From an uncultured Thermoplasmata archaeon (GTDB lineage Archaea > Thermoplasmatota > Thermoplasmata > JAJSAE01): a stretch of DNA of 34,663 nt. The position numbers were made by a program, and so were the translations under genes. This document shows positions 1-34,663 of this stretch, in pieces. Positions within the stretch are counted from its first letter, which is position 1; each line of letters opens with the position of its first letter. The notes under the pieces are model-generated. The model was not told the origin of the DNA, made no database searches, and was given only the letters and a program-made list of their open reading frames with translations. The stretch is taken from assembly GCA_964552865.1 (NCBI GenBank), contig CAZKII010000006.1:1-34663 (forward strand). Direction: 5' to 3'.

Positions 1-160
1 ATGCGTTTAAAAATCTCAGTTGTCACACCCTTCTATACGGGCACCTTTTGCTATCCCTCCTGCCAGACTCTTCCATGCTATGCGACATGCTTTAGGGCCA
101 TATATAGTTTTGGACGGTGGGCCGTTGTGCGAAGGTTTTATATAGGAAGTGTCAGCATCG
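1..160 (-). promoter_or_regulatory. Possible CRISPR leader / non-coding region downstream of cas2
   Basis: Lies right after the cas2 stop; no convincing protein in any frame; minus-strand TATA-like elements (CTATATAAAA ~137-146, AAACTATATA 101-110). No repeat is visible inside the window. Confidence 0.35.
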
Positions 161-164
161 TCCA

Positions 165-461
165 CTATCCTAGGATTATATGCTGCTGTTTCTCCGGGAC
201 ATCCTCCCCAATAACTATCATCTTCCTCCTGCATGATTCGCAGAGCTCAACAATTCTCACCTTGTCTCCCTGTTCTAGACCATAGTTCTTCAGCCTATCC
301 CTCAATTCATTGAACCCTGGCCGGTCTAATTCCCCCATAAACACGCTGTACTGCGCCCGTTGTAGTCCATAGTACTCTAGAAGTTTAGATAGGGCCGTTC
401 TTGTTTTTGTTTCCTTTATGTCATACATCACAATGAGAAACACCACGCCTTTCATCTCCAC
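165..461 (-). CDS. cas2: CRISPR-associated endoribonuclease Cas2
   Basis: 98 aa with IVMYDI, R-x-Q-Y-S-V-F-x-G and D-K-V-R-I...LCESC motifs; overlaps the cas1 end. Confidence 0.95.
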   Translation of the reverse strand: MEMKGVVFLIVMYDIKETKTRTALSKLLEYYGLQRAQYSVFMGELDRPGFNELRDRLKNYGLEQGDKVRIVELCESCRRKMIVIGEDVPEKQQHIILG

Positions 462-1447
462 TTGAACCCCCTGTATAGAATTCCATTCTCAATGCTCTCT
501 GCCAGAGCTTTTGCCTGCTTATAGATTATATCTAGAAATGGAATGCTCTCCCCCTCGTAGTTGTGTTTCTCCTCCATTCTTTGGTACAATGCGTTTAGAT
601 ACACCTTTTTTGCGGGGTCCTTAAACATGCACATGTCGCCCGACATCTCGAAGTCTTCTGGAGCCACCGTCCCTCTGCCTGCAAGTGTCATGACCACTCT
701 GTCCACAATAGGCTGTCTGAACTCTTCTATGAGGTCGTATGTGAGCGATCTTCGGTTCCGGTAAACGCTATGCAGTACGCCTTCGTAAGGATTCAGTCCT
801 GCCAGCATGAGGCTGTACTCAACTCTGGAGGCGAGCACCGTGTATCCGTAGCTGAGCATCGAGTTAATCGGGTCCGTTGGGGGATGCTTTATTCTCTTGG
901 TGAAGCCGAATCTATCCGGAAGTATCACGGATAATGCAGCAAAGTACTCCCTTGCTGATGCCCCCTCCTTCCCCATGAGTTGCTCTCTGTCCTTTGTGGA
1001 GAATACCTCTTCTCTCATGGCTTCCAGACGCTCTATATGAACTGAGAGCCCTAGGTTCCGGTTCCGGTCAGTTATTTTAAGCAGTCGTAGCTTATTGTAA
1101 ATCGAAGAATCAACCATCTCCTGTGCGATGAATAACGCTTCGCTGTCGTCCAGAAGTATCTGCCGCTTCCATAAATCAGTTATTCTTGTGTCGTCCATCG
1201 TCATTACTCTGGCAAAAAAGTTTGGTCTATGGGTAACGAATACTAAGTCCACTCCATTCTCTATCAGGAGTTTCACAGTTCCAGAGGAAATAGAGGCTTC
1301 TCCTGTTATTATCAATTGCTCAATCTCTCTGGGGCTGAAGCGGATGGTCTCCCCCTCATTGGATCGTACGGAAACGAGGTTTCCATCCTTCCGTATCTTG
1401 TATCCAACTCCCGAAATTACAAGGTTTCTTAGCTTCTTTTCTATCAT
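452..1447 (-). CDS. cas1: CRISPR-associated integrase Cas1
   Basis: EGASAREYF, DPINSMLSYGY, GVLH and DLIEEFR motifs; no RT fusion. Confidence 0.96.
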   Translation of the reverse strand: MIEKKLRNLVISGVGYKIRKDGNLVSVRSNEGETIRFSPREIEQLIITGEASISSGTVKLLIENGVDLVFVTHRPNFFARVMTMDDTRITDLWKRQILLDDSEALFIAQEMVDSSIYNKLRLLKITDRNRNLGLSVHIERLEAMREEVFSTKDREQLMGKEGASAREYFAALSVILPDRFGFTKRIKHPPTDPINSMLSYGYTVLASRVEYSLMLAGLNPYEGVLHSVYRNRRSLTYDLIEEFRQPIVDRVVMTLAGRGTVAPEDFEMSGDMCMFKDPAKKVYLNALYQRMEEKHNYEGESIPFLDIIYKQAKALAESIENGILYRGFKWR

Positions 1448-2772
1448 AACTCTAACTTAGCAAATCTTCCCTGCTGGATGTATTGGTCATTTATTCCAAT
1501 CCGACTCATGAGCTCTCGGGCTTCCTTTCTCAGCTTCTTGGCCTGTTTCTCATTGCCCAAATGCCATGCGTGGATAAGATACAGATGGTTTCTCGGGTTG
1601 ATAACATCTTTTATGTTTTTTATCTCGTCCATCTTAACCAGCGAATCTCCTAGGGCCAGAAGGAGAATGTACCCGTCAAGGAGTCCAATCTTGTTCTTTA
1701 GAATACCATTGCCTTCTCCCATAATTTCTACCTTTATTCGGGTGAAATCGTTTCTTGCAGACTTTATCTCCTCTTTGCTGAAATCTATGTTCCCCGTATT
1801 TATGCCTCTTAGGCCGAGTTGATGCTGTGAAACCATCTCCACCACCCTGTAGTATCGCAGAATTGCCTCACTATGGCGTCCTATCTCCTCGTATCTCCTC
1901 CCAGAGTTGTAAATGGAAGCGATCATAGGCCATGCCGTTTCTCTCTTGGAGATGTAGCCGAAATAGTCCTCAGTTCCGTCTGCGCTCCGAATCTCTCTTG
2001 CGGGCTCTAGAAATTCCAGATATCCCTTTAGCACATCTGCATCAACAGGGTACATCTGGTACTGCTCGGATTTCTTAAGGGCCATATTGATCTGCTTATG
2101 AGCCTTGTCGAAAAGAAAGGCCGCCCAGTCCTTAAAACCCTTCGATAGCAGTAAAATTATGTCTGCAAGTCTCGGATCCCTTGCAACCTGCTTAACCTCT
2201 TCAAGTAGAGGAATGACTGCATTGAAGTTGTAGTTATTGAACAGCTCTATCGCCCTTCCCATAAGGAGATCGCCGCTGGTGTGGAGTGGGTTGGGCAGAC
2301 TTTCTAGGAATTCTGAACCTGGTGCCGGCTTTCGTGTTATTGGGTCGTATTCTGTATAGTTCGTATAAATGATTTCCAAACCATAGAAGGCTCCAGCAAC
2401 AGAGGCCATAGCGCTCATAGCTTTCTTTCCCCCTGTTATGTCAATCGCTATCCTGTCTCCCTCGTGCTTGGAGATTATGATCTTTATCTCATCGTAAATC
2501 TCCTTGGAATCTGTTTTCAGTTCTACGATGGAATAATCCCCTGGCCCAAGTCCAACCTCCTTTATTATGTCTGCGGCCTCTCTGGTGGTTTCTGCGGTTG
2601 TTAGAAAGAATACTTTTCTGGGCCTTATCGAAAGTATGGCCCGCCGGATTGGCTCCCTGCTTTTACCCACTACGGATATGAGCACATCATATCTGCCATC
2701 CCACTCCACATGTCTCTGAACGAAATTCCTGTCTGATTCTGGGATTAGAAGCTCTCCAGCCATTGGCATCAA
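1444..2772 (-). CDS. CARF-HEPN cOA-activated ribonuclease (Csx1/Csm6-like, TIGR02710-type)
   Basis: N-terminal CARF motifs (ISVVGKSREP, IDITGGKKAMS); helical middle; C-terminal RYYRVVE and HEPN-like R-N-x5-H (RNHLYLIH). Confidence 0.85.
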   Translation of the reverse strand: MMPMAGELLIPESDRNFVQRHVEWDGRYDVLISVVGKSREPIRRAILSIRPRKVFFLTTAETTREAADIIKEVGLGPGDYSIVELKTDSKEIYDEIKIIISKHEGDRIAIDITGGKKAMSAMASVAGAFYGLEIIYTNYTEYDPITRKPAPGSEFLESLPNPLHTSGDLLMGRAIELFNNYNFNAVIPLLEEVKQVARDPRLADIILLLSKGFKDWAAFLFDKAHKQINMALKKSEQYQMYPVDADVLKGYLEFLEPAREIRSADGTEDYFGYISKRETAWPMIASIYNSGRRYEEIGRHSEAILRYYRVVEMVSQHQLGLRGINTGNIDFSKEEIKSARNDFTRIKVEIMGEGNGILKNKIGLLDGYILLLALGDSLVKMDEIKNIKDVINPRNHLYLIHAWHLGNEKQAKKLRKEARELMSRIGINDQYIQQGRFAKLEL

Positions 2773-2774
2773 CT

Positions 2775-3989
2775 CTACACTGTTCCTTCAGGATATGGGT
2801 CGTTCGGGAGATAGTGCCACTTTCTATCCACACTGAATCTCACTTTGTTCGGCTTCATCCTCGCAGATGTTTTTCCCGTTATTCTATTTTCTCTGCTCAG
2901 CAGCTGCACGATATCATCAATCTGGGAGAATTTCATGTTATGGAAGAATATCCAGCCTGTCAATTCGGAGCCAGCAGGCAGGTAGTCTCTGGGAATATTG
3001 CTAGGCAACTCCCAGAAAAATGCGTCTGAAACCACCATTCTAGAAGCATCCCCTCCCATTTGCGTGGATCCAAAGACCTCTTTTACCTCTTCACGGTTCC
3101 AGCGAGTATTCATCTCCTTTCGCAGGAACCCCTTTATAGTGGAGCCGGGAATCACAGGTAAATCGTTCATTGTTACGGTATCCTCCCCGACGCCGGGCAC
3201 TCTGAAATCGCTCAAGCACTCCACGCTGAACTCATACACCACAGCTCCCCTGTTCTCGGAGGTGGCATACGCATCAAAGTCCTTGCAATCCAGTGGTTCG
3301 TAATTACGGACGGGTTGAACCTTCGGTAGTTCAACTACCTCTTCTATTATTTTTATCCCATCTAGACTCTTCTTAATGACCCTGTCGATAGTCGGGGAAG
3401 CGAAGCCGTTACCCCTAGAGCTAGCGCCCCCTATCTGCAACCGTCTGTATTCAAACTCGTTTATGACCCAATTCAGGAGCTGTAGTTCTCCTTCTGTCGG
3501 ATTATCCACTCTTATGGTTCCGGTGAATTTCAACGGTTCTATAACCTCTTCAGTCCGAAAATTTGGTCTCATCTTCCCATTGCGTCCTTTTCTAGGGTTG
3601 ACATGTGGGCGGTCCTTTACTTGCCATATCTCTCCACCTTCTGGATAAAAATCCCTCACTGTGACCTTTGACCTCGCTTTCATAGAGCCAAAGAGATTCT
3701 CGACAATGCTAACCGCTTTTTTTTCTGTTTTACCCCAATCACCGTCATACAAGTTCGTCTTAAGGATGCGCTCTGCAGCGGCTCTCATAACTCCCTTTAG
3801 GCTGGAGCCGGGTATGAACGGAACATAATTCTTGTTCCCTGCGTCGTATGAGAGAAGAACTGGGGCCGATGAAATTGAGTATTGTGCAGCCATATCAGTT
3901 GCCCCGATACGCAATGGTGTTTCCATCTGAATTGATAGATTGATTTCATATTGGCTCTCTAATCGAGAGAAATCTGTTTCTTCGACCAT
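2775..3989 (-). CDS. Type III RAMP with two tandem Cas7-like domains (Csm3/Csm5-like fusion)
   Basis: Two RAMP motifs (PFIPGSSLKGVMR, PVIPGSTIKGFLR) and one G-loop (IGGASSRGNG). Start moved to ATG 3989, behind a GGTGGTGG SD-like sequence. Confidence 0.85.
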   Translation of the reverse strand: MVEETDFSRLESQYEINLSIQMETPLRIGATDMAAQYSISSAPVLLSYDAGNKNYVPFIPGSSLKGVMRAAAERILKTNLYDGDWGKTEKKAVSIVENLFGSMKARSKVTVRDFYPEGGEIWQVKDRPHVNPRKGRNGKMRPNFRTEEVIEPLKFTGTIRVDNPTEGELQLLNWVINEFEYRRLQIGGASSRGNGFASPTIDRVIKKSLDGIKIIEEVVELPKVQPVRNYEPLDCKDFDAYATSENRGAVVYEFSVECLSDFRVPGVGEDTVTMNDLPVIPGSTIKGFLRKEMNTRWNREEVKEVFGSTQMGGDASRMVVSDAFFWELPSNIPRDYLPAGSELTGWIFFHNMKFSQIDDIVQLLSRENRITGKTSARMKPNKVRFSVDRKWHYLPNDPYPEGTV

Positions 3990-4000
3990 ACCACCACCGT

Positions 4001-4705
4001 CTATTGAATCTCTCCTTTCACATACTCTGCCCAATCTCTCATGGCAGCATCTCTATCGGCTAACAGGGTTCCATCCGTTCCGCTTAGGTAGTCTTGAGGT
4101 GTGAATTCCCGTATCTCTCGAATATCTATCTCTACCTGTCCGAACCCCCTGGAGGTCCCACCTCCTATCGAGCCACCTGTAGCATTAAAGAAGTCAACGG
4201 TGGAGAGGAAAGCCCCTATTTTTGCATCCTTGTGCCCTTCAATCCTGGGATTTTCTATTATTACGGTTCCCGAGAATGTGATCCCTTCTGGAACTACTTC
4301 GAATTCGTGTTTTCCTCCTGCGGCGGCTTTTCTTGTTTTTCTGTCTATGGGTACACCATCACGCACCCTTGTTTCTTTCCTGTTAGCTACTGCATCCCTG
4401 AATCTTATCGAAGAGGCATATGATTCTTTGCTCCCTTTCTTTATCTCTCCCCCGAACAGAATTGCCACAAGCTCCTGAACCCTTTCCTCGTTGTTTAGAA
4501 TGCTGTTCAGAAACCGTTCCATCTCTGACCTTAATACTCCTTTAAGGGTGGATCCGGGAACTATGGGGTATCCTTTTGAGTTTTTTATCACATAATTGTC
4601 TAGTTCTCCGGGTAGAGTGCTGTTGTGTGCTCCAATCCTCATATCACTGAGTGTCCTTATCTCGTAGCTTATCACCACTCTTTTCTCCAGTTTCTCAAAC
4701 ATCAA
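4001..4705 (-). CDS. csm3: Type III Cas7 backbone subunit (Csm3-like) with putative catalytic Asp
   Basis: RIG...LDNYVIK...PIVPGSTLKGVLRS, LFGG, IGGGTSRGFG. Confidence 0.88.
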   Translation of the reverse strand: MMFEKLEKRVVISYEIRTLSDMRIGAHNSTLPGELDNYVIKNSKGYPIVPGSTLKGVLRSEMERFLNSILNNEERVQELVAILFGGEIKKGSKESYASSIRFRDAVANRKETRVRDGVPIDRKTRKAAAGGKHEFEVVPEGITFSGTVIIENPRIEGHKDAKIGAFLSTVDFFNATGGSIGGGTSRGFGQVEIDIREIREFTPQDYLSGTDGTLLADRDAAMRDWAEYVKGEIQ

Positions 4706-5172
4706 TATCGCCTCCTTCTCTCGTCTTCTCCCCCAGAGCTTTCGATCTTTCTGAGATACTCTTCCTCCTTTCCCTTGAGGCCAATCATTGAAAATTCGGC
4801 TTCTATCATACCTCTCCTTCCGGAACTGTCGAGTTTGTCCAAAGAATCAGCGGTCCATGCAAGGTATCCTATTGTGTACTGTAACCTTTCCAGCATCTCT
4901 TCGTCTGTGAGCCCTTTTTCCCTCATGGCAGTAATCTTCTTTAATATTTGCTCAAGGGTCTTGCTAAAATCGGAGCGAGGAAGCATGTACTCGATATACT
5001 TTATAAAATGTAGCACTGCATCTTCCGGGTCAGTGAACTGCCTTAGTGCCCCTGCCATGGACTTTATTTTGCTCCTGCTATCTTCTTTCTTGTTTCCTTT
5101 ATCCACCACCATCCCATTGGCGTATATGTCCCATGCATCTATTACACACTCTTTTATTACTTCTTCTTTCAT
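4702..5172 (-). CDS. Small alpha-helical protein, putative Cas11-like small subunit (copy 2)
   Basis: Charged helical ~156 aa protein inside the effector operon; ATG 5172 follows a GGAGG SD; shares a C-terminal motif with the upstream ORF. Confidence 0.55.
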   Translation of the reverse strand: MKEEVIKECVIDAWDIYANGMVVDKGNKKEDSRSKIKSMAGALRQFTDPEDAVLHFIKYIEYMLPRSDFSKTLEQILKKITAMREKGLTDEEMLERLQYTIGYLAWTADSLDKLDSSGRRGMIEAEFSMIGLKGKEEEYLRKIESSGGEDERRRRY

Positions 5173-5176
5173 TCCA

Positions 5177-5629
5177 CTACCTCCTTCTATCGTATCTGCC
5201 ACCCTGATTTTGTGGCCTGTTTCTATTCTCTTTTTTCTTAATCATCCGTTCTATTTCACCGGTGAACTGAATCTTCTCAGCCTCCATCCCCATCCTTAAC
5301 AACTTCTCTTCGCTCTTTGAATAGAAATAGAGCTCCCATAAGATGTATCTTAGTGTTTGAATCATTTCCTCATGAGTCATCTCACTCGTTTCCTTCTTGA
5401 AATCGTTGTAGAAATCATTCAGTAACCTCTTTTTTTCTGCAACAATTCTTGGATTTGGAGCCTGAGGTCGATATGAAAGTACTATCTGTCTGAAATCCTC
5501 AATGCCCTTCCCAGAGCTCAGATGCATCAGAAGTTCTCTGATTTTTCCGTTCATAGTATCGTCCAAACGGGTTGTTGCAACTTTGGCCGTAAGAATCCAT
5601 GAAATCTGGTTTATCTCTGCTAATTTCAT
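5177..5629 (-). CDS. Small alpha-helical protein, putative Cas11-like small subunit (copy 1)
   Basis: 150 aa, helical, translationally coupled (ATGA overlap) to the Cas5-group RAMP; occupies the typical csm2 position. Confidence 0.55.
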   Translation of the reverse strand: MKLAEINQISWILTAKVATTRLDDTMNGKIRELLMHLSSGKGIEDFRQIVLSYRPQAPNPRIVAEKKRLLNDFYNDFKKETSEMTHEEMIQTLRYILWELYFYSKSEEKLLRMGMEAEKIQFTGEIERMIKKKENRNRPQNQGGRYDRRR

Positions 5630-6693
5630 TGAACCACCTCATTGATAAAATATGTATCACCGAAAATGTGGTGATCTTCACCAAGACCAAACAGCTCTAT
5701 GAACGCCATCAGCTCAGGATTTGCCGTGATTCTTGCAGAACTTCCAGGCCCTATCGCAGGCCTGAGATTCATGAGTTTGTATCCTGCCTTCATGTCCCAG
5801 CCTCTTGCAAGAGAAGGAGTTGGAGAGCGCTGCTCCTTAACTGAAAACTCAATTGGAAGCTGCATGTTCGTGTGAGAAAGCGTTTTGGATATGTATTCTC
5901 TTATGAGATTCTCATCGAAGTATCTCAGATATCCTTTTTCACTACGCAGTATAAGCTCATTATTCGATACCATGATTGCACTCCTATCTCTGTTAGCGTT
6001 GCTCTCTATGTAATCACCTGCGTTTTTCTCCTCGATAAACTCTATGTCTATGCTACCATATCCCTTTGAGCGGAGGCCGCCTACTCCGTAGAAAATACCT
6101 GCCTCTTTTAGAGCATTCTTAATATCATCTACATAATCGTCTTGCAAAACCATACGAAAATCAAACTGTGTCCCAGGGAGTATTGCCTCGACATTGTATG
6201 GTGATTTGTAGCCATCATCAGTAGGTAGATAGCTTGAATGCCTGATGGGATTTATAGGGCACTTCGTACTTATGGTCTTATGTACTTTTTTACTCTCAAC
6301 CATCTTCGGTAGGGTATGCTCTGGACCAATTTCAAACCAGCCACTTCTCTTTTTCCCCTCGTGTCCACAGTTTGCACATGTTTTCTCTTCTCCATCCTCC
6401 CCCTTCAGAATGAGAGAACCACATCTTTTACACCACTTCACTATGTTTGGAATCGAACGCTGGCCATAGGGCAGAGCAGGTTTGAAAAACATCGTAGGCG
6501 AAGCATCGTCTGAGATTCTAGTTCTTTCGAATAATTCCCTGTTCTCATTAAATAAGTAATTTCCCAGCATCCCTCTTATCGCCTTTGCAGTAATATAATC
6601 CTTGGTTTCCAGAAATGTCCCAATTGAAACTCCAGTGCCTATATGGATCGGTTCTAAAGCCCTAATCTTCCCATTGAGAAGGAGATAGCTCAT
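5626..6693 (-). CDS. Cas5-group RAMP (Csx10/Csm4-like) with Zn-ribbon insertion
   Basis: ALEPIHIG, YITAKAIRGMLG, CKRC...CANC, GVGGLRSKGYG, and a second C-terminal G-loop (GLGEDHHIFG). Confidence 0.8.
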   Translation of the reverse strand: MSYLLLNGKIRALEPIHIGTGVSIGTFLETKDYITAKAIRGMLGNYLFNENRELFERTRISDDASPTMFFKPALPYGQRSIPNIVKWCKRCGSLILKGEDGEEKTCANCGHEGKKRSGWFEIGPEHTLPKMVESKKVHKTISTKCPINPIRHSSYLPTDDGYKSPYNVEAILPGTQFDFRMVLQDDYVDDIKNALKEAGIFYGVGGLRSKGYGSIDIEFIEEKNAGDYIESNANRDRSAIMVSNNELILRSEKGYLRYFDENLIREYISKTLSHTNMQLPIEFSVKEQRSPTPSLARGWDMKAGYKLMNLRPAIGPGSSARITANPELMAFIELFGLGEDHHIFGDTYFINEVVQ

Positions 6694-7271
6694 GAAAACA
6701 CCTCCATTTTGAAATCACTAACATCAATCTCTTTCATATCCGCTTCAAAACCACCGAGACCACGAGAGCGCTCTCCTCCAATTCCATAGTGTTGTGCCGA
6801 TTTGAGAGAGGCCTTTAAGATCTCTACATGCTTCTCAGAGTTGTCTCCCTTCAATGCTATGTAGCCTGTAAATAGTGTTTCTTGGGGCACAAGTTTCTGT
6901 GAATAGAGCCCTCCTTCATTTTTGGAGTTTGAACCGTATTTAAGAGAGATTTTCACATGAACTCTTTCTGTGAGGGCATCAAGAGGGGCATGGAGGTCGA
7001 AGAACTTAACAGCTGGTTCCTTATAGCCGCCATCCCGATTTTCCTGCTCTTGACTTCCAAATATATCGCCAACTATCTCTTTTTCAACTCCCAATCTTCT
7101 TGCTTCTTGCCTGAGCAGGCCCTTTATGTGAGAGGCGGGTATCACCAAACGCTCCTCGATTTTTTCGCCCACTGCAAAAGCACTCCTTAGAACATCAATT
7201 GTAGAGCCCCGGTTCTCTCCTGCAGTCTGAAAGTCATTTAGCAATCTCAACTCCAGCCGATATAACTTCAT
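6690..7271 (-). CDS. Compact Cas7-family RAMP
   Basis: VIPASHIKGLLR, IFGS, GIGGERSRGLG; coupled to cas10. Confidence 0.85.
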   Translation of the reverse strand: MKLYRLELRLLNDFQTAGENRGSTIDVLRSAFAVGEKIEERLVIPASHIKGLLRQEARRLGVEKEIVGDIFGSQEQENRDGGYKEPAVKFFDLHAPLDALTERVHVKISLKYGSNSKNEGGLYSQKLVPQETLFTGYIALKGDNSEKHVEILKASLKSAQHYGIGGERSRGLGGFEADMKEIDVSDFKMEVFS

Positions 7272-9442
7272 TCACCCACCTCCACTCCATTAAAATCATT
7301 ACCGCTGTGCCAGACCATGGGGATCAGTTCATCTATTGGGAGTAAAAGCTCATCTTCCACTAGCACTTTGGATGTTTCCTCCATTAAAGCAATAGGACTC
7401 ATCCCCTCGGAATCTGCTGCCCTCATGATGATATCCTTATCGCTGATTTTCGAGTAGAGGAACTTTATCAGGTTTAGGCGATCCTCAACCTTGGTTCCTC
7501 CATTAATTATGAGGGAAACAAAGGATCTCCACTTTTCTCGGTTCCCACCGGTTACCCGTTCTACGAATTTCTGGATAATCGATAGGTCAATCTCCCTGTC
7601 AGGAAGTATGAAAGTGAAGTTCCTCTCACTTGGCATACTGCTACTTACCACAGAGAATGAAAGACTTCCTTTGGGGAGGATAAAGAGCCCACTTTTGTTC
7701 ACCGCTTTTTTTCTGAATTCCTCTTTACTGCTGGTTTCAAGCTTTTTAGCTTTCTCTATCAAGAAGTAAACCGGGAACTTGTGATCCGCAATAGATATTC
7801 CTGCAGAGAGCGTTATCATGGGGGTGCCCATACATTCCTCTTGGGCTGGTGAGTACCTGAACTCTTCAGCAACCTCATTAATCAGAGTTTTAGTTACTTT
7901 AAGCGCATTTTTTGCGTCTACAATGAACATTATATCGTCACCCCCAACATATAGCAATCTGCTTTTATCTGGAAGGACTCCTCTCACAATCTCGCCAATC
8001 CGTTTCTTTACGAACCGACTCTTGAAGGCATAATCCGTTGGCGTTTTACTTTGGGCAAACAATCGTCCCATCATATTTCCATCTGCTACTACTATTGCAA
8101 TACTTTCTCCTATCTCTTTTAGGTCCTTCGGACCAGTCGTGTTATTCCGCCCGTACTCATACTTCGTGAAACACACTTCACAAACTCTATCACCCCTTAC
8201 TTCTCGGGTTGCTTCTCGAGAGCCGCAGTGCTTGCATAGCTCAGAACTCTTATTGAGCCGCACTTCTGGGAGCGGGGTTTCGCCAATTACTTCAAGTCTC
8301 TTACACTCTTCTACGCACTTTCCGAAATCGGATGCAATAGCAGAGGCATCAAAGAATTTGTAGCTAATACTTGCAGAAAGACCTCCTCTGCTGATATCCG
8401 AAATCATTTCTATAAGATCATTTTTAAGAGCCCTTACAACCCCCTCTTCAAATGGAGTTATGACGACCATATTCCCACCGCCGATGTAAACGATGTTATC
8501 GGTGGAGAGATACTTTGAAACTATCATTTTTGCCTCTTCCGAAATGACCTTCTCAATGATATAACTCGCTCCAGAAATCTCCAAGAGCTTTTTAGACTCT
8601 CCAATGAATCTTTGAATTCCATGAATGTCCATGTAAAGGAGACCGAGCTTGTCTCGGAAAATCTGATTTTTGGATTGAGGCACTTTTAATTCGCCGTGTA
8701 AAGTTGGAATGTCTGCCTTTTCGTTTCCGCCCATGCTCTGGCTTTCGCCCGGCATCATACAGAACTTCTCTCCCCCAATAATCACATAGTGCGAAAAGGG
8801 GGAGTCATTAATAATATTTCCAGAGTCATCAAATTTCAAGTCTCCGCTTCTATTGGCCGCTGAAGCGATGGAGTCGGCATCGGCAACCACTCTGTGTAAC
8901 TCTGTGTTCGCTTGATATTCTTTGTAGTAATCTGGAGTGTGATGCCTAGGTGCAATGGATACAATTCTTTTCCAGAACTCCCCAAGAGGGCTGTTAATAT
9001 TACTGATACCCTTGTCGCCAATCTTCTTAAGGATTTCTTCGGTATACCTTACATGAGTGGTGAAACTAGGTTTTTCTTCCTTTTCAATGGATGAGAACAC
9101 ACGGATTTTTCCAATATCGTGGAGAAGTGCCGAAATCCTTATCTTATCCACCTCATCAGAGTAGCCTCGGTTTATCGCAAGAGAAACCGCTATAGCAGCA
9201 GTTGTTTTGAGATGATCCAGTAGGGAAGATACTGGGAGTTTTGTGTATTCAGGTGTAAACTCAAGGCCAAGAGTTTGGAGTTTATCAGATATTGCATCTC
9301 CTACGGTGCGATAATCCGTTCCTTCGTTTTCTCTCAATACCTCGGCAATCCCTTCAACACATCTTTGTTCCAGTTCTTTCATATCCATTTCGGACAAAAG
9401 TTTCTCCTTGGTAAAGTAGTTCGTTACAAATATTTCATTCAT
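7268..9442 (-). CDS. cas10: Cas10 (type III large subunit) with HD nuclease and cyclase palm domains
   Basis: LLHDIGK, HH, ADADSIAS; DIHGIQRFI/YIGGGN; CxxC...CxxC; ADGNMMG and YVGGDD. Confidence 0.95.
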   Translation of the reverse strand: MNEIFVTNYFTKEKLLSEMDMKELEQRCVEGIAEVLRENEGTDYRTVGDAISDKLQTLGLEFTPEYTKLPVSSLLDHLKTTAAIAVSLAINRGYSDEVDKIRISALLHDIGKIRVFSSIEKEEKPSFTTHVRYTEEILKKIGDKGISNINSPLGEFWKRIVSIAPRHHTPDYYKEYQANTELHRVVADADSIASAANRSGDLKFDDSGNIINDSPFSHYVIIGGEKFCMMPGESQSMGGNEKADIPTLHGELKVPQSKNQIFRDKLGLLYMDIHGIQRFIGESKKLLEISGASYIIEKVISEEAKMIVSKYLSTDNIVYIGGGNMVVITPFEEGVVRALKNDLIEMISDISRGGLSASISYKFFDASAIASDFGKCVEECKRLEVIGETPLPEVRLNKSSELCKHCGSREATREVRGDRVCEVCFTKYEYGRNNTTGPKDLKEIGESIAIVVADGNMMGRLFAQSKTPTDYAFKSRFVKKRIGEIVRGVLPDKSRLLYVGGDDIMFIVDAKNALKVTKTLINEVAEEFRYSPAQEECMGTPMITLSAGISIADHKFPVYFLIEKAKKLETSSKEEFRKKAVNKSGLFILPKGSLSFSVVSSSMPSERNFTFILPDREIDLSIIQKFVERVTGGNREKWRSFVSLIINGGTKVEDRLNLIKFLYSKISDKDIIMRAADSEGMSPIALMEETSKVLVEDELLLPIDELIPMVWHSGNDFNGVEVGE

Positions 9443-10208
9443 TTTCTATCACCTCTATTTTTCCGAAGCCATAGCTCAGCCACTTTCCAACCTGAAAGAA
9501 TGAAGCTAACGAAAGAAGGTCTGCAAGTTCCTTTTTATTTCGTGGTAGTTCGTATGTAACATCCCCCCACACTCCTTTTAATGAGATAGTTCTCTGATCA
9601 ATAGCCTTATGCTTCCATGTGAAAACTTTCAGGTTTGACTCGTTTATTGGCATAGGCAATCCCCTAAGATTTGTTTTGATCCGAATTGGGTATGATGGCT
9701 TAGCATAGTATTTAGTGAATCGGTTAACACTTCTTGTAAGGCCTGTAAGAACCTGCGAAGCCTGAGGGAGGAGCGAGATATTTCCGGTTTCGGACATCAG
9801 AGCAATAGGAGATCTGAAACGCAGTGTCAACTTGTCTTCCAGTTCAATTCTCTCGAACTTCATCTTCCGAGAATATATCTCGATAAGCTCGGCATTTATT
9901 CCTCCAATATGGGTTCTAAGTTTTTTGTTCATCTCGGTGGCCAAGTTAGAAATCTTTCTTTCGCCAAATCCAAGGAAATTCAGATTCGCTTCTACTCTTC
10001 GTCCATCATGGGTGGTGTATAAAAAATAAGGGCGCACATCCACATTCTTGTTTCTGAAAATAGTTGACCAAAGCTCTGTATCAAACATGACATCACCCAA
10101 CAAGCCCCTGATGATTGGCCCATAATATGGAAGTCGGCTTTCTGTGCTCTGTATAAATACGAAAGTCAGCCTATGATAGTCAGTTTCAAGGAGCTTTTTT
10201 AGACTTAT
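9435..10208 (-). CDS. cas6: crRNA-processing endoribonuclease Cas6
   Basis: C-terminal G-loop QVGKWLSYGFG and LRFRSP. The frame stays open upstream of the listed TTG and encodes a Cas6-like N-terminus (RLTFVF...LPYYGPIIRGLLG); start tentatively placed at ATA 10208. Confidence 0.88.
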   Translation of the reverse strand: MSLKKLLETDYHRLTFVFIQSTESRLPYYGPIIRGLLGDVMFDTELWSTIFRNKNVDVRPYFLYTTHDGRRVEANLNFLGFGERKISNLATEMNKKLRTHIGGINAELIEIYSRKMKFERIELEDKLTLRFRSPIALMSETGNISLLPQASQVLTGLTRSVNRFTKYYAKPSYPIRIKTNLRGLPMPINESNLKVFTWKHKAIDQRTISLKGVWGDVTYELPRNKKELADLLSLASFFQVGKWLSYGFGKIEVIENE

Positions 10209-10237
10209 GGGAATCCCCCAATGCTATAACGGCCAGC

Positions 10238-10249
10238 ACATATATAAGT
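10238..10249 (-). promoter_or_regulatory. TATA box of the cas operon
   Basis: Minus-strand CTTATATAT ~30 nt upstream of the proposed cas6 start. Confidence 0.55.
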
Positions 10250-10463
10250 CTTGTGTCCATTCGATGAAGGTAGATTGCATCTTGTAAAAAACTCTCCAGT
10301 ATTTTTTCCATTATGTGTGTGTTTGCGGGGTTACTGACATTTCATCATCTTCGAGGGCAAATAGACAGCCTCATGAGTTTGCAATTTCGATCCAGAGATT
10401 CTGGTTCTCCGTTTTGTGGCGCCTACTAAGTATTCTCCTATTTAAAATTTACAGGTAAAGAAG

Positions 10464-10578
10464 TGCGGGGGGAGCGATTCGAACGCTCGAAGGACTAACC
10501 ACAGGGTCCTAAGCCCTGCCCCTCTGGTCTGCCGGAAGCGGACGACTCCCCGGCATTTGGCCGCTCGGGTACCCCCGC
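10464..10578 (-). tRNA. tRNA-Leu(TAG) with a 33-nt D-loop intron (10524-10556)
   Basis: Acceptor stem GCGGGGG/CCCCCGC plus A; anticodon arm CAGGG-CTTAGGA-CCCTG; T arm GAGCG-TTCGAAT-CGCTC; long variable region. Removing the insert gives an 82-nt tRNA; CCA not encoded. Confidence 0.93.
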
Positions 10579-10600
10579 ACACTGAAACGAAACGAAATGT

Positions 10601-10626
10601 GGTATTTAACACTCACCTTTATTAAT
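10601..10626. promoter_or_regulatory. Divergent TATA boxes for tRNA-Leu (minus) and rnp4 (plus)
   Basis: TTAAATA on minus ~25-30 nt before the tRNA; TTTATTAA on plus ~25 nt before the rnp4 GTG. Confidence 0.55.
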
Positions 10627-10646
10627 GAGCGAAACATCATGCGGCC

Positions 10647-10985
10647 GTGTCGAAGCGAAGAAGGAACAAGGCCCTTGAGAGGAAGATGGCCAGACGGCAG
10701 GTCGCCAGACTGTTCGAGCTTGCGGAAAGAGAGGCCCTTAATTCAAGGCAGGACAGGGCGGACAGGTATGTTCATCTGGCCAGAAAGACGGCGATGAGAT
10801 ACAATCTCAGCCTTGGCGTTTACAGGCGTCATTTCTGCCGGAAATGCGGGGCCTTTCTGCTCCCCGGAAGGAATGCCGTATATCGGCTCAACCGGGGGAA
10901 GGTGGTCATACACTGCGAAAGGTGCGGCCACATAGCGAGGTTCCCTTACCGTTCGATGAACAGGGAGAACGAGGTGAAAGAATGA
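10647..10985 (+). CDS. rnp4: RNase P protein component 4 (Rpp21)
   Basis: A-D-R-Y-V-x-L-A, FCRKC...L-x-P-G...HCERCGH Zn ribbon. Confidence 0.92.
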   Translation: MSKRRRNKALERKMARRQVARLFELAEREALNSRQDRADRYVHLARKTAMRYNLSLGVYRRHFCRKCGAFLLPGRNAVYRLNRGKVVIHCERCGHIARFPYRSMNRENEVKE

Positions 10986-11206
10986 ACACAGGCGATATTC
11001 CGGTGACCCTGCATGTGGGGAAGAACGGCATAACCGAGGCCCTCATAGACGAATTGAAGGAGCAGATAAGGACGAAGAGGATTGTAAAGGTGAAGATGCT
11101 CAGGTCGTCGGGGGACAGAAAGAAACTGGGCGCGGAGCTGGCCGAGAGAACGGGTGCGGAACTGGTGGAGGTCAGGGGCTTCACCGTGGTGCTGAGGAGA
11201 AAATAA
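10982..11206 (+). CDS. yhbY: YhbY/CRM-domain RNA-binding protein
   Basis: VGKNGITE...IVKVKML...VRGFTVVL; ATG 10982 overlaps the rnp4 stop (ATGA). Confidence 0.9.
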   Translation: MNTGDIPVTLHVGKNGITEALIDELKEQIRTKRIVKVKMLRSSGDRKKLGAELAERTGAELVEVRGFTVVLRRK

Positions 11207-11797
11207 CTACTTCTGAGAAAGATTCCTGAGAACATACCTGAGGCCGAGGAGCGCAAGGAAAAGGATGGCGGAGGCCAGCATGAAGCCGTAAACGGTGAGG
11301 AGCATGGCGATCCCGTACCCTGCAAGGTGGTTGTATATTATCAGGGAGGCAAAGACAGACAACGCCGCCAGCAGGAGCAGAACGGAGAGCGAGCGAAGAT
11401 ATGTCCTCACCACATACGGCAGGTTCCTCCGGTCTTCCTTCACCGTATGGGCGAGCTTTATGGAGAGGTGCGTGAGCTCGAAGTAAGAGATGAACAGCGC
11501 TGCGAACAGAAGGGTCAGGGAAAGCGAGGCCTCTCTGTTCTCCGAGATTATCCCCACCATGAGCAGGGCGGATGAGGAGAGGAGGAACGGAAGACTTCGC
11601 CCGAATATGGCCCATACCCCTGCCACGATCTCCACGGCGGCCAGAGCAAGATATATCCTCCCTTCGTCGAGGAACCGGCCGAAAGAGGAATACCCGCCGT
11701 ACAGGTACTGAATGTACAGGCTGAGCGCCACCACGCCCAGAAGAGAAAACAGGGAAAAGGCGTGGACAAGCCCTTCGTACCTCTCTTTCCGATTCAA
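11207..11797 (-). CDS. Multi-pass membrane protein
   Basis: About six hydrophobic segments; coupled to the DUF58 gene. Confidence 0.75.
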   Translation of the reverse strand: MNRKERYEGLVHAFSLFSLLGVVALSLYIQYLYGGYSSFGRFLDEGRIYLALAAVEIVAGVWAIFGRSLPFLLSSSALLMVGIISENREASLSLTLLFAALFISYFELTHLSIKLAHTVKEDRRNLPYVVRTYLRSLSVLLLLAALSVFASLIIYNHLAGYGIAMLLTVYGFMLASAILFLALLGLRYVLRNLSQK

Positions 11798-13083
11798 TGC
11801 ATCACCTCCATGAGAGCCATCTGCAGCGATTCGCCGGGAGACCTGTCCACCACCATGACCCCCTCGTGCCTCAGGAACTCGATGAGGGCTTTTCTGTGTT
11901 CGTTCAGCGCTTCGTAATCCTCCGCTGAGAGATTGCCGGTCTCCTTCTCCGTCTCCAGAGTGCTGGAAGATATGACGAGAACAGGGAAATCCCGGGACTG
12001 AAGCGCCTCTATCCCCTCGATTATGCTCTCATCCCCTTCAAGGCTGGACACGACGATGACTGGGGAGCGCGACGGGATGTGCGGAGCCACCACTGAGACC
12101 GCAGCCTCGAGGCCGGTATCACCGCCGGCGCTCATGGTGGCCAGAGAACTCATTATCTTGTCCAGATGCCGCTCGCCCGTGGAAGGCTGCATCATGTGCA
12201 CCCCGTCACCGTAGATGGTGAGGCCAACGCTGTTCTTCCCCTTGATGAAATAGGAGGCGAGGCTGGCCGCCGTTCTGGCGTTCATGATGCGCATGGTGCT
12301 GTCCAGAGGGCCGGTTTCCGTGACCTCCCTTGCATCCGCCATTATCATTATATCCGATATGGCCTCCCTCTCCCTCGCATTGACGAGCAGTTCCCCGGAG
12401 CGGGCATAGGCCTTCCAGTTTATATCCCTGAAGGAATCTCCGGGCCTGTACTCCCTCAGGGCGTAGAACTCGTATCCGGGTCCGGGCTGTTTCAGGGTGG
12501 CCGTACCGGAGAAGAGCTTCGGCGTTCTGGAGCGTATCCCTGCCTCGCTGATCTCCTCGATCCGGGGCAGAACGATGAAATCGGAGTACTCCTCGGCCCT
12601 GTCCTCCTCGAAGAACATGCTGGAAAAATCCCCTTTACGAAGCATGAGAGGACCTATGCTGTAGGGCCCCATTATCGGGCACTCCAGCGTGTATTTTATG
12701 ACATTGTGCCCCTCTGAGAGGTTGATTATGGCGTGGTTATCCCCGCTCTTTATCCGAACCCTGTCGGGAAGGTGATCCCATACCTCCACAAGACCCATGC
12801 CGCCGGTACTCTCGATCCTCAGCATGACCTCGATCTCGCCCCCCTCGAAGATTCTGTCCGATGAGATCTCCCTCTCCACGCTGACGACACCCAGAACTCC
12901 GGTCTCCGATGCCAGCTCCTCGATGGGCAGGAGTTCCAGCGAACGGCGGGTGAACGAGACCAGGATCAGATATGAGATGAGCGCGGTGCCAAGCCCTGCT
13001 AACAGCGTGTCGTTCATCATGAGAGAGAGCAGGTAAGCGGTTATGCCTGCTGCGAGTACCAGAGCGCTCTTACGGGTCCACAT
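11794..13083 (-). CDS. DUF58 (vWA-like) MoxR partner protein
   Basis: EFYALREYRPGDSFRDINWKAYAR signature; N-terminal TM helices. Confidence 0.92.
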   Translation of the reverse strand: MWTRKSALVLAAGITAYLLSLMMNDTLLAGLGTALISYLILVSFTRRSLELLPIEELASETGVLGVVSVEREISSDRIFEGGEIEVMLRIESTGGMGLVEVWDHLPDRVRIKSGDNHAIINLSEGHNVIKYTLECPIMGPYSIGPLMLRKGDFSSMFFEEDRAEEYSDFIVLPRIEEISEAGIRSRTPKLFSGTATLKQPGPGYEFYALREYRPGDSFRDINWKAYARSGELLVNAREREAISDIMIMADAREVTETGPLDSTMRIMNARTAASLASYFIKGKNSVGLTIYGDGVHMMQPSTGERHLDKIMSSLATMSAGGDTGLEAAVSVVAPHIPSRSPVIVVSSLEGDESIIEGIEALQSRDFPVLVISSSTLETEKETGNLSAEDYEALNEHRKALIEFLRHEGVMVVDRSPGESLQMALMEVMH

Positions 13084-13101
13084 TCCATTCCCTCATCGGT
13101 T

Positions 13102-14139
13102 TCAGGCGGTGGGAACCTCCACCTTTTCCAGTATCTCCTTTATTATGTCCTCGGAAGTGACCCCTTTTATTCGGACCTGGGGTTTCAGGATGAGTCTGTG
13201 GACAAGGGCGGGGGATGCGATGGCCTTAACATCGTCGGGGGTCACGAAATCCCTCCCTTCCACCACTGCATACGCACGGGAGAGCTTGAAAAGCGCCAGA
13301 GATCCCCTGGGACTGGCACCCACAATGACCCGCGAGTCGTTTCTGGTCTCATGTATTATGTTCACTATATACCTCCGTATGGCAGGGGTCACATGGACCT
13401 TCTCTATGGCCCGCTGCATCTGAACCACCTCCTTCGGGCCCAGAAGCGCATTCACATCCACATCGTCCTTCTTCCGTATCGCTCTCCTTTTCAGTATCTC
13501 GTCCTCATCGTCAGGAGTGGGGTACCCCACGCTAAGTTTCATTATGAACCTGTCCAGCTGCGCCTCCGGGAGCGGATATGTCCCTTCGTACTCTATGGGG
13601 TTCTGGGTCGCCATCACGATGAAGGGGGGGCTGAGACGGTGCGTCTTACCCTCGGTGGTCACCTGCTTCTCCTGCATGGCCTCGAGAAGTGCGGCCTGCG
13701 TCTTGGGCGGCGCGCGGTTTATCTCATCCGCCAGAAGTATGTTGGTGAATATCGGTCCCTTGACGAACTCGAACACCATCTCCTTCTCGTTGTATATGGC
13801 GGTTCCGGTGATATCGGACGGAAGGAGGTCCGGCGTGAACTGAACCCTCTTGAAATCGCAGCCGAGCGCCCTTGCGAATGTGTTGGCCATGAGCGTCTTC
13901 GCCAGTCCCGGAAAGTCCTCGAAGAGTATGTTGCCGCTGGAGAGTATCCCCACCTCCACCATCTTCAGAACCTCTTCCTTCCCGACTATCACCTTTGCAA
14001 CCTCTTTCCTGATCGCTTCGGTCATGGAATGGACCCACTGAATCTCCTCGGAATTGGACTTCTTAAGCGTCTTCTCCTTCGGAGCCGTTTCCTTTACATC
14101 TTTTTTCTCGTTCATTTTCCTGTCCTCCTCTTTTCTCAT
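13102..14139 (-). CDS. moxR: MoxR-family AAA+ ATPase
   Basis: EDFPGLAKT, RVQFTPDLLPSD, LADEINRAPPKTQ, GTYPLPEAQLDRF. Confidence 0.96.
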   Translation of the reverse strand: MRKEEDRKMNEKKDVKETAPKEKTLKKSNSEEIQWVHSMTEAIRKEVAKVIVGKEEVLKMVEVGILSSGNILFEDFPGLAKTLMANTFARALGCDFKRVQFTPDLLPSDITGTAIYNEKEMVFEFVKGPIFTNILLADEINRAPPKTQAALLEAMQEKQVTTEGKTHRLSPPFIVMATQNPIEYEGTYPLPEAQLDRFIMKLSVGYPTPDDEDEILKRRAIRKKDDVDVNALLGPKEVVQMQRAIEKVHVTPAIRRYIVNIIHETRNDSRVIVGASPRGSLALFKLSRAYAVVEGRDFVTPDDVKAIASPALVHRLILKPQVRIKGVTSEDIIKEILEKVEVPTA

Positions 14140-14145
14140 TAATCA

Positions 14146-15228
14146 TCAACTGTGTCTCCCGGAGCTTATTATCTCCTCCGCTTCCTCTATGGTCAGATTC
14201 TTCCTGGCGGCCAGCTGCATCGCCTTGGAAGAACGCAGAAGCTCCCGCCTGCTTTCCTCTCTGAGCCTCCCGCGCGGGATGAAGCGGTCCGGCCTGTACC
14301 TGTGCTCCCACACCTCGGGATCCCTCACGAGGATCACGACTATGTAAGAGACCATGAGTATCACCGATGTGAACAGAAGGTCGTAAGGGTCGGTGGTGCT
14401 CACCATTATGGTATATCCCGCCACCGAAAACGCGGTGGTATGAAGGCTGTCGTCGCAGTAAACCGTTCCGCCGTCTGCGAAATTACCGATGATGGCCCGG
14501 ACGAAATCGCTGTTGTTCTGGCGGTATATCATGTCGTTGGTGAACATGTCGGGGTCGGAGACGACCATCAGCCTCCCTCTCCCAACATCGGCCATGACCA
14601 TGAAGATAGCGTTCTCCTTCTCGTCGGCATCAACCACGCCGTTGTCGTTGTAATCCACGAACGTACTGTTGCTTCTGGCGACGATCTGGACATTCCCGCC
14701 CACAAGAAGGCTCGTGGCCATGTTCAGAACCACCGTACTGGTGGTCATGTTTCTACCGCTGCGCACGAAGAAGGTGGCGTTCACCAGAGGTGTCTCGGGC
14801 CTGCCAGCGTTATAGGAAGAGAGAACCGCATGGCCGCTCATGCTTATGCTGCTGTTCCGTCCGGAAAGAAGGTAAGACAGAAGAGGGTTCGCACCTGCAG
14901 AATCGTCCGCGATAAGGACATTCCCGCCCCGCTCCATGAAGGACGAGATGGCCGACATCTCCTGAGGCGTGTACGGGCGCGAGATCCCTATGCCCATGTA
15001 GAGGCTGTTCTCGGCGGAATGAATGTCGTTGAGCACGGTGGCAGAGGAGAGTATGGAGACGAAGCCAGCCTCCTTGGATGATATTTCCTTCAAAGAGTGG
15101 AGCCCGTCCGGAGCGGTGGATGTGGAGAGGAGCGGGGCCGATGCGTGGAAGACAACTGCGGGGTAAAGAAGCGCAAGGACTATGATCACCACGGGAACGG
15201 CGGGCCGAAGCCACTTCACCCCTTTCAT
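14146..15228 (-). CDS. DUF4350-like membrane-anchored protein
   Basis: N-terminal TM; FMERGGNVLIADD and GRGRLMVVSDPDMFTN motifs; C-terminal TM; typical MoxR operon member. Confidence 0.75.
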   Translation of the reverse strand: MKGVKWLRPAVPVVIIVLALLYPAVVFHASAPLLSTSTAPDGLHSLKEISSKEAGFVSILSSATVLNDIHSAENSLYMGIGISRPYTPQEMSAISSFMERGGNVLIADDSAGANPLLSYLLSGRNSSISMSGHAVLSSYNAGRPETPLVNATFFVRSGRNMTTSTVVLNMATSLLVGGNVQIVARSNSTFVDYNDNGVVDADEKENAIFMVMADVGRGRLMVVSDPDMFTNDMIYRQNNSDFVRAIIGNFADGGTVYCDDSLHTTAFSVAGYTIMVSTTDPYDLLFTSVILMVSYIVVILVRDPEVWEHRYRPDRFIPRGRLREESRRELLRSSKAMQLAARKNLTIEEAEEIISSGRHS

Positions 15229-18200
15229 TTTCTCCCCTCCATCAGCCCTATGATCTCACTGCGGAAATCCTCGAAGGCGGCCTTGATCTCCCGGGCCTCC
15301 TCCTCCGATATCCCATGATGAGAGTATCTGGCCTCCTCGAAGATATCGAATATCCTTTTCAGGTTCCGTTCGCTTATGCCGGGGATGGCCTCCCTCAGTG
15401 CCTGCTGGAACTCCCTGACCGTCTGCCAGTCCTGCTTCAGATAGCCGTAGCGCTTCAGCAACTTGATGAGGTGGCGGTATGTCTCGAACACTATGCGGTG
15501 GTAGTCGTCCCTCACCTCAAGGTGATATATGGCACGGTCCATCGCCTCCTTTATCGCCTTCATCCGCCCCTTACGGACGAAATAGAGCAGAACGGCAATG
15601 ACTGCGACAGCAAGACCCATGGACACGACCATGACCCCCGACAGAGAGCCAGAGATCCCCCCTTCCACAAAGAGAAGGGCGGTTGAATTGGCGGATGCGG
15701 GGAGATATAACTCCGTTCCGTTGAACATGACCTTTATCCCCATGATTCCGCTCTCATTCCCTGCGAAATAAACGGGAACCGTGGCCCAGCCAGTGCTGTT
15801 GGTGACGGCGGTGTATGTCCTGTTCGTGAGGAGCACGATCTCCTGTCCTGCGAGCACCTCACCCTGCTGGCCGGTGAGCCTCACCCGGATCTCGAACTCC
15901 CGGGTCACTCTGTCCGGAAGGACGATGCTGAGATAGCTCTCCTCCCTGACCCTCACCTCGCCGGCGGCGGAACTCCTCAGAAGATAGGAGGAATCCGACC
16001 CGTTGAAATACGCACGGACGGAGTAGTGGCCTGCGCTTATGTTCCCGAGCCTGTGAACGGAAACGAAGGTGCCGTTGGCAGAGGTGATCGCGGTCCAGTT
16101 CTCGCCGGCCAACTCCAGATACACCGGAACCGATGAAACCGGGCTCAGATCGTCCTCGTAAAGCCTGCCGGAGATGGTGACATTCCGTCCGGCCACCGCA
16201 TCGTCAATAGGCAGGAACACCAGGGAGGTGCGCGCGAACACCGTGAAATCCCCAGTCCCCGTGGAGTTGAGATAGAATCCGGAGCCGTCGAATGTCGCCG
16301 TTACGGAAATCACGCCGCCGGGATCTCCGACGGAAACATTGTAAGGCAGGGAGAAGAGGCCGTTCCGCACCTCCGCAGTCCCTATATTCATGCGGTCCCA
16401 GAAGACGGAAACGCGGCCATCTGGCAGGGGCTCTCCCAGCTCTGTTTCCAGGCTGCCTGTTATGTTAAAGCTGTCCCCCTTTACCAGGGCCATACCGTGC
16501 ACATCTATGACCGTTGGGACCGTGACCGTAATACTGGACTCCGCCTCGGAAGCGAAATAATAGTTCTCGTCCAGTGTGGAAACGGATATATTGAGAGGGC
16601 CGCCGGGTGTGTCCGCGGGAATATGGTAGGGGATTGAGAAACTGCCGTCCGGTCCGGTGACGGCGACACCTTCCTCGCTTCCGTTCACATAAAGAATCAC
16701 GGACATGTTCCGGAGAGGCATCGATTGTAGATTTCGCACGACCCCTTCGATGGACACCGTGCTGTTCCGCACCCCTTCGCTCTTGCCGATGGAAACGGTG
16801 CAGTTTCCGTAAACGGTGAGATTGAGCGGAAGATACACCCAGCCGTAGAAGTCGCTCTCCGGGAAATAGACGGAAACATTCTTCACCCCGGGAACAGTAT
16901 CGGAGGGAAGGGTGAAGTTCAGAAGGAAGAAACCGGTGGAATTTATATCGCTCCGGGCCACATAGGCCCCTTCATAGATCAACCACATACCGCTTATGGA
17001 GCCGTCCACAAGGGATGGGCTCACATCTCCGTCCATTATCGTGCCGGAAAACACGGCTTCCGAACCCGCGGACACATTCTCGGTAACGACGCTCATGTTC
17101 AGCGTCAGGTTGTGCCGCACCACTACGGTCTCGGTGCCGCTGGCAGGGTAGATCAGGGAGGTGCCGTTAAAGCGTGCGGAAAGATAGTGACGCCCGGCGG
17201 TGTCGTTTATCACCAGCGTGATGTTGAAGTTCCCGCTCTCATTGGTCGAGAAGGTGCTGAGGTACTCACCGTCCCAGCGCAGCGACACGTTGAAGCCGGA
17301 ATACGCCCTCAGGTTCCAGTCGGTAAGGGAGCCGGTAACAGGCATGGAAGAGCCGTTGAAGACAACGGACGGAGCGGAAAGGTCTATGTAAAGTCGGGCG
17401 GTGATTACGATACCCGAAGAGAATGTTCGGCTCCATGCGGGCAGATAGGAGCGCAGGTTCGTTTCGTCGTTGAGCCCGTGCGCTCTGGCCACTACGGTAC
17501 CGCTGCCAAGGCTCGCATTCCACGGTATGAGGCATACTGCCCTGTAATACCCGTTGTCGTTGGTGGTGACGGAGCCGAGGCGCAGAAGCGTCTGCCCGTC
17601 CGAGGAATTGAGATATACGCTCACTGGTACGGATGGGACCGCTGTCCCGAAGTCGTCCACAACAAAACCCTCCACAATGATCTGCCCCTCTCCCCTAACG
17701 ACCGATGAGTCGGAAACATGCGTCACATTGACGGTGAGGTTTCTGACGGAGGAGTAGGCGGGAGTAATGTCCTGAGGATAAGATACGATGCTGGCATCCC
17801 CGGCCGCCGGCCAGCCGTCCCCGGGACCTATGAAATATGGGGAGGTAACATCCAGTTCGACCCAGCCCATGTTGTAGAAGAGCACCTCGTCCCAGAGATG
17901 AAGATCGCCGAGGGTAACCGAGTAGTTGTGCCCGTCCGCCGTGGTTCCGGGCCGGAAGCCCACTGCAACCCTTGTGGGAATGTTATTGAGACGCGCCATG
18001 AGGCAGAACGCCGAGGCGAAGTCCGCAGTGGTCCCCTCTCTTCTGTTGAACAGGAACCAGTCCACCGCATCGTGCCCTTCCGGAGGAGGGGAGGGCGTAT
18101 CGTTGTACCTGTAATTCATCCTGAGAAAATCACGAATGGCAGCTATTTTTCCGTAAACCGAGGTGTAGTTCGCGGTAACATTCCGCGACAGGTCCAGAAG

Positions 18201-20330
18201 GCGCGAGGGAACCGAGGAGGGAAGTGTAAGAAGATCGGTGCGGAAAAGAGGAACGCTGCCGGTCTCCACATCGCTCTGATAAAGATGGTAGGTGGTGGCG
18301 TTGAAGGTGTAGGACTCCGGTATATCTTCGCTCTGAAACTCGCCCGTTTCCGGGTATATCTTGAGACCGGTCCCGTTCACCGCAGTGGTGTGAAGAGCGG
18401 TGGGGATGATACCGTCAGAAGGTAACATGTAGATGAAGGAGGATGTCGGGGAAAAAAGGGTATTGTTCAGATGTACCTCATAACTATGGCTCGTTCCCGG
18501 ATAATATGTTTCGCTGACCTCGGTATCGATGGTGCGCCCGTCATAGACTTCGGGCGTATCGGAAGGGTACCACCAGTATCCGTCATACCTGTCGAAAGAG
18601 GCGAGCTTCCAGTACCTTATGGCATCGGATGTGCCGTCTGTAGTTATGTTGAAAAGGAGCGTATCGGATGATATGGTCCCCATGAGCCACGGATACGGCC
18701 ACCCCGCGTCCGACCTCTGATTGTTCGGATATGGGTCCAGAGGGTCTATTATGCCGTCGAAATCCGTGTCGGGATTGTTCGGGTCGGTGTTGTGCTGATA
18801 TTCCACGAGATTCACCCAGTAATAAATGCCGCCGTCCTCACCCGCCGCATCGTTGTCCTCATACGCATCCGAGGGGTCCAGCGGATTGAGGGAATAGTGC
18901 AGTTCCCAGCCGTCAGGCATCCCGTCACCGTCGGTATCCGGGTTCCAGGGGTCGGTCCCCGACAGATACTCCTGATAATTTGTGAGGCCGTCGCCGTCGA
19001 GGTCCGTCTGCGCATCCGATGCATTGTTCGGGTCGGGTGCCCAGTGATAATCCACATACTCTCCGTTGAAATACTCCCAGCCATCAGGTATGCCGTCGCC
19101 GTCGGTGTCGGGGTTCGTCGCATTGGTCGGTTTCGCCGCATATTTCTGAGGATCGACTTCCGTGCCGTCAAAGAGGCCGTCGCTGTCGGTATCGGGGTTG
19201 TTCGGGTCCGTGAAATAGACGAAGACCTCCTGATAATCAGTGAGACCGTCCGAATCCGTATCCCTCTCGGTGGCATTGGTGAAATATGTCGTATTGGCGT
19301 ATACCGGACTCGCAACGCCGTGAACCTCTGTACCATCGCTGATACCTTCGCCGTCGGTGTCCGGAACAAGGGGGTTGGTACCGTACTCAAGCTCTTCGGC
19401 ATCCCCGAGACCGTCCCCATCGGTATCATTGTTTCTCGGATCCGTGCCCAGCTGCAGCTCCATGAGGTTCGTGAGGCCATCCCCGTCGGCGTCCCGTTCG
19501 GCATCGGAGGGGTCCAGAGGGTCGAAACCGTAGCGCACCTCCCAGCCGTCGGGCATGCTGTCGTTATCCGTGTCCGGGTTCCATGGGTCGGTGAGGTTCA
19601 GATACTCGCCCAGATTCGCCAGAAGATCCGTATCCGGGTCAAGCGCGGCGTCCGCTGGAAGGAGGGGATTGAGATTATTGGAAACCTCCCAGCCGTCAGG
19701 CATTCCGTCCCCGTCCGTATCCGGGGAAAGAGGGTTGGTGTGATACACGGAGACCTCCGAGCCGTCCAGAAGGCCGTCGCCGTCCGTGTCGGGATTGCTC
19801 GCTCCCGTGTGATTGAGATACTCGGAAAGGTTCGGAAGACCGTCCGAATCCATATCCCCTGCGGCGTCGTCCGGATTGAGGGGGTCAAGGCCGTTGAACA
19901 CCTCCCAGCCGTCGGGCATTCCGTCGCCGTCGGTATCGGGGTTGGCAGGGGAGGTGCCGTTCAGAAACTCGGCATAGTTCGGGAGAGCATCGTTGTCCGT
20001 ATCCTGACGGGCGTCAAGGGGAGATGTCGGGTCAAGGGTCCAGACCCCGGCAGACTCGATCCACTGGCGGTTTTCCAGCTCCCAGCCGTCAGGCATACCG
20101 TCGCCGTCCGAATCGTTGGAGTAGGGATTCGTTCCGTAGTCATATATCTCCTTAACATCAGGAATGCCGTCCCCATCGGAATCCGCATAGGAAAGGGTAC
20201 CTCCGGCGTTCTTATCCACCGAGAAGGGTGAGTTGAGCACAGGGGAGAACAGCGACGGAAGGACCATGACAAAGAGAAGTATCACGGATAGGAGAAGCAT
20301 GCGCCACTTGAGAACAGGGAAACGCCTCAT
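15225..20330 (-). CDS. 1701-aa surface protein: Ca-binding repeats, transglutaminase-like domain, Ig-like repeats, TM, DUF4129-like tail
   Basis: Signal/TM; ~19 D-x-D-x-D-G repeats; TGase-like core (FASAF..MAR...IPTRVAVGF, HLWDEV, GWVELD); beta-rich repeats; C-terminal TVREF...FEEARYS. Confidence 0.88.
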   Translation of the reverse strand: MRRFPVLKWRMLLLSVILLFVMVLPSLFSPVLNSPFSVDKNAGGTLSYADSDGDGIPDVKEIYDYGTNPYSNDSDGDGMPDGWELENRQWIESAGVWTLDPTSPLDARQDTDNDALPNYAEFLNGTSPANPDTDGDGMPDGWEVFNGLDPLNPDDAAGDMDSDGLPNLSEYLNHTGASNPDTDGDGLLDGSEVSVYHTNPLSPDTDGDGMPDGWEVSNNLNPLLPADAALDPDTDLLANLGEYLNLTDPWNPDTDNDSMPDGWEVRYGFDPLDPSDAERDADGDGLTNLMELQLGTDPRNNDTDGDGLGDAEELEYGTNPLVPDTDGEGISDGTEVHGVASPVYANTTYFTNATERDTDSDGLTDYQEVFVYFTDPNNPDTDSDGLFDGTEVDPQKYAAKPTNATNPDTDGDGIPDGWEYFNGEYVDYHWAPDPNNASDAQTDLDGDGLTNYQEYLSGTDPWNPDTDGDGMPDGWELHYSLNPLDPSDAYEDNDAAGEDGGIYYWVNLVEYQHNTDPNNPDTDFDGIIDPLDPYPNNQRSDAGWPYPWLMGTISSDTLLFNITTDGTSDAIRYWKLASFDRYDGYWWYPSDTPEVYDGRTIDTEVSETYYPGTSHSYEVHLNNTLFSPTSSFIYMLPSDGIIPTALHTTAVNGTGLKIYPETGEFQSEDIPESYTFNATTYHLYQSDVETGSVPLFRTDLLTLPSSVPSRLLDLSRNVTANYTSVYGKIAAIRDFLRMNYRYNDTPSPPPEGHDAVDWFLFNRREGTTADFASAFCLMARLNNIPTRVAVGFRPGTTADGHNYSVTLGDLHLWDEVLFYNMGWVELDVTSPYFIGPGDGWPAAGDASIVSYPQDITPAYSSVRNLTVNVTHVSDSSVVRGEGQIIVEGFVVDDFGTAVPSVPVSVYLNSSDGQTLLRLGSVTTNDNGYYRAVCLIPWNASLGSGTVVARAHGLNDETNLRSYLPAWSRTFSSGIVITARLYIDLSAPSVVFNGSSMPVTGSLTDWNLRAYSGFNVSLRWDGEYLSTFSTNESGNFNITLVINDTAGRHYLSARFNGTSLIYPASGTETVVVRHNLTLNMSVVTENVSAGSEAVFSGTIMDGDVSPSLVDGSISGMWLIYEGAYVARSDINSTGFFLLNFTLPSDTVPGVKNVSVYFPESDFYGWVYLPLNLTVYGNCTVSIGKSEGVRNSTVSIEGVVRNLQSMPLRNMSVILYVNGSEEGVAVTGPDGSFSIPYHIPADTPGGPLNISVSTLDENYYFASEAESSITVTVPTVIDVHGMALVKGDSFNITGSLETELGEPLPDGRVSVFWDRMNIGTAEVRNGLFSLPYNVSVGDPGGVISVTATFDGSGFYLNSTGTGDFTVFARTSLVFLPIDDAVAGRNVTISGRLYEDDLSPVSSVPVYLELAGENWTAITSANGTFVSVHRLGNISAGHYSVRAYFNGSDSSYLLRSSAAGEVRVREESYLSIVLPDRVTREFEIRVRLTGQQGEVLAGQEIVLLTNRTYTAVTNSTGWATVPVYFAGNESGIMGIKVMFNGTELYLPASANSTALLFVEGGISGSLSGVMVVSMGLAVAVIAVLLYFVRKGRMKAIKEAMDRAIYHLEVRDDYHRIVFETYRHLIKLLKRYGYLKQDWQTVREFQQALREAIPGISERNLKRIFDIFEEARYSHHGISEEEAREIKAAFEDFRSEIIGLMEGRK
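18730..20183 (-). repeat. Coding tandem Ca-binding (TSP3-like) repeats, e.g. DTDGDGMPDGWE
   Basis: About 19 degenerate copies counted in the translation. Confidence 0.9.
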
Positions 20331-21205
20331 TGCTCTCCCTCCTGAGAATCCATGCGGAGCATCTCCTCCGGCTTCAGCCCGCCGCCCGAGCGCCTGCGGT
20401 CCAGTCTCGCCTTTCTTCTCCTTACCCGGACTACCTGAGAGAACACGCCGAGAACAACAAGGATGGTTAGAAGGACATACGGAATCGGGGACTGCGGTTC
20501 GGTCGGAGGGGGTACTGTCTCCGTACCTGCCACATAGACAGGGGAATAGCCCTCCATGGTTACCGCGGTTATGTTATAACTGTGGGTGCCGGCACCCATG
20601 CTCCCTCTTATGGAGACCGGAACAGAGGAACCGGCGGGGACCGTCCCGAACTCGGCGGTATCGCTGAGTTTTCCGTCTATGAAAAGAGAGACCGCAACAT
20701 TGTGGGCGCTGACATTCCCGATAACCGTGAGATTCAGGCTGAAGGCCACGGAATCGCCATCACGGACGATCACCGGCTGGGAAAGAGAGAGGACGGGTGT
20801 CTCCACCACCACGCTTCCGTTGAAATAGGAAACGCTGGAACCGCTCACCTTCAGCGAAAAGTCATATGTTCCGATGGGCATGGTGGAAGAGGTGGAAACG
20901 GAGAGCACTCCGCTCACGGAGCTAGCGGGGGGCACCGATATCTCCTTCACCGTGCTGTTTTCGAAAATGAGGTTCCACGACATTCTGGGGTCGATGCTCA
21001 CCATGTCCACCGAAACGGAGAGCGGAACCGTACCGTTGTTATCGAATACCAGAGAGAACAGAGCGGTATCTCCCGGGATTACGGATACCTTTGCGGGATA
21101 TGCCGAAAACGAACTGTCCGCACTCACAGTAGCGTTTGTTTGGGCGAAGGCCGCTACAAGTATGAGCACGGAGAGCATAGCTGAAATCATCCTTCCCGAC
21201 TTCAT
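20327..21205 (-). CDS. Exported Ig-like/CARDB-like protein with C-terminal membrane anchor
   Basis: Signal peptide, beta-rich domains, Pro-rich linker, TM and basic tail; first gene of the MoxR operon. Confidence 0.75.
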   Translation of the reverse strand: MKSGRMISAMLSVLILVAAFAQTNATVSADSSFSAYPAKVSVIPGDTALFSLVFDNNGTVPLSVSVDMVSIDPRMSWNLIFENSTVKEISVPPASSVSGVLSVSTSSTMPIGTYDFSLKVSGSSVSYFNGSVVVETPVLSLSQPVIVRDGDSVAFSLNLTVIGNVSAHNVAVSLFIDGKLSDTAEFGTVPAGSSVPVSIRGSMGAGTHSYNITAVTMEGYSPVYVAGTETVPPPTEPQSPIPYVLLTILVVLGVFSQVVRVRRRKARLDRRRSGGGLKPEEMLRMDSQEGEQ

Positions 21206-21306
21206 GGTATCACTAAATCTGCACTGTCATGCAGATATGGGCTCCGCTATATAACCTTATTGCCGTGGCACAGTATGCATTTATATGCCTGAACACTTCC
21301 TCATCC

Positions 21307-21660
21307 ATGCCCGATCTACGCAGAAGCGCCATCTATTCCGTCACCATAGTCTATACTGCGGCGCTGATAATCGCCTCGCTCATTCCGTCGCCCGGAGTCC
21401 CCACAGCCGGGGGACTGGACAAGGCGGAACACTTCCTCGCCTATCTCGTACTCGCATTCCTCGTTTCGCTCTCCCTCGAGGGGAAAAGAGAGGGCATACT
21501 GATACCCTTCCTGTTCGGAACCGCACTGGGAACCCTCCTCGAACTCATGCAGGGGATGGGAGGGGCCAGAAGCTGCAGTTCGTGGGATGCGGTGGCGGAT
21601 TCCCTCGGTTCTCTGGCCGGGGCCCTTATCTTCCGTCTCAAGAGCGGGCATAATCTTTAA
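21307..21660 (+). CDS. VanZ-like membrane protein
   Basis: DKAEHFLAY, ELMQ...R..S.WDAVADSLG; start moved to ATG 21307, downstream of a TATA box. Confidence 0.85.
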   Translation: MPDLRRSAIYSVTIVYTAALIIASLIPSPGVPTAGGLDKAEHFLAYLVLAFLVSLSLEGKREGILIPFLFGTALGTLLELMQGMGGARSCSSWDAVADSLGSLAGALIFRLKSGHNL

Positions 21661-21684
21661 TACATCCCTCCGCCTTGCACACCC

Positions 21685-22335
21685 ATGGGAAAGAACTGGG
21701 TCCTCCAGAAAAAAAGGGATCACTACTACCGCATGGCCAAGCGGGAGAACTACAGGAGCAGGGCCTCTTACAAACTGAAGCAGATCAACTCGAAGTTTCA
21801 TCTTATAAGGCAGGGGGACAGGGTCATAGACCTCGGCTCGTCCCCCGGCGGCTGGTCGCAGGTGGCGGCGGAACTCGCCGGAGAGGAGGGGACGGTCATC
21901 TCCGTGGACATAGACCCGATGAGGCCGATAAGGGGGGTGAAATTCATCCGGGGAGACATGCTTCTGGAGGAAACGCTGAAAAAGGTGGAGGACGCGGCTG
22001 GGGGGAAGGTGGATGTGGTGATATCCGATATGTCCCCAAACATCAGCGGCCACTACTCGTATGATCAGGCCAGATCGGTGGAGCTGGCGGAAATGGCGGT
22101 AAGGACCGCGGAAAAACTCCTGAAGCCGGGCGGGAACTTCGTAACCAAGGTGTTTCAGGGCGACCTGTTTCCGGAATACCTCAAAATCGTGAGAGAAAGG
22201 TTCGCTATGGTCAAGGTGTACTCCCCAAAGGCCTCGCGCTCGGCAAGCTCCGAGGTGTATGTCGTCTGCAAGGGATACAGAGGGATCAGAGAAGATAAAC
22301 AAGAGCGGCCAGAACAGCACCGTAGTGGTCCATAG
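21685..22335 (+). CDS. rlmE: 23S rRNA Um2552 methyltransferase RlmE/FtsJ
   Basis: YRSRASYKL, DLGSSPGGWSQ, SDMSPNISG, FVTKVFQG, ASRSASSEVY. Confidence 0.96.
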   Translation: MGKNWVLQKKRDHYYRMAKRENYRSRASYKLKQINSKFHLIRQGDRVIDLGSSPGGWSQVAAELAGEEGTVISVDIDPMRPIRGVKFIRGDMLLEETLKKVEDAAGGKVDVVISDMSPNISGHYSYDQARSVELAEMAVRTAEKLLKPGGNFVTKVFQGDLFPEYLKIVRERFAMVKVYSPKASRSASSEVYVVCKGYRGIREDKQERPEQHRSGP

Positions 22336-22753
22336 GGATGGAAACCTCCTCGATCCTGTACTCTATCTTCCTGAACTCTATGTCCCGTATCATGGCCATC
22401 TCTTCCATCTTCCACTCCAGAATCTCCTTCAGCGCCTTCTTCGTGCCGTGGAGGTGCCCTTCGGCCACATAACCGCCTTTACCGTCCTTCCTGAAACCGT
22501 AGGCGATACCGGCCGAGATCATCTCTCCCTCGCTCCCCCTCTGTTCCGCAAGAACGCAGTGGGTTATCGAGCCCATGGGAAGCTCCTTGATAGGAACCTG
22601 CTCGATCCCCACGGGCAGAATGGAAGAGACGGAAACGAGGTTCAGTTCCCCTATTTTCGCGTTCAGAAGGGCGAGGTCAAAGGCATTGAGGTCGGAAACC
22701 TTGCTCACCGCCTTCCCCGATGTCACGAAGAATTTCGTAGGTAATGGTAGCAT
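22286..22753 (-). CDS. pdaD: Pyruvoyl-dependent arginine decarboxylase
   Basis: PTKFFVTSG, LNAFDLAL, NLVSVSSILP (Ser-Ser self-cleavage site); start moved to ATG 22753. Confidence 0.92.
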   Translation of the reverse strand: MLPLPTKFFVTSGKAVSKVSDLNAFDLALLNAKIGELNLVSVSSILPVGIEQVPIKELPMGSITHCVLAEQRGSEGEMISAGIAYGFRKDGKGGYVAEGHLHGTKKALKEILEWKMEEMAMIRDIEFRKIEYRIEEVSIPMDHYGAVLAALVYLL

Positions 22754-22851
22754 GGAGGGAGAGAAGTTGCCAGTGGATTTAAAGCTTTTTGCCGGAGCGC
22801 AACAAAGATTATATCCGATGATGACATTACCGTGCCGGAGATGTGTTTGCA

Positions 22852-25272
22852 ATGGCCCACCAGAACATACTTGAAAAGAAGACGGAATTTGTGGACAGAG
22901 AGGGAGAAATGGCCGTTCTCGAATCCATGTTCGAACAGGCGAAGATGGGGAGCGGAAGCATCCTGATGGTGTACGGAGAAATCGGGGTGGGAAAAACCCG
23001 CCTCATGATGGAATTCGGAAAAAGAGTGGAGGAAGCGGGCGGAGCGTTCCTTTACGGAAAGTGCACACCACAGGACGAGGGGATTCCCTATGCGCCGGTG
23101 ACCACCGCTCTGGAGAACTACTCCCTGAAGACTCTGGAAGCGGACATGGGGATGGGGATGGGCCTGATGGGTTTCGTGGAAGCGGCCGACACCGTATCGA
23201 CCGGACTTATGGGCCTTCCCACCGGGGAGGAAGGGGCTGATGTGGCAAGCCTGATGCTGGAAAAGGACAAGATGTTCAGGGAGATCCTCGAACAATTGAA
23301 AGAAGTCGCCCGCGAAAAGCCGATCTTACTGTTCATTGATGACATTCACTGGGCGGACAACGGTACCCTGCAGCTCTTCTCGTTCCTTGCCGGCAGTATC
23401 TCGGACTCCAGAATAATGATATGCACGACGCACCGTTCGGATGAACTGATGGGCACGGATGGGGGCGAGCATCCGCTCACGGAGGTCATAGAGACACTGG
23501 TCAGCGAGAAAATATATGTGGGGATGGAACTAAGACCCCTCGAGAAAGAGGACCTCACCAGAATGGTGGGGAACATACTCGGGAAAGAGGAGATCCCGGA
23601 CAAACTATGCGATGCGCTCTATGAAGAGACGGGGGGAAACCCGCTGTTCGTGGAGGAGGTTCTGGCCTCCCTGATGGAAGATGGGATAATAGACAGGGGC
23701 CTCGAAGGATGGGACGACGGCGTGGACATCATATCGTTCGCCATTCCCAGTACAATCGTGGATGTGCTCGAAAGAAGGATCGCAAACCTTTCCACCGCAG
23801 CCAAAAGGGTGCTTCGGTACGCATCACTCACAGGGAACGAAATAGAACTTGACCTGATACTGGATGTCTGCGAAATGAGCGAGGAGGACATTCTCGACTC
23901 CATTGAAGAACTGATAAATGCGGGGATCATCTCAGAAACGATAAAGGGAGACAAGATATTCCTCACCTTCACCAGAAAACACGCCACATCTCTCATCTCC
24001 GAAAGATTGAGCAGAAGCCGACGACTCATCATCCACAGGAAACTGGGCTATGCCATGGAGAAACTGTATGCGGAAAGCGGAGAGGAGCGGGTATATTCTC
24101 TGGCCAGACACTTCCTTGAAGGGCAGGTCTATGATAAGGCCTACACATATCTGGTAAAAGCCGCAGAGGGCTCCATGAAAAGGCTGGCGCTCGGAAAGGC
24201 GCTGAATTACTATCTGTCCGCCCTCAATGTTCTGACCCAGCATATGAACATCGAGGAGCATAAAGAGGACATAATGCACCTCAGCTGGAGCATCGGAGAG
24301 CTGCTAATGGGCGAAAGCCGTTGGGACGAGGCGAAAGAGCACTTTCAACGGGGAATATATCTGGCAAGAGAACTGGACGACAGAGAGTATCTCTCCCTCT
24401 TCCAGCGCGGGATAGCCGATGCATTGAGGAATCTGGGCGATTACGCGGAGGCCGAGAAGCTCTACGACGAATCCCTCGAGATCTCACTGGACCTCGACGA
24501 CAAGAAAGGCATTGCAGAGGCGAACAGGGGCCTCGGATATATCCACTGGCGAAAGGGCGAGTTCCGGGACGCAATCTCCCACTTCAACGAGGCCATAGGG
24601 AGCGCGATGCAGATCAACGACAGTCAGCTGATGGCGCGCATATTCATAGAGCTAGGGAACACCTACAACCAGAGAGGGGATCTGGACAAGGCCCTTGATT
24701 ACTACAACCGAAGCATGGAAACCCTCAGAGAGTTCGGGAACTATCAGGAGCTGGCCAGGGCGCTCAATAACGCAGGAGACATATACCTGCGGCGCGGGGA
24801 ATGGGACAACGCCATCGAATCCTTCGAGAAGTGCAGGGAAAGCGCGGAAAAAGCCAGAAACAGGAATTTCGTCGCGTGGTCCCTGTTCAACGGTGCCGAG
24901 GCGTATGCGAAGAGCGGAAACCCGGAGATGGCCGAGAAGTACGCGCGGGAAGGGCTCGAGATCTGCAGAGAGATGAAGGACAGGATCGGAGAGCACGGAG
25001 CCCTCAAGGCGCTGGCAATCGCACTGACGAAGAAAGGGGAGCCGGAGAAAGCGGTGGAGATATTCCAGAAGGCCCTGAACATAGCGGACGAAATGGAGAT
25101 CCCGTACGAAAAGGGGATTTCCCTGATGGAACTGGCCGAGACATACCACACCATGGGCGAGAAAGAGAAGGAAAAGGAGGCTCTGGAACAGGCTCTGAAG
25201 ATATTCGAGGACCTGGGAGCGGAGCAGGACATCGCGAGAGCCAGAGAGCGGCTAGATGGTCTGGAGAAATAA
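22852..25272 (+). CDS. STAND-like P-loop ATPase with C-terminal TPR array
   Basis: FVDREGE, Walker A GEIGVGKT, Walker B LLFIDDIHWAD, TGGNPLF; ~8-9 TPR-like repeats. Confidence 0.88.
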   Translation: MAHQNILEKKTEFVDREGEMAVLESMFEQAKMGSGSILMVYGEIGVGKTRLMMEFGKRVEEAGGAFLYGKCTPQDEGIPYAPVTTALENYSLKTLEADMGMGMGLMGFVEAADTVSTGLMGLPTGEEGADVASLMLEKDKMFREILEQLKEVAREKPILLFIDDIHWADNGTLQLFSFLAGSISDSRIMICTTHRSDELMGTDGGEHPLTEVIETLVSEKIYVGMELRPLEKEDLTRMVGNILGKEEIPDKLCDALYEETGGNPLFVEEVLASLMEDGIIDRGLEGWDDGVDIISFAIPSTIVDVLERRIANLSTAAKRVLRYASLTGNEIELDLILDVCEMSEEDILDSIEELINAGIISETIKGDKIFLTFTRKHATSLISERLSRSRRLIIHRKLGYAMEKLYAESGEERVYSLARHFLEGQVYDKAYTYLVKAAEGSMKRLALGKALNYYLSALNVLTQHMNIEEHKEDIMHLSWSIGELLMGESRWDEAKEHFQRGIYLARELDDREYLSLFQRGIADALRNLGDYAEAEKLYDESLEISLDLDDKKGIAEANRGLGYIHWRKGEFRDAISHFNEAIGSAMQINDSQLMARIFIELGNTYNQRGDLDKALDYYNRSMETLREFGNYQELARALNNAGDIYLRRGEWDNAIESFEKCRESAEKARNRNFVAWSLFNGAEAYAKSGNPEMAEKYAREGLEICREMKDRIGEHGALKALAIALTKKGEPEKAVEIFQKALNIADEMEIPYEKGISLMELAETYHTMGEKEKEKEALEQALKIFEDLGAEQDIARARERLDGLEK

Positions 25273-25289
25273 GGGAAAGGTTTTTCGGC

Positions 25290-26804
25290 CTAGAGTATTG
25301 GAACCAGTCTTACATGGGGTGCGCCCTTTTCCTCGTCCTCCACAATGGCATATATCCCTGTCTTCGGCTTTATTCCGTATATGCACGGAGTACGGTCGAT
25401 GTCCAGAATCCTGAAGTAGCTGTCCGCCATGTTCATTATCTCCTGCGTCAGCTTCAGGCCGGGCTTTATCACGCCGATGCCGAGGTTCTTCGAGTTCTTT
25501 ATATTCGAAACCGCACTGAGAAGCTCCTTGATGGCTATGGTATCTCCGCGCAGGTACTCTATGGTATCGAATCCCGTGTATTCCATTATGGGGCGCCTTT
25601 CAGGGCCGATGAGCTCGCGATAGGCATCCTTCACCATCTTTATGGCCTCGTCCTTTCCTCTGGCAAGAGGCAGTACGAACTTCCTGTCACTGCTGGAGGA
25701 GAAGTAGTCCATGACGCGGACATGCCTGTCGAAATCCTCCTCCGGGATGAAGCGCACCGAATCCTTCCTGACCATCTCCGGATGCGTTCCTCCGGTCAGT
25801 GTGGCCACGACGCCTCTGTGATGGGATATGAAATTCAGTATTATGGGCCGTGCTATGGAATCGTACTCTTCTACGGAGAGGTTCTCGTCTATTTCGAATA
25901 CATTATAACTTCCTACCCTGAAACCGCCGTCCAGAAGGGCATCGAGGTCTGGCGTGCCGGTGCTGTATCTCCCCTTCGAGTCGGGGACTGGCTCCCATGG
26001 TTTGACATTGTTGAAATGCGGTGTGAACGGCTCGAAACTCCTGAATCTGCCGCCAGTAAGGGTCATCAGGTAGTTTGGCTGGCGTATCTCTGTGGCGCGA
26101 AGCTTGGCCAGATGTATCCGTCGTATCCTTCGGCCGTTTATCTCCTCCCGCGACAGGGATATGACACCATCGACGAGGTATTCTATATCGGGGGCCTCTG
26201 CCTTCTCCAGAACAAAGAGTATGTTCGTGTTGGAATTCTCGGCGAGATCCTTCTGAAGGGTCATTATGAGGTCCTCCATGTCCAGCCCGTACTTCTGAGT
26301 GACGCCCTCCACGCTATCCACCACAAGCATGGCCTTCTCCGGCAGGACCGCTTCTATGCGGTCGTAGATCCTCTCTATTTCCGGTATCCTCTGGCGCTCG
26401 GTGAGAACAGAGAGTCTCGTTCTGTCCACCTTGGTAGGGGGAGCGGTCTTGTCCTCTCCGATGGAACTCAGGAATTCGCGCGCGCTCTTGAGCTTGACAT
26501 CCTCGGTCCCCTCCTCTTCCTCCTCTTCGCCGCCATAGAGCACTTCCAGAAGCACACGACTGGAATCCACTATCCGAGCCTTCATCTCCTTGTCCTGAAG
26601 CCACGGAAACTGAACATAAAGCGAGGCGTCGGAAACCCTTGTGGACAGGTAAAAACTCGTGTTGGCATCCGCCAGCTCCTCCAGCAACTGAAGTGCAAGG
26701 GTGGTCTTCCCGGTACCTGCTGCGCCCTTTACCAGAAGGGAGCGCCCGCCCGGCTTGTCGAAGAACTCCTTTATCTCCATGGGCAGAGAGATCTTATCTT
26801 TCAT
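25290..26804 (-). CDS. GvpD/KaiC-like tandem RecA-fold ATPase
   Basis: KGAAGTGKTT, LVVDS, EYLVDGVI, KLR; second domain starts STGTPDLDALLDGG with a degenerate Walker A. Confidence 0.82.
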   Translation of the reverse strand: MKDKISLPMEIKEFFDKPGGRSLLVKGAAGTGKTTLALQLLEELADANTSFYLSTRVSDASLYVQFPWLQDKEMKARIVDSSRVLLEVLYGGEEEEEEGTEDVKLKSAREFLSSIGEDKTAPPTKVDRTRLSVLTERQRIPEIERIYDRIEAVLPEKAMLVVDSVEGVTQKYGLDMEDLIMTLQKDLAENSNTNILFVLEKAEAPDIEYLVDGVISLSREEINGRRIRRIHLAKLRATEIRQPNYLMTLTGGRFRSFEPFTPHFNNVKPWEPVPDSKGRYSTGTPDLDALLDGGFRVGSYNVFEIDENLSVEEYDSIARPIILNFISHHRGVVATLTGGTHPEMVRKDSVRFIPEEDFDRHVRVMDYFSSSSDRKFVLPLARGKDEAIKMVKDAYRELIGPERRPIMEYTGFDTIEYLRGDTIAIKELLSAVSNIKNSKNLGIGVIKPGLKLTQEIMNMADSYFRILDIDRTPCIYGIKPKTGIYAIVEDEEKGAPHVRLVPIL

Positions 26805-27156
26805 TCTCGAACACCTCCTTCACCCGTGTAACGGCCTCCTGAACGGCCTCGTTCAGCTCGGCAGGGTCCTTCTTACCCATTACAGCCACCATCGACTTCC
26901 TGTTAAGTCCCATCATGGCCATGTTCTCGCTATCCGACACCGAGTTCACGGTGATGGGGCCGCTGATACCGAGGCTGGAATATATGACCTCCGTGGCACC
27001 GAGCACCGTTGCGGTAAGGGTGGCAAAGGTCTCCTTGTTCCCGTCATCCAGCCCGTGCCATGCAATGGGAACTCCGTTCCTCGATATTACGGCGCATACG
27101 CTAAGACCGTTCCTTTCGGATATGTCCGCAAGTGTTTCCTTCAGACTCTCCAGCAT
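26794..27156 (-). CDS. Roadblock/LC7 domain protein
   Basis: AVISRNGVPIA...ETFATLTATVLGATE pattern; 120 aa; overlaps the ATPase start. Confidence 0.85.
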   Translation of the reverse strand: MLESLKETLADISERNGLSVCAVISRNGVPIAWHGLDDGNKETFATLTATVLGATEVIYSSLGISGPITVNSVSDSENMAMMGLNRKSMVAVMGKKDPAELNEAVQEAVTRVKEVFENER

Positions 27157-27199
27157 AGTTTCACCTTCGATTCTCTGGAGCTAATAGCCAGAGCATTAT

Positions 27200-27733
27200 T
27201 TAATCCTTTTCTCTGACCGGGCCGAAGAAATCCTCCTCTTCCCTTATCACATCCTCCGGGCTTTCCGCAGCAGCATAGGCCCTGAGAGGCTCTCTGTTGA
27301 GGGTGAGGAAGGTCTCTCCGAAGCCGAACTTGGACATTACCTCATCCGCCTCCTTCGCGAAGCCAGTGATGAGAAGAGCGGCGGCCACGGCTTCGGCGGT
27401 GGAGAGACGGAACGGCTTCCCGTAATTGACGGGGTTGGCCGCAAGCAGAGCGGGGAGCCTGCGCCCCTCGAAATAATCGGAGGAGAAGAAGCGGCTCTCG
27501 ATCTCGTTCCACGAACAATCGACGGCGGACAGGCCCCTTTTCTCGATGATACCCCTGTCTCCCTTCCATATGACCCTCTCCGAATACGGATTGAGAAGAA
27601 CGGAGCGCGGGGGCAGCCCCTTCAATCTGCGCACCTCTCTGGCAAAGCCGAACCGCACCATCTTCTTTGCGGTGCACTTCTTCGGGTCGTCCTGGGCGGT
27701 GTGATATATCACAATCCTCGGGGAATATCCCAT
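27200..27733 (-). CDS. tsr3: 16S rRNA aminocarboxypropyltransferase Tsr3 (DUF367)
   Basis: QDDPKKCTAKK, DCSW, RRLPALLAANPVNYG, LSTAEA. Confidence 0.95.
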   Translation of the reverse strand: MGYSPRIVIYHTAQDDPKKCTAKKMVRFGFAREVRRLKGLPPRSVLLNPYSERVIWKGDRGIIEKRGLSAVDCSWNEIESRFFSSDYFEGRRLPALLAANPVNYGKPFRLSTAEAVAAALLITGFAKEADEVMSKFGFGETFLTLNREPLRAYAAAESPEDVIREEEDFFGPVREKD

Positions 27734-27750
27734 GCTCCTCGCCAGTGGAG

Positions 27751-27762
27751 TTAAATATTTAA
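27751..27762. promoter_or_regulatory. Palindromic TATA (TTAAATATTTAA) shared by tsr3 and the C/D sRNA
   Basis: Perfect 12-bp palindrome at promoter-like spacing from both the tsr3 ATG and the sRNA 5' end. Confidence 0.6.
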
Positions 27763-27782
27763 GGATTCACCCGATGTCCCCC

Positions 27783-27842
27783 TGCCGCAGTGATGAAGAA
27801 CTCGTTCTGACCGGTGATGAATGATGGGCGAACTGAGCGGCA
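27783..27842 (+). ncRNA. Box C/D 2'-O-methylation guide sRNA
   Basis: Terminal stem TGCCGC/GCGGCA; C GTGATGA 27790-27796; D' CTGA 27807-27810; C' GTGATGA 27814-27820; D CTGA 27833-27836; guides of 10 and 12 nt. Confidence 0.9.
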
Positions 27843-27877
27843 CCACCTTTATTTACCTCCAATCCATCTCCTTTCCC

Positions 27878-28429
27878 ATGTGGCGTGAAATCGGCCGCTT
27901 CGGAAGGAAGCTAGTGGAACAGGGTCTAGTCCCGTCCCACTTCGGGAACATAAGCGTAAGGACGGGGGACAGGATACTGATCACCCGCTCCGGCAGTATG
28001 CTTGATGAGATTACAGAAAAGGATGTGGTGGAGGTGGATTTGTACAGAGAAGGGAGCATGGACATCATCGCTTCCTCCGAAACCATAAGCCACAGGATGA
28101 TATACCAGAAAACATCGGCGCAGGCCATCATACATACCCACGCTCCCTATGCAGTTGTGCAGTCCATGATGACCGAATCGGACCGCTTCGTACCGATAGA
28201 CAGCGAGGGATCGTACTTCCTCCACGATGTACCGATTGTGACGGGAGGCATCGGCTCCAAAGAAATGGCAGTGAACCTCTCCGCCGCCCTGCAGGAGAGA
28301 AAGGGGGCCATTGTGAGGGGACACGGAACATTTGCAGTCGGCAAGATTCTGGAAGAGGCTTTCGTGGTCACCACCATGATAGAGCACAGCGCCATGCTGA
28401 AATACCTCGTGGAGTGCGGAAGGAAATAG
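27878..28429 (+). CDS. Class II aldolase/adducin family protein (FucA-like)
   Basis: GNISVR, ASSE...H, IIHTH, VRGHG Zn ligands; start ATG 27878. Confidence 0.9.
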   Translation: MWREIGRFGRKLVEQGLVPSHFGNISVRTGDRILITRSGSMLDEITEKDVVEVDLYREGSMDIIASSETISHRMIYQKTSAQAIIHTHAPYAVVQSMMTESDRFVPIDSEGSYFLHDVPIVTGGIGSKEMAVNLSAALQERKGAIVRGHGTFAVGKILEEAFVVTTMIEHSAMLKYLVECGRK

Positions 28430-28430
28430 A

Positions 28431-30113
28431 TCACTTTCCCGGGCACTGAGAAGCGATCTCCGGGCTTATGCCTTTGTTCCCGTAGGCCCTGTCGAAGTGG
28501 GCGCTGAAGTCGGCCGCCAGCCGCCGCGCTCTCTCCATATACGCCTCTTTATCCTCCCATGTCTCTGCAGGATTGAGAATCTCATCCGGCACACCGGGGC
28601 AGGTCTGAGGAACGAAGAGGTGGAAAAGAGTATCCTCGCGGTATTCGACACCGTCCAGTTCTCCGCTGAGGGCCGCATCCACCAGACGGCGTGTGAGGCT
28701 TATGTCCATTCTTGAGCCCACACCATAAGGTCCGCCGCTCCAGCCGGTGTTGACGAGATACACCTTTGTTCCGTGTCTCTTCATCCGCTCTCCCAGCATT
28801 TCGGCGTACACATCCGGATTCCTCGGCATGAACGGCTCGCCGAAGAAGCGTGAGAAGGTGCTTACCGGGTCAACGATGCCGGTTTCCGTCCCCGCAAGTT
28901 TACTGGTGTACCCCATGAGGAACCAGAGCATCGCCTGCTCCGGCGTCAGTTTCGATATGGGGGGCAGCACGCCGTTGGCATCGGCCGTGAGGAACAGAAC
29001 CGTCGAGGGGTGGCCTCCGGTGGAGGATTCCTTTATATTACTCAGAAATGTCAGAGGATAGGACCCGCGGGAGTTGGGGGTGAGCCTATCATCGTCGAAA
29101 TCGAATGTTCCGTCCGGATAGAACATGGCGTTCTCCACGATGGCTCCGTGGTCCAGATAATCCGCCTCGTGCATTATGGCGTCGTATATCTCCGGCTCCT
29201 TCTCCCTCCGTATGTTTATGAGCTTGGCATAGCATCCGTTCTCGAAATTCGCTATACCATCGTCGCCCCACCCGTGCTCGTCGTCTCCGAGAAGCGCGCG
29301 ATTGGGGTCCGCGGAAAGGGTCGTTTTCCCGGTGCCGGAGAGTCCCAGAAGAAGGGCGGTCTTTCCGTCCCGACCTTCGTTGGCGGAGCAGTGGAGCGGT
29401 AGCACCCCTTTCGCAGGGAGAAGGTAGTTCATAACGGTGAACATTAGCTTCTTCACGCTACCAGCATAGGCAGAACCGTAAACTATGCCCATGCGTCTAT
29501 CGTAGTCCATGGCAACGGCCATGGTGCTGGTGCTTCCGTCCGGCAGTTTTCTGAGCCGACCCTCGTATCTCTTACCGTCCAGCTTGTCATAGGGGAGGAC
29601 GATGAGCGTGAACACCTCGTCTCCGAAGACGCTCCTCTCTATGTCCTCGGGAACAGGGCGGAACATATTGAGGGTGAAAAGGGCCGTGAGCGCTCTGTCG
29701 GTTATGGTTCTGGTAGGGAGTGCGTATCTGGAATCCGCCCCCAGAACCCTGTTCGTAACATATATCCTTTCCTTTTCCTTTATGGTATTCAGAGCGTCCT
29801 CGAAGAGCATGTCGAAGGTCTCCTCGTCTATGGGGATGTTATTGGGCGAATCCCAGTCGATGTTCCCCTCCGTTTCCGCTCTCTTAACCGTTACCGTATC
29901 CTTGGGGCTCCTGCCGGTGGATTCGGACGGGGTCCATGTGGCAAGGGCTCCGCCGGAGGAAACAAACGCCTCATTCCTCTCCACCGCCTGCTTTATGGTT
30001 TCCCTTCTGTCAAGGTCCACAAGCACTCCCGGGTGCCCCTTCAAAACTTCGTCTACAAGACCGACCATTCTTCTGTTCTCCTCCCGGAGAAAGGTGTCGT
30101 GTGCGGCTGCCAT
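28431..30113 (-). CDS. pckA: Phosphoenolpyruvate carboxykinase (ATP)
   Basis: TGRSPKD, LHCSAN, GLSGTGKTTLS, GDDEHGW, NFENGCYAK, LTADANGVLPP; start ATG 30113 after GGAGG. Confidence 0.96.
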   Translation of the reverse strand: MAAAHDTFLREENRRMVGLVDEVLKGHPGVLVDLDRRETIKQAVERNEAFVSSGGALATWTPSESTGRSPKDTVTVKRAETEGNIDWDSPNNIPIDEETFDMLFEDALNTIKEKERIYVTNRVLGADSRYALPTRTITDRALTALFTLNMFRPVPEDIERSVFGDEVFTLIVLPYDKLDGKRYEGRLRKLPDGSTSTMAVAMDYDRRMGIVYGSAYAGSVKKLMFTVMNYLLPAKGVLPLHCSANEGRDGKTALLLGLSGTGKTTLSADPNRALLGDDEHGWGDDGIANFENGCYAKLINIRREKEPEIYDAIMHEADYLDHGAIVENAMFYPDGTFDFDDDRLTPNSRGSYPLTFLSNIKESSTGGHPSTVLFLTADANGVLPPISKLTPEQAMLWFLMGYTSKLAGTETGIVDPVSTFSRFFGEPFMPRNPDVYAEMLGERMKRHGTKVYLVNTGWSGGPYGVGSRMDISLTRRLVDAALSGELDGVEYREDTLFHLFVPQTCPGVPDEILNPAETWEDKEAYMERARRLAADFSAHFDRAYGNKGISPEIASQCPGK

Positions 30114-30252
30114 CCATATGCCTCCTGCAATTGCCGGCTCATGCCGACAGCCCTGGCACACCGATGCCCTATTTAAGGTTTCTTTTTTTCAGAAATCTGA
30201 GAAACCGTCCGTCCACCGCAATTTTTTAATAGAAAATCCCTATGACCGTGTA

Positions 30253-31920
30253 ATGCTAAACGATATAGAGATTGCCGAGAAGGCAAAGAAAAAGCCGATA
30301 AAGATTATAGCAAGGAGCATCGGCCTATCGGATTATGAGATAGAACCGTACGGAAACTACAAGGCAAAGCTGTGCTTCGATGTGCTGAAACGCAGGAAGG
30401 ACCGGCCCGACGGGAAACTGATTCTGGTAACAGCGATAACCCCGACATCCAGCGGGGAAGGAAAGACCCTCACCACCGTGGGATTGGGGCAGGCACTCCA
30501 CAGACTGAAGAAGAAGGCGATAATAACCCTGAGGGAACCGTCTCTCGGCCCCGTGTTCGGCATAAAGGGCGGTGCGGCAGGTGGTGGCTACTCGCAGGTC
30601 CTGCCGATGGAGGACATAAACCTTCATTTCACAGGGGACATGCACGCGATAACCGCAGCCCACAACCTTCTGGCCGCACTTCTGGACAACCACATACACA
30701 ACAAGAACGAACTGAACATCGATGTTAACAAGGTGGTGTGGAAGCGCGTTATGGACATGAACGAAAGGGCTCTGAGGCACATCGTAATCGGGCTGGGCGG
30801 AGGAAAGGACGGAACTCCCAGAGAGGACAGTTTCGCCATAACCGCGGCCTCCGAGGTGATGGCCATCCTCTGCCTCGCCTCCGACCTCTCCGACCTGAAA
30901 AAGCGTCTGGGAGAGATAATCGTGGCCTACAACATGAGGGGGGAGCCCGTACGGGCCAGAGACCTGAAGGCCGAGGGAGCCATGGCGATGCTGCTGAAGG
31001 ACGCATTCAAACCCAACCTGGTGCAGACCACCGAGAACACGCCTGCCATAATCCACGGCGGCCCCTTCGGAAACATAGCCCACGGAACGAACAGCATAAT
31101 CGCCGACAGGATGGCCCTGAAACTGGCGGACTATGTGGTGACGGAAGCGGGATTCGGCACGGACCTCGGGGCGGAGAAGTTCTTCGATATCGTCTGCCCG
31201 CTGGCTGGCTTCCGTCCGTCCGCGGTTGTCCTCGTGGTCTCACTGAAGGCCCTGAAACGGCACGGCGGCCTCAAAAAGGACGAACTGAAAAAGAAGAACA
31301 TAGAGGCTCTGAAGGCAGGCCTCCCCAACATGGAGAAGCACATAGAGAACATCAGAAAATACGGGCTTCCCGTGGTTGTGGCCATCAATCACTTCGAATT
31401 CGACGACCCGGAGGAACTGGAAACCGTGAAAAAGAGATGTACGGAGCTCGGAGTCCCGGTGGCGATATCCGATGTGTACTCTCAGGGCGGGAAAGGAGGC
31501 ATGGAGCTCGGCCGTCTCGTGCTGGAAGCAACAGAAAAAGAGAGCGAGTTCAAACCGCTCTACAGCAGAGAAGAGCCTCTGACTGTGAAGATAGAGCGGA
31601 TCGCAAAGGAGATCTACGGGGCCGACGGAGTCCATTACAGCAGGAAGGTAAAGCGGGAACTGAAGAAGTACGAGAAGCTCGGCTACGGGAATCTGGCCGT
31701 CTGCATGGCAAAGACACAGTCATCCCTATCGGACGACCCGCATCTCCTCGGAAGGCCGACGGGCTGGATAATGAGCATAACCGACATATCCATATCCGCA
31801 GGCGCCGGATTCATCGTCCCCATATCCGGAGAGATGAATGTCATGCCGGGCCTGCCGAAAAAACCGGCGGCCGAGGGAATGGACATAGACGAGGACGGCA
31901 ACATAACGGGGCTGTTCTGA
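30253..31920 (+). CDS. fhs: Formate--tetrahydrofolate ligase
   Basis: TPTSSGEGKT, GIKGGAAGGGYSQV, HGGPFGNIAHG, TEAGFGTDLG, MPGLP; real start ATG 30253 (MLNDIEIA). Confidence 0.97.
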   Translation: MLNDIEIAEKAKKKPIKIIARSIGLSDYEIEPYGNYKAKLCFDVLKRRKDRPDGKLILVTAITPTSSGEGKTLTTVGLGQALHRLKKKAIITLREPSLGPVFGIKGGAAGGGYSQVLPMEDINLHFTGDMHAITAAHNLLAALLDNHIHNKNELNIDVNKVVWKRVMDMNERALRHIVIGLGGGKDGTPREDSFAITAASEVMAILCLASDLSDLKKRLGEIIVAYNMRGEPVRARDLKAEGAMAMLLKDAFKPNLVQTTENTPAIIHGGPFGNIAHGTNSIIADRMALKLADYVVTEAGFGTDLGAEKFFDIVCPLAGFRPSAVVLVVSLKALKRHGGLKKDELKKKNIEALKAGLPNMEKHIENIRKYGLPVVVAINHFEFDDPEELETVKKRCTELGVPVAISDVYSQGGKGGMELGRLVLEATEKESEFKPLYSREEPLTVKIERIAKEIYGADGVHYSRKVKRELKKYEKLGYGNLAVCMAKTQSSLSDDPHLLGRPTGWIMSITDISISAGAGFIVPISGEMNVMPGLPKKPAAEGMDIDEDGNITGLF

Positions 31921-31927
31921 AAAACCT

Positions 31928-32680
31928 TTACCCCTCTATCCCCATCTCTTCTTTCTTTTTCCTCTCCCGTTTGCGCCTCTCTTCCTCCTCTTTCTTCTCC
32001 TTCTCCCTCAATTTATCCATCTTCTCCCGAATCGGGCAGTCATAGTCCGGTTCCGGGCACGGCTCCGTTCTGCAGGTCGGCCCCGCCTTCTCGAATATTA
32101 CGGGTGCCACCTTCTTGACCTCGGTCATCATGCGGTTGGCCATCTCCCTTATCTCCCACTGGGCCCTCATGCATGTGCGTATCTTGAAGAAGCCGAGGAG
32201 TTCCCGGGCGTTCATGGTCACAACGATGTTCGTGGTGCAGGCATTGGGGAGAAGGTAGCGGGCATCTTCGTTGGGAATCCCCATATCCGCAAGCTCTCCG
32301 TAGGCCTTCCATATCTCATCCATCAGTTTCTCGTATCTTTCGAGCGCCTCGGGATTCTTCTCAATGGTCTTTGGGGTGACATAGGAGGCCTTCTTCATGG
32401 AGACATACCGCTGGCTCTGCTGAGAGTAGGAGGCGATTCTGTGCCTTACGAGCTGATGCGTCAGAGCGCGAGAAACCCCTTCTATGCTGAATGTGAAAAC
32501 CGCATGTTCTATGACGGAATGATGGCCGCTGGCCACCACGCGCTTGATTATCCTCTCGGACTTCTCCGGGCTTATTTTCTCTATGATCCTGCTGGCTGAC
32601 TGGCTGGAATAACAGGTGTTCGCGGCCACAGAGGCCAGCCTGTCCGGTTCCGGCGTGTAGGCTATCAACTCGACCTTCAT
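31928..32680 (-). CDS. thyX: FAD-dependent thymidylate synthase
   Basis: GHHSVIEH, RHRIASYSQQSQRY, EDARYLLP, AQWEIR; start ATG 32680 with a TATA ~25 nt upstream (leaderless). Confidence 0.97.
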   Translation of the reverse strand: MKVELIAYTPEPDRLASVAANTCYSSQSASRIIEKISPEKSERIIKRVVASGHHSVIEHAVFTFSIEGVSRALTHQLVRHRIASYSQQSQRYVSMKKASYVTPKTIEKNPEALERYEKLMDEIWKAYGELADMGIPNEDARYLLPNACTTNIVVTMNARELLGFFKIRTCMRAQWEIREMANRMMTEVKKVAPVIFEKAGPTCRTEPCPEPDYDCPIREKMDKLREKEKKEEEERRKRERKKKEEMGIEG

Positions 32681-32720
32681 GAGGAGGGGGATAGAGCGAG
32701 GGGATATATACCTTATCTCA

Positions 32721-32738
32721 AGGGAAAAGAGATATAAG
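32721..32738 (+). promoter_or_regulatory. BRE plus TATA, probably driving the repeat-tRNA transcript
   Basis: Purine-rich GGGAAAAGA followed by GATATAAG; the predicted start (~32760-32764) coincides with repeat 1. Confidence 0.55.
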
Positions 32739-32763
32739 AAGGAGGAGATTGTGTGATAGAAGG

Positions 32764-32952
32764 CCCGTAAAAGAAATTGGAAAAAAGGGGTAGTCAAACA
32801 GCGCACATGGGCCGATTGGTGTTGCGCTTTAGACTACCCCTGCACCTGTCCGATTTCCCCGTAAAAGAAATTGGAAAAAGGGGGGTAGTCAAACAGCGCA
32901 CTTGGACCCATTGGTGTTGCGCTTTAGACTACCCCTGCATCTGCCCAGTTAC
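32764..32952. repeat. Two tandem 94/95-bp hairpin repeats with tRNA-Leu-like arms
   Basis: Units 32764-32857 and 32858-32952, each CCCGTAAAAGAAATTGGAAAAA+GGGGTAGTC-AAAC-AGCGCAC...GTGTTGCGCT-TTA-GACTACCCC-TGCA. Differences are confined to the A/G run, the apical loop and the linker. Confidence 0.95.
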
Positions 32953-32957
32953 CCCAT

Positions 32958-33042
32958 GCAGGGGTAGTCAAGCATGGCCAACGGCGCAGGACTTAAGATC
33001 CTGTCCTTCAGAGGTTCGAGGGTTCGAATCCCTCCCCCTGCA
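32958..33042 (+). tRNA. tRNA-Leu(TAA)
   Basis: Acceptor GCAGGGG/CCCCTGC plus A; CAGGA-CTTAAGA-TCCTG; GAGGG-TTCGAAT-CCCTC; long variable arm; no intron; CCA not encoded. Confidence 0.96.
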
Positions 33043-33127
33043 CTATTGCCCTAAATGAAGAAAACGATAATCTTAAATATTCTTCATAACTGTAGAGCTG
33101 ATAAGAAGCAATTCTGGAGGTGAACCC

Positions 33128-34021
33128 ATGTCTGCACCTGTCTCAACTAACAAACCTCTTCTCGAATTGGCCTCTCTTGAGGTCATTCGACAATATGAAA
33201 AAAAAACAGGAGAGCCCATTACGGGCCTGTACTTCAATAAACTAATGTCTCTAGTTTATGCAGAGCTACGGAATAGGTACAACATAAATATTGAACTTCC
33301 ACATTGTTGGTATAGATATGGAGATGAAGTAGTACGCTACCTTATGCCAAACGCAATCAGATGGAATCACGAAACACCTCAATACACAACAGTCACATGG
33401 GTTGGCCAAGAACCGCTCACCCAGAGAGAAGAAAGAGAAATTATAAAAAGGGTAGTCAAGGAGACTATCAAAAAATATGAGCATAAAAGCAAAGAAGAGC
33501 TAGTTGATGATGTTTATTCTTCAGCCCCATTTACATTCCAAAGAAATTTTAGACAACTCCGGCTAAATATTGAAGGAATGGCAGTAGCTAGCGTTGGCAT
33601 CTCAAATTTCAAAGAAGTACTGAGATCATCGCTAGAACAAACCATAGAATCGTTTCCAAAGAAAGAGTTCCCAAATGAAGTTTATGAACGTATAACAAAC
33701 TATTACATGCTAATGAAAAAACTCTTAGAACTGCCGGAATTCAACGTCGAAATTGCTAAGGAACTTACAGAAGACATTTGGTTTTACTTCTCATATTATC
33801 TTAGAATACATAAAAAGTGCTATGAGAATATTCCCCGTAATGTCATTGAATATTGGAAGAGCCAACTAGAATTCCAAAAAAATAAGTTTGATAGGTTTTT
33901 CGCAGAGATTCTTCTTACGCTTAATTCAAAAAACATATTATTCGAAGGAGAACTCCAGGAGATTCTAGAAAAGAGAAAACAAGAAAAAAAAGAGGAACTG
34001 CAATTCATTGAAAACTTTTAA
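33128..34021 (+). CDS. Putative Panacea/SocA (DUF4065)-like antitoxin with helical C-terminal extension
   Basis: FNKLMSLVY...LPHCWYRYGD resembles the KL-x-Y...W-x-x-G-P Panacea pattern; GGAGGTGA SD; AT-rich; upstream of a PIN gene. Confidence 0.6.
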   Translation: MSAPVSTNKPLLELASLEVIRQYEKKTGEPITGLYFNKLMSLVYAELRNRYNINIELPHCWYRYGDEVVRYLMPNAIRWNHETPQYTTVTWVGQEPLTQREEREIIKRVVKETIKKYEHKSKEELVDDVYSSAPFTFQRNFRQLRLNIEGMAVASVGISNFKEVLRSSLEQTIESFPKKEFPNEVYERITNYYMLMKKLLELPEFNVEIAKELTEDIWFYFSYYLRIHKKCYENIPRNVIEYWKSQLEFQKNKFDRFFAEILLTLNSKNILFEGELQEILEKRKQEKKEELQFIENF

Positions 34022-34051
34022 ACGAACTAACTAAAAGACGGAGGCAGATGT

Positions 34052-34477
34052 TTGTGGGAAAAAATTGTTATAGATACATGCGCTCTCATAAACGACAAAA
34101 GTTTTTTTAAATGGCTAAATAGCTATAGAGGCTCTAAGATTCTACCACTTATTGCATACATAGAATATAGTATTGGCCAGAGAAGAAGAGGGAAAAACCA
34201 AGAAAAGATAGACTACTTAATAAAAAAAGTGGCGCAACTAGAGATTCCACAATTTACAACTAAAGAAGCAAGATACACAATTGAAATTGTTTCAGAGATC
34301 TTGGATGAAAGCCAAGGCTCAGATTTTAAGAAAAACTGGAGAGATACAATGATCGCCTCCCATGCATACTATGCCCCGACCCTGCTAGTCACAAATAATG
34401 TTTCAGATTTTAGTTTTCTTGAAAAACGTGTAGTGACTCCTGAAGAGATCAAAAAAAGATATCGTGATAGGATGTAA
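34052..34477 (+). CDS. PIN-domain (VapC-like) ribonuclease toxin
   Basis: IVIDTCALI, conserved E, RDTMIASHA, LVTNNVSDF; GGAGG 7 nt before the TTG start. Confidence 0.88.
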   Translation: MWEKIVIDTCALINDKSFFKWLNSYRGSKILPLIAYIEYSIGQRRRGKNQEKIDYLIKKVAQLEIPQFTTKEARYTIEIVSEILDESQGSDFKKNWRDTMIASHAYYAPTLLVTNNVSDFSFLEKRVVTPEEIKKRYRDRM

Positions 34478-34500
34478 GTAAGCATAATCCAGTTACTTAC
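34474..34500. terminator. Possible bidirectional terminator / inverted repeat between convergent genes
   Basis: GTAAGTAA-N11-TTACTTAC, containing both stop codons. Confidence 0.25.
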
Positions 34501-34663
34501 CTCCCCAGACTCTTATGTGCCTTCCCGAGGTCTCCGGCGGCCTGCGCTCCCATCAATGATATCTCACCGGCCAGAACGGCCCCGCCTATTATCTCCGCCA
34601 GCTTCTTAGCGCTGTTCTCACCGGAGCAGCCCATTATGCTCAGGGCCTCCCTCTGCGTATCCA
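34497..34663 (-). CDS. hmgA: HMG-CoA reductase (class I), C-terminal part; gene continues beyond the window
   Basis: Manual translation [11 protein letters not shown]...[19 protein letters not shown]...[10 protein letters not shown]; not in the ORF track. Confidence 0.92.

Follow-up and report, generated by a model that had tools for sequence, protein, structure and literature searches.

Tandem fold-back modules written in tRNA sequence precede tRNA-Leu(TAA) and other tRNA genes in a Thermoplasmata archaeon

The window analyzed here, a 34,663-nucleotide stretch of contig CAZKII010000006.1 from an uncultured Thermoplasmata archaeon, contains two tandem hairpin-forming units directly upstream of a tRNA-Leu(TAA) gene. 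Sequence, structural and comparative analyses suggest, with a probability of roughly one half, that these units are one locus of lineage-restricted, tRNA-derived fold-back cassettes, which would be self-masking, removed by RNase P and shuffled by recombination. The leaders of archaeal tRNA genes are usually thought to be short and featureless. In this rare vent archaeon and its relatives, about one third of the tRNA genes carry such modules, and would thus have long modular leaders written in the sequence of the tRNA itself.

Tandem Repeats Finder (TRF) reported a repeat at 32764-32943, with a period of 95, 1.9 copies, and 93% matches. ARAGORN and Infernal placed tRNA-Leu(TAA) at 32958-33043/33042 on the + strand. 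The features of the locus are as follows:

32731..32738, + strand: TATA-like box GATATAAG, from the sequence; kept in the sister species G001
32764..32858, + strand: module 1, the distal 95-bp unit, with A-rich lead-in, fold-back hairpin, and spacer (TRF, alignment)
32787..32797, + strand: sense arm of module 1 ("X-copy"), equal to tRNA nt 4-14
32800..32828, + strand: type-A core of module 1, with a 6-bp stem AGCGCA/TGCGCT and a 17-nt loop at 32806-32822
32832..32844, + strand: antisense arm of module 1 ("antiX"), the reverse complement of tRNA nt -1 to 12
32859..32957, + strand: module 2, the tRNA-proximal unit, with a spacer up to the tRNA (TRF)
32882..32892, + strand: sense arm of module 2, equal to tRNA nt 4-14, with two extra G before it
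32895..32923, + strand: type-A core of module 2, with stem AGCGCA/TGCGCT and loop 32901-32917
32927..32940, + strand: antisense arm of module 2, in a perfect 14-bp inverted repeat with 32956-32969
32941..32957, + strand: spacer from the last antisense arm to the mature tRNA 5' end; putatively a single-stranded stretch at the predicted RNase P site
32958..33043, + strand: tRNA-Leu(TAA), no encoded CCA (RF00005, 50.5 bits)

The sequence GGGGTAGTCAA, found at 32787-32797 and 32882-32892, is identical to nt 4-14 of tRNA-Leu(TAA); the tRNA start in reverse complement, GACTACCCCTGCA, occurs at 32832-32844 and 32927-32939. The antisense arm of module 1 also ends like the tRNA 3' end (CCCCTGCA). The sense copies in the window are 11 nt long and lie 95 and 79 bp apart. 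TRF, ARAGORN, Infernal, and sequence comparison thus confirmed the repeat, the arms, the inverted repeat, and the tRNA position given by the first-pass annotation. The hairpins of the two units fold at -28.5 and -27.5 kcal/mol (z about -5.2 and -5.1; none of 200 shuffled sequences folds as well), and the hairpin formed by 32927-32969 folds at -24.1 kcal/mol (z -5.4). Of the 82 aligned columns, 11 differ between the two units; 6 of these lie in the spacer, 3 in the loop, and 2 in the A/G stretch preceding the arm. Stems and internal loops show zero differences. Identical stems with a differing loop, which had been taken as a sign of selection on structure, are therefore real inside the window; family-wide, however, half of the loop is among the best-conserved parts.

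The GATATAAG box is the nearest TATA-like box on the tRNA side, and is probably the promoter of a leader-plus-tRNA transcript. An identical "agagatataaga" lies upstream of the G001 array. The box had been described as the only clear one; it is present, but there is a second TATA-like box, GATATATA, at about 32703-32710, which probably serves the divergent thyX gene. The sole reading frame across the repeats (93 aa, 32777-33058) continues through the tRNA, an example of the spurious frames that gene callers put on such arrays. Directly 3' of tRNA-Leu(TAA), the GC content drops from about 0.52 to 0.32-0.41, which probably reflects a past insertion on that side of the gene.

This MAG is fragmented into 165 contigs, a number of its tRNA genes are found less than about 100 nt from a contig end, and unitigs of run X1 break within the repeat. 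An artefact of assembly, or a chance repeat, has nevertheless a negligible probability. Run X2, which belongs to another study, yielded a 3,850-nt contig that spans 32500-33044 with 5 substitutions and no gap; the metagenome contig L088 has both units too; and orthologous arrays are present in G001 and in a further genome, G053. The duplication was thereby upheld. Such arrays probably break assemblies at tRNA genes, many of which lie near contig ends.

A covariance model, R1, was built on 15 copies and used with a threshold of E<0.01. It gave 8 matches in this genome (G000) and 15 in the sister species G001. In the window, it matched module 1 at 32781-32847 (78.7 bits) and module 2 at 32876-32942 (81.7 bits). 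All 23 matches lie upstream of a tRNA gene and on the strand of that tRNA, and their arms fit the adjoining tRNA (Leu, Ser, Arg, Lys). A blastn search within the genome likewise found related cores adjoining tRNA-Leu(GAG) and tRNA-Arg(TCT). Other hairpin cores built to the same plan precede the Val, Pro, and Gln genes. The type-B cores and the spacer TGAACGAAGTGAA were found solely beside tRNA starts in a genome-wide search. The first-pass annotation had asked whether the arms of copies beside other tRNA genes match those tRNAs; they do, and its view of tRNA-mimicking hairpins of an unnamed family gains support from these matches.

The arms follow the local gene closely. An upstream region of 300 nt contains a direct copy (at least 9 nt) of nt 1-22 of its own tRNA at 6 of 26 genes in G000 and 11 of 38 in G001, compared with 11/610 and 8/1306 non-self pairs, respectively. 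In the control genome G013 the count was 2/39, and both of these loci hold a second tRNA gene. The direct copies at other loci are 9-22 nt long. Position 7 of tRNA-Val differs between the two species, A in G000 but G in G001, and the upstream copies change with it. Each of the three tRNA-Gly genes has a type-A-like core in the opposite orientation on its 3' side, behind a T-rich tract. Among the R1 matches and type-B cores there are no dispersed copies away from tRNA genes; the loop-motif matches all lie beside a tRNA start or end, except for one 10-mer match that is probably due to chance. An element homing to tRNA 5' ends had been suggested earlier. The cassette dynamics described below fit that idea, but the absence of copies away from tRNA genes and the mirrored version at 3' ends do not.

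The family appears to be narrowly distributed. Among 151 sampled genomes of the class, strong R1 matches occur only in G000, G001, and G053; G080 has one weak match (25.2 bits), at a locus also holding tRNA-Arg(GCG). A third Thermoplasmata lineage has a richer version of the modules. Blastn against 40 relatives matched only G001 below E 1e-6. Of the 10 stretches returned by a pattern scan of genome contigs, 5 belong to one archaeal MAG and 1 to a Thermoplasmata MAG, and 4 are bacterial chance matches; a scan of metagenome contigs returned 12 (4 near-identical to this genome, and 8 unrelated and without a tRNA). The Rfam search of 32000-33600, at E up to 10, found only the tRNA and five weak unrelated matches, in agreement with the earlier statement that no named family matches. 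No description of such modules was found in a literature search, whose reach ended before supplementary tables (e.g. Table S3 of PMC3218864). With neither an Rfam family nor a paper found, the modules apparently form an undescribed family, and R1 offers a simple marker for this little-known order.

Each cassette consists of a sense copy, a hairpin core drawn from a small conserved set, an antisense copy, and a spacer. The sense copy covers the first 9-18 nt of the following tRNA, and the antisense copy the same start. The type-A core is a 6-bp GGYGCA/TGCRCC stem with a 17-nt loop. In the alignment A1, 85% of the cells are paired and 18 cells are changed on both sides, which 0 of 500 shuffles reach; slid controls gave 31-47% paired. 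G-C to A-T swaps distinguish orthologous and tandem copies. The loop sequence TTGGTGT and the 3' stem are invariant, or nearly so, in the 15 copies, and columns 36-64 of the Leu(TAA) locus are identical at 28 of 29 positions across two species. The stem mismatches comprise 6 G.U and 7 A.C, showing no wobble bias, so the stems carry no RNA-specific signal. The apparently compensatory changes could arise from palindrome correction at the DNA level. The mirrored modules downstream of the Gly genes also point to a DNA-level process.

The design varies between loci and species. The antisense arms are imperfect at the Arg, Ser, and Lys loci, the spacer ranges from 3 to about 20 nt, and different, unrelated cores are used in the same design. 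In the Leu(TAA) units of G001 the sense arms have decayed and the antisense arms are perfect. Species differ in cassette number and order, and cores are shared among several tRNA genes. This genome has two Leu(TAA) units and G001 has three; the Arg(TCT) array reads B,B',A,B here, B,B'',A in G001, and A,A in G053. Copies upstream of the tRNA genes of G053 are longer, pseudo 5' halves that extend to as far as nt 38-43. At least one repeat unit of this genome, at Arg-CCT, includes the promoter itself; thus, not every relative has a simple leader. Inspection by eye revealed no C/D-box, H/ACA, K-turn, or bulge-helix-bulge motifs. An intron was rejected, because the sense arm in the window lacks tRNA nt 1-3 and an exon role is therefore impossible. 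A promoter in each unit (TTTAGAC / TTAAGAC at -35) was also rejected, as the corresponding sequence is CTCTGG or CTCTCG in the units of Leu(GAG), Leu(CAG), and Ser.

The modules occupy the place of a pre-tRNA 5' leader: downstream of the promoter, ahead of the mature 5' end, and on the tRNA strand. A strict TATA-like box within 60 nt of the tRNA was found at 22 of 42 module-free genes and at 0 of 23 module-bearing genes, whose boxes lie at -75 to -398; the regular expression was home-made, and missed the box in the window and TTATATAAAT at 10-20 nt before tRNA-Val(GAC). Across 21 arrays (3,598 nt of sense strand) there are no T runs of at least 5 and ten such A runs; for runs of at least 4, the counts are 3 T and 18 A. 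Strict TATA-like boxes upstream of the arrays, together with the avoidance of sense oligo-T, make it probable that the modules are part of long transcribed pre-tRNA leaders. The type-A-like core after tRNA-Gly may lie outside the transcript with the tRNA. RNase P RNA is encoded (182.6 and 186.8 bits), so loss of RNase P was rejected as a cause of the odd leaders.

In the proposed mechanism of the fold-back cassettes, RNA polymerase would start about 25 nt past the TATA box, upstream of the entire array. As each cassette emerges, its sense arm would pair with its own antisense arm, masking both halves. An unmasked sense copy could capture the 3' acceptor strand of the tRNA, and an unmasked antisense copy could trap the real tRNA 5' end. 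RNase P would then remove the leader at +1 of the tRNA. Since each cassette starts with the tRNA's own start, arrays could expand, contract, and exchange cassettes through recombination or template switching between the repeats and the gene; such recombination would also keep the arms matched to the tRNA. Two observations argue against selection for masking. Pure masking leaves the near-invariance of half the type-A loop unexplained; and the decayed sense arms with perfect antisense arms at G001 Leu(TAA) are the opposite of what strict masking predicts. If the cassettes are merely tolerated, they would be a natural example of "mutual masking", in which copies harmful singly survive as a hairpin, and of cassette shuffling driven by a repeated gene start.

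The near-invariant loop speaks for a regulatory leader, a reading akin to the mutually exclusive folds proposed in the first-pass annotation. It would be a two-state RNA switch, in which the antisense arm alternates between the decoy, when the tRNA is free and processed, and the tRNA 5' end, when the tRNA is misfolded and RNase P is blocked. A trans-acting factor or temperature would read the conserved 17-nt loop and set the balance for a subset of tRNAs. We regard this as possible, although rather unlikely. In silico, the antisense arm does form two mutually exclusive helices that share one strand, at -27.5 kcal/mol with the decoy and -24.1 kcal/mol with the tRNA start. Hairpin plus cloverleaf reach about -61.2 kcal/mol, and the minimum-energy fold of unit 2 and the tRNA -66.4 kcal/mol; in the latter, the tRNA start is bound by the antisense arm, and the tRNA 3' strand by the G-run of the leader. 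A leader of 100 nt shifts the balance back again (P(leader)=0.14). Nucleotides 2-8 of the tRNA are predicted to be leader-paired at P>0.5 in 13/23 module-bearing precursors versus 4/41 module-free ones. These folds were computed with 37 C parameters, ignoring tRNA tertiary structure, modification, and co-transcriptional order. The predicted states are near-isoenergetic, which makes a true folding switch possible if unproven, and the element is kept in three lineages. On the other hand, neither an effector nor a ligand-like pocket nor an Rfam match was found, and no regulation was evidenced; the mutually exclusive folds stand as predictions. The complement of the loop is absent elsewhere in the genome. 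In the search for a partner of the loop, TTGGTGTTGC was found 5 times, 4 times in units and once probably by chance, and no rRNA or RNase P site came up. The imperfect antisense arms, variable spacers, and unrelated cores noted above fit a switch poorly, as does the mirrored Gly version downstream of its gene. That the cassettes make up a new class of target-programmed cis riboregulators, with bistable tRNA maturation at RNase P and the shared loop as a handle for a factor or temperature, is an unlikely proposal. If it is true, one factor, or vent temperature, would release or block a tRNA subset (Leu, Ser, Arg, Lys), and the mirrored tRNA-Gly modules would be a variation of a general principle of tRNA supply control. 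If the switch is used, it would be the first natural archaeal leader switch on RNase P maturation, with specificity derived from the target and no guide gene.

The units might also be scars of integrative elements, namely attL/attR-type partial tRNA copies left by repeated plasmid or virus integration and loss, with the 5' part of the tRNA as target. According to PMC8371274, tRNA genes are common targets of archaeal integrases, tRNA-Arg(TCT) and Val(CAC) frequently so; the pTN3-like enzymes use the 5' half, and an element promoter then drives the rebuilt gene. PMC3218864 reports partial tRNA fragments in archaeal genomes, including Aeropyrum and Thermosphaera. A direct repeat of a tRNA segment beside an intact gene, the long pseudo 5' halves in G053, and the GC drop 3' of tRNA-Leu(TAA) are in line with such scars. 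However, no coding remnant lies between the 11-13-nt copies, an att scar leaves the antisense copy and the hairpin cores shared by many tRNA loci unexplained, and the units form tandem arrays whose copy number differs between close species. This origin is therefore improbable. A casposon was considered as a further source, since the casposase of A. boonei reads TCAAATC in the tRNA T-loop and makes a 14-15-bp duplication (PMC6614799). Cas1 matches were found twice in G000 and once in G001. The Cas1 gene of the window lies in a type III CRISPR-Cas gene row and that of G001 near a CRISPR array; a casposon origin was rejected because the inspected Cas1 genes, which do not include the G000:C116 neighbourhood, belong to CRISPR loci. 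Separate minus-strand genes for small RNAs, each beginning with the first 12 nt of the tRNA, ending in a hairpin and a U-tract, and acting as decoys or antisense regulators, are highly improbable. The minus strand of the units folds just as well (-27.3 / -28.5 kcal/mol), and a T5-6 run follows its hairpin in the Leu(TAA) units of the window and of G001, so the reported U-tract is real at this gene. But the T-run is missing from the type-A copies of Leu(GAG), Leu(CAG), Ser, Arg, and Lys; the minus strand has no TATA-like box ahead of unit 2, the sequence there being tRNA antisense; and all 23 strong R1 matches are in the tRNA orientation.

The modules can be compared with several known systems. 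With ordinary archaeal pre-tRNA 5' leaders they share the tRNA strand and a place after the promoter and before the mature 5' end; unlike these, they are about 60-400 nt long, tandem, and modular, and contain sense and antisense tRNA copies. The RtT RNA, or 178-bp repeats, of the E. coli tyrT operon are also tandem repeats beside a tRNA gene with a short tRNA copy, and are co-transcribed and processed. However, they are bacterial and downstream, copy the tRNA 3' end, and have no antisense arm; the RtT model of Rfam gave no match in 32000-33600 at E up to 10. REP/BIME repeats and MITEs are likewise short imperfect palindromes in many copies, variable in number between relatives. They are scattered between genes and have their own arms, whereas every module copy found touches a tRNA gene and its arms take the local tRNA sequence. 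Attachment sites of the SSV and pTN3 types share the direct partial tRNA copy beside an intact gene, but the module copies are much shorter, with no element between them, and always come with an antisense copy and a core. Control of RNase P through the leader has been described for engineered leader riboswitches and for bacterial pairing between leader and 3' end (PMC8925977, PMC9433436). The shared idea is that leader pairing near the cleavage site sets RNase P access; those structures are synthetic, or pair a few nucleotides with the 3' RCCA, whereas the modules are natural and have a 13-14-nt antisense with its own decoy.

The observation made at tRNA-Leu(TAA) is real, and its extent is wider than the first-pass annotation could see. 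The repeat and its tRNA gene are located in the window as follows:

32764-32943: tandem repeat, 95-bp unit, 1.9 copies, directly upstream of tRNA-Leu(TAA)
32958-33043: tRNA-Leu(TAA)

Each unit contains GGGGTAGTCAA, which equals nt 4-14 of the tRNA (the sense arm), followed about 35 nt later by GACTACCCCTGCA (the antisense arm), which is the tRNA start in reverse complement. Between the second antisense arm and the tRNA there is a perfect inverted repeat of 14 bp (32927-32940 / 32956-32969). Both the coordinates of this two-unit repeat and the inverted repeat, as first annotated, were reproduced. The earlier claim that the units are alike in their stems and differ elsewhere also held: 11 of 82 aligned columns differ, none of them within either stem or the internal loops. 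The folding energy is about -28 kcal/mol per unit hairpin, with z near -5. A 93-aa open frame (32777-33058, plus strand) spans both modules and the tRNA; should an annotator accept it, it is likely a false gene call.

An assembly artefact, which would have undermined the annotation, was rejected. A 3,850-nt contig of a sequencing run from a different study (X2) spans 32500-33044 with no gaps and five substitutions (32744, 32746, 32753, 32769, and 32951), all outside the hairpins, and a metagenome contig (L088) carries the same two units. In the genome containing the window (G000), about a dozen of 33 tRNA genes are no more than about 100 nt from the end of a contig (contigs C12, C38, C50, C56, C63, C64, C65, C66, C92, C120, C146, and C160), and N runs interrupt two module arrays (C19 and C37). 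The assembly was probably broken by the module arrays.

In a blastn search of the units against the 165 contigs of G000, tRNA-Leu(GAG) and tRNA-Arg(TCT) proved to have related cores upstream, with arms that resemble these tRNAs and are unlike tRNA-Leu(TAA). Arms near other tRNAs do match those tRNAs. Many more related cores were found in the sister species (G001). A covariance model built on an alignment of 15 type-A copies gave 8 matches in G000 and 15 in G001 (E<0.01), the two genomes that represent the order. All 23 matches are upstream of a tRNA gene and on its strand; the genes are Leu(TAA), Leu(GAG), Leu(CAG), Ser(CGA), Ser(TGA), Arg(TCT), Arg(CCT), and Lys(CTT). Among 151 sampled genomes of the class, further strong matches were found only in G053, a member of another family, and one weak match in G080; among the matches of a public genome scan, one is from a Thermoplasmata archaeon. 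By reading of the upstream regions, modules precede 11 of 33 tRNA genes in G000 and 14 of 40 Rfam tRNA matches in G001 (38 of the 40 regions were read). No Rfam family matches the repeat units, in agreement with the annotation, which knew of no named family.

The arms follow their own tRNA. Direct copies of at least 9 nt of tRNA nt 1-22 occur in the gene's own upstream region in 6/26 cases in G000 (non-self pairs, 11/610) and 11/38 in G001 (non-self pairs, 8/1306); the counts leave out genes that have many N or fewer than 100 nt upstream, including two module-bearing genes of G000, Arg(TCT) and Leu(CAG). The control, a complete genome of another family (G013), gave 2/39, and both positives are loci with a second tRNA gene within the scanned stretch. 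The copies change with the gene from one species to the other: where tRNA-Val has A at position 7 (G000), its sense copies upstream are CCCATG, and where it has G (G001), they are CCCGTG.

The type-A modules share one order: the sense copy, 3-4 nt, a 6-bp stem with its loop, 3 nt, the antisense copy, and a spacer of 3-20 nt before the next module or the tRNA. The sense copy covers nt 1 (or 4) to 13-18 of the neighbouring tRNA and the antisense copy about nt 1-13. The core stem, GGYGCA/TGCRCC, closes a loop of 17 nt; all 15 copies agree at the positions C, TTG, and TTGC and throughout the 3' stem. At Leu(CAG) and Ser(CGA), one long closing stem (a perfect 12 bp at Leu(CAG)) surrounds two cores and another small hairpin. 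The type-B hairpins comprise several subtypes (e.g. ..AAACTCCGAAGGAYGTTT..) of the same design, flanked by GGGCYCRTG, which is the tRNA start, and its complement, with the spacer TGAACGAAGTGAA next. They precede Arg(TCT), Val, and Pro genes, another form precedes Gln genes, and a genome-wide search found none away from these positions. At tRNA-Lys(CTT) of G001 (L073), a copy of the tRNA T-arm and 3' end lies about 200 nt upstream, before two type-A modules; the sense arm of both reads GGGTTTG versus GGGCCTG in the tRNA, and pairing with the antisense arm is kept only as G.U.

The arrays also differ between species. At Leu(TAA), G000 has two units and G001 three, with an additional degenerate unit. 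At Arg(TCT), the order is B,B',A,B in the G000 organism (as seen in contig L097, where the N gap is closed), B,B'',A in G001, and A,A in G053. Across G000 and G001, 28 of 29 columns are identical in the 3' half of the Leu(TAA) unit, and the sense arm of this unit has decayed in G001; at the Arg, Ser, and Lys loci the imperfect arm is the antisense one.

Covariation analysis supported a two-helix structure: 85% of cells are paired in the alignment, versus 31-47% when the structure is slid, and 18 cells are changed on both sides, which was reached by 0/500 shuffles. Such changes, e.g. G-C to A-T swaps, are seen both among orthologous units and within an array, from one tandem unit to another. 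The mismatches (6 G.U versus 7 A.C) have no wobble bias, and therefore the stems cannot tell RNA from DNA as the selected form. Template-switch correction of quasi-palindromes is an established mechanism, and it could mimic the compensation in the stems.

Folding predictions (37 C equilibrium, ignoring tertiary structure and order of transcription) suggest competing pairings. The last antisense arm has a predicted energy of -27.5 kcal/mol with the decoy and -24.1 kcal/mol with the tRNA start. In the minimum-energy fold of unit 2 plus tRNA (-66.4 kcal/mol), the antisense arm pairs with the tRNA start and the leader G-run with the tRNA 3' strand; the hairpin plus cloverleaf alternative is at about -61.2 kcal/mol. 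Predicted pairing of tRNA nt 2-8 with the 100-nt leader (P>0.5) was found in 13/23 module-bearing and 4/41 module-free precursors of G000 and G001, after dropping short or N-containing upstream sequences and tRNAs >95 nt.

Of the module-free genes, 22/42 have a strict TATA-like pattern that begins within 60 nt of the tRNA, versus 0/23 of the module-bearing genes; the pattern used is crude and missed the window's own GATATAAG. In module-bearing genes the TATA-like boxes precede the arrays, at -75 to -398; inspection of Ser(CGA) and Leu(CAG) by eye places the end of the box 27-28 nt upstream of the first module. On the sense strand of 21 arrays (3,598 nt, limits set by eye), there are no T runs and 10 A runs of at least 5, and 3 T versus 18 A runs of at least 4, with base totals of A 893 and T 770. 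Since archaeal transcription terminates at oligo-T, this asymmetry is consistent with read-through towards the tRNA being under selection. Both genomes encode RNase P RNA. Taken together, this indirect argument from sequence fits transcription of the modules as part of the tRNA leaders.

An oppositely oriented type-A-like core, whose arms copy the T-arm segment TCAAATCCCG, one in antisense and one in sense, lies downstream of all three tRNA-Gly genes in both G000 and G001. It is preceded by a T-rich tract of 4-5 T. These mirrored hairpins are:

G000, C9: about 8417-8494
G000, C19: about 62-136
G000, C73: about 5020-5090
G001: loci L112, L113, and L116

The hairpin lies about 32 nt downstream of the gene, and a ACTAACCAAC..GGACAAACTA-like motif recurs in the trailer, in the loop, and further downstream.

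We give a probability of about one half to the reading that the Leu(TAA) units represent, at one locus, a family of fold-back cassettes that derive from tRNAs and lie in transcribed leaders. A plausible mechanism, proposed from the sequences, is self-masking: a sense copy alone could capture the tRNA 3' strand and an antisense copy alone the tRNA 5' end, and both together would form an inert hairpin that RNase P would remove with the leader. The repeated tRNA starts would let the arrays recombine, keeping the arms matched to the gene. Self-masking is the simplest account covering most facts. It does not account for the invariance of half the loop, for the mirrored Gly modules, or for antisense arms that are perfect at Leu(TAA), and therefore a genuine switch or a DNA-level function is possible instead of self-masking alone.

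Among tRNA-copy repeats within a tRNA transcript, the nearest case is the E. coli tyrT/RtT repeats. The literature searched gave no account of such modules, and the family is apparently undescribed so far. Archaeal leaders seen by RNA-seq are described as short in PMC3695527. Partial tRNA copies are known as integration scars (PMC8371274, PMC3218864), and pTN3-type integrases use the 5' half of tRNA genes (PMC8371274). Scars of this kind are not known to have the antisense arm, shared cores, or tandem order of the modules.

G053 has a richer form of the design (loci L166-L196, e.g. L167, L176, and L178), and its synteny with G000 is absent beyond the tRNA locus. Upstream direct copies of 10-22 nt occur in 13/38 tRNA rows, often as pseudo 5' halves upstream of real genes, broken up at the D-arm by two small hairpins that belong to other families. 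In one of these hairpin families the loop is always TATCCTCA, and the stems vary and covary freely. Several genes have copies of tRNA 3' ends downstream, and at Arg(CCT) the promoter is included in the repeat unit. A 70-nt repeat (GCGGGTTTTCCCCACC...) is present at five tRNA loci. The tRNA-Arg(TCT) promoter region is 96% identical over 54 nt between G053 (L081 31-84) and G000 (C19 10283-10336), although the genes on either side cannot be aligned as DNA. At tRNA-Arg(GCG) of G000 (C3 23192-23250), a 14-nt direct copy of the tRNA 3' end, 59 nt downstream, is followed by a 10-bp perfect hairpin (GAGCGCACTT/AAGTGCGCTC), which looks like a classical attachment-site scar or a terminator.

The window also contains a type III CRISPR-Cas gene row and two genes beyond the tRNA; TRF found no CRISPR array in the window:

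452-9442, minus strand: type III CRISPR-Cas gene row, including three RAMP proteins
452-1447, minus strand: Cas1
1444-2772, minus strand: Csm6-like CARF/HEPN protein
7268-9442, minus strand: Cas10 with HD domain
33128-34021: 297-aa protein with no Pfam match
34052-34477: PIN-domain protein, weak match

The GC content drops right after tRNA-Leu(TAA), from about 0.52-0.57 to 0.32-0.41 (33044-34663), and the DNA following this gene in the sister species is different. The segment 33044-34663 is probably an island inserted on the 3' side of tRNA-Leu(TAA).
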